This document shows positions 1 through 64,000 of a stretch of DNA of 64,000 bases, piece after piece (the stretch's first letter is position 1; every line of letters starts with the position of its first letter). A program made the position numbers and the translations under genes. The notes beneath the pieces were generated by a model that ran no database searches, was not told the origin of the DNA, and saw nothing but the letters and a program-made list of their open reading frames with translations. Source of the stretch: Sphingomonadales bacterium RIFCSPLOWO2_12_FULL_63_15 (GTDB lineage Bacteria > Pseudomonadota > Alphaproteobacteria > Sphingomonadales > Sphingomonadaceae). Where the stretch lies: assembly GCA_001829085.1 (NCBI GenBank), contig MIAK01000058.1:29930-93929 (forward strand), written 5' to 3'.

Positions 1-1325
1 CGCTGCTGGGCAAGAGCGGCGCGCTCGATTTCCGCCTGACCGCGACCGGCTATCGCCATGACGGCCCCTCGCTCGCCGATCCCCGCACCGCCAGCCCCGC
101 AGGGTCGGCAACCGAGAAGGACGAATATCGCCGTTACAGCTTTAGCGGCCGGGTCGGCTATCAGGCGACCGAAACCTTGTCGCTGCAAGCGATCGGCTAT
201 TGGTTCGATGCCTTCAGCGATCTCGACAATACCACCTCGGACAGCGACGATACCGCCAAAACGCGCGACTATGCCGCCGCGGGCCAGGCCAGCTATAAGA
301 GCCTGGATGGCCAGTTCACCGCCGACCTGACCGCCAGCCGCTATGCTGCGCGCCGCCGCTATTTCGGCACCTGGAACCGGGCCGAAGGCGACCTGTTTCG
401 TGGCACCAAGGACGAGTTGACGCTGGCGCTCGCTTATGGCGGCACCGGCCCCGTCAGCCTGGCCGCGGGCGGCAATTATGAGCGGGAGAAGACGACGCAG
501 ATCACCAGCTTCTCCGGCAATTTCCCCGCCCGCGTCAACACGCGGTCGGCCTATGCCGAAATCGCGCTGCGGCCGCTCGCGGGGCTGACCCTGACCGGCG
601 CGGCGCGGGTCGATGATAATAGCCGCTTCGGTACGTTCGACACCTATCGCGGCACGCTGGCCTATGCGCTGGGCGCGCTCAAGCTGCGCGCCAGCTATGG
701 CACCGGGGCGAAGGCACCGGGCCTCTATCAATTGTTCGACCCCACCTATGGCAATCCAGACCTTGAGGTCGAAACCAGCCGGGGCGGCGATGTCGGCTTC
801 GACCTGGCGCTGGCCGAAGGGCTGACCGCGCAGGTCAGCTATTTCTTCACCCGCAAGACGAACGAGATTAATTTCGACGGCAGCCGTCCGCCCTTTGGCG
901 GCTATGGCCAGTTCGGCCGCACCCGCGCGGAGGGGATAGAGGTTGGCGTCACCGCCCAGCCGCTGCCCTGGCTCGGTGTCAGCCAGACCTATGGCTATAC
1001 CGACCATGAAATCGATCGCGACATGGACGGCACCTATGTCAACAGCGGCCGCCCGCGCTATACCGGCACCACATCGGTCATCCTGACCCCGGCCGAACGC
1101 GCGTCGATGACCGCGCGGGTGCGCTATCATGATGGCGACTCGTCGGGCTTTGGCGGCGCGACTAAGGCCTATACGGTGGTCGACCTGCTCGCCTCCTATG
1201 GCATCACCGACCGCGTCGAACTCTATGGCCGCGTCATCAACCTGTTCGATAAATGGTATCAGGTCAGCTACGGCACCCAGACGCTCGGCCTGTCGGCCTA
1301 TGGCGGCGTGCGCCTGAGCTTCTGA
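1..1325 (+). CDS. btuB: TonB-dependent receptor, BtuB-like (5' end outside window)
   Basis: Frame is open from position 3 to TGA at 1325. Beta-barrel strands, C-terminal ...GVRLSF aromatic signature; adjacent to B12 ABC and cob genes. BtuB specificity is inferred from context. Confidence 0.75.
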   Translation, partial: LLGKSGALDFRLTATGYRHDGPSLADPRTASPAGSATEKDEYRRYSFSGRVGYQATETLSLQAIGYWFDAFSDLDNTTSDSDDTAKTRDYAAAGQASYKSLDGQFTADLTASRYAARRRYFGTWNRAEGDLFRGTKDELTLALAYGGTGPVSLAAGGNYEREKTTQITSFSGNFPARVNTRSAYAEIALRPLAGLTLTGAARVDDNSRFGTFDTYRGTLAYALGALKLRASYGTGAKAPGLYQLFDPTYGNPDLEVETSRGGDVGFDLALAEGLTAQVSYFFTRKTNEINFDGSRPPFGGYGQFGRTRAEGIEVGVTAQPLPWLGVSQTYGYTDHEIDRDMDGTYVNSGRPRYTGTTSVILTPAERASMTARVRYHDGDSSGFGGATKAYTVVDLLASYGITDRVELYGRVINLFDKWYQVSYGTQTLGLSAYGGVRLSF

Positions 1326-1401
1326 TATGATCCCGTCCCCGCCATCAGACCCCGTTAGGCAGGCTGCGCTTGGCCAAGACCGGGTCGTTGGCGGGGAAGG
1401 G

Positions 1402-2238
1402 TCAGCGCGGCTTGACCGCGCGGGCGATCGCCTGCGCCGCCTGCACATAGGCGGGGCCGCCGCACACCGTCCACGCCTGCGGAATGGCGATGCGCGGGAT
1501 GCTGCGCAGCGCGGGATGGTGCAGCATTTCCGTGCCCTGATCGGTCACTTTCTGCGTCGCGCTTTCGATGATCAGATAATCGGGCCGCGACGCCACCATT
1601 TCCTCCAGGCTCATCTGCGACAGAGCGGGCTTGCCCAAGCGAGTCGCGAGATTGGTAACGCCCGTGCGCACCAGCAGATCATCGATCAACGTGCCCGATC
1701 CGGTCAGATAGCCGCGCCGCTGATAATAAGCCGCGACCGGCGCGCGCGCGGGACGGGGCAGCCGCGCGAGATCCGCCTCCATCCGCGCGATCAGCGCCTC
1801 GCCGCGCGCCGGATGCCCCACCGCCTGCGCCACCTGCCGGATCGAGGCCAAGATGCTGGCGTAATTTTCCGCCGATTGCAGGTCGAGCGTGCGGAAGGGC
1901 AGGGTCTTGAAAGGGGCGAGCGCCGGATGCCCGCGCGCGGGCAGGCCGATCACCAGATCAGGCCGCGCCGCCAGCACTTCCTCCGACGTGCCGCGCAGCA
2001 TCGGCAGGCCGCGCGCCGCCTCTGCCGCCGCCGACATGTCGGGATCGCGCACATTGCTGGTCAGCCCGGCAATTTGGCCCCGGTCGGCCAGCGCCAGCAC
2101 CAGTTGATCGGAACACAGGTTCAGCGACACGATACGTTGCGGCCGCTGGGGTGCAGCGCCACCCCGCTCGGCCGCCGCGCCGGGCAGAGCTATGCACAAC
2201 AGGCAGGTGGCGAGGGCAAGCGAGCGCAAGATCATCAT
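1402..2238 (-). CDS. btuF: Periplasmic cobalamin/siderophore ABC substrate-binding protein (BtuF-like)
   Basis: Signal peptide; RIVSLNLCSDQL and EEVLAARPDLVI motifs of class III binding proteins; cob context. Confidence 0.75.
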   Translation of the reverse strand: MMILRSLALATCLLCIALPGAAAERGGAAPQRPQRIVSLNLCSDQLVLALADRGQIAGLTSNVRDPDMSAAAEAARGLPMLRGTSEEVLAARPDLVIGLPARGHPALAPFKTLPFRTLDLQSAENYASILASIRQVAQAVGHPARGEALIARMEADLARLPRPARAPVAAYYQRRGYLTGSGTLIDDLLVRTGVTNLATRLGKPALSQMSLEEMVASRPDYLIIESATQKVTDQGTEMLHHPALRSIPRIAIPQAWTVCGGPAYVQAAQAIARAVKPR

Positions 2239-2291
2239 CGCGCTTCCATAACGCCCCGGTGCCGTGACACAAGCAAGCCCGATCGGACCCC

Positions 2292-3305
2292 ATGCGCCTG
2301 ACCCATGAACCGCCCGCGCCGCGCCATTATGCGCTGATGCCGCTGCTGATCGCCGGGGTGGTGATCGTCGCGGTCGCCTCGCTGCGGCTTGGCCCGGTCA
2401 CGCTTTCGCTCGACCGGCTGTTCGCGGTGGTCATGGGTCATGGCGATCCGGTCGCGACCACCATATTGCTCGACCTGCGCCTGCCGCGCACGCTCATCGG
2501 CCTGTTGGTCGGGGCGATGCTGGGGCTGGCGGGCGCAGTGTTGCAGGGCTATTTGCGCAATCCGCTGGCCGAACCCTCGGTGCTGGGCGCGTCCAACGCC
2601 GCCGCGCTGGGCGCGGTCGCTGCTATTTATTTCGGCGTGGCGGGCTGGCATCCCGCGATGCTGCCCTTGCTCTCGATCGCCACCGGGCTGATCGCGCTTC
2701 TGCTGCTCTTCACCCTCGCCGGGCGCGCGGAAAGCGCGTTGACGCTGATCCTGGCGGGCATCGCCGTGTCGACGCTGGCCGGGGCAGGGATCAGCCTGGC
2801 GCTCAACCTGTCGCCCAATCCCTTTGCCGCGATGGAGATCATGACCTGGCTGATGGGGTCGATCGAAAACCGGTCGATCGATCATGTCTGGATCGTCCTG
2901 CCCTGCGTGATCGTGGGCGGCGCGCTGCTGCTGATCGACCGGCGGGCGCTGGATGCCTTGACCTTGGGTGAGGATGGGGCGCGCTCGCTCGGCGTCGATC
3001 TGCGCCGTACCCGCACCCGCCTGCTGCTGGGCGTTGCGATCGGCGTGGGCGGGGCGGTGTCGGTGTCCGGTTCGATCGGCTTCATCGGCCTCATCGTCCC
3101 CCATCTCGTCCGTCCCCTGACCGATCGCAGCCCGTCCGCCATCCTGCTCCCCTCGCTGCTGGGCGGCGCGATCCTGCTGGTCGCGGCCGACATCCTTGTC
3201 CGCCTGATCCCGACCACCAGCGAGTTGAAGCTCGGCGTGGTGACCGCCTTCCTCGGCGTCCCCATCTTCCTGCTCCATCTGTTGCGGGAGCGGCGGACAT
3301 GGTGA
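2292..3305 (+). CDS. btuC: FecCD/BtuC-family ABC permease
   Basis: LRLPR, LRNPLAEPSVLG and GSIGFIGLIVPH motifs; multiple transmembrane segments. Confidence 0.8.
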   Translation: MRLTHEPPAPRHYALMPLLIAGVVIVAVASLRLGPVTLSLDRLFAVVMGHGDPVATTILLDLRLPRTLIGLLVGAMLGLAGAVLQGYLRNPLAEPSVLGASNAAALGAVAAIYFGVAGWHPAMLPLLSIATGLIALLLLFTLAGRAESALTLILAGIAVSTLAGAGISLALNLSPNPFAAMEIMTWLMGSIENRSIDHVWIVLPCVIVGGALLLIDRRALDALTLGEDGARSLGVDLRRTRTRLLLGVAIGVGGAVSVSGSIGFIGLIVPHLVRPLTDRSPSAILLPSLLGGAILLVAADILVRLIPTTSELKLGVVTAFLGVPIFLLHLLRERRTW

Positions 3306-4096
3306 CGATCCGGGTCGAAGGGCTGTGCGCCAACCTCGGCCGCCGCGCCGTGCTGCATGACATCGATGCGACGCTCGCGCCCGGCGCGCTGATCGGCATT
3401 ATCGGTCCCAATGGCGCGGGGAAATCGACGCTGGTGCGGGCCATGCTTGGCCTGATCGCCACGACGCGTGGCAGCGTGACGATCGACGGCCGCGCCATCG
3501 CCACCCTGCCGCCGCGCGACCGTGCCCGCGCCATCGCCTATCTGCCGCAGGGGCAGACGCTGCACTGGCCGCTCAGCGTCGAGCGGTTGGTCGCGCTTGG
3601 CCGCCTGCCCCATCTTGGCCCCATGTCGCGCATCGGCGCGGCGGACCATGACGCCATAGCGGCGGCGATGGCCCGCACCGACGTCGCCCATCTCGCCGAC
3701 CGGATCGCCACCGAATTGTCGGGCGGCGAGCGCGCCCGCGTCATGCTCGCCCGCGCGCTGGCGGTCGGTGCGCCCGGCCTTGCGGTGGACGAACCGCTCG
3801 CCGCGCTCGACCCCGGTCATCAGATCGACGTGATGCAATTGCTCGCGCGCGAGGCGCAGGCGGGCGGTCTGGTCATCGCCGTGCTGCACGACCTGTCCAT
3901 GGCGGCGCGCTATTGTGACCGGCTGCTGCTGCTCGATCGCGGTACGCTGGTCGCCGACGGCACGCCGGACGATGTGCTGACGCAGGACCGGCTCCGCGCC
4001 GTCTATGGCATCACCAGCCGCATCGACCTTGGCGCCACGCCGCCGCTGGTCGCCCCGCTCGACCGCTGGACCGCCGCGCCTGACCATGGAGAATAA
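3299..4096 (+). CDS. btuD: ABC ATP-binding protein (BtuD/FecE-like)
   Basis: Walker A GPNGAGKST, signature LSGGE, DEP Walker B; overlaps the permease stop. Confidence 0.8.
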   Translation: MVTIRVEGLCANLGRRAVLHDIDATLAPGALIGIIGPNGAGKSTLVRAMLGLIATTRGSVTIDGRAIATLPPRDRARAIAYLPQGQTLHWPLSVERLVALGRLPHLGPMSRIGAADHDAIAAAMARTDVAHLADRIATELSGGERARVMLARALAVGAPGLAVDEPLAALDPGHQIDVMQLLAREAQAGGLVIAVLHDLSMAARYCDRLLLLDRGTLVADGTPDDVLTQDRLRAVYGITSRIDLGATPPLVAPLDRWTAAPDHGE

Positions 4097-4097
4097 C

Positions 4098-5123
4098 ATG
4101 CCGCCTGCCCCCTTCTGGTCCAGCCCCGGCGATTTCGACGCCGCCCTGCGCGCGCTGCCCGGTCCCGACACCGACGCGATCGCCGCCGCCGCCGCGCGGC
4201 AGGCGCAACTGACCAAGCCCGCCGGGTCGCTCGCCCGGCTGGAGCAACTCGCGCTGTTCTTTGCGGGGTGGCAGGGGCGGGCGATTCCTGCGCTCGACCA
4301 TGGCCGGGTGCTGATCTTCGCCGGTAACCATGGCGTCACCGTCCATGGCGTCAGCGCCTTTCCCGCCGCCGTCACCGTGCAGATGGTCGCGAATTTCAAT
4401 GCTGGCGGCGCGGCGATCAACGCGCTGGCCGGTGCTGCGGGCCTCGACCTACGCGTTGTGCCGATCGACCTCGACCGACCCACGGACGATTTCACGCAAG
4501 GCGCGGCCATGAGCGAGGCGGACTGCCTCGCGGCGCTGGCGATCGGCGCGGCGGCGGTGGAGCCGGGCCTCGACCTCGTTCTGCTCGGCGAAATGGGCAT
4601 CGGCAATTCGACCGCCGCCGCCGCGCTCGCCGCGCGCAGCCTGGGCGGCAGCGCCGCCGACTGGGTCGGGCCGGGCACCGGCGTCGATGCCGACGGCATC
4701 GCCCGCAAGATCGCGGTCATCGACCGGGCGCTCGCCTTCCATGCCGACGCGCCGCTGACCCCGTTCGAAACGCTGCGGCGCGTGGGCGGGCGGGAGATTG
4801 CGGCGATGGCGGGGGCGGCGCTGCGGGCGCGGCAATTGCGCATTCCGGTGATGCTCGATGGGTTCATCAGCGGCGCGGCCATTGCCCCGCTCGCCGCCGC
4901 TTATCCCGCCATCACCGATCATTGCCTTGCGGGCCATTGTTCGGCCGAACCCGGCCATGACCGGCTGCTCCGCCAGCTTGGGCTCGATCCGCTGCTGCGC
5001 CTTGGCATGCGGCTCGGCGAAGGCAGCGGCGCAGCGGTGGCGGCCAATATCGTCCGGTCCGCGCTCGCCGCCCATGCGCAGATGGCGACCTTCGCCCAGG
5101 CCGGCGTGTCGGGCGCAGCATGA
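4098..5123 (+). CDS. cobT: Nicotinate-nucleotide--dimethylbenzimidazole phosphoribosyltransferase
   Basis: TKPAGSLARLE, FAGNHGV, GEMGIGNST and LGMRLGEGSGA motifs; GGAG RBS before ATG 4098. Confidence 0.92.
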   Translation: MPPAPFWSSPGDFDAALRALPGPDTDAIAAAAARQAQLTKPAGSLARLEQLALFFAGWQGRAIPALDHGRVLIFAGNHGVTVHGVSAFPAAVTVQMVANFNAGGAAINALAGAAGLDLRVVPIDLDRPTDDFTQGAAMSEADCLAALAIGAAAVEPGLDLVLLGEMGIGNSTAAAALAARSLGGSAADWVGPGTGVDADGIARKIAVIDRALAFHADAPLTPFETLRRVGGREIAAMAGAALRARQLRIPVMLDGFISGAAIAPLAAAYPAITDHCLAGHCSAEPGHDRLLRQLGLDPLLRLGMRLGEGSGAAVAANIVRSALAAHAQMATFAQAGVSGAA

Positions 5124-5689
5124 CGCCCCGGCTGCTCCATCTGCTGCGCCATGGCGCGCCCGACACGCCCGGCCTGCTGATGGGCCGCACCGATGGCGCA
5201 CCGACGCAGGCCGGGATCGACGCCTGCCGCGCCCGCGCCGCTAACCTTGGCATAAGCACCATCATCAGTTCCGACCTGACCCGCGCCAGCGCCGCCGCCG
5301 ACGCCATCGGCCGCGACCATGGCCTGCCCGTCCTGCTCGACCCGCGCTGGCGCGAGTTGGATTTCGGCGCCTGGGATGGCCTGGCCCCGTCCGCCGTCCC
5401 GACGCAGGCTTTCGCCCGCTTCCATGCCGATCCCGACGCCAGCCCGCCACCGGGCGGCGAGCGCTGGTCCATGCTGGTCGATCGCGTCGCCGCCGCCACC
5501 GCCGTGCTGACCGCCGACTCCACCCTCATCCTCACCCATGGCGGCGCGATGCGCGCGGCGATCGCCCATCATTGCGGCCTGACCCCTGCGCAAAGCTGGG
5601 CGTTCGACCTGCCTTATGCGTCTTTGCTGTCGCTGCGCCTGTGGCCCGGCCCGCAGCCTGCCGCGCAGATCATCGGACTACGGACATGA
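5120..5689 (+). CDS. cobC: Histidine phosphatase, alpha-ribazole-phosphate phosphatase-like
   Basis: LLRHG motif, ELDFGAWDG and THGG; ATGA overlap with cobT. Confidence 0.8.
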   Translation: MTPRLLHLLRHGAPDTPGLLMGRTDGAPTQAGIDACRARAANLGISTIISSDLTRASAAADAIGRDHGLPVLLDPRWRELDFGAWDGLAPSAVPTQAFARFHADPDASPPPGGERWSMLVDRVAAATAVLTADSTLILTHGGAMRAAIAHHCGLTPAQSWAFDLPYASLLSLRLWPGPQPAAQIIGLRT

Positions 5690-6390
5690 AGGGGCTGGTC
5701 ATCGCGCTCCAGTTCCTGACCCGCCTGCCGCTGCCGCGCGTCACGGCCTCGGCACAGGATTTCGCCCGGTCGATGCGCTGGTTCCCCGTCGTCGGCCTGA
5801 TCCTCGGCGCGCTGGTGGCTGCCGCTTGCTGGGCGGGGGCGCGGATCGACCCGTGGGTCGGTGCGCTACTCGGCCTCATCGCCTGGGTCGGGCTGACCGG
5901 CGCGCTGCATCTCGATGGCCTGGGCGACATGGCCGATGCGGCAGGCGCGGCGCATAAGGACAGGGATCGCCTGCGCGCCGTCCTCTCCGACCCCCATGTC
6001 GGCAGCTTCGGCGTCGTCGCGATCGCGCTCCAGTTGATCGCCAAGCTGGCCCTGCTCCATGCCCTCATCGATCGCGCGCCTCTCGCCGCGCTGATCCTGA
6101 TCCCCTTCGCCGCGCGGATCGCCCCGCTGTGGTGGACGCGCCTGCTCCCGCCACTCCACGAAGGCCTAGCCACCGCCTTTCGCGGCGCGATCCGCCCGGT
6201 CGATCTGGCGCTCTGGGCCGCCGCCTGGCTGCTCGCCTGCTGGTGGGTGCCCGGCCTGCTGGCCGCGCCGGTGCTGATGCTTGGCTGGGGCGTTTGGCTG
6301 CGACAACGGATTGGCGGCATTTCGGGCGACGGCCATGGCGCGGGGATCGAACTTGTCGAAAGCGGCCTGCTGCTGGCGGTGCTGCTATGA
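5686..6390 (+). CDS. cobS: Adenosylcobinamide-GDP ribazoletransferase (cobalamin synthase)
   Basis: FLTRLP, TGALHLDGLGD and GGISGD motifs; ATGA overlap with the upstream gene. Confidence 0.9.
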   Translation: MKGLVIALQFLTRLPLPRVTASAQDFARSMRWFPVVGLILGALVAAACWAGARIDPWVGALLGLIAWVGLTGALHLDGLGDMADAAGAAHKDRDRLRAVLSDPHVGSFGVVAIALQLIAKLALLHALIDRAPLAALILIPFAARIAPLWWTRLLPPLHEGLATAFRGAIRPVDLALWAAAWLLACWWVPGLLAAPVLMLGWGVWLRQRIGGISGDGHGAGIELVESGLLLAVLL

Positions 6391-7364
6391 TCGACCGCTG
6401 GCACTGGCATGGCGGCGGGCTTTCTGCAGCGCGCGCCTATTTCGGCGACGGCGATGCGCCCTGGATCGACCTCTCGACCGGCATCAACCCGCAACCCTGG
6501 CCCATCCCGCCGCTGGCGATCGACTGGGCGCGCCTGCCCGGTGACGCGGCCCTGCGCGCGCTCGAAGCCGCCGCCGCGGCGCATTTCGGCGTCGATCCCG
6601 CCACGGTCTGCGCCCTGCCCGGCACCGAGATCGGCCTGCGCCTGATCGGCGACCTGTTGTCCGGCCCCGCCTGCCATATCGCGCCTGCCTATCGCACCCA
6701 GGGCGAGATGATCCAGGGCAGCATCCCCGTCGGCCGCGCCGATCTGGCCGAGACCGACGACCAGACGCTGATCCTCGCCAACCCCAACAATCCCGACGGC
6801 CATCGCTTCGACCGCCCCGCCCTGCACGACCTGCTCGCCCGGCGCGGTGAAGGCTGGCTGATCCTCGACGAGGCCTTTGCCGATGCCGACCCGACGATCA
6901 GCTTTGCCGATCAGGTTGTTGACGACCGCCGCCTGCTGGTCTTCCGCTCCTTCGGCAAATTTTTCGGGCTTGCAGGCGTGCGGCTCGGCTTTCTGATCGC
7001 CCCGCCCACGATCCTCGCCGCCGTCCGCCGCAAGCTGGGAGCCTGGCCACTCTCCGCCCCGGCCATCACCATCGGTACGGCCGCCTATCGCGATCAACCC
7101 TGGATCGCCGCCACGCGCCAGCGCCTTGCGCAACAGGCCGCCACCCTCGACGCGCTGCTGATCCGCTGCGGCTACCGCCCGATCGGCACTTGCTCCCTCT
7201 TCCGCCTGATCGAAACCGACGACGCCCCCACGCTGTTCGACCGTCTCGCCCGCCGCGCCATCCTGACTCGACCCTTCCTCGAACAGCCCCGCTGGCTGCG
7301 CATCGGCCTGCCCGCCGATGCCGCCGCCTGCGACCGGCTCGAAGCGGCGCTGCGCCATGGCTGA
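6387..7364 (+). CDS. cobD: Threonine-phosphate decarboxylase (PLP-dependent; Salmonella CobD / P. denitrificans CobC)
   Basis: HGG, DLSTGINP, NPNNPDG, DEAF and RSFGKFFGLAGVRLG motifs. Confidence 0.88.
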   Translation: MIDRWHWHGGGLSAARAYFGDGDAPWIDLSTGINPQPWPIPPLAIDWARLPGDAALRALEAAAAAHFGVDPATVCALPGTEIGLRLIGDLLSGPACHIAPAYRTQGEMIQGSIPVGRADLAETDDQTLILANPNNPDGHRFDRPALHDLLARRGEGWLILDEAFADADPTISFADQVVDDRRLLVFRSFGKFFGLAGVRLGFLIAPPTILAAVRRKLGAWPLSAPAITIGTAAYRDQPWIAATRQRLAQQAATLDALLIRCGYRPIGTCSLFRLIETDDAPTLFDRLARRAILTRPFLEQPRWLRIGLPADAAACDRLEAALRHG

Positions 7365-8295
7365 GCCGGTCGCGCTCGTCGCGCTGATGCTCGACGCCGC
7401 GATCGGCTGGCCCGCCTGGCTCTATGCGCGGATCGGCCACCCGGTCGGCCTCTTCGCGCGCCTTATCGACACTTGCGAGGCGCGCTGGAACCGCCCGCAC
7501 GGACGCGACGCCACTCGCCGCTTGGGCGGCATCGCCACCCTCCTGCTGCTGCTGATCGTCGCGGCGGGTGGCGGCTGGATCATCCAGTCCATGATCCTGC
7601 GCCTCTGCGGCCCCTATGGCTGGCCGCTCCTTGCCCTGCTTGCCTTTCCCGCGCTCGCCCAGCGCAGCCTGTTCGACCATGTCCGTGCCGTGGCGCAGGC
7701 GCTGGCCGCTGACGACCTCCCCCGCGCCCGCCAGCAAGTCGCCCGCATCGTCGGCCGCGATACCGATGCGCTCGATGCCAGCGGCGTCGCCCGCGCCGCG
7801 ATCGAAAGCCTGGCCGAGAGCTTCTGCGACGGCATCGCCGCGCCGCTCTTCTGGCTGTTGCTGCTCGGCCTGCCCGGCGTCTGGGCCTATAAGGCGATCA
7901 ACACCGCCGACAGCCTGATCGGCCATCGCGAACCGCGCTGGCGGGCGTTCGGCTGGGCGGCGGCGCGGAGCGACGATCTACTCAACCTGCTGCCCGCGCG
8001 GATCGGCGGCGCGTTGATCTGCATCGCGGGCGGCGGCGGATGGCGCATCCTGCGGCGCGACGCGCGCGCCCACGCTTCCCCCAATGCGGGCTGGACCGAA
8101 GCGGCGATGGCGGGTGCCTTGGGCCTGCGCCTCGCCGGGCCGATCGTCTATGATGGCATCGCCCTGCCCAAAGCCTGGATCGGCGATGGCCGCACGCAGG
8201 CTGATGCGCGCGACATCGACCAAGCGCTGCGCATCACCATTCGCGCCTGCCTGCTGCTCTGGCTGATCGCTGGCCTATGGGCCTGGTTTGCATGA
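7357..8295 (+). CDS. cbiB: Adenosylcobinamide-phosphate synthase
   Basis: HPV, IVGRDT, ESLAES, YKAINTADSLIG and SPNAGW motifs. Confidence 0.9.
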   Translation: MAEPVALVALMLDAAIGWPAWLYARIGHPVGLFARLIDTCEARWNRPHGRDATRRLGGIATLLLLLIVAAGGGWIIQSMILRLCGPYGWPLLALLAFPALAQRSLFDHVRAVAQALAADDLPRARQQVARIVGRDTDALDASGVARAAIESLAESFCDGIAAPLFWLLLLGLPGVWAYKAINTADSLIGHREPRWRAFGWAAARSDDLLNLLPARIGGALICIAGGGGWRILRRDARAHASPNAGWTEAAMAGALGLRLAGPIVYDGIALPKAWIGDGRTQADARDIDQALRITIRACLLLWLIAGLWAWFA

Positions 8296-8306
8296 GGGAG
8301 ACGGAT

Positions 8307-8858
8307 ATGACCCCTGTTCACAGCCTACTGGTGCTGGGCGGCGCGCGATCGGGCAAGAGCCGCTATGCGCAGGCGCGCGCCGAAGCGACCGGCCTCGACC
8401 GCTGCTTCATCGCGACGGCGCAGGCCTTTGACGACGAAATGCACGACCGCATCGCCCGTCACCAGCAGGATCGCGATGCGCTCTGGCACACGGTCGAAGC
8501 GCCGATGGCATTGGCCGACGCGATCGCCACACACGCAGCACCCCGCCGCGTGCTGCTCATCGATTGCCTCACGCTCTGGACGTCGAACTTGCTGCTCGCC
8601 GACCGGGACATCGACGCCGCGACCGATGATCTGGTCGCCGCCATCGCCGCCGCGCCTGGCCCCATCATCCTCGTCGCCAATGAAGTGGGCCTTGGCATCG
8701 TGCCCGACAATGCGCTCGCCCGCCGCTTCCGCGATGCAGCAGGGCTGCTCAACCAGCGGGTCGCCGCCACCGTGCGCGAAGTCCAGTTCCTTGCCGCAGG
8801 CCTACCGCTCACGCTCAAGGGCGCCGCCCCTCTGGCGCAACCGGGCGCAACCGGCTAG
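8307..8858 (+). CDS. cobU: Bifunctional adenosylcobinamide kinase / guanylyltransferase (CobU/CobP)
   Basis: GGARSGKS P-loop, RIARHQ, DCLTLW and NEVGLGIVP motifs; GGGAG RBS. Confidence 0.92.
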   Translation: MTPVHSLLVLGGARSGKSRYAQARAEATGLDRCFIATAQAFDDEMHDRIARHQQDRDALWHTVEAPMALADAIATHAAPRRVLLIDCLTLWTSNLLLADRDIDAATDDLVAAIAAAPGPIILVANEVGLGIVPDNALARRFRDAAGLLNQRVAATVREVQFLAAGLPLTLKGAAPLAQPGATG

Positions 8859-8869
8859 GTCACGACGCT

Positions 8870-9685
8870 ATGACCACCCGTGACGATCTGACCCTCGCCA
8901 ACCGCCTTGCCGATGCGGCGGGCGAGGCTATCCGCCCCTTCTTCCGCGCGCGCTACGACATGGAGTTGAAGGCCGATAAGTCGCCCGTGACCGAGGCCGA
9001 CCGCGCCGCCGAAGCCGCGATCCGCGCGATTTTGGAAAAGGAACGACCCGGTGACGGCATCATCGGCGAGGAATATGGATCCGTGCGCGAGGATGCCGAG
9101 CGGGTCTGGATTCTCGACCCGATCGACGGCACCCGCAGCTTCATCGCCGGACGGCCGATCTTCGGCACGCTGATCGCGCTGACGCAAGGGGGGTGGCCGA
9201 CCGTCGGCCTCATCGACCAGCCAATCGCGCGGGAACGCTGGGCGGGGATGTCGGGCCAGCCCACGACCTTCAACGGCCAGCCGATCCGCACCCGCGCCTG
9301 CCGCGCGCTGGAGGGCGCAGGCATCGCCACCACCAGCCCGCATCTCTTCGCCGATGGCGACGTGCCCCATTATATGGCGCTGGTCGCGGCCGTCTCCGGC
9401 GGTGCCCCGCGCCAGGGGCCAGTCTATGGCGGCGATTGCTATAATTACGGCCTGCTCGCGTCGGGCTTCCTCGACATCGTCATCGAATCGGGGCTGCAAA
9501 GCTATGATTTCGCGGCCCTGGTGCCGGTGGTCGAAGGTGCAGGCGGCCTGATGTGCGACTGGAATGGCGAACCGCTGACGGCGGACAGCGACGGCCATGT
9601 CCTGGCCTTGGGCGACCCCGCCCGGCTGGAAGATGTGCTGGAAGCACTCGCCAGCACCCCGCACGATCATGGTCACGATCATTAA
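8870..9685 (+). CDS. hisN: Histidinol-phosphate phosphatase (inositol monophosphatase family)
   Basis: SPVTEAD, IIGEE, DPIDGT and YGGDCYNY motifs; His-rich C-terminal tail HDHGHDH. Confidence 0.8.
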   Translation: MTTRDDLTLANRLADAAGEAIRPFFRARYDMELKADKSPVTEADRAAEAAIRAILEKERPGDGIIGEEYGSVREDAERVWILDPIDGTRSFIAGRPIFGTLIALTQGGWPTVGLIDQPIARERWAGMSGQPTTFNGQPIRTRACRALEGAGIATTSPHLFADGDVPHYMALVAAVSGGAPRQGPVYGGDCYNYGLLASGFLDIVIESGLQSYDFAALVPVVEGAGGLMCDWNGEPLTADSDGHVLALGDPARLEDVLEALASTPHDHGHDH

Positions 9686-9691
9686 ATTTGC

Positions 9692-9746
9692 CTCCCTCCC
9701 CGGCGGGGAGGGGGAGTGAGGTGCAGCCGAGCGTCCGCGCTGAGGC
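9692..9746. repeat. Degenerate palindromic REP-like arm (CCCTCCCC/GGGGAGGG hairpin plus GCC-GA-GCG-TCCG-CGC-T-GA-GGC hairpin)
   Basis: Two hairpins read directly downstream of the hisN stop. Confidence 0.55.
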
Positions 9747-9783
9747 AGTTGCCCAGCCCTCTGACTATGCCCGCATAACCACT

Positions 9784-9902
9784 CCGTTCGTGCTGAGTAG
9801 GGGCTGAGCGAAGTCGAAGACCCGTATCGAAGCATCATGCCCAGCGTCTGATCCTTCGATACGCCATTTCGACTTCGCTCAATGGCTACTCAGGACGAAC
9901 GG
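9784..9902. repeat. 119-bp nested palindromic element of the CCGTTCG...TGAGCGAAGTCGAA family
   Basis: Left arm CCGTTCG-TGC-TGAG-TAG-GGGC-TGAGCGAAGTCGAA-GACC-CGTA-TCGAA-GCA; right arm (reverse complement) CCGTTCG-TCC-TGAG-TAG-CCAT-TGAGCGAAGTCGAA-ATGG-CGTA-TCGAA-GGA. Confidence 0.9.
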
Positions 9903-9946
9903 AGTGGGGGGCGGATCGTCACATACTAACGCCCCTCTACATCAGC

Positions 9947-12094
9947 CTAGAAAATCCCCAGAAACTTCTTTTTTTGGCTCTGCTGCTCGCTTTTGCTGCC
10001 CTTGCCCTTTTCGTCCTTCGCGGTCGTGCCCTGGCCGACATCGTCGCGGGGATTACCGCGCTTGGTGCGCTGCGCCACCGCATTGGCGCCGGACAGGATC
10101 GGGCCACAAGCCGCGCCCTTGGCATCGCCCACATCGGCAAAGGCCAGCACCGCCGCCAGTGGCGTTCCGACCACGGCCAGTCCCAAAGCCGCCCCGCCGC
10201 GCGCCATCAGTTCGGGGCTGACGACCGCCATGCCGGGCCGAGCGAAATAGCCGTTGATGCCGATCGGCGACTGGCCGGAAAACAGGCTGATCTTCTTGCT
10301 GTCGGCGCGGAAGGCGATGTCGAGCCGCTCGTTGCGGAACGAAAAGCCGCCCCGCCCGATCATCACATTCTTCCTGGTATCGATGAGGATCGGGTCCGCC
10401 GCCGCCACGCCATTGCGCACGGTGAAAGCGATCAACCCGCAATTGATCTGCACCGGTTCCTTGAGCTTGCCCGCGAACATCTTGGTCGCGAAGGTGCCGA
10501 TGTCGAGTTCCGACAATTGCACATTGCGCGCCCACATCGTCCCCGCAGGCAATATCACCGCGATCCGCCCGTTCGATGTCGCGAGCGAATCATGCAGCGT
10601 ATCGCCAAGGCCCGTCATCTGTATCCGGCCCTTGATTGTGCCGGTGGTGCCCGATTGCTCGACGCCCCAGCGCGCCAGCAGCGTGCCCATCGGCGTCGGA
10701 GCCAGCCGAATATCATAGGTCGTCCGCACCGGCGCCCCCCGCGCGTTGATCTCTATATCCGAGGCGACCTGCCCGCCCGACATGGCGAAGGTCAGCGGTG
10801 ACAGCGTCAGCACGCTGCGATCCAGCTTCAGCGACAGGTCGATATCGGAAATGGGGACATAGTCCGCCCGCACGCGCTTGACCTTATATTGCACCGTCGC
10901 ATCGAAATTGCGGATCGCCTCGACCCGCAACGGCGTATCGGGGAGGACGCGCGGGGTGCCCTGCACCGTCTCGATCGCGCCAGCCGCGCCCTGCTGCTCG
11001 ATCTTGGCCGGATCATAGCCAAAGAAAGGCGCGACATCGATGATGTCGAGCGTCTGGGTCGCCAGGTCCGCGGTCAGCAGCAAGCGCCCATTGGGCAGCG
11101 ACGCGGTGAAGCGGCCGGTGAGGTCGCTATCGCCAAAACGCCCCTTCAACCGGGTGAAACGCCACTCGTCGCCCACCTTGGTCAGGGCGGAGGTAAAGCG
11201 ATAGCGGCGCGTATCGGGGATCGCCGCGCCCAGAAAATCGAACAGTTGGCTGAGGTTCGGTCCGCGCGTCACCAGTTGCAGGTCGCTGCCTTCCAATTCG
11301 GTCGCGCCGCGCAGCGTGCCGGTGACGTCCACCACCGTCGCGCCTGCCTCCGCGCGCAACACCAGGCTGTTCTTGCCGCCCGACACCGTGGCGTTGGGGG
11401 ACAAGAGGCTGCCCTTGAGGTCGAAGGGCTTGCCCCGCATGCTGCCCGTGCCCGACAGCCGCACGTCGCTGGCAAAGCGGGTATCCTTCGCCCTTACCGT
11501 CTCGAACCCGATATCGGCGTTCAACTCCATTTGCGGATCGCGATAGCGCAGCGTCGTGCCCGCCAGCCGCGCCTGCCGGATCAGCGGCATCGTCATCGGC
11601 TCGCCATCGGCATTGGGGTCACCCAGCGTCCAAGTATTCTGCTTGTGATCGCGCGACCATTCCAGGTCCACCGCGCCGTTACGCAGTTCCAGCCACGATA
11701 ACCGCGCCCGGTCGCCGAAGAGCAGGCTGAACGGCGCGATCCGCGCATCGATCAGGTCGGCGCGGAACAGGTCGGGCTGGCTCGCCCAGGGCAGGTTGGC
11801 GATGCGCGCTTTTTCGGCGAGCAGCTTGATGGAGAAGGGCGCGAAATAGAGCTGGAAATCGCCGCCGACACGCACGTCGCGTTCGAGCTGGCTGCCGACG
11901 ATCTGTTCGAACGGTCGCTTGAGGAAGCGCCCCTTGGTGATGAACAGGATCAGCCAGATCGCAAAGAGAAAGCCCAGGATGCCGAGCAGGATCTTCACCG
12001 GCAGCGGCAATCTGCGCCACCGTTCGCGCGCACGCGTCGCATGATGACGCACGGCCGCCGGCCGCTTAGCTATTTCGGACTCACCATCGACCAT
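9947..12094 (-). CDS. asmA: AsmA-family protein
   Basis: Long ORF with an N-terminal TM anchor, beta-rich body and C-terminal INCGLIAF...G.A motif typical of AsmA/YhjG. Start at 12094 is preferred over 12121 but uncertain. Confidence 0.75.
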   Translation of the reverse strand: MVDGESEIAKRPAAVRHHATRARERWRRLPLPVKILLGILGFLFAIWLILFITKGRFLKRPFEQIVGSQLERDVRVGGDFQLYFAPFSIKLLAEKARIANLPWASQPDLFRADLIDARIAPFSLLFGDRARLSWLELRNGAVDLEWSRDHKQNTWTLGDPNADGEPMTMPLIRQARLAGTTLRYRDPQMELNADIGFETVRAKDTRFASDVRLSGTGSMRGKPFDLKGSLLSPNATVSGGKNSLVLRAEAGATVVDVTGTLRGATELEGSDLQLVTRGPNLSQLFDFLGAAIPDTRRYRFTSALTKVGDEWRFTRLKGRFGDSDLTGRFTASLPNGRLLLTADLATQTLDIIDVAPFFGYDPAKIEQQGAAGAIETVQGTPRVLPDTPLRVEAIRNFDATVQYKVKRVRADYVPISDIDLSLKLDRSVLTLSPLTFAMSGGQVASDIEINARGAPVRTTYDIRLAPTPMGTLLARWGVEQSGTTGTIKGRIQMTGLGDTLHDSLATSNGRIAVILPAGTMWARNVQLSELDIGTFATKMFAGKLKEPVQINCGLIAFTVRNGVAAADPILIDTRKNVMIGRGGFSFRNERLDIAFRADSKKISLFSGQSPIGINGYFARPGMAVVSPELMARGGAALGLAVVGTPLAAVLAFADVGDAKGAACGPILSGANAVAQRTKRGNPRDDVGQGTTAKDEKGKGSKSEQQSQKKKFLGIF

Positions 12095-12190
12095 CGCGCG
12101 CTCAACGCCCCAGCCCGTCAAATGGCTCCCGCGACCCCCAAAGCGCGAATCGCTTGCCTTTTCCCCGGCCGCCCCTTATGGCGCGCCCTT

Positions 12191-12252
12191 CGCGATATTC
12201 AGTGGGACCGCCCGGCTAACTAGGGCTGCCGGGGCTGTCTGTAATCGTCGCG
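12191..12252 (+). promoter_or_regulatory. Structured 5' leader of rpmI-rplT (possible L20 autoregulatory leader)
   Basis: CGCGA/TCGCG and CCCGGC/GCCGGG stems upstream of rpmI. Function is inferred only from position. Confidence 0.3.
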
Positions 12253-12271
12253 CTACGCAAAGGAGACGAAA

Positions 12272-12475
12272 ATGCCCAAGCTCAAGACCAAGAGTGGTGT
12301 GAAGAAGCGCTTCAAGTTCACCGCTTCCGGCAAGGTCAAGCACGGCGTCGCTGGCAAGCGTCACCGTCTGATCAGCCACAACGCCAAATATATTCGCCAG
12401 AACCGTGGTACTTCCGTGCTGTCCGATGCCGACGTGGCTCACGTCCGCCTCTGGGCACCCTACGGCCTCAAGTAA
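12272..12475 (+). CDS. rpmI: 50S ribosomal protein L35
   Basis: [15 protein letters not shown]...H.L; AAGGAG RBS. Confidence 0.98.
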
Positions 12476-12488
12476 GGAGTAAGGGACA

Positions 12489-12851
12489 ATGGCACGCGTC
12501 AAACGGGGTGTAACCACCCGCGCCAAGCATAAGCGGCTTCTGGTACAAGCGAAGGGCTATTATGGCCGTCGCAAGAATACCATCCGTATCGCCCGTCAGG
12601 CCGTCGAAAAGGCCGGCCAGTACGCTTACCGCGATCGCAAGGTCAAGAAGCGCAGCTTCCGTGGCCTGTGGATTCAGCGCATCAACGCGGGTGTCCGCGC
12701 TGAAGGCCTGACCTATTCGCAGTTCATGCATGGCTTGAAGCTCGCCGGTGTGCAGCTGGACCGCAAGGTTCTGGCCGACATCGCGATGCACGAAGGCGAG
12801 GCGTTCAGCGTCATCATCGCCCAAGCCAAGGCTGCCCTGCCCGCAGCCTAA
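12489..12851 (+). CDS. rplT: 50S ribosomal protein L20
   Basis: MARVKRG...YAYRDRK...LWIQRINA. Confidence 0.98.
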
Positions 12852-12874
12852 GGCCGATCGATCGCAAGATCGTC

Positions 12875-12912
12875 AAAAGGGCGCCGGGGCAGATGCTTCC
12901 GGCGCCCTTTTT
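12875..12912 (+). terminator. Rho-independent terminator after rplT
   Basis: AAAAGGGCGCCGG / CCGGCGCCCTTTTT stem followed by a T tract. Confidence 0.85.
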
Positions 12913-12934
12913 GTTTGTTGCAACGTCCATCTCC

Positions 12935-13031
12935 CCGTTCGCCCTGAGCGAAGTCGAAGGGCATCACCGAACGGAGTGAGGTGCCTTCGCTTCGCTCAGG
13001 CGGGGGCTTCGACTTCGCTCAGCCCGAACGG
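12935..13031. repeat. 97-bp four-hairpin palindromic element, copy 1
   Basis: CCGTTCG CCCTGAGCGAAGTCGAAGGG ... GGCTTCGACTTCGCTCAGCC CGAACGG; same length and layout as 19285-19381 and 27434-27530. Confidence 0.92.
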
Positions 13032-13066
13032 ATTGGGAAGCTGACCGGACATCCAAGGACCACCCC

Positions 13067-13681
13067 ATGTCGCTGCATCTCTGGTGGCTCTATGTCACCG
13101 CCGTCTTCCTCATCTCCGCCACGCCGGGGCCGAACATGCTGCATGTGATGACACAGAGCATTCAGCACGGCCCGCGCAAGGCGATGGCGACGATGGCGGG
13201 CCTGATGAGCGCGGTGCTGCTGTGCCTCGCCGCCTCGGCGCTGGGCCTTGGCGCGCTGCTCAAAACCTCGCCGCGCCTGTTCGACGTGCTGCGCTATGCC
13301 GGCGTCGCCTATCTCGTCTGGCTGGGGATCAAGGCCTGGCGCGCGCCGGTCGGCGCCGCCGCGGTCGCCGCACCCGCCCGTTCGCACCATGCCCTCTTTG
13401 CCACCGGCCTTTTGACCGGCCTCTCCAATCCCAAGCTCATCATCTTCGCCGCCGCGCTCTTCCCCCAGTTCATCGACACCGACCGCCCCTTCGGCATCCA
13501 GCTCGCCATCCTGGTGCTGACCTTCGTGGTGATCGAAAGTTTCTGGTACAGCGTCTATGCGCTCGGCGGCCTCCGCCTCGCCCGCTGGCTCGCCCCTGCC
13601 AACCGCCAACGCCTCTTCAACCGCGCGACCGGCGTCATGTTCATCGGCTTCGGCGGCGCGTTGCTCGGCGCGCGGGCGTAG
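13067..13681 (+). CDS. LysE/RhtB-family amino-acid exporter
   Basis: TPGPN, GVAYLVWLG and NPK motifs; about 6 TM segments. Confidence 0.88.
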   Translation: MSLHLWWLYVTAVFLISATPGPNMLHVMTQSIQHGPRKAMATMAGLMSAVLLCLAASALGLGALLKTSPRLFDVLRYAGVAYLVWLGIKAWRAPVGAAAVAAPARSHHALFATGLLTGLSNPKLIIFAAALFPQFIDTDRPFGIQLAILVLTFVVIESFWYSVYALGGLRLARWLAPANRQRLFNRATGVMFIGFGGALLGARA

Positions 13682-13697
13682 GCTAAACTTCTCACGC

Positions 13698-13772
13698 CGT
13701 CATTCCCGCCTCTTATTTAGTCATTCCCGCTCTCTATTTCCGTCATCCCCGCGAAGGCGGGGACCCATCTCC
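13698..13772 (+). repeat. Left CGTC-type REP arm (13741-13772) preceded by two tandem truncated GTCATTCCCGC copies
   Basis: CGTCATCCCCGCGAAGGCGGGGACCCATCTCC; partial units at 13699 and 13720 (period 21-22 bp). Confidence 0.9.
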
Positions 13773-13782
13773 GGGGGCCTGT

Positions 13783-14109
13783 ATGAAGCGCGAGATCAGC
13801 CCAACCGTCTATCTTCTGGCCAGTCGCAGGAACGGGGCGCTCTACACAGGGGTCACATCTGACCTTATAAAGCGACTCTATGAACACCGAAACGGCTTGA
13901 TCGAAGGCTTCACCAAAGACTACGGCATCAAACGCCTGGTCTGGTTCGAACCGCATGACAGTATGGACAGCGCCATCCTGCGGGAGAAGCGGATCAAGAA
14001 ATGGAACAGGCCGTGGAAGATCGCGCTTATCGAAGCCGGTAATCCCGACTGGGACGATCTGGCGTTGGGCTTTGGCTATGAGCCTTTGCCTACTCTGCGC
14101 TGCGACTGA
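13783..14109 (+). CDS. Stand-alone GIY-YIG nuclease (~108 aa)
   Basis: VYLLAS..NG.LYTGVT (GIY-YIG), conserved R (KRLYEH), E (REKRIK) and NP.W.DL motifs all intact. Confidence 0.92.
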   Translation: MKREISPTVYLLASRRNGALYTGVTSDLIKRLYEHRNGLIEGFTKDYGIKRLVWFEPHDSMDSAILREKRIKKWNRPWKIALIEAGNPDWDDLALGFGYEPLPTLRCD

Positions 14110-14120
14110 CCGACAGGTCG

Positions 14121-14151
14121 GGAGATGGGTTCCGCCTTCGCGGGAATGACG
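14121..14151 (-). repeat. Right CGTC-type REP arm, inverted relative to 13741-13772
   Basis: Reverse complement CGTCATTCCCGCGAAGGCGGAACCCATCTCC differs from the left arm by two substitutions and a 1-nt indel. Confidence 0.9.
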
Positions 14152-14170
14152 AGATGGTGGTGACAGGATA

Positions 14171-15265
14171 ATGATGACAGACATTAGCGCATTGAAAGCC
14201 GGGCTGATCGCCGACATCGACGCCGCCGACACGCCGGACGCGGTGGAGGCGTTGCGGGTGGGGGCGTTGGGCAAGAATGGGGTCATCACCGGCCTGCTCA
14301 AGACGCTGGGGCCGATGTCGCCGCAGGAGCGGCTGGAACAAGGCCCGCCGATTCAGGATCTGCGCGAATCCGTCACCGCCGCCATCGCCGCGCGCAAGGC
14401 GGCGCTGGAAAGCGCGGCGCTCGACGCGCGCCTGGCGTCGGAAAAGATCGACATGACCCTGCCCGCCGATCCGGCCCCGCAAGGCAGCGTCCACCCGGTC
14501 GCCCAAGTGATGGACGAACTGGCCGAAATCTTCGCCGATCTGGGCTTCTCGGTCGCCACCGGGCCGGAGATCGAGGACGACTGGCATAATTTCACCGCGC
14601 TCAACATCCCCGAAACGCATCCGGCGCGGGCAATGCACGACACCTTCTACTTCCCGGACGAGGACGGGCAGAAGCGGATGCTGCTGCGCACCCACACCTC
14701 GCCGGTGCAGATCCGCACGATGATGACGACGCCCCCGCCGATCCGCATCATCGCGCCCGGTCGCGTCTATCGCAGCGATAGCGACGCGACCCACACGCCG
14801 ATGTTCCACCAGATCGAGGGCCTCGTCATCGACAAGGGCATCACGCTCGGTCACCTGAAATGGACGCTCGAAACCTTCCTCAAGGCGTTTTTCGAGCGCG
14901 AGGATATCGTCCTGCGCCTGCGCCCCAGCTACTTCCCCTTCACCGAACCCTCGGTCGAGGTCGATGTCGGCTATACGCTCGCCAATGGCCAGCGCGTCAT
15001 CGGCGGCGACGGCGATGCGTCCGATGGCGGCTGGCTCGAAGTGCTGGGTAGCGGCATGGTCAACCGCCGCGTGATCGAAAGCTGTGGCCTCGACCCCGAC
15101 GAGTGGCAGGGCTTTGCCTTTGGCACCGGGGTCGATCGGCTCGCCATGCTCAAATATGGGATGAACGACTTGCGTGCCTTCTTCGACGGCGACCTGCGCT
15201 GGCTCAAACATTATGGCTTCTCCGCGCTCGACGTGCCCACGCTCAGCGGAGGAGTAGGCGCATGA
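14171..15265 (+). CDS. pheS: Phenylalanine--tRNA ligase alpha subunit
   Basis: [34 protein letters not shown] and FAFG.G.DRLAML motifs. Confidence 0.98.
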
Positions 15266-17679
15266 AGTTCACGCTCAGCTGGCTCAAGACGCATCTCGCC
15301 ACCGATGCCGACCTGGCGACGATCCTCAAGAAGCTCAACGCCATCGGCCTGGAGGTGGACGGCGTCGAAAACCCCGCCGAAAAGCTCGTCGCGTTCAAAA
15401 TCGCGCGCGTGCTGACCGCCGATCCCCATCCGCAGGCGGACAAGCTGCAAGTGCTGACCGTCGATCAGGGCGACGGCACCCCGCTGCAGGTCGTGTGCGG
15501 CGCACCCAATGCGCGCGCAGGCCTGATCGGCGTGTTCGGGACGGAGGGCGCGGTCGTGCCGTCCAATGGCATGGTGCTGAAAAAGACCGCGATTCGCGGC
15601 GTCGATTCCAACGGCATGATGTGTTCCTCGCGCGAGCTGGAACTGGGCGACGATCATGACGGCATCATCGACCTGCCGGGCGATGCGCCGGTGGGGCAGG
15701 TCTATGCCGACTGGGCGGGCCTCAACGATCCGGTCATCGACGTGTCGATCACCCCCAATCGCCAGGATTGCATGGGCGTGCGCGGCATCGCGCGCGATCT
15801 CGCCGCCGCTGGCCTCGGCACGCTCAACGCGCTGATCGTGCCGCCGATCGCCGGCGTCGGCCCCGGCCCGGACGTGCGCACCGACGATGCCGAAGGCTGC
15901 CCCGCCTTCTACGCCCGCACCGTGCGCGGCGTCACCAACGGCGCGTCGCCCGAATGGATGGCGCGGCGGTTGAAGGCCATCGGCCAGAAGCCGATCAGCA
16001 CCCTGGTCGATATCACAAACTATATCATGATCGACCTTGGCCGCCCGCTGCACGTCTATGACATGGCCAGCCTCAAGGGCGGCCTGGTCGCGCGCAAGGG
16101 CAAGCCCGGCGAGCAAGTGCTGGCGCTCAACGGCAAGACCTACACAGTCGATGACACGATGACCGTGATTGCCGACGATGCAGCGGTCCACGATATTGGC
16201 GGCATCATGGGCGGCGAACATTCGGGCGCGCAGGATGGCACCACCGACGTGCTGATCGAATGCGCCTATTTCACGCCCGAACGGATTGCGATGACGGGGC
16301 AGAAGCTGACCCTCACCTCCGACGCGCGCGGCCGCTTCGAACGCGGGGTCGATCCCGCCTTCCTCGACGATGGCCTGTCGATCGCCACCAGCCTGGTCAT
16401 CCATCTGTGCGGCGGCACCGCCAGCGAACCGACCCGCGCCGGCAGCCCGCCGCTCGCCCCCAAGGTCATCGACTATGATCCCGACCAGTGCCTCGCGCTG
16501 GCCGGTGTCGATGTCCCCGCCGACGAACAGAAGCGCATCCTGCAAAATCTGGGCTTCACCGTCACCGGCGAGGCCGCGAGTTTCGACTATCAGGACGGCA
16601 TGCCCGTCAGCCTGCCCGGCCATTGGGCCGTCACCGTGCCCAGCTGGCGTCGCGACGTCGATGGCTGGCCCGACCTGGTCGAGGAAGTGGTGCGGATCGT
16701 CGGGCTGGACCATGTCCCCTCCACCCCGCTGCCGCGTGTGCCGGGCGTCGCCCGCCCCACCGCCACGCCCGAACAACTGGTCGAACGCCGCGTGCGCCGC
16801 ACCGCCGCCGCGCGCGGCCTGTCCGAAGCGATCAACTGGTCCTTCCTCTCCGAAAAGGAAGCCGCATCGGTCGGCGGCGGTGACTGGGTGCTGGCCAACC
16901 CGATCTCCGAAGACCTCAAGGTCATGCGCCCCTCGCTGCTGCCGGGCCTGCTTTCTGCGACCCGCCGCAACATGGATCGTGGTGCCTCGTCGGTGCGCTT
17001 GTTCGAGCTTGGCCGACGCTATTTCAAGCAGGGCGAGCGCGCGACGGTCGGCTTCGTGCTGGCGGGCGATCAGTCCCCGCGCGGCTGGCAGACCGGCAAG
17101 GCGCAGCCTTTCTCTGCCTTCGATGCCAAGGGCGAAGTCGTCGCCCTGCTCGCGGCGGCGGGCGCACCGGTCGCCAATCTGCAGAATTTCGGCGATGCGT
17201 CTGGCGCTTATCATCCCGGCCAGTCAGGCACGCTGCGCCTTGGCCCCAAAGTGATCCTCGCCGAATATGGCGTGCTGCACCCAGCCCTCGCCAAGCAGTT
17301 CGGGCTTAGCGGCACGATCGTCGCGGGCGAAATCTTCCTGGATGCCATTCCCGGCAAGCGCAAATCGGGCTTCATGCGCGCGCCCTACGCGCCGCCTGCG
17401 CTCCAGGCAGTGAAGCGCGACTTCGCCTTCGTCGTGCCGGACCAGCAGGAAGCCGACGCGCTGGTCCGCGCGGTCAAGGGCGCGGACAAGAAGGCGATCG
17501 TCGACGCGCGCCTGTTCGATGTCTTCACCGGACCGGGCGTGGAGGACGGCCACAAGAGCCTCGCCATCGAAGTCACGCTACAACCCGGCGACAAGAGCTT
17601 CACCCAGGACGATCTCGACGCCGTCAGCGCCGCCATCGTGAAAGCCGCCCAGAAACTGGGCGGCGTCCTGCGGGGGTGA
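15262..17679 (+). CDS. pheT: Phenylalanine--tRNA ligase beta subunit
   Basis: [30 protein letters not shown] and RFERGVD motifs; ATGA overlap with pheS. Confidence 0.98.
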
Positions 17680-17689
17680 TCCAATAGGC

Positions 17690-17718
17690 TGTTCCCCCGG
17701 CCCTTGGCCGGGGAACGC
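17690..17718 (-). repeat. GCGTTCCCCGGC-type hairpin (REP/terminator) between convergent genes
   Basis: TGTTCCCCCGGC-CCTTG-GCCGGGGAACGC; near-identical to 21018-21046. Confidence 0.65.
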
Positions 17719-17721
17719 GGC

Positions 17722-18261
17722 TTACTTCTTATCGTCGTCCTTCTTCGGCTTCGCCACCACCGGCGGCGCAATCGGGGCGATCTTGCAGCCCTTGGCCGCC
17801 GCCATTCCGCGCAGATAGCCGCGCCGCGCGATCCCCGCCGTCACGGCCGCCTGCAAGCGCCGCTCGGCCGGGGCCGCGCCGCTGATCTCGCGCACCAGCC
17901 CGCGGAACGGGATCAGCGAATTGACCACCGTCTTGCCGACGGCAGACGCGATCTTGCCGGTGCGATTCTCGTTCGCATCCTTGCCGACCACGAAGTCATC
18001 GCCCAGCACCGCGTTCAATTCGCCCAGTCCCCGGTTCAGCCCGATGCAGGTGCGCGACGGCGGCGTCGCATAGGGATTGTCCACTGCCTTGAGCAGCACC
18101 GGCGGAATCTCGTCCTTTTCCAGGCCGATGTCGCGCACCGGCTGGCTGGCGATCTCGCCCGCCCGGTCCAGCGTATCGTCCCTTGGCTTGTCCTTGTCCT
18201 GCGCCAGCGCCGCCCCCGACAGCAGCAGGGACAGGGTGGCAGCAGCGATAAATGATTTCAT
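17722..18261 (-). CDS. Hypothetical secreted protein
   Basis: Signal peptide MKSFIAAATLSLLLSGAALA; conserved-looking core PFRGLVREISGA with two Cys. Confidence 0.75.
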   Translation of the reverse strand: MKSFIAAATLSLLLSGAALAQDKDKPRDDTLDRAGEIASQPVRDIGLEKDEIPPVLLKAVDNPYATPPSRTCIGLNRGLGELNAVLGDDFVVGKDANENRTGKIASAVGKTVVNSLIPFRGLVREISGAAPAERRLQAAVTAGIARRGYLRGMAAAKGCKIAPIAPPVVAKPKKDDDKK

Positions 18262-18383
18262 GATATTTCTCCCGATCGCCAAACCCGCGACCAACGGTTT
18301 CGGTTCCCAGACGAAACGATCGCCGGGGCAGACAGGCCCATGCCGCATCGCTATGCGGATGGATATAGACGCAGGAGCCCCCC

Positions 18384-19268
18384 TTGTCCGACGCCCGCAT
18401 ATCCATCGCCTCGCCCGCTTTGTCCGCCGCCATCAGCCCGCTGGGGGCCGAACTCCACTCGCTTCGGGACGCCGATGGCCGCGGCCTGATGACCGATGCC
18501 GACCCGCGCTGGTGGACCGGCCATGCGCCGCTGCTCTTCCCCTTCGTCGGCCGGTCGCGCGGCGACGTCTATCGGCTGGATGGGCAGGCCTATCCCATGC
18601 CGCAACATGGCTTCGCCCGCCGCAGCGCCTTCGCGGTCGTGGACCAGAGCGACGATAGCGCGCTCTTCCGGCTGGAGGCGGACGATGCCAGCCGCGCCAT
18701 CTATCCCTTCGATTTCCGCCTCGACATGGCGTTCGCGCTGACCGACGCGACGCTGCACATGACCGCCACCGTCTCCAACCGGGGCGACACGGTCATGCCC
18801 TTTTCCTTTGGCTATCACCCCGCCTTCGCCTGGCCGCTCCCCTATGGCGGCGGCGTCGAAGAGCATCGTATCGTCTTTGAATGCCCCGAACCCGCCCCGA
18901 TCCGCAAAGTCGGCGACGAACCCGGCCTCATCGCCCGCGAGCACGCGCCTTCCCCGGTCGAGGGCGACAGCCTCGCCCCCACTCATGACATGTTCGCGGG
19001 CGACGCGCTGATCTGGGATGACCTCGCCAGCCGATCACTCCTCTGGGGCGTCCCCGGCCAGCCCCGCCTGCGGATCGACTTCCCCGACACACCCTGGCTT
19101 GGCCTGTGGCAAAAGCCCGGCGCGCATTATCTGTGCGTCGAACCCTGGGCCGGCATGGCGGACCTGGTCGGCTTTACCGGCGACGTCTGGGCCAAGCAGG
19201 GCATCATGGCGCTCCCCCCCGGCAACGCCCGCAGCTTCCGCATGGACGTCAGCCTTGTGGACGTGTAA
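18384..19268 (+). CDS. Aldose 1-epimerase family protein
   Basis: APLLFPFVG, PQHGFAR, GYHPAF and LCVEPW motifs; TTG start after CAGGAG. Confidence 0.88.
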   Translation: MSDARISIASPALSAAISPLGAELHSLRDADGRGLMTDADPRWWTGHAPLLFPFVGRSRGDVYRLDGQAYPMPQHGFARRSAFAVVDQSDDSALFRLEADDASRAIYPFDFRLDMAFALTDATLHMTATVSNRGDTVMPFSFGYHPAFAWPLPYGGGVEEHRIVFECPEPAPIRKVGDEPGLIAREHAPSPVEGDSLAPTHDMFAGDALIWDDLASRSLLWGVPGQPRLRIDFPDTPWLGLWQKPGAHYLCVEPWAGMADLVGFTGDVWAKQGIMALPPGNARSFRMDVSLVDV

Positions 19269-19284
19269 CGGCGCAACTCAGTTT

Positions 19285-19381
19285 CCGTTCGGGCTGAGCG
19301 AAGTCGAAGCCTTCCACTGAACGCAGTGAAGTGCCTCGCCTCCGCTCGGCATGGCCCTTCGACTTCGCTCAGGGTGAACGG
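19285..19381. repeat. 97-bp four-hairpin palindromic element, copy 2
   Basis: CCGTTCG GGCTGAGCGAAGTCGAAGCC ... CCCTTCGACTTCGCTCAGGG TGAACGG. Confidence 0.92.
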
Positions 19382-19411
19382 GTTTAGTTACTCCCGACCC
19401 AGAAAATCATC

Positions 19412-20989
19412 ATGACCATCCCATCCCGCCGCACCTTCGCGATCATTTCCCACCCTGACGCCGGCAAGACCACGCTGACGGAAAAGCTGCTGCTCGAAGG
19501 CGGCGCGATCCATCTGGCGGGTGAGGTCAAGGCGCGCGGGGCGAACCGACGCGCCCGGTCGGACTGGATGAAGATCGAGCAGCAGCGCGGCATTTCCGTC
19601 ACCTCCTCGGTCATGACGTTCGAGCGGACACGCGATGGCGAGACGATCACCTTCAACCTGCTCGACACGCCAGGGCATGAGGATTTCTCCGAAGACACCT
19701 ATCGCACCCTGACCGCCGTCGACAGCGCCGTCATGGTGATCGACGCGGCCAAGGGCATCGAGCCGCAGACGCGCAAATTGTTCGAGGTCTGCCGCCTGCG
19801 CAACCTGCCCATCATCACCTTCATCAACAAGGTCGATCGCGAAGGCCGCGAAACCTTCGGCCTGCTCGACGAGGTCGCCGACCAGCTGCAGCTCGACGTC
19901 TGCCCGATGAGCTGGCCGGTCGGCATGGGCGGCGAATTTGAAGGCATTTACGACTTCGCCACCAACCGCCTGATGCAACCGACCGGCCCGTCCAAGGAAT
20001 TTGACGGCACCCGCCATCAGTTTACCGGCCTCGATGATCCCAAACTCGGCGAATTCCTCTCCCCCCGCGCGCTCGAACGGCTGCGCGAAGAAGCGGAACT
20101 GTCGCAAGGCGGCTATGCGAGCTTCGACTTGGATCGCTATCGGCAGGGCGACCTCACCCCGGTCTATTTCGGATCGGCGCTCAAATTGTTCGGCGTCACC
20201 GAACTGATCGACGCGCTCGCCGCCCATGCGCCGCCGCCGCGCGCGCAACCGGCCGAACCCGCCGCCGTCGAACCCGACGGCAGCGAAGTCACCGGCTTCA
20301 TCTTCAAGGTGCAGGCCAATATGGACCCGCAGCATCGCGACCGCATCGCCTTCATGCGCCTCGTCTCAGGCAAGTTCAAACGCGGCATGAAGCTGACGCC
20401 GTCAGGGTCGGGCAAGCCGCTCGCCGTCCATTCACCGATCCTCTTCTTCGCGCAGGATCGCGAACTGGCGGACGAGGCCTTCCCCGGCGACATCATCGGC
20501 ATTCCCAATCATGGCGCGCTGCGCGTCGGCGATACGCTGTCCGAAAAGCCCGGCCTGCGCTTCACCGGCCTGCCCAATTTCGCGCCCGAAATCCTGCGCC
20601 GCGTCCAGTTGAAAGACCCGACCAAGACCAAGCAATTGCGCAAGGCGCTGGACGATCTGTCCGAAGAGGGCGTGATCCAGGTCTTCTATCCCGAAATCGG
20701 CAGCCAGTGGATCGTCGGCGTCGTCGGCCAGTTGCAGCTCGAAGTGCTGATCTCGCGGCTCGACGCGGAATATAAGGTCGCCGCCGTGCTGGAAGCCTCG
20801 CCCTTCGACACCGCCCGCTGGATCGGCGGCGACGAGGCGGCGATCAAGGAGATGGTGTCCTACAACAATGCCAATATGGCCAAGGACCGCGACGACAATC
20901 TCGTCTTCATGGCCAAAAGCGCCTGGGACATCGGCTATCAGCAGGAACGCCACCCCAAAGTCACCTTCAGCGCCACGCGCGAACGGTAA
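19412..20989 (+). CDS. prfC: Peptide chain release factor 3
   Basis: RRTFAIISHPDAGKTTLTEK, DTPGHEDF and NKVD motifs. Confidence 0.97.
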   Translation: MTIPSRRTFAIISHPDAGKTTLTEKLLLEGGAIHLAGEVKARGANRRARSDWMKIEQQRGISVTSSVMTFERTRDGETITFNLLDTPGHEDFSEDTYRTLTAVDSAVMVIDAAKGIEPQTRKLFEVCRLRNLPIITFINKVDREGRETFGLLDEVADQLQLDVCPMSWPVGMGGEFEGIYDFATNRLMQPTGPSKEFDGTRHQFTGLDDPKLGEFLSPRALERLREEAELSQGGYASFDLDRYRQGDLTPVYFGSALKLFGVTELIDALAAHAPPPRAQPAEPAAVEPDGSEVTGFIFKVQANMDPQHRDRIAFMRLVSGKFKRGMKLTPSGSGKPLAVHSPILFFAQDRELADEAFPGDIIGIPNHGALRVGDTLSEKPGLRFTGLPNFAPEILRRVQLKDPTKTKQLRKALDDLSEEGVIQVFYPEIGSQWIVGVVGQLQLEVLISRLDAEYKVAAVLEASPFDTARWIGGDEAAIKEMVSYNNANMAKDRDDNLVFMAKSAWDIGYQQERHPKVTFSATRER

Positions 20990-21017
20990 GGCACCCTCGA
21001 CCCGTTCGTCCTGCTAT

Positions 21018-21046
21018 TGTTCCCCGGCGCCTTCGCCGGGGAACGC
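21018..21046 (-). repeat. GCGTTCCCCGGC-type hairpin (REP/terminator) between convergent prfC and the psp operon
   Basis: TGTTCCCCGGCG-CCTT-CGCCGGGGAACGC. Confidence 0.65.
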
Positions 21047-21097
21047 TAAGCCCATATTCTACTTGACGTTTTTCGACCTAAGCCCGCCCAGCGCGCC

Positions 21098-21331
21098 TCA
21101 CAAATCAACCCCCGCCGCGATCGCCTCCAGCTTGCGGATGCGTTCCTTGAGGTCGGCGACCTCGATGCGCGCGACCGCCGATGGCGGCGCGGCGTCGTCG
21201 GCATGGCGGGTCAGTTCGGCGCGCTTGAGCGCCAGCCAGCCGTCCCAGCCGCGCAAGGCCGCCACCGCGATGATCGCCACGCCCGCCAGGGTGGTCAGGG
21301 CCATGGCCAGATAAAGATAGGGGTCCTGCAT
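21098..21331 (-). CDS. Small membrane protein, PspB-like (TM + LKERIRKLE coiled coil)
   Basis: 77 aa; GGAGG RBS; last gene of the psp run. Confidence 0.75.
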   Translation of the reverse strand: MQDPYLYLAMALTTLAGVAIIAVAALRGWDGWLALKRAELTRHADDAAPPSAVARIEVADLKERIRKLEAIAAGVDL

Positions 21332-21360
21332 ATGTGCCTCCCTGTCGATGCGAACCGCGC

Positions 21361-21612
21361 TCAGTCGCGGTCCCGCAGCTTTTCAAATTCCCGCTCCAGC
21401 GCGGTGGAGCCATCGGTCGCCAACCGTTCCAGCACCGCGACCCGCTCTTTCAGCCCCTTCACCTCGACGCGCAGCCGCTCGGTATCGGGGTCGGGGCCGC
21501 GTGCGACCAGCGTTTCGCCCTTGTCGTGCCGGACCACGCCGTAACGCGCGCGGATGATGCTGGCGATGGCGGTGATCGCGACGATGGCGACAACCATTTC
21601 AAACGGTCCCAT
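21361..21612 (-). CDS. Small membrane protein, PspB/PspC-tail-like
   Basis: 83 aa; N-terminal TM, then LKERVAVLERLATD...LEREFEKLR. Confidence 0.8.
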   Translation of the reverse strand: MGPFEMVVAIVAITAIASIIRARYGVVRHDKGETLVARGPDPDTERLRVEVKGLKERVAVLERLATDGSTALEREFEKLRDRD

Positions 21613-21641
21613 TCCCTTAACTCCCTGTTCTTCTTCCGGGA

Positions 21642-21956
21642 TCAGTTGGCGACGCCGCGCAGCTGTTCGATCTCGCGGGTCAGCTGGTGGCTCTCGTCGG
21701 TGACGATCCGCTCGACCACGATGAGCCGGTCCTTCATCGACCCGATCTCGGCGCGCAGCTGGGCATTTTCCTGGCTCAGCAATTTGATGCGCTCGACCAT
21801 TTCCTCATTTTTCTGCGGATAGATCGGCTTGCCCCAGCTATTTTCCAGCGGGTAGCCATTTTTCACCCGCAACCAGGTCGTGAATATCCAGCCGCCAATG
21901 GCGAGCGCGCCCAGGATCATTCCGACTTGCGCAAAATCTTCAAATGGAAACATCAT
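21642..21956 (-). CDS. Small membrane protein, PspB/PspC-tail-like
   Basis: 104 aa; TTWLRVKNGYP...MKDRLIVVERIVTD...LTREIEQLR. Confidence 0.8.
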   Translation of the reverse strand: MMFPFEDFAQVGMILGALAIGGWIFTTWLRVKNGYPLENSWGKPIYPQKNEEMVERIKLLSQENAQLRAEIGSMKDRLIVVERIVTDESHQLTREIEQLRGVAN

Positions 21957-21980
21957 CTCTACTCCCTTGCCAACCGCGCC

Positions 21981-22271
21981 TCAGCGCAGCGCCTCGATGT
22001 CGCGCGCGGTGCGGGTGGCGGGATCGGTGGCGATCCGCTCCAGCACGGCGATGCGTTCTTCCAGGCGGCCGATCTTGCCCACCAGCTTTTCGTTTTCGCG
22101 CGACAGCAGGTCGATTTTTCGACCAGCGGCGGCGTCCGTTCGATCAACGGTGCCGGTCCATTCATTTTCCACCGGATAGCCGTGGCGGGCACGGACCCAG
22201 GTGGTGAACATCCAGCCCAGCGTCGATATCGCGATGATGGCCAGAACAAAGAAAGGTCCACCGACATTCAT
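21981..22271 (-). CDS. Small membrane protein, PspB/PspC-tail-like
   Basis: 96 aa; TTWVRARHGYP...LEERIAVLERIATD...TARDIEALR. Confidence 0.8.
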   Translation of the reverse strand: MNVGGPFFVLAIIAISTLGWMFTTWVRARHGYPVENEWTGTVDRTDAAAGRKIDLLSRENEKLVGKIGRLEERIAVLERIATDPATRTARDIEALR

Positions 22272-22301
22272 GATTAGTCTCCCTGTTTTGCCCCAGGCTG
22301 C

Positions 22302-22682
22302 TTAGCGCAGACGATCGATTTCATCGGCCAGGCGCGTGTTGCGGCTGGTATAGTAGATTTCGATGTCGGCGAGGCGGCGATCGATATCGCGGAACTTGGA
22401 CCGCACGTCGCGGGTGGAGCGGGTCGGATTGGTCCGCACACCCTGCCAGAATTTTTCGTCGTCGCGATCGGCGTAAAGCCCCGATGGCTTGTTGTCGGCG
22501 AAATAGGCGGCGGCGAAATAGGCGATCAGCGTCCAGGGGAAAGCCCCCATCAGCGTGATGAGCACCGCGCCGACGCGGACCCATACGACATCGATCCCGC
22601 TATAGTCGGCAATGCCGGAACAGACGCCCATCCATTTGCCGTCGGCCTTGTTGAGGTAGAATTTGGTGCGGCGGGCGGTCAT
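22302..22682 (-). CDS. pspC: Phage shock protein C
   Basis: PspC domain GKWMGVCSGIADY..IDVVWVR; C-terminal RLADEIDRLR. Confidence 0.92.
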   Translation of the reverse strand: MTARRTKFYLNKADGKWMGVCSGIADYSGIDVVWVRVGAVLITLMGAFPWTLIAYFAAAYFADNKPSGLYADRDDEKFWQGVRTNPTRSTRDVRSKFRDIDRRLADIEIYYTSRNTRLADEIDRLR

Positions 22683-22683
22683 G

Positions 22684-22950
22684 TCAGTTTCTCCGGTCGA
22701 AGGTGAATTCGCCCGGCTCCTGCGGGCGATGCGGGCGGAAATCGGGATTGTCGGCAGCAACGATCCGTTCGACCGTCTGGAGCCGCTCTTCCATCCGACG
22801 GGCAAGAAGGTGGAGTTCATCCAGCAGCTTCTCATCCTCATCGGTGATCTTGGGGGCCTGCTTCCACTTGGTGACATAGTGGAAGATCAGCCACGGCATG
22901 CCGATGAACAGCATGCCGCAGACGATGATGGGCAGAAAAATCTCCTCCAT
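22684..22950 (-). CDS. pspB: Phage shock protein B
   Basis: PWLIFHY.TKW...RMEERLQTVERI. Confidence 0.92.
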   Translation of the reverse strand: MEEIFLPIIVCGMLFIGMPWLIFHYVTKWKQAPKITDEDEKLLDELHLLARRMEERLQTVERIVAADNPDFRPHRPQEPGEFTFDRRN

Positions 22951-22954
22951 CGGA

Positions 22955-23623
22955 TCAGCCTTCCCTATTCATGCTGGCCTTGAGCGCGGCGAGATCGGCA
23001 TCCACCTTGTCGGCGGACTTCAACTCGGCAATCTCTTCTTCCAGCGTCTTGGGGGTGCTGCCCAGGTCCATCGCGTCGGCGCGGCCTTCGGCCATATCGA
23101 CCCGGCGTTCCAGCATGTCGAAGCGCGCAAACGCCTCGTTGACCTTCTCGCCGGCATAGGCTTCGCGCACCCGCAGGCGGTTTTCCGCGCTCTGCATCCG
23201 GGTGACCAGGCTGTTCTGACGCACGCGCGCTTCGCGCAGCTTGGCCTGCAGCTTGGCGATATCCTCTTCGGCGGCGCGCAGCGCTTCGTCCAGCGTCTCG
23301 ATTTCATGGCTCAGATGCTCGGCCATGTCGGTCGCCTTCTGCCGTTCGACGAGCGCCGCCTTGGCCAGGTCTTCGCGATCCTTGGACAAAGCCAGCTGCG
23401 CCTTTTCGGTCCAGCTGTCCTGCAACGCGGTCAGCTTGGCGATGTGGCGGCGCATTTCCTTCTGGTCGGCGATGGTGCGGGCGGCGGACGCGCGCACTTC
23501 GACCAGGGTTTCCTCCATTTCGAGGATGATCATGCGGATCATCTTCGCCGGATCTTCCGCCTTGTCGAGCAGGTCGGTCACATTGGCGGCGATGATGTCG
23601 CGGGTGCGGGAAAAAATACCCAT
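22955..23623 (-). CDS. pspA: Phage shock protein A
   Basis: MGIFSRTRDIIAAN...LDKAEDPAKMIRMIILEMEETLV. Confidence 0.96.
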   Translation of the reverse strand: MGIFSRTRDIIAANVTDLLDKAEDPAKMIRMIILEMEETLVEVRASAARTIADQKEMRRHIAKLTALQDSWTEKAQLALSKDREDLAKAALVERQKATDMAEHLSHEIETLDEALRAAEEDIAKLQAKLREARVRQNSLVTRMQSAENRLRVREAYAGEKVNEAFARFDMLERRVDMAEGRADAMDLGSTPKTLEEEIAELKSADKVDADLAALKASMNREG

Positions 23624-23672
23624 CTTAACGTCACTCCTGGTCTTGGTAGCTTTTGAAACGACCGGGCTTGTC

Positions 23673-23849
23673 TTACGCCAGATAGCGCAGGGTCGCCGGA
23701 TTGTGGGTTTCGCTCGCGAGTATCGGGGTTTCGCTGGCGCGGGCCGGGCCGACGGCTGCCAGGATCAGGGTCGATCCTACCAGCAGGGCGGCGATGGCGA
23801 CCGACATCAGTTGGCCGATTTCGCGAACGCTGTTGCTGTTGTCTTCCAT
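23673..23849 (-). CDS. Small hypothetical single-TM/secreted protein, first gene of the psp transcript
   Basis: 58 aa from ATG 23849 with a GGGAG RBS; hydrophobic stretch ending in AVGPARA. Confidence 0.6.
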   Translation of the reverse strand: MEDNSNSVREIGQLMSVAIAALLVGSTLILAAVGPARASETPILASETHNPATLRYLA

Positions 23850-23915
23850 TATACGCACTCCCTGAACCTTGGCCTTCATAGATTTCCGCGATTATCTGCG
23901 GATTGCCCATAGCTT

Positions 23916-23932
23916 TGCAGGGGCCGTGCCAA
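23916..23932 (-). promoter_or_regulatory. Sigma54 (-24/-12) promoter of the psp operon
   Basis: Minus strand TTGGCACGGCCCCTGCA (GG-N10-GC), divergent from pspF. Confidence 0.85.
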
Positions 23933-24008
23933 ATTGCCGAAAGGCACGGATTTTCGCCAATTTTGACAGTTCATTTCGGTCGAGTGCGGAATTTCGCTTG
24001 CGACAAGG

Positions 24009-24023
24009 TGGGAAATTTCACCA
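24009..24023. promoter_or_regulatory. Candidate PspF upstream activating sequence
   Basis: Imperfect palindrome TGGGAAATTTCACCA about 80-90 bp upstream of the sigma54 site and just before pspF. Confidence 0.4.
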
Positions 24024-24034
24024 TAAGTTGGTGT

Positions 24035-25057
24035 ATGGAGAAAACGACCCATTTCGTCGGCCAGTCCTTGGCCTTTCTCGACGCCGTCGAACTGGCGGGC
24101 CGCGCGGCCGAACTCAACCGCCCGGTGCTGGTGATCGGTGAGCGCGGGACCGGCAAGGAACTGATTGCCGAGCGGCTGCATCACTTGTCGCCGCGCTGGG
24201 GCGAACCCCTGATCGTCATGAACTGCGCCGCGCTGCCCGAAACCCTGATCGAAGCCGAATTGTTCGGCCATGAACAGGGCGCCTTCACCGGTGCCAACCG
24301 CGCGCGACCCGGCCGGTTCGAGGAAGCCGATGGCGGCACGCTCTTTCTTGATGAACTCGGCACCCTGTCGATGGCGGCGCAGGAACGGCTGCTGCGCGTG
24401 GTCGAATATGGCGAAGTCACCCGCATCGGCGCGTCAAAGCCGCTGCGCGTCGATGTCCGCATTGTCGCTGCGACCAATGACGATCTGCCCGCCGCCGCCG
24501 ATGCCGGGCGCTTTCGCCCCGATCTGCTCGACCGGCTGAGCTTCGAGGTCATCACCTTGCCGCCCCTGCGCGCGCGCGAGGGCGATGTGCCGGTGCTGGT
24601 CGATCATTTCGGGCGGCGCATGGCCGCCGAACTCGCCTGGCCGCAATGGCCCGGCTTCGATGCCGCGACGCTCGCCGAACTGGAGGCCTATGCCTGGCCC
24701 GGCAATGTCCGCGAATTGCGCAACGTGATCGAACGCGCCGTCTATCGCTGGGACGCGCCGACCCGCCCGATCAGCCGCATCACCTTCGACCCCTTCGCCT
24801 CCCCCTGGAAGCCCAAGCCGCTCATGCCGCGCACCGCCGACCCCTGCGACCCGCCGGTGCCGACCGCCCAAGCCGCCGCCGCGTCGGTCGACGACATTTG
24901 CGACCTGCGCGCCGCCGTCGATGCCTATGAATCCGCGATCATCACCGCCGCCCTCGACCGCTACCGCTTCAACCAACGCGCCACCGCCAAGGGCCTCGGC
25001 CTCACCTACGACCAACTGCGCCACTGCATGAAGAAACATAGCCTGAGCGCAGGCTAA
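24035..25057 (+). CDS. pspF: Phage shock protein operon transcriptional activator (sigma54 EBP)
   Basis: GERGTGKE, ELFGHEQGAFTGA, WPGNVREL and C-terminal HTH (LGLTYDQLR). Confidence 0.95.
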   Translation: MEKTTHFVGQSLAFLDAVELAGRAAELNRPVLVIGERGTGKELIAERLHHLSPRWGEPLIVMNCAALPETLIEAELFGHEQGAFTGANRARPGRFEEADGGTLFLDELGTLSMAAQERLLRVVEYGEVTRIGASKPLRVDVRIVAATNDDLPAAADAGRFRPDLLDRLSFEVITLPPLRAREGDVPVLVDHFGRRMAAELAWPQWPGFDAATLAELEAYAWPGNVRELRNVIERAVYRWDAPTRPISRITFDPFASPWKPKPLMPRTADPCDPPVPTAQAAAASVDDICDLRAAVDAYESAIITAALDRYRFNQRATAKGLGLTYDQLRHCMKKHSLSAG

Positions 25058-25076
25058 CTCCGCCCACCCCTCATCC

Positions 25077-25171
25077 CGTCATCCTGACGAAAGTCAGGAT
25101 CCATGAGCCGTTACGTCGCCCTGACGCGCAAAGCGCTGCGCCCATGGATCCCAGCTTTCGCTGGGATGACG
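25077..25171. repeat. 95-bp REPIN-like doublet of inverted CGTC REPs
   Basis: Left CGTCATCCTGAC-GAAA-GTCAGGATCCATG; right (reverse complement) CGTCATCCCAGC-GAAA-GCTGGGATCCATG; between convergent pspF and hbd. Confidence 0.9.
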
Positions 25172-25192
25172 GTCGATAAATCAGGCCAACCC

Positions 25193-26071
25193 TCACCGCG
25201 TCGGCACAGGCTCCGCGCCCGAATAATCGTAGAAGCCCCGCCCCGTCTTGCGGCCATACCAGCCGGCCTCGACATATTTCACCAGCAGCGGCGCGGGGCG
25301 ATATTTGGGGTCGCCGGTGGTGCTCAGGAACACGTTCAATATCTCCAGCGCTGTGTCCAACCCGACGAAATCAAGCAGCGTCAGCGGCCCCATCGGATGA
25401 TTGAGCCCCAGCTTGCAGCCCATGTCGATGTCGACCACGCTGCCCACGCCCTCGCCCAGCACGAACACCGCTTCGTTCAGCATCGGCAGCAGGATGCGGT
25501 TGACGACGAAGCCCGGCGCGTCGAACGCCTGCACCACCGTCTTGCCGATCCGCCCCGCAAAGCCCTCGACCGCCGCCACCGTCTCCGGCGTCGTGGCCAG
25601 CCCGCGAATGACCTCCACCAGCACCATCACCGGCACCGGATTGAAGAAATGCACGCCCACAAATCGCCCCGCATCGGGCGCGGCCTGCGCCAGCCGGGTG
25701 ATCGGAATGGACGACGTATTGGTCGCCAGGATCGCATCATCCGCCAGCAGCGGCCCGACATTGGCGAAGATCGCGCGCTTCACCTCTTCGCGCTCGGTCG
25801 CCGCCTCGATCACCAGTTGCGCATCGGCCAGCGGCGCGATCTCGCCCACCGGCCGGATGCGCGCCAGCGCCGCATCGGCATCGGCCTTGCTGATCTTCTC
25901 CTTCTCCACCGCCCGCGCCAGCAGCTTGGCGATCCCCGCCAGCCCCTTTTCCGCGCGGGGCAGGTCGATGTCCGACAGGATCACGTCATAGCCCGCCTGC
26001 GCCGCCACCTGCGCGATCCCTGCGCCCATCTGCCCTGCGCCGATCACGCCTACCGTGCGAATATCCGTCAT
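25193..26071 (-). CDS. hbd: 3-hydroxybutyryl-CoA dehydrogenase
   Basis: GAGQMG Rossmann motif, TNTSSI, HFFNPVP and GFVVNR motifs. Confidence 0.9.
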
Positions 26072-26256
26072 GTTGCTCTCTCTCCCTGGCTCAACTCGTC
26101 CCCCTCATCCTAGCGCCCCGCCCCGCCGGGGGCCAGAGCGGCGCACTCCCCAAAAAGCGCAGGCGACAAAATGCGCCTGTTGCGCGGGGGAAGGACGTTT
26201 CGGCCTTTGCCTCGACCGCTGCCCATGGTTAAAAGCCCGCCATGATTGTTGCCGAA

Positions 26257-26708
26257 ATGATGCCCTCTCCCGCAACCGGACGCTTCATCGCGGCCGTGCA
26301 TCATTTCCCGTTGCGTATCTATTTCGAGGATACCGACCTGTCGGGCCTCGTCTATCACGCCAATTATCTGCGCTATATGGAGCGCGCCCGGTCCGACATG
26401 CTGCGCCTGGCGCAGATCGACCAGCGCGCCGCGCATGAAGCCGGCACCGGCGTCTATGCCGTCACCGACCTGCAGATCCGCTATCGCCGCCCCGCCCGGC
26501 TGGATGACGACCTGATGGTGGTCAGCCGCGTGGCTCAGGTGAGCGCAGCGACCTGCACCATTCATCAGTCAGTCATGCGCGGCGACGAACAGTTGACCGA
26601 CGCCAGCATTTGCGTTGCATGGCTGACGCCGCAGGGTCGCCCGCAACGGCAACCCAAAGCCTGGACCGATATTTTCAGCCGCCTTTGCCAAGGGGAAGAC
26701 CTCCACCC

Positions 26709-26712
<4 letters not shown>
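26257..26712 (+). CDS. ybgC: Tol-Pal-associated acyl-CoA thioesterase
   Basis: RIYFEDTDLSGLVYHANYL motif; directly upstream of tolQ. Exact start uncertain. Confidence 0.88.
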
Positions 26713-27416
<704 letters not shown>

Positions 27417-27433
27417 GCAGTCATGCACAACCT

Positions 27434-27530
27434 CCGTTCGCCCTGAGCGAAGTCGAAGGGCTCGACCGACCGAAGGGAGGTCACTTCGCTTCGCTCAGTG
27501 AACGGCTTCGACTTCGCTCAGCCCGAACGG
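27434..27530. repeat. 97-bp four-hairpin palindromic element, copy 3 (between tolQ and tolR)
   Basis: CCGTTCG CCCTGAGCGAAGTCGAAGGG ... GGCTTCGACTTCGCTCAGCC CGAACGG. Confidence 0.92.
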
Positions 27531-27555
27531 GTATGCATGTCGGAGCCCCCCGCTA

Positions 27556-28023
<468 letters not shown>

Positions 28024-28033
28024 GACAGGTTGG

Positions 28034-29017
28034 ATGGAGCGCGCGGAAAAGATTGGTTTAGGCGTCGCGACGGCGGGGCATGTCCTGCTGTTCGGGCTGT
28101 TGTCGGCCGGGTTCCTGGCGACCCCCAACCCATTGAAGCTCAAGACCCCGCCGATGGAAGTCTCCATGGTGGACGAGGTTGCGCTGCAATCGACCGCGCC
28201 GCAAATCTCGACCGCCCCACCGCCGCCCAGCATCGCGCCGGAACAGGGACCGACCGAAGACGCCGCGCCCGCGCCGGAACCTACCCCCGCGCCCGAACCG
28301 ACCCCGCAGCCGACCCCCGCCCCGCCCAAGCCGCAACCCAAACCGACCCCGCCCAAGGAGGTCGCGAAACCCGCGCCCGCCAAGCCCAAGCCTGCGCCCG
28401 CCAAAAAGGACGTCGCCAAGGCGAAGCCCAAGCCCAAAGCCGCGCCCGAAAAGCCTGCGCCCAAGGCCAAGGCCACCCCCGCCAAGCCCAAGGCAGCGTC
28501 CAAGCCGTCGAAGCCCGCCACCAAGGCATCGACCAAGCCCACCGCCAAGCCCAAGGCCGACGCCCGCGCCTCCGGCCAGGGCAAGGCGGACAAGCCCAAA
28601 GGCTCGCTGCTGGGCAAGGATTTCCTAAAAGGGATCGACACCAGCGCCGACGCGCCGCGTCGTCCCCCTGCCCCCGCGCCCGCCGCCGCCATGGGCGCAG
28701 CGCAGAAATCTGCGCTCGACGCCGAATTGCGCCGCCAGTTGAAGCCGCATTGGCGTCCGCCATCGGGCGCAGACGCCGACAAGCTCGTTACCCTGCTCGA
28801 AGTGCGGCTCGACAAGAGCGGCGCGGTCATCGGCACGCCGCAGGTGATCGACCAGCTCGGCGTCACCGCCAGCAACCGGCCACAGGCCAAGCTCCATGCC
28901 GAACGCGCGATCCAGGCGGTGAAGCTCGCTTCCCCCTTCCGCAACATGCCACCCGAATTTTACGACCAATGGAAATGGCTCCGGCCACTCCGCTTTGACG
29001 CGAGGCTGAACCGATGA
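28034..29017 (+). CDS. tolA: TolA
   Basis: N-terminal TM with H, Pro/Lys/Ala-rich linker, TonB-C-like C-terminus; position in the tol operon. Confidence 0.85.
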   Translation: MERAEKIGLGVATAGHVLLFGLLSAGFLATPNPLKLKTPPMEVSMVDEVALQSTAPQISTAPPPPSIAPEQGPTEDAAPAPEPTPAPEPTPQPTPAPPKPQPKPTPPKEVAKPAPAKPKPAPAKKDVAKAKPKPKAAPEKPAPKAKATPAKPKAASKPSKPATKASTKPTAKPKADARASGQGKADKPKGSLLGKDFLKGIDTSADAPRRPPAPAPAAAMGAAQKSALDAELRRQLKPHWRPPSGADADKLVTLLEVRLDKSGAVIGTPQVIDQLGVTASNRPQAKLHAERAIQAVKLASPFRNMPPEFYDQWKWLRPLRFDARLNR

Positions 29018-30348
29018 AACCCACCCTGCTCCGCCGCCTGCAGCTGGCGACCGCCGCGCTGCTCGCCTTCACCGCCCTGCCCGCCCACGCCCAGCTGTCG
29101 GTCGACGTCACCGGCGAGATTGACAGCAATGTCAAGGTCGCGGTGCCGCCCATGCCCGCGCAGCAGGAGGTGACAACCCCCGCCGGGTCCGCCACCGAAC
29201 TGGGCCGCAAGATCGCCGAAGTCATCGCGTCCGACCTCAAAGGCTCGGGCCTGTTCGAGCCATCGGGTCCGGGCGGCCTGCCGGTCATCCCCTTTGCCGA
29301 AGTCACCTTCCCCCAGTTCGACAAATGGGGCGCCTATCAGGCGCTGGTCCAGGGCTTCGTCCGCACCAGCGGCGGCGAGGCCGACATCACCGTGGGCTGC
29401 TATCTCTACGACGTCGCGCTCAAGCAGGAACTCACCCGTCAGGGCTATGTAGTCGCGCCGCGCGACTGGCGGCGCGCTGCGCATAAATGCGCCGACGCCA
29501 TCTATGCCCGCCTGTCGGGCGAAAGCCCCTTCTTCGACAGCCGCATCGCCTATATCGCCGAAAGCGGGCCGAAGGGGAATCGCGTCAAACGCCTCGCCAT
29601 CATGGATTCGGACGGGGCCAATCACCGCTTCATTACCAATGGCCAATCGATGGCGCTCACCCCGCGCTTCTCGCCCGATTATAAATCCATCCTCTATGTC
29701 AGCTATTTGGGCAGCCGGGTGCGCCTCTATGTCTATGACATCGGGGCCGGGCAGCAGCGTCTGGTGACCGAAAGCAACAACCCGACCTTCGCCCCGCGCT
29801 GGTCGCCCGATGGCCGCAACATCCTCTTCTCGATGGCAGTGGCGGGCAATACCGACATTTATCGCATCGGCGCCAATGGCGGGACGCCGATGCGCCTCAC
29901 CACCTCGCCCGGCATCGACGTCGGCGGCAGCTATTCGCCCGATGGCTCCAGGATCGTGTTCGAAAGCGATCGGTCGGGCGGGCAGCAGCTCTATGTCATG
30001 AACGCCGATGGCTCGAACCAGCGCCGCATCAGCCATGGCGGTGGCCGCTATGCGACGCCCGAATGGAGCCCGCGCGGCGATCTCATCGCCTTCACCAAAT
30101 TGGCGGGCGACTTCAAGATCGCGGTCATGACGCCCAGCGGCGACAATGAGCGCATCCTGACCAATGGCTGGCAGGATGAACAGCCGACCTGGTCGCCCAA
30201 TGGCCGCGTGCTCCAATTCTTCCGCACCACGCCCGGTCGCCAGGGGGCGAGCCAAGTGTGGCAGGTCGACCTGACTGGCGTCAACGAACGGCGCATCCCC
30301 ACGCCGCTTAGCGGCTCCGATCCCGCCTGGGGACCATTGCTGCCCTGA
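29014..30348 (+). CDS. tolB: TolB
   Basis: Signal peptide; PD40 repeats (PRFSPD, PRWSPD, PEWSP, PTWSP). Confidence 0.95.
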   Translation: MKPTLLRRLQLATAALLAFTALPAHAQLSVDVTGEIDSNVKVAVPPMPAQQEVTTPAGSATELGRKIAEVIASDLKGSGLFEPSGPGGLPVIPFAEVTFPQFDKWGAYQALVQGFVRTSGGEADITVGCYLYDVALKQELTRQGYVVAPRDWRRAAHKCADAIYARLSGESPFFDSRIAYIAESGPKGNRVKRLAIMDSDGANHRFITNGQSMALTPRFSPDYKSILYVSYLGSRVRLYVYDIGAGQQRLVTESNNPTFAPRWSPDGRNILFSMAVAGNTDIYRIGANGGTPMRLTTSPGIDVGGSYSPDGSRIVFESDRSGGQQLYVMNADGSNQRRISHGGGRYATPEWSPRGDLIAFTKLAGDFKIAVMTPSGDNERILTNGWQDEQPTWSPNGRVLQFFRTTPGRQGASQVWQVDLTGVNERRIPTPLSGSDPAWGPLLP

Positions 30349-30468
30349 TTATCGCCCTTCCCACCTGTCCGGCATGGAACCCATTCGTCTTGACAGCGTA
30401 ACGAACTTCACGGAGCCTGCCTGCGTCCCGATCCGGGCGCAGGTCGCGCTGAAACAAGGAGACACGCA

Positions 30469-30981
30469 ATGAAAATGTCCCGCACCCTTTTGATGGCCAC
30501 CGCCATCATCGCGCTCGCCGCCTGCTCGAAAAAGCCGCCGGCCGAACTCCCCCCCGCCCCCGGCGGCACCGACACCAGCATGCCCAGCGGCCCGATGACG
30601 CCGACCGGCCCGGTCAAGGGTAGCCAGGAAGATTTCGTCGCCTCGGTCGCGTCCGACCGCATCCTCTTCGCGCTCAACGAATATGACATCGATGCGCAGG
30701 ATCAGGCGACGCTGCAGAGCCAGGCCGCCTGGCTGCAACAGAACCCCGCCGTCCGCGTCACGATCGAGGGCCATGCCGACGAACGCGGCACCCGCGACTA
30801 TAATATCGCGCTCGGCGAACGCCGCGCCAACGCCGCGAAAAACTATCTGGCTTCGCTGGGCATCGATTCGGGCCGCATCACCACGGTCAGCTATGGCAAG
30901 GAACGCCCCGCCGCGCTCGGCTCGGACGAAACCTCCTGGGCGCAAAACCGCCGCGCGGTAACGGTAACGATCCAATATTGA
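30469..30981 (+). CDS. pal: Peptidoglycan-associated lipoprotein
   Basis: Lipobox LAAC; IEGHADERGT..YNIALGERRA; NRRA. Confidence 0.97.
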   Translation: MKMSRTLLMATAIIALAACSKKPPAELPPAPGGTDTSMPSGPMTPTGPVKGSQEDFVASVASDRILFALNEYDIDAQDQATLQSQAAWLQQNPAVRVTIEGHADERGTRDYNIALGERRANAAKNYLASLGIDSGRITTVSYGKERPAALGSDETSWAQNRRAVTVTIQY

Positions 30982-31000
30982 TCGCTCCGATCCTCTGACC

Positions 31001-31036
31001 AAAAGGCCCGCCCGTCCCCCGACCGGCGGGCCTTTT
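31001..31036. terminator. Bidirectional rho-independent terminator after pal
   Basis: AAAAGGCCCGCC / GGCGGGCCTTTT. Confidence 0.85.
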
Positions 31037-31066
31037 AGTAAGTTTAGTAAGAACGCCCCAACGCTC

Positions 31067-31102
31067 CGTCATCCCCGCGAAAGCGGGGACCCATCTCCCA
31101 CC
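31067..31102 (+). repeat. Solo CGTC REP arm
   Basis: CGTCATCCCCGCGAAAGCGGGGACCCATCTCC matches 13741-13772 at 31 of 32 nt. Confidence 0.9.
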
Positions 31103-31127
31103 CTAAAACCCAGGCGAAACGGTGAGG

Positions 31128-31580
31128 TCACTCCACCCCAGCCCGCTGCTCCGCCATCCGTAAACTGAGCAACCCCAACAACTCGACCCCGACCTCGACC
31201 GCGCCATCGGGCAATCCGCTGAGCAACCCCGCGCGCAGTTCCGCCAGCCGCGCCGCGATCTTCTCCGCCAGCGCCTTGCCCGCGTCCGTCAGCGCCAGCC
31301 GATTGGACCGTTTATCATCAGGATCAGCGATCCGCTCGATCCACCCGGCGATCTGCAACTGGTCCAGCGTCCGCACCAGCGACGGCGGGCTGATATCCAG
31401 CAACAGCGCCAATTCCGCCTGCCGGGGCGGCTCGGCCAATCGGCCCAGATGCATCAGGCACCATCCCGCGCTGCTCGACACGCCGAACTGCGCCAGCGCG
31501 GCATCGCCCATCTGCCGCCAGCCGCGCGCGACAGGGGCCAGCAGATGCAACAAAGCCAATTCCTGTTCCGCGTCCGCCAT
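31128..31580 (-). CDS. MarR/SlyA-family transcriptional regulator
   Basis: RQAELA..LDISPPSLVRTLDQL...IER..DP.DKRS winged helix. Confidence 0.9.
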   Translation of the reverse strand: MADAEQELALLHLLAPVARGWRQMGDAALAQFGVSSSAGWCLMHLGRLAEPPRQAELALLLDISPPSLVRTLDQLQIAGWIERIADPDDKRSNRLALTDAGKALAEKIAARLAELRAGLLSGLPDGAVEVGVELLGLLSLRMAEQRAGVE

Positions 31581-31585
31581 AATGG

Positions 31586-31601
31586 TTAGATAGCTAACTA
31601 A
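31586..31601. promoter_or_regulatory. Candidate MarR autoregulatory operator
   Basis: TTAGATAGCTAACTAA, a 16-bp palindrome with one mismatched pair, 5 nt upstream of the marR ATG. Confidence 0.6.
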
Positions 31602-31692
31602 TCAAATTGGCACAAGTCGCAACCTATGTCCGGGTCGCTGTCCGCTTTGCGGAATGGCTTGGGGTTCGGGCCGCGCCCGAACCCCCAACCCG

Positions 31693-31995
31693 TCAGGCCC
31701 GCCGCGTCCCCGTAAAGGCCGAAGCCCCGAACGCGCCCAACTGCATCGTGCCCGTAATCGCATCGCCGCTGACCGTGGCTTCGCATTCCAGCGTCATCGG
31801 CATCGGCATGGTCATTTCCATCTTCCAGGTCAGGGTGTCGCCCGCGACCTTGCCATCGACCACGTCCAGCGACCCCATCATCCCGGCGAAGGTGCCGTTG
31901 AACCGGTCCCCGCTGCTGACGACGGTGAACACGCCATTCTGATCGCCCATCGGCGTCTTGGCCACGCAATCATAAGCGCCATCGACAGTTGCCAT
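31693..31995 (-). CDS. Hypothetical small beta-rich protein (~100 aa)
   Basis: AAAGGAG RBS 8 nt before ATG 31995; TPMG...G..F.G.R pattern. Confidence 0.75.
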   Translation of the reverse strand: MATVDGAYDCVAKTPMGDQNGVFTVVSSGDRFNGTFAGMMGSLDVVDGKVAGDTLTWKMEMTMPMPMTLECEATVSGDAITGTMQLGAFGASAFTGTRRA

Positions 31996-32019
31996 TTCAT
32001 TCACTCCTTTACGTGGCCG

Positions 32020-34887
32020 TCAATCAGCCAATGTGCCTGTTTCTACGGGCAAGCCCACCGCGTCAAGCTGTGGCCGCACCAGTTTGGCGTCGCCCACCAC
32101 GACCCAGATCAGCCCGTCGGCGTTGATCGCCTCGCGCGCCGCCTTGTCGAAATCGGCCGCCGTCATCGCCCGATAGATTTTGGGCAGCGTCTCATAGAAA
32201 TCATCCGCCCGCCCAATCAGGTCGTTGCGCATCATCGCGCCCAGCAGGTCCGACGAGGTTTCGAAACTGCCCGGCAGCGAGAGTATCTGGCCGTTGATCG
32301 TCTGGTCGCGCTCGGCCTTGGTCGTGCCCTTGCTCGTCAGGAAATCCTTGATGTCCTGCCGCGCCGCGATGATCGACTCGCCCGTCTTGTCGCTCTGCAC
32401 CGGAGCATAGACCAGCAGCGGGATCGTATCCTTGACCCCCGGCAAAGCCGTCCCCGCGCCATAGGCCCAGCCCTTGGTCTCGCGCAGGTCCATGGTCAGC
32501 CGCGACGTCGTGCTGCCGCCCAGCACCTCATTGGCGGACTGGAGCGTCACCGGATTGTCGGTGCCCTTCTTGGCGGTCAGCACGCCCGCCAGGATCATCG
32601 ACTGCGGGCTTTGCGGCTTGTCGATCAGGATGATCCGCGCCGGGCGCGCCATCCGGTCCATGCGGAACAGCTTGGTCCCCTTCGCCGCCGCCGGGGCCTT
32701 CCAGTCGCCAAAGCGCTTTTCCAGCAAGGGCAGCAATTCGGTCAGCGTCGTGTCGCCGGTCACGAAAATCTTGGCATTGTCGGGCCGCAGCCAGCCGTCA
32801 TGGAAGGCGACCAGATCGGCCCGCGTCACCGCCTTGACCCCGCTCTCGGTGCCCGACCCGGTGAAGGGGATGCCATAGGGATGCGCCGTGCCATAGAGCA
32901 AGGGCGGCAGCATCCGCTGGGCGATCGCCATCGGCTCGGTCTTCTCCGCCGCGATCCGCGTCAGCATCTGCCCGCGCAGCCGCTCGACCTCGGCCGGGGC
33001 AAAGGCCGGATTGCGCACCACGTCGGCCAGCAGGCCAAGCGAGGCATCCAGATTGGGCTTGAGCGCGAACAGGCCGACCGTCGTGCGATCCATGCTGTTG
33101 CCCGCACTCACCGCCGCGCCCAGCCGCTCCTGCTCCTGCGCGATGGTGAGCGAACTGCGGGTCTTGGTCCCTTCGTCCAGCAACGCCGTGGTCAGCGCCG
33201 CCGTGCCGAGCTTCGCCCGATCATCGGCGGCATTGCCCGCATCGAACGCCACCGACACCCGCACCGTCGGCACCGTGGCGCGGCGCGCGAAGACGACCGG
33301 AATGCCGTTGCTGAGCTTGGCATGTTCGACCGGCGGAAAGTCGAGGTCCGCCACCGGCTCGATCGGCGGTTCGGCGATCTTGGTCGGCTTGGGCGGCGTC
33401 CCCGCCATGGGCGCAGGCGCATCGGGATCGCGGAAATAAGCGGGTTGCATCGTCGCATTGCCCGCCAGCGCATTATCCGCCGCCGTCCGTTCGCCCGGTG
33501 CCACCGTCAGGCGGAATACCGGCCGTCCCAGCCACTTGCGCGCCGCTTCCGTCACTTGGCGCGGGGTCGCCGCGGCATAGGCGGCCAGATCCTTCTTGTA
33601 GGTCGCCGGATCGTCCGAATAGACCGCGCCTTCGGCCAGCGTCACCGCCTTGCCGGAAAAGCCGCCGACCTGCTCCAGCCCCGAAATCGTCCCCGCCACC
33701 CGCTGCGTCGCGGCGCGCTGCACCTCGTCGGCGCTTGGGCCCTTGGCCAGATAATCGGCCAGCAGCTGGTCGAGCCGCTTGCCCACCGCCACCGCATCTT
33801 CGCCCGGCTTCACGTCCACCGTGATCTCGGCAATGCTCAGCTTCTCGAACGGCTGGACATTGGCCTTGACGCCCACCGCCACCTTCTCGTCGCGCACCAG
33901 TGTCGTGTAGAGCCGCGACGATCCCAGCCCGCCGAACACAGACAGCGCCAGGTCGAGCGCGGGCAGGTCCGCGCCATTGACGCCCGGCACCACCCAGTTG
34001 CGATACAGCCGCGTCGCCGCGACATTATCCTTCATCAGCTTCTCGACATCCTTGTCGAGCGTCGGGACGGTCGCGTCCACATCCTGGGGCGGCGGCCCCG
34101 CGGGGATGTTGCCGAACCAGCGGTCCACCTTTTTCTTGGCGGTCGCCATGTCGATATCGCCCGCCAGCACCAGCACGGCATTGTTCGGGCCATAATGCGT
34201 CTTGAACCACATCTGCACATCGGCGAGGCTCGCGGCATTCAGGTCCGCCATCGAGCCGATGGTGGAGTGGCGATAGGGATGGCCTTCGGGCAGCAGCGCG
34301 GCGAGCTGCGCATATTCGACCAGGCCATAGGGCTGATTCTCGCCCATGCGCTTTTCATTCTGGACGACGCCGCGCTGGGTATCCAGCTTCGCCTGCGTCA
34401 CCGCGCCCAGCAAATGGCCCATCCGGTCGGATTCCAGGAACAGCGCCCGGTCGAGCGCGCCCGTCGGCACCGTCTCGAAATAGTTGGTGCGATCGAACCA
34501 GGTCGTCCCGTTCCAATCGGTCGCGCCGATATCCTCCAACCGCCCGAAGAACGGCCCATCGGCATTTTCCGACCCATAGAACATCAGATGCTCGAACAGA
34601 TGCGCAAAGCCCGTCTTGCCCGCAGGCTCGAAGCGCGATCCGACATGATACCAGACCGACACCGCCACCACCGGCGCCTTGCGGTCGGTATGGACGATGA
34701 CGCGCAGGCCGTTCTTCAGCGTGAATTCTTCATAGGGAATGTCGACCGCCGACACGAGGCTGGAAAGCGGCGCGGGCGCGGCGATGGCGGCGGTGCCCTG
34801 CGCCACCGCCTGGGTCACGGGCGTCATCGCCAGCATGGACAGGCCGATCAGCAGGGGCAGGCGGCGCGGCAGGGAAGACAGGATCAT
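32020..34887 (-). CDS. M16 (pitrilysin/PqqL-like) zinc protease, double-domain
   Basis: Signal peptide; WYHVGS..E and GFAHLFEH (HxxEH) motifs. Confidence 0.92.
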   Translation of the reverse strand: MILSSLPRRLPLLIGLSMLAMTPVTQAVAQGTAAIAAPAPLSSLVSAVDIPYEEFTLKNGLRVIVHTDRKAPVVAVSVWYHVGSRFEPAGKTGFAHLFEHLMFYGSENADGPFFGRLEDIGATDWNGTTWFDRTNYFETVPTGALDRALFLESDRMGHLLGAVTQAKLDTQRGVVQNEKRMGENQPYGLVEYAQLAALLPEGHPYRHSTIGSMADLNAASLADVQMWFKTHYGPNNAVLVLAGDIDMATAKKKVDRWFGNIPAGPPPQDVDATVPTLDKDVEKLMKDNVAATRLYRNWVVPGVNGADLPALDLALSVFGGLGSSRLYTTLVRDEKVAVGVKANVQPFEKLSIAEITVDVKPGEDAVAVGKRLDQLLADYLAKGPSADEVQRAATQRVAGTISGLEQVGGFSGKAVTLAEGAVYSDDPATYKKDLAAYAAATPRQVTEAARKWLGRPVFRLTVAPGERTAADNALAGNATMQPAYFRDPDAPAPMAGTPPKPTKIAEPPIEPVADLDFPPVEHAKLSNGIPVVFARRATVPTVRVSVAFDAGNAADDRAKLGTAALTTALLDEGTKTRSSLTIAQEQERLGAAVSAGNSMDRTTVGLFALKPNLDASLGLLADVVRNPAFAPAEVERLRGQMLTRIAAEKTEPMAIAQRMLPPLLYGTAHPYGIPFTGSGTESGVKAVTRADLVAFHDGWLRPDNAKIFVTGDTTLTELLPLLEKRFGDWKAPAAAKGTKLFRMDRMARPARIILIDKPQSPQSMILAGVLTAKKGTDNPVTLQSANEVLGGSTTSRLTMDLRETKGWAYGAGTALPGVKDTIPLLVYAPVQSDKTGESIIAARQDIKDFLTSKGTTKAERDQTINGQILSLPGSFETSSDLLGAMMRNDLIGRADDFYETLPKIYRAMTAADFDKAAREAINADGLIWVVVGDAKLVRPQLDAVGLPVETGTLAD

Positions 34888-35040
34888 GAAGGAGCCTTCT
34901 GACAAAAGCAGCGGGGTGAAACCGCCCGCAGGATGGCGCTAGAATAGCGGGGCGTTTTAGCAGCGCAATACGCATACGGCTGGACAGCGCGAACCGCGAC
35001 GATAGGTTCCGCTCCATCATCGACCTTAAAAGAGTAACCC

Positions 35041-36663
35041 ATGCGCTTTCGCCTTCCCGTCCTCGTCTCCCTGCTTGCCCTCGCCGCCCCGGCTTTCGCT
35101 CAGGAACCGACCTTCTCCCCCGACGCGATCCGCGCCGACGTGACATTCCTCGCCGACGACCTGCTCGAAGGACGCGATGCGGGCACGCGCGGCTATGACA
35201 TCGCCGTCCGCTTCGTCGCCGCCCGCTTCGCCGCGCTCGGCCTGACCCAGGCGGTCAAGGATAGCTGGTATCAGCCGGTAACGCTGGCATTGGCCGATCT
35301 CGACAAGACCGCGCCCGCCGCGCTCACCATCGGCGGCCAGCGGTTCGCCAATGGCACCGATGTCGCGATCGGCGGCTTCGGCCGCGAGGCCAAGCAGAGC
35401 ATCGCCGCCGGGGCCGTGTTCGTCGGCTATGGCCTGCAATCGGATCGGGAGAAGATCGACGATTATGCCGGGCTGGACCTCAAGGGCAAATTCGCGGTCG
35501 CCCTCTCCGGCTCGCCCGTCGGTATGCCCAGCGAAGTCGGCGCGCATCTTGCCGCTGAAAAGGCGCTGGCGGCGCAGAAGGCCGGGGCCATCGGCCTCAT
35601 CACTCTGCCCAGCCCCAGCCTGCTCGCCCGCATGCCCTGGGACAAGCTGCGCGAGCGCAGCAATGATCCGGTCGTCAGCTGGATCGACGGCCAGGGCCAG
35701 CCCTATGTCCGCACGCCCGCCATCCGCGCCACCGCCACGGTCCATGGCCCGGCCGCAGAGGCGCTCTTCGCCGGGTCGCGCGGCAATCTCGCCGCCATCC
35801 TGGAGCAGGCAGGCAAGAAGGGTGGCCGCCCCAAGGGCTTTGCCCTCCAGCCCCTCGTCACGCTGGAGCGCGCCAGTTCCGTCAGCACGGCCCCCTCGGC
35901 CAATGTGCTGGCGATGCTGCCCGGCTCCGATCCGACGCTGGCGCATGAATATGTGCTGTTGATGGCCCATCTCGACCATAATGGCGTCAAGCAGAGCGCG
36001 AAGGGCGACGACAAAATCTATAACGGCGCGATGGACAATGCGTCGGGCACCGCGACCATGCTGGCGGTGGCGAAGGCCTTTACGGAAGGCGGCGCACGGC
36101 CCAAACGCTCGATCCTGTTCGCCGCCGTGACTGCGGAAGAGGACGGGCTGCTCGGCTCGCAATATCTCGCCAAGCACCCGGTCCTGCCCGCAGGCGGCAA
36201 GCTCGTCGGCGTCGTCAATCTCGACATGCCGATCCTGACCTATGATTTTCAGGACGTGGTGGCCTTCGGCGCGGAACATTCGACGCTCGGCCCGATCGTC
36301 GATCGCGCCGCCCAATCGGTCGGCGTCGCCCTGTCGCCCGACCCGCTGCCCGCCGAAGGGCTGTTTACCCGCTCGGACCATTATCGCTTCGTGCAGGAAG
36401 GCGTGCCCGCCGTCTTCCTGATGACCGGTTTCGCCGGGGCGGGCAAAGCCGCGTTCGAACATTTCCTCAAGACCCAATATCACCAGCCATCCGACCAGAT
36501 TGACCTGCCCTTCAACTGGAATGCCGCCGCCAAATTCGCCCGCGTCAACTATGCCATCGCCCGCCAGATCGCCGACGCGCCGGAAGCACCACGCTGGTAT
36601 GCGCAGGATTTCTTCGGCGACGCCTTTGCCGCCGACCAGCCCAAGGCCCCCAGCCCCAAGTAA
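35041..36663 (+). CDS. M28-family peptidase with PA domain
   Basis: Signal peptide; AHLDH, GAMDNASG, TAEEDGLLGS, NLDM and SDH motifs. Confidence 0.9.
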   Translation: MRFRLPVLVSLLALAAPAFAQEPTFSPDAIRADVTFLADDLLEGRDAGTRGYDIAVRFVAARFAALGLTQAVKDSWYQPVTLALADLDKTAPAALTIGGQRFANGTDVAIGGFGREAKQSIAAGAVFVGYGLQSDREKIDDYAGLDLKGKFAVALSGSPVGMPSEVGAHLAAEKALAAQKAGAIGLITLPSPSLLARMPWDKLRERSNDPVVSWIDGQGQPYVRTPAIRATATVHGPAAEALFAGSRGNLAAILEQAGKKGGRPKGFALQPLVTLERASSVSTAPSANVLAMLPGSDPTLAHEYVLLMAHLDHNGVKQSAKGDDKIYNGAMDNASGTATMLAVAKAFTEGGARPKRSILFAAVTAEEDGLLGSQYLAKHPVLPAGGKLVGVVNLDMPILTYDFQDVVAFGAEHSTLGPIVDRAAQSVGVALSPDPLPAEGLFTRSDHYRFVQEGVPAVFLMTGFAGAGKAAFEHFLKTQYHQPSDQIDLPFNWNAAAKFARVNYAIARQIADAPEAPRWYAQDFFGDAFAADQPKAPSPK

Positions 36664-36694
36664 ATCGCCAGCCTGCGGAAATTGCGTATCGCCC

Positions 36695-36722
36695 CTTGTG
36701 TGCTTTTTAGGCAACACCACAT
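36695..36722 (+). promoter_or_regulatory. Candidate RpoH (sigma32) promoter of clpB
   Basis: CTTGTG-N16-CCACAT resembles the alphaproteobacterial RpoH consensus; heat-shock gene downstream. Confidence 0.5.
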
Positions 36723-36766
36723 GAGGGGCAGCATCACGAAGGGCCCGTTCTTCCAGAAGGCATGTT

Positions 36767-39343
<2,577 letters not shown>

Positions 39344-39350
39344 GCATTAA

Positions 39351-39390
39351 CCGATCCGTCGGAGCGACAATCGTCGCTCCGACGGATCGG
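39351..39390. terminator. Perfect 18-bp hairpin between convergent genes
   Basis: CCGATCCGTCGGAGCGAC-AATC-GTCGCTCCGACGGATCGG; no U tract. Confidence 0.55.
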
Positions 39391-39395
39391 CTTGA

Positions 39396-39653
39396 TCAGT
39401 TGTTCATGACTGTACCACTGCGATTACGGTCGACCAAATCCTGCGCTTCGCGGCTTTGATGGTCCACTATCGTCTTCCATTGGGCGTTGGTTTTGCAGAC
39501 GCGGGTTTTACGCACCAATGATCCGATGACTTCTATTTTCCGACACCGGATCGCATCGGGATCATTACGGTTCAAAGCGGGGCGCTCATCTGCCAGCAGA
39601 GGCGCGGGCAACAACAATAAACTGGATGCAATCACGGCCTTGAGGAATGGCAT
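39396..39653 (-). CDS. Small secreted two-cysteine hypothetical protein
   Basis: 85 aa; signal peptide; IRCRK...GSLVRK.RVCKT..QW; AAGGAG RBS. Confidence 0.75.
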   Translation of the reverse strand: MPFLKAVIASSLLLLPAPLLADERPALNRNDPDAIRCRKIEVIGSLVRKTRVCKTNAQWKTIVDHQSREAQDLVDRNRSGTVMNN

Positions 39654-39910
39654 AATAATTCTCCTTGGTAATCAATCCAATTTTGCTCGTGTCATAACCA
39701 GATTTGACAGGCTAGGCCCACATTCAGCGCGAGCGATGGTCGATACATCAAATCTGTGACAACTGCCGTGGATGGGCAAGCCCAAAGTGCAGCCTTCGCG
39801 TCTAGCTGCAATCTACAGCTTTGAAAAATCCTACCAGCTTGGGTCTGCCACAGGGAATCCGGCCTGACGATAACTTGTTTCCGATAATCCACCATGCCAA
39901 CACGGCAATC

Positions 39911-40945
39911 ATGACAATGACGAAGCCAAGTATCGAAACTATCATGGGTAGCGCGGAATGGCTGCCCCATCGCTATGATGCAACGCGAGATTGCTTTCAT
40001 ATGGTATCCGTGTCGCGTCAGCGGCACCGCAAAATGCCGTTCTTAACCGACCAATATCTGGGTGAAGGTGTCGAGCGCCGCGCCGTTTCCCGTGCGACCG
40101 CCATGATTCACGCTATGCCACCAGCACCCATCCATTTCATATTCCATTCTGCCTTCTGCTGCTCCACGTTGTTGGCCTCTGCATTTGATTTGCCCGGCAT
40201 CTCAATGGGTTTGAAAGAGCCTGTATTGTTCAACGATATCATTGGCTGGCGCCATCGGGGTGCTACAGGGCCGCAGGTAGCAAAGGTGCTCGACGATGGC
40301 CTTGCGCTGATGGCACGACCCTTTGAACAGGGTGAAGCTATCATCGTAAAGCCGTCCAGCATTGCAAACCCGATGATTCCAGCTTTGATGGCGTTACGCC
40401 CCCAGTCACGCGCCGTGTTGCTCCATGCGCCACTGGCCGATTATCTGACGTCCATCGCCCGCAAAGGCATGGAAGGGCGGCTCTGGGTCCGCGACCTTTT
40501 GAAAAAGCTGCTGCGGGAAGGGATGATTGATCTTGGCATCGCCCCCGCCGACTATCTCGGTCTCACCGACATTCAAGTTGCTGCCATCGGTTGGCTCGCC
40601 CAACATATGCAGTTTCAAAAATTGGCAGGCGCTTTGGGTGACCGGGTCGTCACGTTGAACAGCGATATGTTCATCGCTAAACCGAGCGAAAGCCTAGGCC
40701 AACTAGCCCGACATTTCGATCTCGATACGCATATGGAGCGCATCAGCGCTGTCGCGTCGACCGATCTGTTCAATCATAATAGCAAAAATGGTGAAGCCTT
40801 CACGGCAGTAAATCGGACAGAAGCCGCGGCAATGGGCCGCAGCATCCACGCAGAAGAGATCGATAAGGTTGAACAATGGGCACGAGTGATCGCTACCAAT
40901 CGAACCATTGCGATGGAACTGCCCAACCCACTTCTTAGATCATAA
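39911..40945 (+). CDS. Sulfotransferase-like P-loop protein with degenerate motifs
   Basis: FIFHSAFCCSTLL...LKEP resembles the 5'-PSB FH..RxGSTLL...EP pattern. Start uncertain (39821/39911/39917). Confidence 0.6.
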   Translation: MTMTKPSIETIMGSAEWLPHRYDATRDCFHMVSVSRQRHRKMPFLTDQYLGEGVERRAVSRATAMIHAMPPAPIHFIFHSAFCCSTLLASAFDLPGISMGLKEPVLFNDIIGWRHRGATGPQVAKVLDDGLALMARPFEQGEAIIVKPSSIANPMIPALMALRPQSRAVLLHAPLADYLTSIARKGMEGRLWVRDLLKKLLREGMIDLGIAPADYLGLTDIQVAAIGWLAQHMQFQKLAGALGDRVVTLNSDMFIAKPSESLGQLARHFDLDTHMERISAVASTDLFNHNSKNGEAFTAVNRTEAAAMGRSIHAEEIDKVEQWARVIATNRTIAMELPNPLLRS

Positions 40946-40954
40946 ATGTCCCAT

Positions 40955-40990
40955 AAAAAAAGGGTCGGCAAATTGCCGACCCTTTCCTTT
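40955..40990. terminator. Bidirectional rho-independent terminator
   Basis: AAAAAAAGGGTCGGCAA-A-TTGCCGACCCTTT between convergent genes. Confidence 0.85.
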
Positions 40991-41007
40991 TGCGATGTAT
41001 AACAGGA

Positions 41008-43941
41008 TCAGAAGCGCAGCTTGATAGCAGCACCATAGCGACGACCCAGAGCGTCGTAGGTCGACGGATAGGTGTTGCCGCTGTTCCACGAGGTCGGGCC
41101 AGCGTCCGAACCGACAATCGGTGGCTTCTTGTTGAACATGTTCTGCACGGTCAGCGTCAGAGTGACGTTGTCGCTCACGTTGAAACGCGATGTCCAATCG
41201 AAGTAGTCATAGGCCGGGATGGTGTTGAAATCTTCTTCACCGGTGTAGCCAATCGGCGTTCCAACGAAAAGACCACCGTTTTCCGAGCGGAAACCGTCCA
41301 GATGGCGCCAGACCAACGAATGGTCCATGCTTTCAAAGGCCAGTGTCGTCCGCAACGTCCACTGATATTCCGGCTGCAGAGAACCACAGTTCACGCTGTA
41401 CAAACCAACGCAATCACGATTGACGTCGCTCGGCGTCGATTGGAAAGTCGACTTGTTCGTCCAGTTACCGTTGAACGCCATCGCCAGCGTCGCAAAACCG
41501 ACATCACGACGATAGTTCATGATCACGTCGATACCATCCGTAGCGAGACGGCCCAGGTTGGACAGACCAGCAAACAGGCCGCCCGTGGTGTTCGGATCGC
41601 CGTTCAAACCGCCCGTGAGCGGATCGCGCCGGATGATAGTGCAAGCCGGGTTTGAAACGCTGAGGTTACCCGCACCGAAACACGCATCAACAGCATCATC
41701 AGGCGAAGGCGTGGTGATCGCACCGCTGATCTTGATGTTGTAATAATCGACCGACATGCTGAAGCCGGGAATAAACGCCGGCGTCAGGATTGCACCGATA
41801 GTGTAGCTGTTCGACGTTTCCGGCCCGAGAGCAAGGTTGCCGCCGGTCGTTACGTTGGCCTGGCCAGCGATCGGAGCATTGATCGCTTCAACGTTGCCGG
41901 GCGTGGCACCCTGCGCAAGACAGACGTCGCGCAATACACCGGTGGGAGCCGGTGCGAAACGCTGGCCTTCGTCATTGATCGACGCGCATGGATCATCGGT
42001 CAGGTTGGTCAGCAGAGTGTTCACCGGAGTGAACAGTTCCGCGATGTTGGGTGCACGGACAGCGCGCGAATAGCCACCGCGGATGCCGATCCCCTGCGTC
42101 GGAGCCCAGGTCCCCTTCACGTTCCATGTCGTGGTGTTGTAACCCGGCTTTCCAGGTGCGTCGATCGTGTAGTTGGAGTAACGCACCCCAGCTTGGATCG
42201 TCAGTTCATCGAAGAACGGCTTGTCGCTGATGAGCGGCAGGACGATTTCACCGATGGCTTCGTAAACATCATAGCCACCGTCGATATTGGGGGCCGCGCC
42301 ACCTGCACCGCCGAGATCGCCGGAACGGGCCAATTCGTCGGACTGCTGGGTCGCACCATATTTACGATATTCGCCGCCGATCGCGAAGCCGATTGGCTGT
42401 GCCGCCCACGGCGAAGTAACGCCAAAGTCACCACTGATCGTCGCACGAGCCTGAGCCAGCGTGGTACGGGTCTGCACAGTGCTGTTGGCGGTGAGGAAAG
42501 CTGCGCCTTCCGGCGAGATACCACCAACGCTAGGCGCGAACCAGTTGATAGGCACACATTCTGGATTTTCGCTCAGGCAGGTTGCTGTATTGGTTGCCAG
42601 CATGGACTCCTGGACGCGCGAGTTGAGCGTGTAACCCTTGATCGTCTGAACCTGGTCGCTTTCACCATAGGCACCATACACGTCCCAATCGATCGTGTCG
42701 GTGATGCCACCACGCAGACCGAGGCGATAGTCGAACACTGTGTTCGTGTAATCGCTGATGCGTGGGCCTACTTCGGCTGCACGACGGAACATTGCGCTCG
42801 TCACAGTCTGATAGTTTGGATCGTTGGGATCCGTGGCAAGAGCGGCCGCATCGCATGCAGCGGTCGAAATGCCATTGCCTGCGCAGAACTGATTACGAAT
42901 GCCAGAGGTCAGGAATGGATTGCTGAGCGGAATATCAACGGCGATACCGAACGAACCGGAAGGCGCAATGATGGTGCTGACCGTGTTCTTCGTGAACATG
43001 CCCCGGCTGTAGACTTCGACAGCATCGCTGATCTCATAGCGACCGGCGGCGTAGATGTTGTAGCGCTCGAACGGGGTCTGGAAGATGTTCGCGGGCGCAA
43101 AGTTGAAGGGGGCGTATGTGCCAACAAGCGATTGGCCATCCGGCGCAACCTGCAACGTGCCACTCCCGGGAACGCTGAAGCGCGAGGGGATCGACGTACC
43201 CGAACCGGCACCCTGTCCAGAAATAGACCCGATGGTATTCTGACCGATCTTACGCGCGCCCTGATATACCGGGTCGGACTGCTGATAGCCAATGCCCAGC
43301 ACGACGTTGCCACGACCGTCATCAAAATTCGCGCCGGTGGTCACGTCGAAACGAACGGTATGCCCGTCGCCCTCGTCGGTGATCTGGTTAGCAAGATTGG
43401 CTTCAAAACCCGAAAAATCGGACTTGGTGATGAAGTTGACGACACCCGAAATGGCGTCGGCACCATAGGTGGTCGATGCGCCGCCAGTCAGGACTTCCAC
43501 ACGCTCGATCAGGGCCAATGGAACGTTGTTGAGATCGAATCGGCCGTTCAGTTCAGCTGGAACGACGCGTACACCGTCCAACAGCACGACGTTACGGTTA
43601 GAACCCAAGCCACGCAGGTTGACGAACGAGAAACCACCATTGCCGTTGTTCACGGCCGAGCCGATGCTCGGAACGATCCCTGGAATCTCGCGAAGCAGTT
43701 CTTCTGCCACGTTGGCCTGCTGCAGATCGATTTCATCAGCAGTCGTAACGTTAACAGGCGAAGATGACGCCAGGTTCGGATTGCGGATCAACGAACCGGT
43801 AACGATGATGGTGTCGCCCGCTTCTGCACCAGCGGCCTGTGGCGCTTCCTGTGCGAATGCGGCGGTTGCGATCAGCGACGCACCGAGGATCGCCGGTGCG
43901 GCGCTGGCACGCAGAAGTGCCCTCTTTGAAAATGTCTTCAC
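41008..43941 (-). CDS. TonB-dependent receptor
   Basis: GTG start with AGGGA RBS; signal peptide; TonB box DTIIVTGS; plug IERVEVLTGGAS..YGADAISGVVNFI; C-terminal IKLRF. Confidence 0.95.
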   Translation of the reverse strand: MKTFSKRALLRASAAPAILGASLIATAAFAQEAPQAAGAEAGDTIIVTGSLIRNPNLASSSPVNVTTADEIDLQQANVAEELLREIPGIVPSIGSAVNNGNGGFSFVNLRGLGSNRNVVLLDGVRVVPAELNGRFDLNNVPLALIERVEVLTGGASTTYGADAISGVVNFITKSDFSGFEANLANQITDEGDGHTVRFDVTTGANFDDGRGNVVLGIGYQQSDPVYQGARKIGQNTIGSISGQGAGSGTSIPSRFSVPGSGTLQVAPDGQSLVGTYAPFNFAPANIFQTPFERYNIYAAGRYEISDAVEVYSRGMFTKNTVSTIIAPSGSFGIAVDIPLSNPFLTSGIRNQFCAGNGISTAACDAAALATDPNDPNYQTVTSAMFRRAAEVGPRISDYTNTVFDYRLGLRGGITDTIDWDVYGAYGESDQVQTIKGYTLNSRVQESMLATNTATCLSENPECVPINWFAPSVGGISPEGAAFLTANSTVQTRTTLAQARATISGDFGVTSPWAAQPIGFAIGGEYRKYGATQQSDELARSGDLGGAGGAAPNIDGGYDVYEAIGEIVLPLISDKPFFDELTIQAGVRYSNYTIDAPGKPGYNTTTWNVKGTWAPTQGIGIRGGYSRAVRAPNIAELFTPVNTLLTNLTDDPCASINDEGQRFAPAPTGVLRDVCLAQGATPGNVEAINAPIAGQANVTTGGNLALGPETSNSYTIGAILTPAFIPGFSMSVDYYNIKISGAITTPSPDDAVDACFGAGNLSVSNPACTIIRRDPLTGGLNGDPNTTGGLFAGLSNLGRLATDGIDVIMNYRRDVGFATLAMAFNGNWTNKSTFQSTPSDVNRDCVGLYSVNCGSLQPEYQWTLRTTLAFESMDHSLVWRHLDGFRSENGGLFVGTPIGYTGEEDFNTIPAYDYFDWTSRFNVSDNVTLTLTVQNMFNKKPPIVGSDAGPTSWNSGNTYPSTYDALGRRYGAAIKLRF

Positions 43942-44334
43942 GGTCCAGTCCCTTGCTCTGGAGGTTGGCAGATGTCCTGCCACTATTTCTACCTATGGAG
44001 GGATAAGGTGCCCGACAGCGATCCCCCCATATGCATGGCCGTGAAACTGCGCGGGGAGCAGGGCGCTGTAAAGCGCGGGAAAAGGGCATTCACCGCTTTT
44101 AAATGTGGCTGTATCATAAATGCAACAAGAGCGTGGTAGAGCTGTTTTACGGCTGTTTAGTAACATTATTTCGTTCGAGCGCCGTTTGACAACCCATTGA
44201 TGTCCGCACCTGTCCAGCGATCGGTTGATAGTGGCGCAGACGCGACAGGTTGTGGTGATCCTGCGATATATTGACCTTGTTTTAAGCCGAGGCATGCTAG
44301 GACGATCTCGGGTTGATTGATGAGGAGAGACGGC

Positions 44335-44883
44335 ATGAAGCATCTGAGCATGGGTCTGCTGGGGGTGTTTTTGTGCCTCATGACCGGAAGCGCCAGCGCT
44401 GCACCAAAGCGCCAGCAGCCGCGCCCAGAGATTTTCACGGACTTGTTGCAGTGCCGATCCGTTGCACAGGATGCAGAGCGACTGGCCTGCTTTGATCGTC
44501 AGGTCGGCGCGATCGACGCCGCTGCCCAGCGGGACGAAGTGGTCGTGCTGGACAAGAGCGAACTCAATAAGACGCGCAAGACGCTGTTTGGCTTTTCCTT
44601 CCCCAAACTGCCCTTTTTGGGCGGGGGCGAAGCGGATGACAGCAGCGAGGCGAAGGTCGAGGGAGTCGATCAAATCGAAGCGGTGATCGCTTCGGTGCGC
44701 AGCCTTGGATATGGCAAGTGGCAGATCGGGCTGGAAGATGGCGCGGTATGGGCCACCACCGAAGCGATGACGGCGCGCGACCCCAAGGTCGGCCAGACGA
44801 TCGAACTAAAGCGCGCCGCCATGGGCAGCTTCATGGGCAAGGTGGCGGGCGGCCGCGCCGTGCGGATGAAGCGGGTCAGTTAG
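44335..44883 (+). CDS. Secreted hypothetical protein (C..ERLAC.D motif)
   Basis: GAGGAG RBS; signal peptide; LLQCRSVAQDAERLACFD. Confidence 0.78.
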   Translation: MKHLSMGLLGVFLCLMTGSASAAPKRQQPRPEIFTDLLQCRSVAQDAERLACFDRQVGAIDAAAQRDEVVVLDKSELNKTRKTLFGFSFPKLPFLGGGEADDSSEAKVEGVDQIEAVIASVRSLGYGKWQIGLEDGAVWATTEAMTARDPKVGQTIELKRAAMGSFMGKVAGGRAVRMKRVS

Positions 44884-44903
44884 ACCGCTTCATCCGCCTT
44901 TCT

Positions 44904-45755
44904 TCACCGCCCTTGTGGCATTGGCCCTGCTATCAACAGCGGGTCGATGCGCGCGGCGTTCCACTTCATACCCCAATGGAGATGCGGGCCGGTCGCGCGG
45001 CCGGTCGCGCCGATCGCACCGATGCGTTGCCCTTGGGTGACAGTGTCGCCCAGCTTTACATCGATTCGCGACAGATGAAGGAAAGCGCTGTTGAGACCAT
45101 GGCCATGGTCGATCATCAGCAGATGGCCTTCCAACGTGAAAGGCTTGGCCGCCGCCGCCAGGATCACCACACCTTCGGCAGGCGCGACAACCGGTGTGCC
45201 GGTCGCACCCGCGACATCGACGCCACCATGATAGGCACCCGGCTGCCCCTGATAGACGCGCTGCGCCCCGAACAAGCCGGAAATGCGCCCCATGGCTGGC
45301 CAGATAAAGCGCTGCCGCCAGCCCTGGGCATGGGTGTGCAGCGCACGGGCGGCCGCGATCTGCGCCAGTTCGGGCTTGCGAAGCGCCAAGAAGGCGGCCG
45401 TGCTGCTGGACGGCCGCATCGGGGCATTGATCCGCTCGATCCGCCAGGCGCGCGGCGCGATGGTCAGGCTTTTCTCGATCGTCCGCCCATTGGCGAGTTC
45501 CGCAGTCAGCCGGGCGGTCGGCGCAGCGTCACGATCGAAGGCGATCAGAAAGCGGCCATCGGCATCGATCGGTACAACCGCGTCACCCAGACGGAGCGAG
45601 ACTGTATCGGCGGGCGCGGTGCCAGCCACCACTCCGCCCTGAATCATTGTGCCCGTGAGTCGGAGATCGGCAGGCCCGGCCCCAGGCCCGGCCAGTGGCG
45701 CGGCGCTCGACGTTCCGGCAAAGGCAAACAGCAAGGCAAAGGTAAGCGACTTCAT
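44904..45755 (-). CDS. M23-family metallopeptidase
   Basis: HGGVD (HxxxD) and GPHLHW (HxH) motifs; signal peptide. Confidence 0.92.
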   Translation of the reverse strand: MKSLTFALLFAFAGTSSAAPLAGPGAGPADLRLTGTMIQGGVVAGTAPADTVSLRLGDAVVPIDADGRFLIAFDRDAAPTARLTAELANGRTIEKSLTIAPRAWRIERINAPMRPSSSTAAFLALRKPELAQIAAARALHTHAQGWRQRFIWPAMGRISGLFGAQRVYQGQPGAYHGGVDVAGATGTPVVAPAEGVVILAAAAKPFTLEGHLLMIDHGHGLNSAFLHLSRIDVKLGDTVTQGQRIGAIGATGRATGPHLHWGMKWNAARIDPLLIAGPMPQGR

Positions 45756-45964
45756 CCGATGCGCTTAGCTACGCGTTCGGCCTCAACGGATGCTTCCGCG
45801 CTGGCATAGGGTTCCTGCCGGGCGATGCTCCAATAGCGTAGGTCTTCCAGCGCGATCTTCCGCCCCGTCATGGCGCACAGCACATGATCCCCCGCCTGCA
45901 GCACACGGAAGCTGTAGGGCATATAATGGAGCCGGGCGATCCGGTCGCGGTTGGACATCAGCAT
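45752..45964 (-). CDS. DUF2093-like small protein
   Basis: 70 aa; GDHVLCA.TG.KI.LEDLRYWS..RQEPY; overlaps the M23 gene start. Confidence 0.8.
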   Translation of the reverse strand: MLMSNRDRIARLHYMPYSFRVLQAGDHVLCAMTGRKIALEDLRYWSIARQEPYASAEASVEAERVAKRIG

Positions 45965-45984
45965 CAGTCGGGCCTTTCATGCGG

Positions 45985-47490
45985 TCAGGAGAAAAGATCT
46001 TGCTGCGGCGGTGCGTCGGCACTGCGCGCCTTGCGGCGCGCGCGTGCTGCTGACGATATAGCGGCAGGGTCGGGCTGCTTAAACAAGGCCGCGCCCTGCC
46101 CGACGGTTGCATCGACCGTTCCGTCCTTGAAATGCAGCGTCACTGCGCCTGCGCCTTGCGCCGCCGCAACGGACTGTATCAGCCGCCCTCCTGCCATCAC
46201 GCGGGCATAGCCGCGCGCCAGCGGCCGGTCGGGATCAAGCGAGGTGAAATGGCGCGATACCCGGTCGAAAGCGGTCGCGCGGTCGGTCAAGACGCGCGCC
46301 AGATAATCGGGACGCGGCCGCAACCGGTCGAGTCGCTCGCTTGCACGGGCCAGTTGCTGCTGGAGCAGCGCCGGTCGCAAGGCACCACCCGCCTGCCCCA
46401 GTTGCGCGCGGGCGTCGGCGATCCGGTGACGCAAGCCGCTGGCCAGGGCTTCGGACAATTGGTCGAGGCGCTGCCGCTGCGGCGAAAGCAGCATGTCGGG
46501 GGTGGGCATCAGCCGCGCCTGCATGTCGAGGCGCTCTTTCGCCTGCGCCGCATTGCGACGGACCGCGCGTCCGGCCCGCAGGCCCATTTCAGCGAGGGTG
46601 GCGAGCAGGTCGGCGCGCACCGGCACCGCCATCTCCGCCGCTGCAGTCGGCGTGGGCGCGCGGCGATCGGCGGCATGGTCGCACAGGGTCGTGTCGGTTT
46701 CATGCCCGACCGCCGAGATGATCGGGATGGTGCAGTCTGCGACGGCGCGGACGACGATTTCCTCGTTGAAGCTCCACAAATCCTCGATCGACCCGCCGCC
46801 GCGCGCGACAATGACGAGGTCGGGCCGGGGCACGGGGCCGTTGCCGTCCATGGCGGAAAAGCCGCGCACTGCCCGCGCGATCTGCTCGGCGGCACCATTG
46901 CCCTGCACCAATACCGGCCAGACCAGGACGTTGGTGGGGCAGCGATCAGCGAGGCGATGGAGAATGTCGCGGATCACCGCGCCGGTGGGCGAGGTGACGA
47001 CACCGATGGTACGCGGCAGAAAGGGCAAAGGCTGTTTGCGATCGACTGCGAACAAGCCTTCGGCAGCAAGCTTGGCCTTGAGCTTTTCGAGCAGCGCCAT
47101 CAGCGCGCCTTCGCCCGCCAATTCCATCCGTTCGATCACGATCTGATATTTGGAGCGGCCGGGATAGGTGGTGAGTTTGCCAGTGGCGATCACCTCCACC
47201 CCATCCTGCGGCGAAAAGGCCAGCCGCTGCGCCCCGCCCTTCCACATCACCCCGTCGATGACCGCATTATCATCCTTGAGCGCGAGATAGAGATGGCCTG
47301 ACGCGGCGCGCTTGAAGCCGGAAATCTCGCCGCGCAGGCGGACATGGCCAAAGCGGTCCTCGACCGTGCGCTTGAGCATGCCCGACAATTCGCTGACGGA
47401 CAGCGGCGGCGCGTTGTCGCCTGCGCGTTCCTCCGCTAACAGGCGGCCCGAACTGTCATAGGCATCGAAATCCGGGGACGTGGGCGACAT
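45985..47490 (-). CDS. xseA: Exodeoxyribonuclease VII large subunit
   Basis: GEISGF...[30 protein letters not shown] and AVGHETD motifs. Confidence 0.96.
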
Positions 47491-48766
47491 GAACATCCTT
47501 TTGCTTGGCGGCGGTGGCCGCGAACATGCGCTGGCGTGGAAGCTGGCGCAATCGCCCCGGCTCGATACGCTCTACGCCGCGCCGGGCAACCCCGGCATAG
47601 CCGAGCAAGCGACGTTGGTCGACCTCGACGCGACGGATCATCGCTCCGTGCTGGATTTCTGCACCCGCCATTCGATCGGCCTGGTGGTGATCGGTCCCGA
47701 AGCGCCGCTGGTGGACGGGCTGGCCGATAATCTGCGCACCATGGGCGTTCCGGTGTTTGGCCCCAACAAGAAGGCCGCGCAACTGGAGGGGTCCAAGGGG
47801 TTCACCAAGGATCTGTGCCAGCGCGCCCATATTCCGACCGCTGCCTATCAGCGCGTCACCAGCAAGGACGGCGCGATCGCCGCGCTGGACGATTTCACGC
47901 TGCCGGTGGTGATCAAGGCCGATGGGCTGGCGGCGGGCAAAGGTGTGATCATCGCGGAAACACGCGAGGAAGCGCTCGATGCGCTGGACACCATGTTCTC
48001 CGGCGCGTTCGGCGCGGCCGGAGAGGAAGTGGTGCTGGAAGAGTTCATGACCGGCGAGGAGGCCAGCTTCTTTGCGCTCACCGATGGCAGCGCGATCCTG
48101 CCCTTTGGGTCGGCGCAAGATCATAAGCGTGTCGGCGATGGCGATACCGGCCCCAATACCGGGGGCATGGGTGCCTATAGCCCCGCGCGCGTGCTGACGC
48201 CCGAACTGGAGCGCCAGGTGATCGACACGATCATCGCGCCGACGGTGGCGACGATGGCGGCGGAGGGAATGCCCTATTCGGGCGTCCTCTATGCCGGGCT
48301 GATGCTGACCGATCAGGGGCCAAAGCTGATCGAATATAATGCCCGTTTCGGCGACCCCGAATGCCAGGTGCTGATGATGCGCTTCGATGGCGACCTGGTC
48401 GATTTGTTGCTGAGCGTCGCGCAGGGGACGTTGGCGGAGCAGGGGCCGGTGCAACTGGCCGACCGCACGGCGCTGACCGTCGTGATGGCCGCCAATGGCT
48501 ATCCAGGCACGCCGGAAAAGGGCGGCGCGATTCAGGGAATCGATGCGGCGCAGGCGCGTGGCGCGATGGTGTTCCATGCAGGGACGGCGCAACAGGCTGG
48601 CGCGCTGGTCGCCAATGGAGGGCGCGTGCTCAATGTAACCGCGACAGGCGAGAATGTCGGCGCAGCGCAGGCGGCCGCCTATGCCGCCGTCGATGCGATC
48701 GATTTTCCGACCGGCTTCTGCCGCCGCGACATCGGCTGGCGCGAGGTTGCGCGCGAACAGGGGTGA
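47489..48766 (+). CDS. purD: Phosphoribosylamine--glycine ligase
   Basis: [25 protein letters not shown] and [10 protein letters not shown] motifs. Confidence 0.97.
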
Positions 48767-48827
48767 AGGCTTGCCGTTCGGGACAAAGCGTCCCTACATA
48801 GCGGCACGATATTCAGGGAGGCGCGTG

Positions 48828-49373
48828 ATGCAGGAATTTTTCATGGACTATGGGCTGTGGTTGCTGGTGGGTCTGCTGGTGATCATCGGCCTTGTCTTCC
48901 TGCTGTCGGGCAAGGGCAAGGGCAAGATGAACGAGGTTGCCCCCCCTGCTGCGGTCGAAGCGGAAACGATGCCGCTTGCAGCCGTGCCGGTCGCCCCGCC
49001 CGTCCCGGTTGCGCCCGTTGCGATTGCACCGGTAGCCGTCGAACCCGTCGCCGTAGCGCCGGTTGCGGTAGAGCCTGTCGTGGTGGTCGAAGCGGAAGCG
49101 CCTGCGCCGATGGCTACCGTCGCGCCGGAAGCGGGCGAGGACGATCTGCTGCGCATGAAGGGCGTCGGCCCCAAACTCAAGGCGTTGCTCAAGGACCTTG
49201 GCATCACCCGCTTTGCACAGATCGCCGCCTGGACCGACACGGACATCGCCGCGATCGACGCAAGGCTGGGCAATTTCAAGGGCCGTCCGATCCGCGACCA
49301 GTGGGTCGATCAGGCGAAATATCTGGCCGCGGGCGATATTGCCGGGTTCGAAGCGCAATATGGCAAATTGTAA
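48828..49373 (+). CDS. Membrane-anchored protein with Ala/Pro/Val linker and C-terminal helix-hairpin-helix (COG3743-like)
   Basis: N-terminal TM; DDLLRMKGVGPKL...GI.RFAQIAAW...W..QA..LA. Confidence 0.78.
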   Translation: MQEFFMDYGLWLLVGLLVIIGLVFLLSGKGKGKMNEVAPPAAVEAETMPLAAVPVAPPVPVAPVAIAPVAVEPVAVAPVAVEPVVVVEAEAPAPMATVAPEAGEDDLLRMKGVGPKLKALLKDLGITRFAQIAAWTDTDIAAIDARLGNFKGRPIRDQWVDQAKYLAAGDIAGFEAQYGKL

Positions 49374-49383
49374 GACGTAACGG

Positions 49384-50187
49384 TCAGCCCGGTACGTTGC
49401 CCAGAATTTCGCGGGCGCGCGGCGATAACCGGTCGGCGGCGGCGGCGTGGATGCCCGGCGCGGCGCAGAGCAAGCCGAAAGCGGTCGGCTTGGGCCGGTT
49501 GAAGCGCATGGGCGCACCCAGGGCGTCGGTGACCGTCGCCCCGGCCCGCTGACAGATCAGCGCGGCGGCGGCGACGTCCCACTCATTGCCCCAGCGTACC
49601 GTGGCGACCAGATCGGCCTCGTCCGCCGCGACCATCGCCATGCGCAGCGCGATGCTGTTGGGCTTTTCCACCGTCACCAAATCGCGGTCGATGCGGGGCA
49701 ATTGATCGGCGGGCACGCGGGCGCCGGGCAGCGTCGTGCGGTCGCCCGCGCGCAGCGTCTGCCCGTTGCGCGTCGCTGGGCCGTCCGCCTGCGCGATCCA
49801 ATATTCGTTGCGGGCGGGCGCGGCCAATATGCCGAGCCGAACCGCGCCATCCTCGATCAGCGCGACCGACACCGCCCAGCCGGGCCGTCCGCGCAGATAG
49901 TCGCGCGTCCCGTCGATCGGATCGACCACCCAGACGCGCGGCACGCCCAGGCGATGAACCGTGTCGGCCGTCTCCTCCGACAGCCAGCCTGCTTCAGGGT
50001 CGATCTGGCCCAGCCGCTCGCGCAGCAGCGCATCAACTTCCAGGTCGGCCTCACATACCGGATGGCCCGGCACCTTTTCCCACTGGCGCACGCGGGTATC
50101 GCCCCCCGCCCAAAGGGTCAGCGCATGATCGGCGGCATCGGCGACCGCCGATACGATCGCGCGCAGGTCTATCTCAGCCCCCGGCAA
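49384..50187 (-). CDS. cysQ: 3'(2'),5'-bisphosphate nucleotidase / inositol monophosphatase family
   Basis: PVCEAD, WLSEE, DPIDGT and EWDVAAA motifs. Confidence 0.78.
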   Translation of the reverse strand: MPGAEIDLRAIVSAVADAADHALTLWAGGDTRVRQWEKVPGHPVCEADLEVDALLRERLGQIDPEAGWLSEETADTVHRLGVPRVWVVDPIDGTRDYLRGRPGWAVSVALIEDGAVRLGILAAPARNEYWIAQADGPATRNGQTLRAGDRTTLPGARVPADQLPRIDRDLVTVEKPNSIALRMAMVAADEADLVATVRWGNEWDVAAAALICQRAGATVTDALGAPMRFNRPKPTAFGLLCAAPGIHAAAADRLSPRAREILGNVPG

Positions 50188-51520
50188 CGGTCATTCCATC
50201 CACGCGCAGCGTCGGCACGTTCATGGCATAGCGAAAATGCAGGTCATTGGCGGGGATGAGCGCGCGGAACATCGCCTTCAAATTGCTGGCGATGGTGATT
50301 TCCGACACCGCATGGGCGACCGCGCCATTTTCGATCAGGAAGCCCGCCGCACCCCGGCTATAATCGCCGGTCACGCCATTGACGCCCATGCCGATCAATT
50401 CGGTGACGTATATGCCGCGCTTCACGTCCGCCATCAGGTCGCCCGGCGAGACCGTACCCGCCTCCATATGGACGTTGGTGATACTGACGCCCGGCGCGCC
50501 GCTGCCGCCCCGGCTGGCATGGCCGGTCGGCTCCAGGCCCAATTGTCGCGCCGAAGCGCTGTCCATCAGCCAGCCGGTCAGCACGCCCCGGTCGATCAGC
50601 GCGCGCGGCGCGACCGGCAGCCCTTCGCCATCGAAGGGGCGCGAGCGGAGCCCGCGCGGCACCTGCGGATTGTCGATGATGGTGACACCTGCGTCGAACA
50701 GGGCTTCGCCCAGCGATTCAAGCAGGAAACTCGACCGGCGCGCGATCGCCGGACCGACCATGCCGCCGATCAGATGGCCAAGCAGGCTGGAGCCGATCCG
50801 CGGATCGAAGATCACCGGCATGACGCCGCTTTCCACCTTCACCGGATTGAGGCGGGCGACGGCACGCTGGCCTGCGCGCATACCGATTGCCTCGGCATTG
50901 TCCAGATCCTCAAGATGGCGCACGCTATGGCTGGCATAGTCGCGCTGCATGCCCGACCCAGACCCCGCCAGCACGCTGGCCCAGGTCGAATGATTGGTGC
51001 CGGCATAGGCACCGGCGAAACCATGGCTGGTCGCGAGCGCGACCTGACTGCGGCCGTTCGATGCGCCGCCGCCTTCGCTGTTGGTGATGCCGGGCACTGA
51101 TCGCGCCGCTTCCTCCGCCAGCAGCGCGCGTTCGCGTAGCGCGGCAGGTTCAGGCTCCCCCTCATCAGTCAGGTCGAGCGCGGGCGGGCGTTTCTTCATC
51201 AGCCGGTCTTCGGGGGCGAGTCCCGCATAAGGGTCTTCCGGGGCTTCGCGCGCCATCGCGACGGCACGATCGACCAGCGTGGCGAGCGTCGCCGGGTTCA
51301 TGTCTGACGCGGAAATGCTGGCCGACCGGCTGCCGATGAAGACGCGCAGACCAATCTCTTCACCCTCGGATCGTTCGACATCCTCCAACACGCCGAGCCG
51401 CACCGACACATTGGTCGAAGCGTTGCAGGCATAGATGGCGTCGGCCGCATCCGCCCCTGCCTTGCGCGCGGCGCTGACCAGATCCTGCGCGCGCGACTGG
51501 GCTTCTTCTAGGCTGAGCAT
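50174..51520 (-). CDS. pmbA: TldD/PmbA-family protein (PmbA/TldE-like)
   Basis: FDGEG, G.N.VTGDYS.GA.GF and EITIASNL motifs; no HExxH. Confidence 0.88.
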   Translation of the reverse strand: MLSLEEAQSRAQDLVSAARKAGADAADAIYACNASTNVSVRLGVLEDVERSEGEEIGLRVFIGSRSASISASDMNPATLATLVDRAVAMAREAPEDPYAGLAPEDRLMKKRPPALDLTDEGEPEPAALRERALLAEEAARSVPGITNSEGGGASNGRSQVALATSHGFAGAYAGTNHSTWASVLAGSGSGMQRDYASHSVRHLEDLDNAEAIGMRAGQRAVARLNPVKVESGVMPVIFDPRIGSSLLGHLIGGMVGPAIARRSSFLLESLGEALFDAGVTIIDNPQVPRGLRSRPFDGEGLPVAPRALIDRGVLTGWLMDSASARQLGLEPTGHASRGGSGAPGVSITNVHMEAGTVSPGDLMADVKRGIYVTELIGMGVNGVTGDYSRGAAGFLIENGAVAHAVSEITIASNLKAMFRALIPANDLHFRYAMNVPTLRVDGMTVAGG

Positions 51521-51561
51521 GGAGGCGTGGGTGTCCCGAAACTGAAAATGAGCCTGTGGCC

Positions 51562-52479
51562 TTACGCGCTTGCGCCCATGGGAGCAACGCCCGCCAGCCA
51601 TCGGTCGAGCAGGTGCCAGGCGACCGCCATGGGCGGCGGCGCGAGGAAAGGTGCGTCCTGTTCCTCCGCTATTGCCGCGCGAACGGCAGCGGCGTCGCAC
51701 CAGAAGGCATCCTCTATCTCGGTCGGATCGAGCGTCAGCGCGTCGTCGTCCGCCTGCGCGATACAAGCGATCATCAGGGAAGAAGGAAAGGGCCAGGGCT
51801 GGCTCATGACATAGCGCACGTCGCGGACACGGATGCCCGCTTCCTCGAACAGTTCGCGCGCGACGGCTTCCTCGATCGTTTCGCCAGGTTCGACAAAGCC
51901 CGCCAGAGCCGAATAGCGTCCCTGCGGCCAGGCATGTTGTCGCCCGACAAGCACCCGACCCTGATATTCCGCCAGCATGATGACGACCGGATCGGTGCGC
52001 GGGAAATGTTCGGCCGCGCAAAGGTCGCACCGCCGCGACCAGCCTGCCTTGACCGGCTGGGTCGGCCCCCCGCAGACCGAGCAAAAGCGATGGCGGGCAT
52101 GCCAATGCACCAGGCTGCGCGCGGTTCCGTAGAGCGCTACCTCCGCCGCTGGCACCAGTCCGGCGATGGCGCGGCTGCGCGGGGTAGGAATTAGGTTGGG
52201 GCCAAGATCGGCGACCAATCGCGCGAAAATCCGCTGTCCGGCAGGGTCGATGCCGAGCAGGACGTGATCTGCGACATGGGCGTCTGGCTTCAAAGGCTCC
52301 AGCAGCAGGTGGCCGTCCACCTCGACCGGCTCCAGCCCATCAAGCACCAGCAATCGCGCGGCCGGATCAGCAAAGGTGTCCGCTAGCTTGGCAGGGTTGG
52401 AACGGATATGATCGACGCGATCGATCGTGCCGCCGACGAAGCCGGGCAATGCCTCACTCGCTGGATTAGTGCCGTGCAT
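51562..52479 (-). CDS. nudC: NAD(+) diphosphatase
   Basis: Zn-ribbon FCSVCG...C..C; Nudix box GFVEPGETIEEAVARELFEEAG; SQPWPFPSSLM. Confidence 0.95.
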   Translation of the reverse strand: MHGTNPASEALPGFVGGTIDRVDHIRSNPAKLADTFADPAARLLVLDGLEPVEVDGHLLLEPLKPDAHVADHVLLGIDPAGQRIFARLVADLGPNLIPTPRSRAIAGLVPAAEVALYGTARSLVHWHARHRFCSVCGGPTQPVKAGWSRRCDLCAAEHFPRTDPVVIMLAEYQGRVLVGRQHAWPQGRYSALAGFVEPGETIEEAVARELFEEAGIRVRDVRYVMSQPWPFPSSLMIACIAQADDDALTLDPTEIEDAFWCDAAAVRAAIAEEQDAPFLAPPPMAVAWHLLDRWLAGVAPMGASA

Positions 52480-53539
52480 CGCTGGCCTCCTTTTCTCTTA
52501 TTGCGGTTTCAGCCGCACGAACGAACAGGGTGGGCAATCCCGCCTCCGCCAGTCGATCGATCGGCCACCATTCGCCCGTGTCCTTCGGCACATGATCTTG
52601 ATTCACCTGGATCGCATGAACCGTCAATGCCAGCGAGAAATGGGTGAAGACATGGGCGACCGGCGGCTCCAGCCTCCGCCATGGTCCCGCGAAAGGCGGC
52701 GTCGGATCAGGCGCGTCGTTCCATGCCGATCCGGGCAAGCCGCGCATACCGCCCAGCAACCCCTTGTCCGGGCGACGCATCAGCCAGACATGGCCATCCG
52801 CCCGCTCGATCCAGAAGGCGTGGCCCAGCCGATGCGGCTTGGCCTTTTTCGCGGCCTTGACCGGGAAGGCGGCTGGATCGGCGGTCAGGACGGCGGCGCA
52901 ATCGGCGCGCAAGGGGCAGATGCCGCAGGCGGGATTGCGCGAGGTGCAAATGGTCGCGCCCAAATCCATCATCGCCTGGGCGAAATCCCCGGCGCGGGCA
53001 TCGGGCGTGATTCTATCCGCCGCCGCGCGGATCGCTGGACGGGCAGCGGGTAGCGGGGTGGTGATCGCGAACAGCCGGGCGACGACCCGCTCGACATTGG
53101 CATCCACGACCACGGCGCGGCGGCCAAAGGCGATGGCGGCAACCGCAGCGGCAGTATAGGCACCCACGCCCGGTAGCGCGCGCAGGCCATCCTCCGTATC
53201 TGGGAATCGTCCGCCATGCTCGCCCGCCACCGCCCGCGCGCAGGCAAGCAGGTTGCGGGCGCGGGCATAATAGCCAAGCCCGGCCCAGGCGGCCATCAAA
53301 TCGGCATCCGCCGCCGCCGCCAGCGCCACGACATTGGGCCAGCGTTCGGTGAATTTGGCGAAATAAGGACCGACCGCCGCCACCGTAGTCTGTTGCAGCA
53401 TCACTTCGGACAGCCAGACGCGATAGGGATCAGCCGCGTTGCTCCCGGGCGGCGCGCGCCAGGGCAGGCGACGGGCGTGGACATCGTAATGGGCGAGCAG
53501 GTCGCCCGCGATTTTTGACTCTCTACCCTCGACGCGCAT
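52466..53539 (-). CDS. mutY: A/G-specific adenine glycosylase
   Basis: LPWR, VWLSEVMLQQT, GLGYYARARNL and CTSRNPACGICPL [4Fe-4S] motifs. Confidence 0.96.
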   Translation of the reverse strand: MRVEGRESKIAGDLLAHYDVHARRLPWRAPPGSNAADPYRVWLSEVMLQQTTVAAVGPYFAKFTERWPNVVALAAAADADLMAAWAGLGYYARARNLLACARAVAGEHGGRFPDTEDGLRALPGVGAYTAAAVAAIAFGRRAVVVDANVERVVARLFAITTPLPAARPAIRAAADRITPDARAGDFAQAMMDLGATICTSRNPACGICPLRADCAAVLTADPAAFPVKAAKKAKPHRLGHAFWIERADGHVWLMRRPDKGLLGGMRGLPGSAWNDAPDPTPPFAGPWRRLEPPVAHVFTHFSLALTVHAIQVNQDHVPKDTGEWWPIDRLAEAGLPTLFVRAAETAIREKEASDARH

Positions 53540-53565
53540 GGCGGCGCTATGCCATGGTGCGAGCC

Positions 53566-54108
53566 ATGACGGAACGCCCCCCAGTGCCGAAAGTGAAAAG
53601 CCGCGCCGCCTTGCCCGTCGAGCGGCCCCGGATCGGCGCGAGCCGCCAGATTGCCGACCTGATGCCCGACATCGGCCGCGCCGCTTTCCGCAAGTTCGGC
53701 TTCGTCCAGTCCAGCATCGTCACCCGCTGGACCGAGATCGTCGGCAGCCATTATGCCGCGATCACCGCGCCCGAATCGATTCGCTTCCCGGTCGGCAAGA
53801 AGGCGGGCGGGACATTGCAGCTGACGGTGATGAGCGGCCATGGACCGATGGTGCAACATATGCTGCCCGACATGATCGAGCGGGTGAACCGCTTCTTTGG
53901 CTATGCCGCCGTCGCCAAGGTGGCGATGCGGCAGGGCGATATCCTGCCTGCCACCGCCGAACGCCGCCCGCCACCGCGCAATTTGCGACCGATCCCCGTC
54001 GAACTGGGCGATTCATTGCGTGGCATCGGCGATCCCGAATTGCGCACCGTGCTGGAATCGCTGGCGCAGGGGCTTGCCAACAGCAGCGGCCCGCCCAAGA
54101 TCGGCTGA
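53566..54108 (+). CDS. DUF721/DciA-family protein
   Basis: W.EIVG..YA....PESIRFP and I.RVNRFFGY motifs; conserved mutY-DUF721-dsbA-smc context. Confidence 0.8.
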   Translation: MTERPPVPKVKSRAALPVERPRIGASRQIADLMPDIGRAAFRKFGFVQSSIVTRWTEIVGSHYAAITAPESIRFPVGKKAGGTLQLTVMSGHGPMVQHMLPDMIERVNRFFGYAAVAKVAMRQGDILPATAERRPPPRNLRPIPVELGDSLRGIGDPELRTVLESLAQGLANSSGPPKIG

Positions 54109-54155
54109 TGCCGTTACGCTTTCGTTCAGCCGACATCCGCCAGGAACCTGCTCCC

Positions 54156-54827
54156 ATGACCTTTGCCCGCTTCCTGCCCCTCGCCCTTATCGCCCTGCCC
54201 ACCGCCCTGGTTGCCGCGCCTGCCACCAACTGGGTGAACCGCGTCGTCATCTCGCCGGTCGGCGGGCATGTGATGGGCAATCCGTCCGCCACGACCAAAT
54301 TGGTCGAATATGTAAGCTATACCTGCAGCCATTGTGCCCAGTTCGTGGGACAGGCGAGCGGACCGCTCAAGACCGGCTATGTGCAAGGCGGCAAGGTCAG
54401 TGTCGAGGTGCGCAATGCCGTGCGCGACAAATATGACCTGACCGCCGCGCTGCTTGCGCGTTGCGGCGGCCCGGCCCGCTTCATGGGCAATCATGAAGCG
54501 CTGTTCGCCAATCAGGATGCGTGGATGGCGCAGATCGAGACCTATGATCGCGACGCGACCAAGCCGACCGACCAGATTGCGGCGCTGCGCGACATCGGCC
54601 GGAAGACGGGGCTGTACACGCTGATGGGCAAGCGCGGCTATAAGCCGGCGCAGCTGGACGCCTGCATCGCCAGCCCGATGGCGATGAAACAGGTGATGGC
54701 GATGACCGATGATGCGTGGAACAAAGTGAAGATCACCGGCACGCCCGGCTTCACCGTCAACGGAACACGGGTCGAAGGATCGACCTGGTCCATCCTTCAG
54801 GCCGCATTGCCGCCAGCCTCGCGCTGA
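54156..54827 (+). CDS. DsbA-like thioredoxin-domain protein
   Basis: GNP.A..KLVEY.SYTCSHC and ITGTPGF motifs. Confidence 0.88.
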   Translation: MTFARFLPLALIALPTALVAAPATNWVNRVVISPVGGHVMGNPSATTKLVEYVSYTCSHCAQFVGQASGPLKTGYVQGGKVSVEVRNAVRDKYDLTAALLARCGGPARFMGNHEALFANQDAWMAQIETYDRDATKPTDQIAALRDIGRKTGLYTLMGKRGYKPAQLDACIASPMAMKQVMAMTDDAWNKVKITGTPGFTVNGTRVEGSTWSILQAALPPASR

Positions 54828-54863
54828 TCTAGACTCGCCTCTCAATCATCCATCATCGGAGCC

Positions 54864-55607
54864 TTGCCCGTCGTGAAAGCCTTTTCCGGTCTTGCCCTCA
54901 TCGCCCTCAGCCTGACCCTCGCCGCGTGCGGCAAGAGCGAGGAAAACGCCACGTCGGCCGCAGAGCCGGTCGCGGCTGTCGCGCCGCCCGCTGGCACCAG
55001 CTGGTCGCAGACGGTCGCCGAAACGCCGGATGGCTATTATCTGATGGGCAATCCCGCCGCGAAGGTGAAACTGGTCGAATTCGGCTCCTACACGTGCAGC
55101 CATTGCAAGGATTTCACGGCCGAAGCGTCGGAAGAAATCAACAAGCTGGTCGATACCGGCAAAATGAGCTTCGAGTTCCGCCCCTATGTGCGTGACCCGA
55201 TCGACATTTCGACAGCATTGCTGGCGCGTTGCGGCGGCAAGGATATCTATTATCCGCTGTCCGAACAGTTTTTTGCCAACCAGACCGCGATGTTCGACAA
55301 GGTGCAGGCCATGGGCGACGAGCGCTATCAAGCGGTGATGAACGCACCACCCGTACAGCGATTCGGACAGTTGGCGAGCGATTTGGGCTTGGTTGAATTT
55401 GCCCAGCAACGCGGCATCTCCGCCGATCAAGCTAAGCAATGCCTGGCCGACATCGCCGCCGCTGAAAAACTGGCGAAGGGCGTAGAGACGGCCAACAGCC
55501 AATATCAGATCACTGGTACGCCAAGCTTCCTGATCAATGGCGTACTGGTCGACAATGCCGCGAACTGGGCCTCGCTCCAGCCCAAGCTCAAGGCAGCGGG
55601 ACTCTGA
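54864..55607 (+). CDS. DsbA-like thioredoxin-domain lipoprotein
   Basis: Lipobox LAAC; KLVEFGSYTCSHC and ITGTPSF motifs; paralog of the upstream gene. Confidence 0.88.
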   Translation: MPVVKAFSGLALIALSLTLAACGKSEENATSAAEPVAAVAPPAGTSWSQTVAETPDGYYLMGNPAAKVKLVEFGSYTCSHCKDFTAEASEEINKLVDTGKMSFEFRPYVRDPIDISTALLARCGGKDIYYPLSEQFFANQTAMFDKVQAMGDERYQAVMNAPPVQRFGQLASDLGLVEFAQQRGISADQAKQCLADIAAAEKLAKGVETANSQYQITGTPSFLINGVLVDNAANWASLQPKLKAAGL

Positions 55608-55675
55608 TTGCCGGCCGGGGGGCTGACATCGGCGGTTGAGGGAGCCGGGGCGAGACATCGTCCCGGTCCGATCCC

Positions 55676-58600
55676 GTGCAGATAAAGCGGTTGAAACTCT
55701 CCGGCTTCAAAAGCTTCGTCGATGCGACCGAATTGCGGATCGAGCCGGGCCTGACCGGCATCGTTGGCCCCAACGGATGCGGCAAGTCCAACCTGCTGGA
55801 AGCGATCCGCTGGGTGATGGGCGAATCGAGCGCGCGGTCGATGCGCGGCGGCGGCATGGAAGATGTGATCTTCGCAGGCACCGCGACCCGACCGCAGCGC
55901 GACTTTGCCCTAGTGTCGCTGCTGACGGTGCAGGAACAGGGCGAATTGTTCAGCGCCGTCGATGTCGGCGCGGATGGCGAACTGGAAGTCACGCGCCGGA
56001 TCGAGCGCGGCGCGGGCAGCGCCTATCGGGCCAATGGCAAGGATGTCCGCGCGCGCGACGTCGCGCTGATCTTCGCCGATGCCGCCACCGGGCCGCATAG
56101 CCCGGCGCTGGTCAGCCAGGGGCGGATCGCCGCAGTAATCGCCGCCCGGCCGCAGGAACGGCGCGCCATGCTGGAGGAAGCCGCCGGGATTGCGGGCCTG
56201 CATGTGCGGCGCAAGGATGCCGAACAGAAATTGCGCGCTGCCGAAGCCAATCTGACGCGGCTCGACGAAATATTGATCGACATGGACGCTCGCGCCAACA
56301 GCCTGCGGCGGCAGGCGCGAGCGGCGGAACGCTATATCCGCTTGTCCGACCAGATCCGGGTGGCCGAGGCGCGGGTGTTGTTTGCGCGCTGGCGCGAGGC
56401 CAATGCCAGCGCGGAAGCCGCGCGCGCCGAAGCGAAACAGGCCGATCATAACGTACGTATCGCGCAGCAGGCGCAAGTCGCAGCCGTGGCCCAAGCGCAG
56501 GAGGCCGTCACCCTATTGGCGGACAAGCGCGCCGCCGCCCAGCAGGCGCGCGAGGATGCCAGCGAAGCCGGACATAGACTCCAGACGCTGCGGACGCAGC
56601 GCGATGCGGTGGTGCAGCGCTTGCAGGATCTTTCGCAGCAGGCGGTGCGGCTGGAAGAGGATCGCGTGCGGGAGGGGACGCTGGCCAATGACGCGGCCGA
56701 GGCGATTGCGCGGCTGACGGCGGAGATTGGCACACTCAAGGCGCGGATCGCCGAAACCGAGACATTGCGGCCAGATTTTGCGGCGCGGATCGCGGCTGCC
56801 GAGAGTGGCGCGCGCGATGCCGAACTGAGTCTGGCCAAGGCGATGGCGAAGCAGGCGGGCGAGCAAGCCGAATTGCGCGTCGCGGAAGCCGCGCTGGCTG
56901 CCGCTCGTACCCGGTTGGAACGGGCGGAGCGCGAGGCGTCTCGCCTTGCCGCTGAAGCCGCTGCGCTGCCCGATGCGGCACCGTTGGAAGCGCAGCGCGA
57001 GGAGGCTGTCGCGCGGCAACAGCAGGCCAGCCTGGACCGGGATGCCGCCGATATAGTGATCCGCGAGGCGGAAACCCTGCGACAGTCCGCCACCGAACAG
57101 CGGGCCTCAGCCCAAGCGGCCCTGTCGTCCGCGCGCGCGGGGCTGGCGGCGCTGGACAGCGAAGCCGTTGCCCTGCGCCGCGCCGTGGATAGCGGCTCCG
57201 CCGGGCGCGCCCGCGCGCTGGATCAGGTGAAAGCCGCGCCTGGCTATGAACGCGCCTTGGCCGCTGCCTTGGGCGATGATCTAGAAAGCCCCATCGCAAC
57301 GGAGGGCAAGCGTCGCTGGGCAGGGGCGCAGGCGCAGCCCGATGATCCGGCGCTGCCCGATGGCTGCGCGTCGCTCTCAGACCATATCAGCGCGCCGCCC
57401 GAACTGGCACGTCGCCTGGCGCAGATCGGCTTTGCCGAGCAGGATGCGGGACAGATGCTGCGCGTTGGCCAGCGGTTGGTCACCCGCGATGGGCAGATGC
57501 GCCGCTGGGACGGCTATGTCGCGATCGAAGGCGGCGCGGCGGCAGCCGAACGCTTGATCCGGCTCAACCGGCTGGAGGCGATCATGGCCGCCCGCCCCGC
57601 CACCGCCGCAGAAGTCGATTCGGCGCAGGACGCAGAGCAGGCCGCGCGGGCATCCGAACAGGCCGCGAGCGATGCGCTGGCGGCGGGACGCACTCGACTG
57701 GCGCAGGCAGAGCAGCAGCAACGCACCGCGCTGCGCGCGGCCGACGAGGCGACGACGGCATTGGAGCGCTTATCGGGACGGCGCGAAGGAATAGAGGAAC
57801 GACTGGTCGAGGCGCGGCGTGATTGCGACACCGCGCGCGCCGAACAGGATATGGCGCAGGCCGCGCGCATGGCGATGCCCGATGGGGCGGACACGCGGGC
57901 GCTAGTGGCTGCGCTGACGCAGGCGAGCGAGAAGGCACGCGCCGCCGTCAGCCAGTTGCAGGCCGACCAGGCCCTGGCCGATCGCGCCCTGTCGAACGAC
58001 CGCGAGCGGCAGGCCGCAGCCGAGGCGGAAATCAAGGGCTGGCGCGCGCGGGCTGGCGAAGCGGCCAAGCGCATCGCCGCCATGGTCGCGCGCGGTGACG
58101 CGATCGCCACCGAACGCGCCACCATCGAGGATCAGCCCGACCTATTGGCGCAGTCCATCGCCGCATTGGACGACCAAGGGGCCGCGCTGGCGGAGGCAGC
58201 CGAAACCGCCCGCCGCCTGGAATATGAGGCGGAAGCGATCCTGCGCACGGCCGAAGGCCGCGCCGCGCAGGCGGGCGAAGCGCTTGCCGCCGCGCGGGAA
58301 GCGCGGGCGACGGCTGCGGCCCGCGCCGAAGCCGCCGATGAACGACGCATCGAAACGAACCGCCTGTCGGGCGAACGGTTCGAATGTCCGCCCCCCGTCC
58401 TGCCCGAAAAACTCGGCTTTGCCAGTGCCGATATCCGTATCGCCCAGACGGAACAGGCCGAGCATGACCGCTTCGTCGCCGAGCGCGAACGGATCGGTCC
58501 GGTCAATCTGGTGGCGGCGCAAGAATTGGACGAACTGGAAGCCAGCCAGGCCGCCAGCCGCGCGGAGAGCGAAGAACTGACGCAGGCCATCCACCGGCTG

Positions 58601-59119
58601 CGCGGATCGATCGGCAGCCTCAATCGCGAAGGACGGCAACGGTTGCTCACCGCGTTCGAGGCGGTGGACGGGCATTTCCGCCGTCTTTTCACCACGCTGT
58701 TCAATGGCGGGCAGGCGCATCTCGAACTGATCGACAGCGACGATCCGCTGGAGGCAGGGCTGGAAATCATGGCGCAGCCGCCAGGCAAGAAGCTGGCCGC
58801 GCTGACGCTCTTGTCGGGCGGGGAGCAGGCGTTGACGGCGGTGGCGCTGATCTTTGGCCTGTTCCTGACCAACCCCGCGCCGATCTGCGTGCTGGACGAG
58901 GTCGACGCGCCGTTGGACGACGCCAATGTCGAGCGCTTTTGCGATCTGCTCGATGCGATGGTGGCGCAGACTCAAACCCGTTACCTGATCGTCACGCATA
59001 ATGCCGTCAGCATGGCGCGGATGCACCGATTGTTCGGCGTCACCATGGTCGAACAGGGCGTCAGCCGCCTCGTCTCAGTCAACCTTCAGAGCGCCGAGGC
59101 GCTGCTGGCGGCGGAGTAA
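55676..59119 (+). CDS. smc: Chromosome segregation protein SMC
   Basis: GFKSF, GPNGCGKSN Walker A, long coiled coils, LSGGEQ and DEVDAPLD. Confidence 0.97.
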   Translation: MQIKRLKLSGFKSFVDATELRIEPGLTGIVGPNGCGKSNLLEAIRWVMGESSARSMRGGGMEDVIFAGTATRPQRDFALVSLLTVQEQGELFSAVDVGADGELEVTRRIERGAGSAYRANGKDVRARDVALIFADAATGPHSPALVSQGRIAAVIAARPQERRAMLEEAAGIAGLHVRRKDAEQKLRAAEANLTRLDEILIDMDARANSLRRQARAAERYIRLSDQIRVAEARVLFARWREANASAEAARAEAKQADHNVRIAQQAQVAAVAQAQEAVTLLADKRAAAQQAREDASEAGHRLQTLRTQRDAVVQRLQDLSQQAVRLEEDRVREGTLANDAAEAIARLTAEIGTLKARIAETETLRPDFAARIAAAESGARDAELSLAKAMAKQAGEQAELRVAEAALAAARTRLERAEREASRLAAEAAALPDAAPLEAQREEAVARQQQASLDRDAADIVIREAETLRQSATEQRASAQAALSSARAGLAALDSEAVALRRAVDSGSAGRARALDQVKAAPGYERALAAALGDDLESPIATEGKRRWAGAQAQPDDPALPDGCASLSDHISAPPELARRLAQIGFAEQDAGQMLRVGQRLVTRDGQMRRWDGYVAIEGGAAAAERLIRLNRLEAIMAARPATAAEVDSAQDAEQAARASEQAASDALAAGRTRLAQAEQQQRTALRAADEATTALERLSGRREGIEERLVEARRDCDTARAEQDMAQAARMAMPDGADTRALVAALTQASEKARAAVSQLQADQALADRALSNDRERQAAAEAEIKGWRARAGEAAKRIAAMVARGDAIATERATIEDQPDLLAQSIAALDDQGAALAEAAETARRLEYEAEAILRTAEGRAAQAGEALAAAREARATAAARAEAADERRIETNRLSGERFECPPPVLPEKLGFASADIRIAQTEQAEHDRFVAERERIGPVNLVAAQELDELEASQAASRAESEELTQAIHRLRGSIGSLNREGRQRLLTAFEAVDGHFRRLFTTLFNGGQAHLELIDSDDPLEAGLEIMAQPPGKKLAALTLLSGGEQALTAVALIFGLFLTNPAPICVLDEVDAPLDDANVERFCDLLDAMVAQTQTRYLIVTHNAVSMARMHRLFGVTMVEQGVSRLVSVNLQSAEALLAAE

Positions 59120-59122
59120 GGC

Positions 59123-60592
59123 CTAGCTCCTGCCGAACCAGCCCTTCATCCTGCGGAACAGGCCGCGTTCGCTGATGGATTCGAACATTTCTTCCGGGCC
59201 TTCGGGATCGAGCACTTCATTATCGGCGAGCCAGGTCTGGACGTCGTTCAGGTCCGGGGTAACATAGGGGCGAAAGGTCCGCCCCGGCTTCTGGCGCATT
59301 TCCTCTATGCCCGCGATCAGCCCGCGTTGCGCGATCACGGTGGCCACGCGCTCGACCGGCATGTCGAGATGCTCGGCGATCAGATCGTTGCGAATGGCAA
59401 GGATACGATCCTGCCGACCAGCATTGGCAGGCCGCACAGTGTCGATCGTGACGTCGCATTCGGTATCGAGCCGCATCGACCGATTGTTCATGTTGGAGGA
59501 GCCGACGCGAATCAACCGATCGTCCACGATCAGGATCTTGGCATGAATGTAGATGGGGGCGCCGCGCGTGGTGAAGGCGTGGTAGATGCGGAAGCGACCA
59601 TAAGTATCGCGCGCCTTGAGTGCTTCGTAAAGGCGGGCGCGTGCCGTATCCATCGCCTGCTGTTCCAGCCAGCCATCGGCTTGTTCCGGGTTGACGATAA
59701 CGATATCGGGACCATCGGGTTCGGCGAGTCGCTTGGCAATCGCTTCGGCGATACGGCGTGAGGCGAAATACTGGCTCTCGGCATAAATGCAGCGTTTTGC
59801 CGCCGCGATTTGATGACAATAGAGCCGTTCGATCTCCGTTACGCCATCCTGGTCGTCCATTTGCGGTGCGGATCGGGAAATGGCGACGTCCACGCCTTCA
59901 AACTGCACCGGCAGGGTGTCGGGCCAGCAATCCTCGCCCCCCTCGACCGGTTCCAGATCGTCGCCGCCCGCCATCTTCCAGCGCATGCGGGCATGTGCCC
60001 CAAGCGCCGCAGCAACCGGTCCGGCGAGCGCCGTGGTCGCGTCATGCCATGGCCCATAGGGCGATCCGTCGGGATGATGCCGCCCCGGTTCCTCGTCGCG
60101 ATGGTGACGGGTATCCCACCGGTCGCCGGTCATATCGATGCCGCCGCAAAAGGCGAAACAATCGTCGATCACCACGATTTTCTGATGGTGCGAGGCAGCG
60201 GGCGGATGATGCCCGTCCAGCTTCACCGTGACGCGCGGATGCGCCATCCATTTGAGCGTGGTGAACAGGTTGACCGGGCTGACCATCGACTTCATCGCGC
60301 CGACGTCCCAGCGCAGGAGAAAGATTTCGAGGTCGGGCGAGCGATTGACCAGCCAGCTGATGAAATCGCCGATCACCGCGGGCGAGCCGTCTCCGACCTC
60401 ATCGTCGCGCACCAGGCTGATCGCCGCGTCGAAATCCCAGCCGATCAACATGATCCGCTTGCGCGCCTTGAGCATCGCGGCGCGGGCATGGCGAAAATAG
60501 GTGTCGGCATCGATGATGACGCTGGCGCGGGTGGCGGTCTCGATTTTCCAGCAATCGTCGCCGGGCACTGGCCCTATAGGATGCTCGCTCAT
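59123..60592 (-). CDS. Phospholipase D-family protein (two HKD motifs)
   Basis: HQKIVVID and HAKILIVD (HxKxxxxD) motifs; ATG overlaps the ubiA stop. Confidence 0.9.
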   Translation of the reverse strand: MSEHPIGPVPGDDCWKIETATRASVIIDADTYFRHARAAMLKARKRIMLIGWDFDAAISLVRDDEVGDGSPAVIGDFISWLVNRSPDLEIFLLRWDVGAMKSMVSPVNLFTTLKWMAHPRVTVKLDGHHPPAASHHQKIVVIDDCFAFCGGIDMTGDRWDTRHHRDEEPGRHHPDGSPYGPWHDATTALAGPVAAALGAHARMRWKMAGGDDLEPVEGGEDCWPDTLPVQFEGVDVAISRSAPQMDDQDGVTEIERLYCHQIAAAKRCIYAESQYFASRRIAEAIAKRLAEPDGPDIVIVNPEQADGWLEQQAMDTARARLYEALKARDTYGRFRIYHAFTTRGAPIYIHAKILIVDDRLIRVGSSNMNNRSMRLDTECDVTIDTVRPANAGRQDRILAIRNDLIAEHLDMPVERVATVIAQRGLIAGIEEMRQKPGRTFRPYVTPDLNDVQTWLADNEVLDPEGPEEMFESISERGLFRRMKGWFGRS

Positions 60593-61491
60593 GCGCTGCC
60601 TACTACCAGACACGCAAGGAACATCAACAACCCCGCAAAGCGATTGGCGCGGAACTTGGCGAGGGGGTCGATGCCGTCCTCGCGCAACGTGGCAACTTGC
60701 CACAACAGATGTGCGGCGATGGGCAGGAGGGCGAGCAGTGCAAGCCCGTCCGGCCGGACCTGCCAGATCGCCGTCGCCCAAAGGCCAAGCGCCAGAAGAT
60801 AGCAGAGCGATACGCCCGCGCGCACATGCCGCCCCATCGACAAGGCGCTGGAACCAATCCCGATCAGCGCATCGTCCTCCCGATCCTGCAGCGCGTAGAT
60901 GGTGTCATAGCCCACAACCCAGAAAATGGTTCCCGCATAGAGCAGCAGGCCAGCGCTGGTCAGCGTGCCTGCGACCTCGCTCCAGCCCACCAAGGCCGCC
61001 CAGGAAAAGACAAGGCCCAGCCAGATTTGCGGCCAGCCCGTGATCCGCTTCATGAAGGGATAAGCCGCCACCAACGCGAGCGAGGCCAGCGCCACGACCT
61101 GCGCATAGGGCCGCAATTGCAGCAGCACGACGAGCCCGACCGCGCAGAGTGCCAGCAGCCAGAGCCACGCGGTTCTGAGCGAGATCGCGCCGCTGGCAAG
61201 CGGGCGCGAGGCGGTGCGCGCGACCTTCGCATCGAGATCGCGATCGACAATATCGTTGAATACGCATCCCGCGCCGCGCATCGCGATGCTACCGAGCAGA
61301 AACCACAGGATGAGCGGCCAGCGGACAAAGCCACCACCGGCCAGCGCCACGGCCCAGGCGCCCGGCCAGAAGAGCAGCCACCAGCCGATCGGCCGATCAA
61401 ATCGCGCCAGCAGCGCAAAGCCGCGCGGCGTGTTTGGCAAACGCGACAGCAGACCGCGCGCTTGGGTGTCGGGGACGATGCTACTGCTCAC
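60589..61491 (-). CDS. ubiA: 4-hydroxybenzoate polyprenyltransferase
   Basis: RFDRPIGWWLL, NDIVDRDLD..V.RT..RP and YDTIYALQD motifs. Confidence 0.95.
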   Translation of the reverse strand: MSSSIVPDTQARGLLSRLPNTPRGFALLARFDRPIGWWLLFWPGAWAVALAGGGFVRWPLILWFLLGSIAMRGAGCVFNDIVDRDLDAKVARTASRPLASGAISLRTAWLWLLALCAVGLVVLLQLRPYAQVVALASLALVAAYPFMKRITGWPQIWLGLVFSWAALVGWSEVAGTLTSAGLLLYAGTIFWVVGYDTIYALQDREDDALIGIGSSALSMGRHVRAGVSLCYLLALGLWATAIWQVRPDGLALLALLPIAAHLLWQVATLREDGIDPLAKFRANRFAGLLMFLACLVVGSA

Positions 61492-61585
61492 ACTATCTCC
61501 GTTTCGCCGCTGATCGAGGGGCGCGTCTCGACTTCGCTTGATACGAACGGCATTAGGGATGCCATTGCCATACGGAAAGACCGAA

Positions 61586-62332
61586 ATGACCGCTACCCCC
61601 GCCTGGCCGCCGCAGAGCGCTCCGCGCCTGCATGTCGAAACCCAGTTGGGCGAAGGTGTGGTGGTGTCGATCGACGGTAATCCTGCCCATTATCTGATCG
61701 CCGTCATGCGGGTGAAGCCAGATGACATCGTGCTGCTGTTCGATGGCCGGTCGGGCGAATGGGCCGCGCGGGCACGCGACATTCGTAAGCGCGACCTGGT
61801 GCTGGAATGCGTGGCGCAGACCAAGCCTCCCGAAACCGTGCCTGATTTCTGGCTGTGCTGCGCGCCGATCAAGAAGGGGCGCATCGACCTGATTGCGGAA
61901 AAGGCGTGCGAATTGGGCGTGGCGAAACTCCAGCCCGTGCTGACCCGCCGCGCGGTGGTGGACAAGCTCAACCTCGACCGGCTGCACGCGCATCTGGTCG
62001 AGGCCGCCGAGCAGTGCGGGCGCACCGCCCTGCCCGAGCTTGCCGCCATGGTGAAGCTCGATGCGCTGCTGCGCGATTGGCCGCAGGGGCGCCCTCTCTT
62101 CTTTGCCGATGAAACCGGCGGCGCGCCGCTGACGGAGGCTTTTGCTAATCATCCCGGCCCGGCCGCTTTCCTGATCGGGCCAGAGGGCGGATTCGACCCC
62201 GCCGAGCGCGCGGCGATCCGTGCCCATCCTCAAGCCGTGCCGGTCTCGCTTGGTCCCCGAATCCTGCGCGCGGAAACCGCCGCCATCGCCGCTACGGCCG
62301 CCTGGATGACGATCAACGGCGACTGGAAATAG
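61586..62332 (+). CDS. rsmE: 16S rRNA m3U1498 methyltransferase
   Basis: HYL..VMR, EAAEQCGR, IGPEGGF and LGPRILRAETA motifs. Confidence 0.95.
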   Translation: MTATPAWPPQSAPRLHVETQLGEGVVVSIDGNPAHYLIAVMRVKPDDIVLLFDGRSGEWAARARDIRKRDLVLECVAQTKPPETVPDFWLCCAPIKKGRIDLIAEKACELGVAKLQPVLTRRAVVDKLNLDRLHAHLVEAAEQCGRTALPELAAMVKLDALLRDWPQGRPLFFADETGGAPLTEAFANHPGPAAFLIGPEGGFDPAERAAIRAHPQAVPVSLGPRILRAETAAIAATAAWMTINGDWK

Positions 62333-62431
62333 TTTCATTTCGCTATTGGATTGAACCGGATAGCAACAAAGCCTATTTGATCGACGCCCGCTGCTGTTTG
62401 ACGGGCAGAGGGGAAGCAGTAAGGGCGGGGC

Positions 62432-63805
62432 ATGAGCACCAGAACCGACTCGGGGGATCATGATCCCGTCATCGAAAGCCGCGACCAGCTGATCGCGGCC
62501 TTTGCCAAGGGTGAAAAGCCCAAGGACCGCTGGCGCATCGGCACCGAACATGAGAAATTCGTCTATAACCGCAAGGATCATCACGCCCCTTCCTATGAGG
62601 AAAAGGGTGGCATCCACACGCTGCTCATCGGCCTGACCCGCTATGGCTGGAAGCCGGTGTTCGAAGGCGAGAATATCATCGCTTTGTCGGGGGACGATGG
62701 CACGGTCAGCCTTGAACCGGCGGGGCAGTTGGAACTATCAGGAGCGCCACTCGACAATCTGCACCAGACCTGCGCCGAAACCGGGCGGCATCTGGAGCAG
62801 GTGAAGCATGTCGGCGACATGCTGGGGCTGGGTTTCCTGGGCCTTGGCATGTGGCCCGACAAGACGCGCGCCGAATTGCCGATCATGCCCAAGGGCCGTT
62901 ACGAAATCATGCTGCGGCACATGCCCCGCGTGGGATCGATGGGTCTCGACATGATGTTGCGCACCTGCACCATACAGACCAACCTCGACTATGGCAGCGA
63001 GGCGGACATGGCCAAGAAGTTCCGCGTTTCGCTGGCGCTGCAGCCGCTTGGCACGGCGCTGTTCGCCAATTCGCCCTTTACCGAGGGCAAGCCCAATGGC
63101 TTCCTGTCCTATCGCAGCCATATCTGGTCGGATACCGACCCCAAGCGCACGGGCATGCTGCCCTTCGTGTTCGAGGACGGCTTTGGCTATGAACGCTATG
63201 CCGACTATGCGCTCGATGTGCCGATGTATTTCGTTTTTCGCGATGGCAAATATATCGACGCGTCGGGGCTTAGCTTCCGCGATTTTCTCGACGGCAAACT
63301 GTCCGCCCTTCCCGGCGAAAAACCGACCGAGAAGGATTGGGAAGATCATCTCTCCACCGCTTTCCCTGAAGTGCGGCTGAAGAGTTTTCTCGAAATGCGC
63401 GGCTCCGATGGCGGTCCATGGGGGCGCATCTGCGCCCTGCCCGCCTTGTGGGTCGGCCTGCTCTACGATCAAGGCGCGCTCGATGCGGCGTGGGATCTGG
63501 TCAAGGACTGGAACATGGAGGATCGGCAGATTTTGCGCGATTCCGTGCCTCGGCTCGGCCTGGACGCGCCGATCGGTGACGGTCGCACGCTGCGCGACAT
63601 TGCCCAGCCAGTGTTGGATATTGCACGGGCGGGTCTGGTCGCACGCGGTCGGCTCAATGCGGCGGGCGACAATGAGACGGGCTATCTGTCCGGCCTGGAA
63701 GAGGTCGTGTCCTCCGGCAAGACCCATGCCGAACGGCTGCTCGATCGCTATCATGGCGAATGGGGCGGCGATGTCAGCAAAGTCTATGCCGAGGAAAGCT
63801 TTTAG
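62432..63805 (+). CDS. gshA: Glutamate--cysteine ligase
   Basis: IGTEHEKF, SLEPAGQLELSG, MPKGRY and LEMRG.DGG motifs. Confidence 0.95.
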   Translation: MSTRTDSGDHDPVIESRDQLIAAFAKGEKPKDRWRIGTEHEKFVYNRKDHHAPSYEEKGGIHTLLIGLTRYGWKPVFEGENIIALSGDDGTVSLEPAGQLELSGAPLDNLHQTCAETGRHLEQVKHVGDMLGLGFLGLGMWPDKTRAELPIMPKGRYEIMLRHMPRVGSMGLDMMLRTCTIQTNLDYGSEADMAKKFRVSLALQPLGTALFANSPFTEGKPNGFLSYRSHIWSDTDPKRTGMLPFVFEDGFGYERYADYALDVPMYFVFRDGKYIDASGLSFRDFLDGKLSALPGEKPTEKDWEDHLSTAFPEVRLKSFLEMRGSDGGPWGRICALPALWVGLLYDQGALDAAWDLVKDWNMEDRQILRDSVPRLGLDAPIGDGRTLRDIAQPVLDIARAGLVARGRLNAAGDNETGYLSGLEEVVSSGKTHAERLLDRYHGEWGGDVSKVYAEESF

Positions 63806-64000
63806 GGCGCGGGCTGCTCTGCGGCCTGCGCCATTTCTGCCGGTTCCCGCTTTCGCCCGGTGATCCACGCAATGAAGCGTGGCACCGGGGCGTTGCGTTC
63901 CATCCAGTCGCTATAGGCGCGATAGTCGGGGTCGGCGGACAGATGCTGCTCCTCGGTCCGGGCGCGCCAATAATAGACGGCATTGGTGAGACCCAGCATC
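63802..64000 (-). CDS. C-terminus of a membrane protein, possibly isoprenylcysteine-carboxyl-methyltransferase-like (5' end outside window)
   Basis: Open frame running off the window edge with YYWRARTEEQHL..DPDYRAY. Confidence 0.55.
   Translation of the reverse strand, partial: MLGLTNAVYYWRARTEEQHLSADPDYRAYSDWMERNAPVPRFIAWITGRKREPAEMAQAAEQPAP

Follow-up and report, generated by a model that had tools for sequence, protein, structure and literature searches.

Four-hairpin REP/REPIN-like repeats in a Sphingobium genome and their relatives across bacterial phyla

We propose that the 97-bp elements described here are non-autonomous intergenic repeats of the REP/REPIN type in a Sphingobium genome, that the four hairpins of each would fold as single-stranded DNA, and that the elements would be moved by a trans-acting enzyme of the HuH-Y1 type. 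We put the probability of this statement as a whole at about one half, and its parts are not equally firm. That the elements are REP/REPIN-like composites of four co-varying hairpins is highly probable, and they belong, as a subfamily, to a very large REP-like family that spans phyla and stands near the CGTC-tagged head-to-head REP dimers. The further step, that they are handled as single-stranded DNA by a HuH-type enzyme, is more tentative, at somewhat less than even odds.

The window, i.e., the whole stretch of DNA that was analyzed (64,000 nucleotides), encodes a TolQ that is ~90% identical to named Sphingobium proteins, and its genome was seen again in groundwater and other metagenomes. 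It contains three copies of 97 bp each, which align to one another without gaps and share the layout 7+20+3+19+21+20+7, just as a previous model-made reading of the bare letters (the sequence-only reading) had placed and described them. The layout opens with CCGTTCG and closes with CGAACGG, and between these lie four hairpins of 20, 19, 18, and 20 nt, with a 3-nt linker after the first and another after the third. That reading overlooked both a fourth, longer element in the window and the membership of all of them in a very large cross-phylum REP-like family. The elements and their modules are as follows.

12935..13031, + strand: copy 1, 97-bp element, CCC/GGG arm first, with rplT and its terminator on one side and a LysE-type gene on the other
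12942..12961, + strand: copy 1 module 1, CCCT-GA-GC-GAA-G(T)C-GA-AGGG, stem covariation
12965..12983, + strand: copy 1 module 2, CACC-GA-AC-GGA-GT-GA-GGTG, stem covariation
12984..13001, - strand: copy 1 module 3, bottom-strand (G)CCT-GA-GC-GAA-GC-GA-AGG(C), stem covariation
13005..13024, - strand: copy 1 module 4, bottom-strand GGCT-GA-GC-GAA-G(T)C-GA-AGCC, stem covariation
19285..19381, - strand: copy 2, 97-bp element, its CCC-arm-first orientation opposite to that of copies 1 and 3
19292-19311 (+), 19315-19333 (+), 19333-19351 (-), 19355-19374 (-): the four modules of copy 2
27434..27530, + strand: copy 3, 97-bp element within the tolQ-tolR operon, first base 18 nt past the tolQ stop
27441-27460 (+), 27464-27482 (+), 27483-27500 (-), 27504-27523 (-): the four modules of copy 3
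9784..9902, no strand assigned: fourth element, a 119-bp relative between convergent inositol-monophosphatase and AsmA genes
9805-9818 (+) and 9868-9881 (-): the inverted 14-mer pair of the fourth element, 49 nt apart

Copy 2 lies between an aldose-1-epimerase gene and prfC, with its first base 17 nt past the stop codon of the former and its last base 30 nt before the start of the latter. The fourth element has GTAG before each hairpin, a middle that is one GTATCGAAG...CTTCGATAC stem, and an additional outer arm (CCGTTCG-TGC-TGAGTAG / CTACTCA-GGA-CGAACGG). The 14-mer TGAGCGAAGTCGAA has eight exact sites in the window, which make up four inverted pairs with a spacing of 49 nt each, and with up to two mismatches there are nine sites against 0.46 expected, a number that none of 100 shuffles reaches. 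A generic scan for a 3-bp stem, GA, 2 bp, a 3-5-nt loop, 2 bp, GA and the returning stem found 17 hairpins in the window versus 3.4 +/- 1.7 in shuffles, and 12 of these coincide exactly with the modules of the 97-bp copies, four per copy on strands +, +, - and -. The 97-bp copies with their four-hairpin build are confirmed, and they stand far above chance.

Relatives were gathered by two collection scans, one over genomes and one over metagenomes, giving a larger sample of 152 distinct elements, and 111 of 121 Sphingobium-type elements passed a filter demanding GA...GA and TC...TC in the interior and were aligned. As the 14-mers and tags were fixed by the search patterns, the information in these sequences resides only in the variable stem positions (the Ns) and the interior. 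Across the family the element length is 95-104 bp, with 98 bp seen in 31 elements, 97 bp in 21, and 99 bp in 18. The length conservation on which the sequence-only reading had relied is thus real as a narrow range but not as a fixed value, and its "exactly 97 bp" was too strict, 97 being the second most common length after 98. It was right that the GA/GA steps are kept, the dinucleotides being 96-100% conserved, a figure that comes in part from the inclusion filter. Its invariant C-GNA-G triloop was overstated, since the share of modules with a GNA triloop is 76% for module 2 and 83% for module 3 when a bulge of 1 nt or a clamp of three pairs is allowed, and the other modules 2 and 3 have different tri- or tetraloops. 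In the inner modules 3 bp of the stem are reliable and the fourth pair is paired in about half of the sequences. The outer arms form a CCC/GGG plus GGC/GCC heterodimer in 74 of the ~100 classifiable elements, so that in a long hairpin CC would face CC and GG would face GG, and the same stem is found in both inner hairpins in only three of the 111 elements versus 11.6 expected (P ~0.001). Arms that are unlike each other, together with inner hairpins that are unlike each other, suggest that the unit hairpins are favored and a perfect long palindrome is avoided.

Which fold is conserved can be asked directly of these alignments. Energy models, whether for DNA or RNA and on both strands, fold each copy into a single long hairpin in which a 2x2 mismatch separates 7 bp from 16 bp. 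The DNA energies are ~-33 kcal/mol for this hairpin versus -12 to -16 for folds with local pairs only, from a nearest-neighbor model that takes no account of sheared G.A pairs or of GNA loops. Covariation supports the four local hairpins and not this energy-preferred fold. In the 111-element alignment 97.2% of the cells of the four local hairpins are paired, 14 of their pairs vary on both sides, the compensatory cells number 344, and their covariation score of 0.272 compares with 0.093 in shuffles (0/500 reach it) and at most 0.064 when the partners are slid. For the long hairpin, the variable positions are unpaired in 84-85 of the 111 sequences, four pairs are changed on both sides with 21 compensatory cells, and the score is 0.007 versus 0.009 in shuffles and at most 0.005 with slid partners. 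The same contrast is seen beyond Sphingobium. The three pairs that close TGAGCGAAGTCGAA are Watson-Crick in 98, 93, and 95% of 257 distinct units from many phyla among the matches listed, and these closing stems use CG, GC, AT, and TA pairs. In 126 dimers, also among the matches listed, local pairing averages 5.69 of 6 versus 3.74 of 6 for long-range pairing, and 53 elements among those matches have all six local pairs and at most four of the six long-range ones; the opposite case was never seen and long-range pairing never exceeds local pairing. Hence the covariation model that the sequence-only reading had proposed to build bears out its two structural claims, namely that the stem changes are compensatory and that the fold is structure-coded, with the local stems co-varying and the long-range pairing lost wherever the sequence is free to vary.

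The hairpin unit itself, consisting of a variable stem and TGAGCGAAGTCGAA, is very widely distributed. Among the genome matches listed it is present in Sphingomonas, Sphingobium, Henriciella, Hyphomonas, Hymenobacter, Flavobacterium, Dyadobacter, and Capnocytophaga, and also in Rickettsiales-like MAGs, Thermomicrobiales, Chthoniobacter, and Ignavibacteriaceae. The identical 14-mer top thus occurs, among these matches, in genomes of Alphaproteobacteria, Bacteroidota, Chloroflexota-like bacteria, Verrucomicrobiota, and Ignavibacteria, as well as in phage contigs. The 5' tag is CCGTTCG in the Sphingobium-type elements, CGTCAT or TGTCAT in Hymenobacter and Flavobacterium, GCTCAT in Hyphomonadaceae, CGCTGGT in the Rickettsiales-like MAGs, and GTAG in the type of the fourth element, and the spacer between paired 14-mers is 31 to 60 nt across the family. 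Viral contigs of IMG/VR carry many units, mostly single, and one of these contigs has at least eight, all on one strand and in short gaps just 3' of genes that include the major head gene. This contig is that of a genuine tailed phage, with genes for a major head protein, protease, terminase, portal, tape measure, and endolysin. Relative to gene direction, 29 of the viral single units are antisense and nine are sense, with eight coming from one phage.

The genomic placement of the elements resembles that of a mobile repeat. No target-site duplication was found, the counts matching those of the shuffled control for each length between 2 and 6, and the orientation of the elements is without bias relative to the flanking genes (19 same, 22 opposite, seven convergent, and four divergent). 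The spacer between tolQ and tolR is 139 nt with copy 3 in the window, whereas in four Sphingobium relatives it is 0-35 nt long and the site is empty, and S. herbicidovorans has a head-to-head dimer of classic CGTC-1 REPs at the place of copy 3. A strain that is ~95% identical keeps copy 2 with no insertion or deletion, and closely related metagenome strains all carry the elements, according to a noisy comparison of their contigs with the window. The filled and empty tolQ-tolR sites and the retention of copy 2 indicate gain and loss between species and stability within them, so that the insertion polymorphism suggested by the sequence-only reading is found between species but not within this close strain. 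REPINs are reported to behave likewise. Copy 1 begins 23 nt behind the canonical intrinsic terminator of rplT (12875-12911), which a terminator scan flags, and the same scan flags none of the four elements. With no T-run following any of them, no match in the scan, and copy 3 within the tolQ-tolR operon, the reading as intrinsic terminators was dropped, and the elements are indeed not simple terminators, as had been stated from the letters. The repeats also give rise to recurrent spurious ORFs, and metagenome contigs end at element arms, with broken assemblies as a result.

The head-to-head REP dimer is a known kind of element, and the closest published relatives are the CGTC-tagged REPs (Di Nocera, De Gregorio, Rocco 2013, PMC3733652). 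These are described as short hairpins with an unpaired 5' CGTC, TGTC, or CCTC tag that occur mainly as head-to-head dimers, often heterodimers, with spacers of 20-100 bp that may hold stem-loops. The authors name as hosts Bacteroidetes, Rickettsia, and Alphaproteobacteria, among the last of these Sphingobium chlorophenolicum and Sphingomonas wittichii, state that the repeats "apparently lack a dedicated transposase," and relate the heterodimer preference to a proposed protection from SbcCD-type cleavage (PMC3733652). Our elements agree with this account in the unpaired 5' tag, which is CGTCAT, TGTCAT, or GCTCAT in the relatives but CGTTCG in the Sphingobium type, in the head-to-head heterodimers with structured spacers, in the taxa, and in the absence of a linked transposase from the flanks, and the CGTC-1 dimer in the tolQ-tolR spacer of S. 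herbicidovorans occupies the very site of copy 3. They differ in the unit. The families set out in that text have fully complementary stems of 8-9 bp that start with A-T, loops of 4-5 nt and a CCA tail (PMC3733652), while the units here have 3-5 Watson-Crick pairs, GA/GA, a 2-bp clamp, a bulged T, a GAA loop and no CCA tail, a separation that is drawn from the text description of those families, and the 14-nt top of the units here is identical across phyla among the matches listed.

With the REPIN/RAYT systems (Bertels and Rainey 2011) and the REP-BIME with TnpA-REP of E. coli the elements share an inverted pair of imperfect palindromes in a unit of ~100 bp, an intergenic and multicopy occurrence, the lack of duplications, and retention at orthologous sites in close relatives, and the fourth element has the GTAG tag before each unit. 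In the 97-bp copies, however, CCGTTCG and then the stem take the place of the GTAG (GT[AG]G) foot, no RAYT gene was found beside the units in the window or in 3.0 Mb of flanks, and the units cross phyla with an identical top whereas REPIN-RAYT pairs are lineage-specific. The subterminal hairpins of IS200/IS605 and the attC sites of integrons are recognized as folded single strands in which the structure and extrahelical bases, not the stem sequence, are conserved, and both act with no target-site duplications. Our elements likewise keep structure rather than stem sequence and have no target-site duplication, although those hairpins are the ends of a transposase-bearing element or lie in cassette arrays beside an integrase, and neither context applies here.

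The best lead to an enzyme, though only a resemblance, comes from the hairpins that flank the genes of class-3 HuH-Y1 (TnpA-Y1) proteins, for which the form CnGAG-CCGC-GA-CC-GTNA-GG-GA-GCGG is given and which are reported from Legionella, from Solibacter usitatus (~600 copies) and Planctomyces, and from Acidobacteria and Planctomycetes (Quentin et al. 2018, PMC6006769). Their order of stem, GA, 2 bp, loop, 2 bp, GA, and stem, e.g., CCGC-GA-CC-GTAA-GG-GA-GCGG, is that of our units, which differ in sequence, in having a GNA triloop rather than a GTNA tetraloop, and in the CnGA(G) foot that lies outside the stem in class 3; the class-3 hosts (Legionella, Acidobacteria, and Planctomycetes) are also different, and no class-3 gene linked to the units was found in the flanks. 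A search with HuH-Y motif regular expressions and jackhmmer, with IS200 TnpA and E. coli RAYT as queries in approximate sequence, covered the 64-kb window and the 3.0 Mb that flank ~370 loci and yielded no Y1/HuH ORF apart from an unrelated IS200 in one viral locus (L223), ~4 kb from a unit. The published class-3-type hairpin led to 71 loci in viral contigs, and no Y1 ORF was found near them by motif or jackhmmer. The HUH idea of the sequence-only reading therefore has a published precedent in hairpins of like build but no linked gene in these flanks. The search that it proposed for a cognate enzyme, among the genes between inverted arms, led only to housekeeping genes, the ORFs bracketed by two elements being those for MeaB, an aspartoacylase-like protein, an Arg-tRNA-protein transferase, MipA, L25, or proteins of no family. 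Clustering of all ORFs of 120 loci gave only generic families (e.g., SDR, histidine kinase, tRNA synthetase, and ABC transporter), and no transposase was seen in the flanks of the elements. A literature search with 13-mers taken from the arms and from the inner modules gave nothing but matches to unrelated primers, and we did not find the G.A-interrupted unit, the four-hairpin composite, or the cross-phylum identical top described in the literature searched.

As to the folded molecule itself, there is a mild lean toward DNA because the elements are oriented independently of transcription and each transcript would have U.C/C.U in place of the conserved steps in two of its four modules. The GC-GAA-GC core and the GA steps T-GA-G and C-GA-A fit contexts that are unusually stable in DNA. 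The d(GCGAAGC)-type mini-hairpins reportedly studied by Hirao and co-workers, and the sheared tandem G.A pairs in 5'-Y-GA-R-3' reportedly described by Reid and co-workers, are the points of comparison, and our unit, a 20-mer with a bulged T and the same GC-GAA-GC core, may be similarly stable. The DNA hairpin of the unit, as the GA strand, is d(CCCTGAGCGAAGTCGAAGGG). On the GA strand of each module, G.T versus A.C in pairs 2-4 of the inner modules is 58:23 in raw numbers, a lean toward that strand that is lost after stem de-duplication (25:17). At the gathering score no Rfam family matched in the window and 18 loci from other phyla gave only a tRNA, while for copy 1, with E values as high as 10 admitted, the only hits were chance ones to miRNA and snoRNA models. 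Three RNA motifs compared by eye were set aside: a hammerhead, of which there is a CUGA...GAA core without G8/A9 and with no stem II in the right place; a K-turn or K-loop, as the 3-nt bulge is absent; and a tRNA-like T-arm (TTCGACT), as the matching stem is absent.

The elements could instead have a selected function in RNA, in which hairpins formed co-transcriptionally guard the upstream mRNA from 3' exonucleases or tune the expression of the operon, with mobility being secondary or past. The REPs of E. coli have been described as both mRNA-protecting and expression-tuning, and folding during transcription would mean that local rather than long-range pairs are conserved. Copies 2 and 3 do start 17-18 nt past stop codons, with copy 3 between tolQ and tolR, and one metatranscriptome contig extends from the gene upstream across copy 2 (these are assembled contigs with no ends or processing visible), so that the elements are probably transcribed. 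The flanking genes are mostly co-directional (41) or convergent (seven) versus four divergent, and the single units of a tailed-phage contig lie in short gaps directly after genes, including the major head gene, with the skew of 29:9 already noted. Against this account, however, the orientation of the elements is random with respect to transcription, so that in any transcript two of the modules are of the "GA" form and two of the complementary "UC" form, and the conserved GA/GA becomes U.C/C.U mismatches in half of them. On the mRNA-sense strand G.U is not significantly more common than A.C (18:12), no Rfam family was matched in the window or at the 18 loci, and the gain and loss between species together with the cross-phylum 14-mer resemble a mobile element more than a regulator that evolved locally. 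We therefore consider a primary role in RNA unlikely, while giving it real weight.

Much less probable is that the elements are duplex-DNA sites for a host protein, either nucleoid-associated or similar to gyrase or IHF as with the BIMEs of E. coli, and that the inverted 14-mers are its half-sites. The fixed 49-nt spacing in all four elements of the window and the conservation of the 14-mer sequence itself fit such sites, but the spacing varies from 31 to 60 nt in the family, single units are common in viral contigs, and the compensatory changes in the stem beside the 14-mer have no role in duplex binding. Terminal inverted repeats, a size of ~100 bp, many copies, and an intergenic location are likewise what would be expected of an ordinary MITE bound as a duplex by the DDE transposase of an IS located elsewhere in the genome. 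Yet the best-conserved part lies inside the element, at a distance of 10 nt from its ends, the two arms mismatch each other and each pairs with itself, and no transposase was seen in the flanks, and the DDE type was rejected because there is no target-site duplication beyond the shuffled control for lengths 2 to 6. Hence we give a MITE origin almost no weight.

We favor the REP/REPIN-type reading, in which the building block has a freely variable closing stem of 3-5 bp, followed by two G/A-over-G/A positions in the Y-GA-R context that favors sheared tandem G.A pairs in DNA, and a top formed by a 2-bp clamp and, in most cases, a GNA triloop, to which the outer units add one extrahelical T. Two outer units with the invariant top TGAGCGAAGTCGAA stand head to head, one per strand and each after a CCGTTCG tag, and two looser units of the same build fill the spacer. 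We infer, as the most likely mechanism, that these units may fold in single-stranded DNA, at the replication fork or during repair, and that a structure-specific, trans-acting HuH-Y1 enzyme (RAYT or IS200-like) may read the top of the hairpin and the 5' tag. Such an enzyme would excise and insert the head-to-head dimer with no duplication of the target site.

REP-type repeats are among the most common non-coding features of bacterial genomes, and we know of no mobilizing enzyme or function for the large CGTC-type branch in Alphaproteobacteria and Bacteroidota. The family described here also matters for annotation, where it leads to spurious ORFs and to broken metagenome assemblies. The cross-phylum identical top, the co-varying stem, and the lack of a known adjoining transposase, all among the matches listed, raise the bolder idea that the identical 14-nt top marks an unrecognized and widespread enzyme-hairpin system acting on G.A-sheared DNA hairpins. 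We regard this as improbable, and its enzyme could belong to a new HuH clade or be a nuclease or recombinase of another structure-specific kind, or a conserved host factor could take that place; if true, such a system would account for "orphan" CGTC-type REPs in general. With its invariant top, the covariation of its unit hairpins, a filled and empty site in an essential operon, and its likeness to the class-3 HuH-Y1 hairpins, the family offers a clean handle on the orphan REPs, and the question of what moves or reads them thereby becomes directly testable.

The tolQ-tolR spacer, which in the window is occupied by copy 3 of the 97-bp four-hairpin element, holds in Sphingobium herbicidovorans a classic REP dimer of the CGTC-1 type (a type of CGTC-tagged REP; PMC3733652), whose units read CGTCATCCCAGCGAAAGCCGGGATC and, on the opposite strand, CGTTATGCCAGCGGAGGCTGGCATC:

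L372:1421-1544, both strands, head-to-head CGTC-1-type REP dimer, S. herbicidovorans tolQ-tolR spacer

That the same spacer holds either kind of repeat indicates that both target, or survive in, one niche. In the alignment of 111 Sphingobium-type relatives of the 97-bp element, G is scarce in the 7 nt on the 5′ side and C in the 7 nt on the 3′ side, as in ccacct-CCGTTCG…CGAACGG-aggtgg. This mirror-symmetric bias reflects either a target preference or an inverted repeat that continues outwards in degenerate form. Two further features of the window were recorded, the first of which lies 23 nt upstream of copy 1 and the second of which differs in build from the 97-bp copies:

Window 12875-12911, textbook intrinsic terminator (15-bp stem and T-run) after rplT
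Window 9784-9902, fourth element, with an inverted repeat reaching 9780-9906

The canonical REP tag is GTAG, and GTAG lies 5′ of both 14-mer hairpins in the fourth element, which is enclosed by an extra outer arm (CCGTTCG-TGC-TGAGTAG / CTACTCA-GGA-CGAACGG). Elements of this type were also found outside the window at loci L006, L021, L048, L105, L114, L131, L174, L178, L217, and L240. As a separate observation, a 77-aa ORF immediately 3′ of prfC (window ∼21100-21330) is present or absent between near-identical strains (locus L121 versus L122 and L124).

Hairpin units also occur in viral contigs. One of these, IMG/VR 3300038435_000085, is a tailed-phage contig with genes for head, protease, terminase, portal, tape-measure, and endolysin proteins. 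At least eight single units lie on it, on one strand only (L154, L167, L181), and these occupy short gaps 3′ of genes, including the one directly 3′ of the major head gene. The motif GCCGCGACCGTCAGGGAGCG of the class-3-type hairpin, a build published for hairpins flanking class-3 HuH-Y1 genes (PMC6006769), is present at 71 viral-contig loci. Tandem arrays were found of both kinds:

L237 ∼6377-6440, minus-strand coordinates, direct unit array (…TGAGCGAAGTCGAAggtcTGAGCGAAGTCGAAggtcTGATCGAAGTCGAA…), viral contig
L231 ∼5170-5260, minus-strand coordinates, direct unit array of the same kind, viral contig
L380:1366-1657, class-3-type hairpin array, period 67-69 nt
L419:13159-13450, class-3-type hairpin array, period 67-69 nt

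A CRISPR identity for the L380 and L419 arrays was ruled out because the "spacers" are themselves repeated.

Assembly graphs from several public runs stop exactly at element arms, as seen when their contigs are compared with window positions 19282-19314 and 27440-27520, and the same 30-mer terminates many contigs at these arms, which is expected since the element is a high-copy repeat. Sphingomonad metagenome assemblies are fragmented by elements of the 97-bp type.

Follow-up and report, generated by a model that had tools for sequence, protein, structure and literature searches.

A GIY-YIG nuclease gene between inverted CGTC-1 REPs in Sphingobium, a probable member of the Ssn family

Why does a small nuclease gene lie between two inverted copies of a dispersed hairpin repeat? 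The question is raised by a locus within a 64-kb stretch of DNA (the window). A first-pass annotation had placed an open reading frame for a 108-aa GIY-YIG protein 10 nt after a REP hairpin and 11 nt before an inverted near-copy of that hairpin, and this arrangement proved exact to the base. We suggest, with good confidence, that the gene represents the Ssn family in Sphingobium and that the hairpins on either side of it are its cognate Ssn-related motifs (SRMs), identical with the repeats described as CGTC-1 REPs. The pairing of an Ssn gene with SRMs is already known, and the locus adds a further case to it.

The features of the locus and the other copies of the repeat in the window are listed in Table 1. 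In the left repeat, REP-L, the CGTC head is followed by the arm ATCCCCGC, the loop GAAG, the arm GCGGGGAC and the tail CCA, to which TCTCC is added. Its stem comprises 7 bp plus an A.C outer position, with a C at stem position 3, and folds as single-stranded DNA at -10.3 kcal/mol (z -2.4). The SRM regular expression, HGTCWYN(0-2)YYVSBRHN(0-5)WNVSBRGN(0-2)RNCYNB, matches REP-L over 13741-13768. In REP-R, whose reverse complement is CGTCATTCCCGCGAAGGCGGAACCCATCTCC, one G has been deleted from the right arm, and only a 4-bp stem can be folded (-4.4 kcal/mol, z -0.4). Because of this 1-nt deletion REP-R fails the regular expression, while the copy is still recognizable; being decayed, it may no longer be a substrate. 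A repeat search found the two repeats to be complementary over 20 nt at 95% and 13 nt at 92%. The G-rich run that separates REP-L from the start codon resembles a ribosome-binding site. Scans of the surroundings for Rfam families, tRNAs, promoters, PADLOC systems and PHROGs gave nothing else of relevance, and the rplT terminator was the only useful feature nearby.

Table 1. Positions of the nuclease gene, its repeats and neighbours, and further REP copies in the window
Feature	Position	Strand	Remarks
rplT terminator	12875-12911		
LysE-family exporter gene	13067-13681	+	left neighbour
Two orphan 5' half-REPs (GTCATTCCCGC)	13697-13739	+	direct orientation, on head side of REP-L, period 21-22 nt
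REP-L, intact CGTC-1 REP, CGTCATCCCCGCGAAGGCGGGGACCCATCTCC	13741-13772	+	head directed away from gene
Spacer between REP-L and ATG	13773-13782	+	10 nt, G-rich run GGGGGCCTGT
ssn-like gene, 108-aa single-domain GIY-YIG nuclease	13783-14109	+	ATG at 13783; Pfam PF01541
REP-R, inverted decayed REP copy	14121-14151	-	starts 11 nt past stop codon; head directed away from gene
pheS	14171-15265	+	right neighbour, same strand as ssn-like gene
Cargo-less head-outward REP doublet, REPIN-like	25077-25171		copies at 25077-25103 (+) and 25145-25171 (-)
Solo cargo-less copy of REP-L variant, 31/32 identical	31067-31098	+	just past intrinsic-terminator-like hairpin

The protein gave a single Pfam match at E<=0.01, to GIY-YIG (PF01541) over residues 8-80 (E=1.1e-13), and no HUH/Y1 tyrosine transposase domain (Y1_Tnp) was found in the flanked gene at the same threshold. 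Its AlphaFold2 model is one compact GIY-YIG domain (pLDDT 88.6), for which the best structural matches were 1ZG2, Slx1 and UvrC-N. The top PDB matches by sequence were WD40 proteins (2YMU and others); these were rejected as artefacts of summed weak repeats, the true nearest structure being 1ZG2. Seven residues (Y10, Y21, R31, H35, R36, E68 and N87) are invariant in the family, and the alignment of 28 relatives showed no change at Y10, Y21 or E68. The sole NCBIfam match, to a group I intron endonuclease model, scored 13.1 bits where the cut-off is 56, and a homing endonuclease of the I-TevI type, with a C-terminal DNA-binding region such as NUMOD and a place in an intron or phage genome, was rejected on account of the chromosomal context and the lack of any extension past the catalytic domain. 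No PHROG profile matched the protein, and no family among the PADLOC-DB 2.0 defence-system models did so at E<=0.01. A search of 2.9 million viral contigs recovered only 11 relatives, so the family is not phage-borne.

The closest solved structures belong to the UPF0213/YhbQ proteins (1ZG2, 1YWL), which are likewise about 100 aa long and made up of one GIY-YIG domain, and for which we know of no REP association. However, identity to them is only 28% (E about 1e-4), and cd10448, to which Ssn proteins are assigned, has been regarded as a separate family (PMC11893778). The canonical NTS sequence flanks relatives that share 55-79% identity with the protein and belong to the beta-, gamma- and deltaproteobacteria or to other phyla.

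The first-pass annotation had taken the pairing of such a nuclease with REPs to be mechanistically uncharacterized. In this it was out of date, as the system was characterized in 2025 under the name Ssn, the analogy with RAYTs and IS elements included (Chenal et al., Nat Commun 2025; PMC11893778). Ssn proteins were described there as single-domain GIY-YIG site-specific ssDNA endonucleases assigned to cd10448. Four purified homologues bound the hairpin in single-stranded DNA only; Ssn homologues cleaved it strand-specifically on the 5' side of the CGTC head, a few nt away, and left double-stranded DNA uncut (PMC11893778), in agreement with the cutting at or near the REP hairpin that had been proposed from the window. 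In SsnA of N. meningitidis (CAX49033.1), mutation of Y6, Y17 or E64 abolished cleavage (PMC11893778), and the spacing of these residues (11 and 47) is that of Y10, Y21 and E68 here, an equivalence based on spacing alone. In the screen of Chenal et al. only the ssnA homologues were associated with repeats, and in Neisseria the enzyme limits the recombination of incoming repeat-bearing DNA (PMC11893778).

The Sphingobium locus shares with this system a single GIY-YIG domain of about 100 aa, equal spacing of the presumed catalytic residues, a dispersed multi-copy repeat, inverted flanking hairpins that combine a CGTC head and a CCA tail with a stem of the ATTCCCGC type, and matching linkage statistics. 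It differs in the stem (ATCCCCGC, with the A.C outer pair), in the longer conserved tail CCATCTCC, in protein length (108 aa vs 94 aa for SsnA), in its rplT-pheS slot and in the decay of the 3' repeat. When read by eye, REP-L and the NTS consensus of Neisseria, CGTCATTCCCGCGMAVGCGGGAATCYRG, differ in four positions. Membership of Ssn is proposed from shared architecture, motif and residue spacing.

The repeat had been recognized from the window as one of the CGTC-tagged palindromes, and it can be placed in the CGTC-1 REPs of Di Nocera, De Gregorio and Rocco (BMC Genomics 2013; PMC3733652). This family, typical of Alphaproteobacteria, takes in dRS3 of Neisseria and RPE-6 of Rickettsia and was reported without a dedicated transposase (PMC3733652). 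As in its members, the CGTC head of the repeat described here is unpaired, the stem has 8 positions and begins with AT, the loop is of 4 nt and the tail is CCA, and the repeat is multi-copy; head-to-head dimers predominate in the CGTC-1 family, and head-outward doublets were found here. The difference lies in the partner: the 2013 paper, in which GIY-YIG genes were not looked at, found no partner protein, whereas a partner gene is identified here and by Chenal et al.

Copies without cargo had also been noted at 31067 and, in diverged form, as a doublet at 25077-25171, and the sequences agree with this description. The stems of the doublet are ATCCTGAC in the + copy and ATCCCAGC in the - copy. 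Both hairpins have perfect, compensated 8-bp stems, unlike that of REP-L, and the SRM regular expression fits the - copy only. Beyond the window, at least 135 copies of the exact 32-nt REP-L variant were counted across 120 metagenome stretches, head-outward doublets among them, and only 11 of the copies adjoin an ssn homologue. When evidence of transcription was sought, the sequencing runs that contained the sequence of the locus proved to be of metagenome DNA only.

To assess how general the linkage is, 78 related loci with full flanks from many phyla were searched for an SRM within 150 nt of the gene. A match was found upstream in 53/78 and downstream in 49/78, on either side in 66/78 (85%) and on both sides in 36/78 (46%), which is about 50 times the background of 0.083 per kb in the same loci. 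These values reproduce the published 71% and 42% (PMC11893778), and the enrichment of inverted CGTC-REPs in homologue flanks, named by the first-pass annotation as a test of its proposal, is borne out. The REP heads pointed outward in 28 loci and inward in 5. The upstream match ended 0-18 nt before the start codon in 30/47 cases, clustering at 8-18 nt; these distances refer to the match, which does not cover the last few nt of the full repeat. The nuclease and a near-identical 27-nt repeat co-occur in Proteobacteria, Chloroflexota, Planctomycetota, Cyanobacteria and other phyla. Among 68 related copies of the repeat, 49 double-sided changes in the hairpin were counted against 9.2 after shuffling, with 0/500 shuffles as high; covariation thus supports the hairpin. 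A second paralogue of about 96 aa, at locus L131, is flanked by a perfect pair of the exact 32-nt REP variant. The expected co-variation between nuclease subclade and REP stem was present but weak: the nearest protein neighbour had the same stem type in 43/73 cases against 31.5 +/- 4.4 after permutation, and the canonical stem is common to 64% of the related loci.

These data bear on the simplest alternative, according to which REPs gather in spacers near operon ends, having been spread by a RAYT or another transposase encoded elsewhere, and the nuclease gene stands between them by coincidence. The REPs are indeed intergenic, and one copy follows a terminator. However, the roughly 50-fold enrichment beside ssn homologues in 78 loci, with preferred orientation and spacing, shows that the pairing is systematic, as had been supposed, and more than a local coincidence. 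In addition, the 32-mer of REP-L recurs in the window with one mismatch where none was expected (100 shuffles), and no other REP-flanked ORF was found within the 64 kb. A tyrosine transposase flanked by CGTC-REPs was found in no species, and S. chlorophenolicum was among the CGTC-positive ones (PMC3733652). We therefore regard coincidence as highly improbable.

The chromosomal position of the gene was informative as well. Ten loci had the order rplT-ssn-pheS, spread over Sphingobium, Sphingomonas, Stakelama, Citromicrobium and one unclassified Sphingomonadales MAG, and dN/dS between the ssn-like gene and its syntenic orthologues was 0.11-0.18. This copy of ssn looks like a vertically inherited long-term resident under purifying selection. 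At the same time, strains about 96% identical differ in the presence or absence of ssn. In the ssn-less strain, homology ends exactly at the LysE stop codon and resumes at 14167, 4 nt before pheS, and the whole spacer is an unrelated, cargo-less, head-outward REP doublet with the stems ATGCTGAA and ATCCTGAC. The comparison of rplT-pheS in relatives that had been proposed from the window thus yielded the presence/absence difference but no clean empty-site junction, as the spacer has been replaced. Since the spacer is wholly different, it represents neither an excision nor an empty-target junction.

A cargo-less doublet in the same spacer could suggest that the REPs are a target, as for some IS elements, and that a homing-type endonuclease gene was inserted into a pre-existing doublet. 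GIY-YIG domains are known in homing endonucleases, and the position of the upstream repeat, usually ending 8-18 nt before the ATG, is in line with such an insertion. However, the doublet of the ssn-less strain has other stems and unrelated flanks and spacer, the single domain lacks the DNA-binding extension of I-TevI-type enzymes, the homologues do not cut dsDNA (PMC11893778), and the gene keeps its position across the order. Homing into a doublet is therefore improbable, if less so than coincidence.

A more serious alternative is that REP-ssn-REP is or was an autonomous mobile unit in which Ssn multiplies CGTC REPs, as the hydrolytic counterpart of RAYT/REPIN. A nick by Ssn 5' of a REP in single-stranded DNA would be followed by repair, recombination or template switching, whereby REPs or the whole cassette would be copied. 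The likeness to the RAYT/REPIN (REPtron) systems of Pseudomonas and Enterobacteria is considerable: one resident gene lies between inverted copies of a dispersed REP family, its residence is long and vertical, and the REP hairpin is recognized in single-stranded DNA. Head-outward inverted REPs with this geometry occur in 28-38 loci, the gene and its 27-nt repeat travel jointly across phyla, and the L131 paralogue, the cargo-less head-outward doublets of the same REP family and the strain polymorphism of ssn can be read in the same way. Furthermore, no transposase is associated with CGTC REPs (PMC3733652), and Chenal et al. had already raised both the resemblance to RAYTs and IS elements and the hypothesis of REP propagation (PMC11893778).

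There are, however, differences that weigh against mobility. The gene here encodes a GIY-YIG hydrolase instead of an HUH/Y1 transposase, and its repeats bear a CGTC tag instead of GTAG; for Ssn there is neither known strand-transfer chemistry nor demonstrated mobility. GIY-YIG enzymes hydrolyse DNA and form no covalent 5'-phosphotyrosine intermediate for rejoining, as HUH transposases do. The IS200/IS605 'peel and paste' elements resemble the locus in the recognition of subterminal hairpins in ssDNA, in cutting a few nt away and in lacking a target-site duplication, but both of their hairpins lie on one strand, whereas the REPs lie on opposite strands here, and their TnpA, an HUH enzyme, works through covalent intermediates. 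No target-site duplication had been seen from the window; indeed, there is none at the locus, and in 35 head-outward loci flank matches of 2 to 5 nt were no commoner than chance. Nor is anything conserved past the CGTC head, the in-register identity of the outer 25 nt being 7.9 against 6.7 in controls. The single chromosomal slot across the order with purifying selection, the wholly different spacer of the ssn-less allele and the scarcity of viral relatives also argue against a mobile unit, as do Sphingomonas and Stakelama, in which an intact REP doublet lies upstream of ssn and does not surround it. No mobility event has been reported, and nowhere has Ssn been shown to spread either the REPs or its own gene. 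On balance, an autonomous mobile unit seems unlikely to us, though clearly less so than homing.

The half-REPs on the head side of REP-L deserve consideration in this connection. The two units at the locus, CCGTCATTCCCGC at 13697-13709 and TAGTCATTCCCGC at 13718-13730, are each followed by a T-rich spacer of about 10 nt. In the related loci, 44 orphan half-sites in the same orientation were counted on the REP head side against 2.3 expected; the modal period of these stacks was 19 nt, and the copied segment extended as far as the final base of the left arm. The stacks gather on the side where the homologues cut, which would favour copying initiated by Ssn. However, their frequency in the same loci was similar at ssn-adjacent (15%) and distant (11%) REPs, and a footprint specific to ssn-adjacent REPs was therefore rejected. 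An independent set of sphingomonad REPs gave about 2%.

Based on the above results, we return to the reading of the gene as an Ssn-family member with cognate REPs and suggest the following mode of action. By analogy with the four purified homologues, the Sphingobium enzyme would bind the REP hairpin only in single-stranded DNA, such as the lagging-strand template, incoming conjugative or transforming DNA, or repair intermediates. It would read the stem together with the GTC immediately 5' and the C immediately 3' of it. Hydrolysis would fall on the 5' side of the CGTC head, at a distance of a few nt, so that REP-L would be cut on the + strand near 13737/13738. The gene itself appears to be a long resident of the chromosome; it lies within the rpmI-rplT-(lysE)-ssn-pheST cluster, on the strand of its neighbours, and the REPs that it would recognize are dispersed elsewhere in many copies. 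By this analogy we infer that the enzyme is active on the REP-L variant, where it cuts, and any role that it has in Sphingobium. Specificity for the REP-L variant, with its C at position 3 and A.C pair, is only assumed, because Neisseria SsnA lost activity on altered stems that still formed a hairpin (PMC11893778). Likewise, the role in incoming DNA is carried over from Neisseria, and this transfer to Sphingobium may fail.

The link between nuclease and REP, published in 2025, was also reached from the raw sequence alone; the signal is therefore strong and readable. The sphingomonads add features absent from the work of Chenal et al., namely the fixed rplT-pheS slot across the order, purifying selection and strain polymorphism, and these fit the picture of a domesticated resident with dispersed repeats that is held for RAYTs. 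A bolder proposal is that the CGTC REP super-family owes its propagation to Ssn, as the enzyme so far missing from it: nicks in ssDNA 5' of the REP head would be turned by the replication or repair of the host into new REPs, doublets and half-REP stacks on the head side, and the REP-flanked ssn would serve as the persistent 'master' copy. This we put forward tentatively, as a minority possibility. If true, it would resolve what Di Nocera et al. had left open in 2013 and would mean that a REP system is driven by a hydrolytic nuclease and not by an HUH transposase. Whether a population of REPs can be driven by nothing more than a hydrolytic nuclease would be decided by whether Ssn creates its own repeats.

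The GIY-YIG gene and the two CGTC-tagged hairpin repeats (REPs) beside it lie in a Sphingobium-like chromosome segment with a G+C content of 65%, and the closest named protein in a protein search, at 96% identity, is from Sphingobium sp. SA2. On re-reading the sequence, all details recorded in the first-pass annotation for REP-L, the ORF, REP-R, the solo copy and the distant doublet were confirmed. REP-R is decayed: it carries a 1-nt deletion and, on folding, retains a stem of only 4 bp (−4.4 kcal/mol vs. −10.3 kcal/mol for REP-L). The gene, hereafter ssn, probably shares a transcript with pheST, given that it lies on the same strand, that a promoter scan found no promoter-like site, and that REP-R is too weak to serve as a terminator.

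Features of the ssn locus and related repeats in the window
Feature	Position	Strand	Remark
rpmI	12272-12475	+	
rplT	12489-12851	+	
Intrinsic terminator of rplT	12875-12911		
LysE-family exporter gene	13067-13681	+	
Two orphan 5′ half-REPs	13697-13730		stacked directly outside REP-L
REP-L	13741-13772	+	10 nt ahead of ATG
108-aa ORF, GIY-YIG domain	13783-14109	+	PF01541, E = 1.1e-13
REP-R	14121-14151	-	11 nt past stop of ORF
pheS	14171-15265	+	pheT next
Head-outward REP doublet	25077-25171		stems differ from REP-L, internally compensated
Solo REP copy	from 31067		31/32 identical
97-nt palindrome copies	12935-13031, 19285-19381, 27434-27530; partial at 9803		

The CGTC-tagged REP super-family was defined by Di Nocera et al. 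2013 (PMC3733652). Its CGTC-1 members, with an 8-bp stem beginning with AT, a 4-nt loop and a CCA tail, are mainly alphaproteobacterial, and their hosts include S. chlorophenolicum; the authors concluded that CGTC repeats are apparently without a dedicated transposase. Chenal et al. 2025 (PMC11893778), whose point of departure was the dRS3/NTS repeat of Neisseria, CGTCATTCCCGCGMAVGCGGGAATCYRG, described ssnA, a single gene family with NTS-type flanks across bacteria, which encodes a 94-aa single-domain GIY-YIG protein (CDD cd10448). The homologues purified in that study, four in all and including that of the alphaproteobacterium Wolbachia, bound the hairpin in single-stranded DNA only, and cleavage took place a few nucleotides 5′ of it, leaving dsDNA, RNA and the reverse strand untouched. 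The SsnA substitutions Y6A, Y17A and E64A kept binding and lost cutting, and in N. meningitidis the enzyme reduces recombination of NTS-bearing transforming DNA (PMC11893778).

REP-L matches the published regular expression of the Ssn-related motif (SRM), and the invariant Y10, Y21 and E68 are spaced in the window protein as Y6, Y17 and E64 are in SsnA. The AlphaFold2 model of the window protein is confident (pLDDT 88.6, pTM 0.81) and found its best solved-structure matches in GIY-YIG domains (1ZG2, Slx1, UvrC-N and I-TevI); sequence and fold searches of the PDB copies used turned up no Ssn structure. Judged from this architecture, the window protein is likely a formal member of the Ssn family. 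The phenomenon is already known and its novelty is low. The view of the first-pass annotation that such a system was uncharacterised is outdated by the work of Chenal et al. 2025, while the proposed gene–REP association and cutting near the hairpin both hold, the former by linkage in our loci and the latter in the purified homologues of that study.

The linkage was assessed among relatives of the window protein, of which a protein search returned 3225 at E ≤ 0.001. Scanning a single genome for each species gave at least 573 encoding stretches, and 80 loci were retained, spanning Sphingomonadales, beta-, gamma- and deltaproteobacteria, Planctomycetota, Chloroflexota, Cyanobacteria, Ignavibacteria and others, all with 53–79% identity to the window protein. 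When the upstream flank of each locus was locally aligned with its reverse-complemented downstream flank, the same element recurred, with the consensus CGTCATTCCCGCGAAAGCGGGAATCCA. Of the 78 loci with full flanks, 66 had a match to the SRM expression within 150 nt of the gene on at least one side; 53 were matched upstream, 49 downstream and 36 on both sides. The rest of those loci (600 kb) contained 0.083 matches per kb, so that enrichment near the gene is about 50-fold. These figures reproduce the percentages of Chenal et al. 2025 (PMC11893778), who found the degenerate motif in 71% of ssnA homologue regions and on both sides in 42%. The heads faced outward in 28 loci vs. 5 by the regular expression and in 38 vs. 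8 by a hairpin detector. The upstream match ended 0–18 nt from the start codon in 30 of 47 cases, clustering at 8–18 nt, and the downstream REP head supplied the stop codon (TGA) in 7 of the 78 loci. At one of the fetched loci (L001, 5340–5372), the ORF enters the downstream REP and ends at the head TGA (…GGGAATGACG); read-through of the repeat accounts for the tails of the type ...GDGFPxSRE at the C-termini of two homologues from the database (P0027 and P0030; e.g., GDGFPPSRE).

The REP hairpin itself is under selection. In 68 distinct copies picked by head and tail alone, the stem playing no part in the choice, 93.8% of stem cells were paired, and pairing fell to 38–52% when the partner was slid by one column. 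Double-sided stem changes numbered 49 cells vs. 9.2 in shuffles, and none of 500 shuffles was as high.

Mobility is not favoured for the window copy. Searches by tblastn with the neighbour proteins recovered the order rpmI-rplT-(lysE)-ssn-pheS, on one strand, in ten fetched loci from Sphingobium, Sphingomonas, Stakelama, Citromicrobium and one unclassified Sphingomonadales MAG. The Ssn proteins are mutual nearest neighbours within genera, and dN/dS of ssn against syntenic orthologues is 0.11–0.18. An examination of 35 head-outward loci found no target-site duplication, extending the lack of one already reported for the window, and no similarity past the CGTC heads. The arrangement is not fixed: Sphingomonas and Stakelama have a complete head-outward doublet upstream of ssn and nothing downstream.

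Among contigs with identical RplT, the cassette is present in five places and absent in two (L086 and L087). Homology of L086 to the window (96.7% and 95.3% identity on the two sides) breaks off precisely at the stop codon of the LysE gene (13681) and restarts at 14167, 4 nt ahead of pheS. Between these points the window has a 485-nt spacer with the cassette (13682–14166), and L086 (3786–3930) and L087 (3660–3804) have a 145-nt allele with a cargo-less head-outward REP doublet, whose stems, spacer and outer flanks all differ from those of the window. These strains, whose RplT and LysE proteins are identical and whose DNA is about 96% identical, differ in the LysE–pheS spacer alone. The difference is a presence/absence polymorphism, neither an excision scar nor an unoccupied target; the suggested comparison of the rplT–pheS region yielded alleles with and without the cassette, and no clean empty-site junction, the whole spacer having been replaced.

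The repeat population is dispersed. The exact 32-nt REP variant was found in at least 135 copies on at least 120 metagenome stretches, with at least nine places in one assembly, and among the matches listed an ssn homologue adjoins just 11 of these copies. The homologues beside those 11 belong to a second paralogue of about 96 aa, 45–59% identical to the window protein (most 52–59%), so that one REP variant is linked to two diverged nuclease genes. This paralogue is seen at L131 (659–1041, MAGGYVYILTNRKNG...), where the REP ends 12 nt ahead of its ATG, and at L106, L111, L118, L124, L126, L166 and L175; that of L158 is more divergent (45%). At L131 and L158, where both flanks were captured, it lies between perfect head-outward copies of the window's 32-nt variant.

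Resident ssn genes and a dispersed exact repeat give a picture like that of RAYTs and REPINs, and Chenal et al. 2025 likened NTS-ssnA-NTS to an insertion sequence and to RAYT/REP, proposing domestication (PMC11893778). It might be supposed from this that Ssn is the propagating enzyme of CGTC REPs, which we consider unlikely. No direct sign of the nuclease making REP copies was observed. Hydrolytic GIY-YIG enzymes are not known to rejoin strands unaided, so any REP spread would need host repair or replication.

Full REPs can have, on their head side and oriented like them, short direct tandem stacks of orphan 5′ half-REPs, which consist of the CGTC head and left stem arm without loop or right arm; such stacks occur both in the window (13697–13739) and at L024, L028, L033, L038, L042, L044, L057, L061, L066, L072, L075 and L080. 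The period has its mode at 19 nt, and copying stops at the last left-arm base. Head-side units in the same orientation numbered 44 vs. 2.3 expected, the other three side/orientation classes giving 4–8. Specificity to ssn-adjacent REPs was ruled out (15% near vs. 11% far within the same loci), and in a separate, independent set of sphingomonad REPs such stacks are rare, at about 2%. They fall on the side cut by Ssn homologues and could act as alternative left arms for a single right arm. The consulted parts of Chenal et al. 2025 and Di Nocera et al. 2013 do not mention them.

A second repeat family in the window is a 97-nt imperfect palindrome with the termini CCGTTCG...CGAACGG and the arms CTGAGCGAAGTCGAAGGG. 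Its three copies, one in the rplT–LysE spacer, are 76–87% alike; the folding energy of the single strand is −34.3 kcal/mol (z −4.4). It looks MITE-like, and no associated gene was seen. At L001, a short related palindrome appears to interrupt REP-L. An Anaerolineae MAG (L065) has two ssn copies 4 kb apart (4700–5600 and 8690–9416), which share 81% identity along about 730 nt. Each copy lies inside direct head-to-tail arrays of an approximately 80-nt unit composed of a long-loop REP variant and a second hairpin (GGGTGCCCGATAAA..TCGGGCAC), unlike the usual head-outward pair. Across L001–L080, protein identity levels off at about 60–70% however distant the hosts are, with Alphaproteobacteria at one end and Chloroflexota, Planctomycetota and Cyanobacteria at the other, and different phyla often have an identical 27-nt repeat core. 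Two readings would account for this: very strong constraint on a DNA-reading-and-cutting protein of about 100 aa, or repeated horizontal transfer of gene and repeat.

Based on the above, we hold with good confidence that the locus encodes an Ssn-type enzyme, which would recognise the CGTC-REP hairpin where single-stranded DNA extrudes it, and then hydrolyse the strand a few nucleotides 5′ of the CGTC head. Going by the published oligonucleotide lengths, the cut at REP-L would fall near 13737/13738 on the + strand. The flanking REPs would be both the nearest substrates and a relic of cassette assembly. Residual interest lies in the way CGTC REPs multiply, as well as in the additional observations described here. 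Our best guess, by analogy with Neisseria, is that in Sphingobium the enzyme may process ssDNA that carries REPs, whether in conjugation, transformation, replication or repair.
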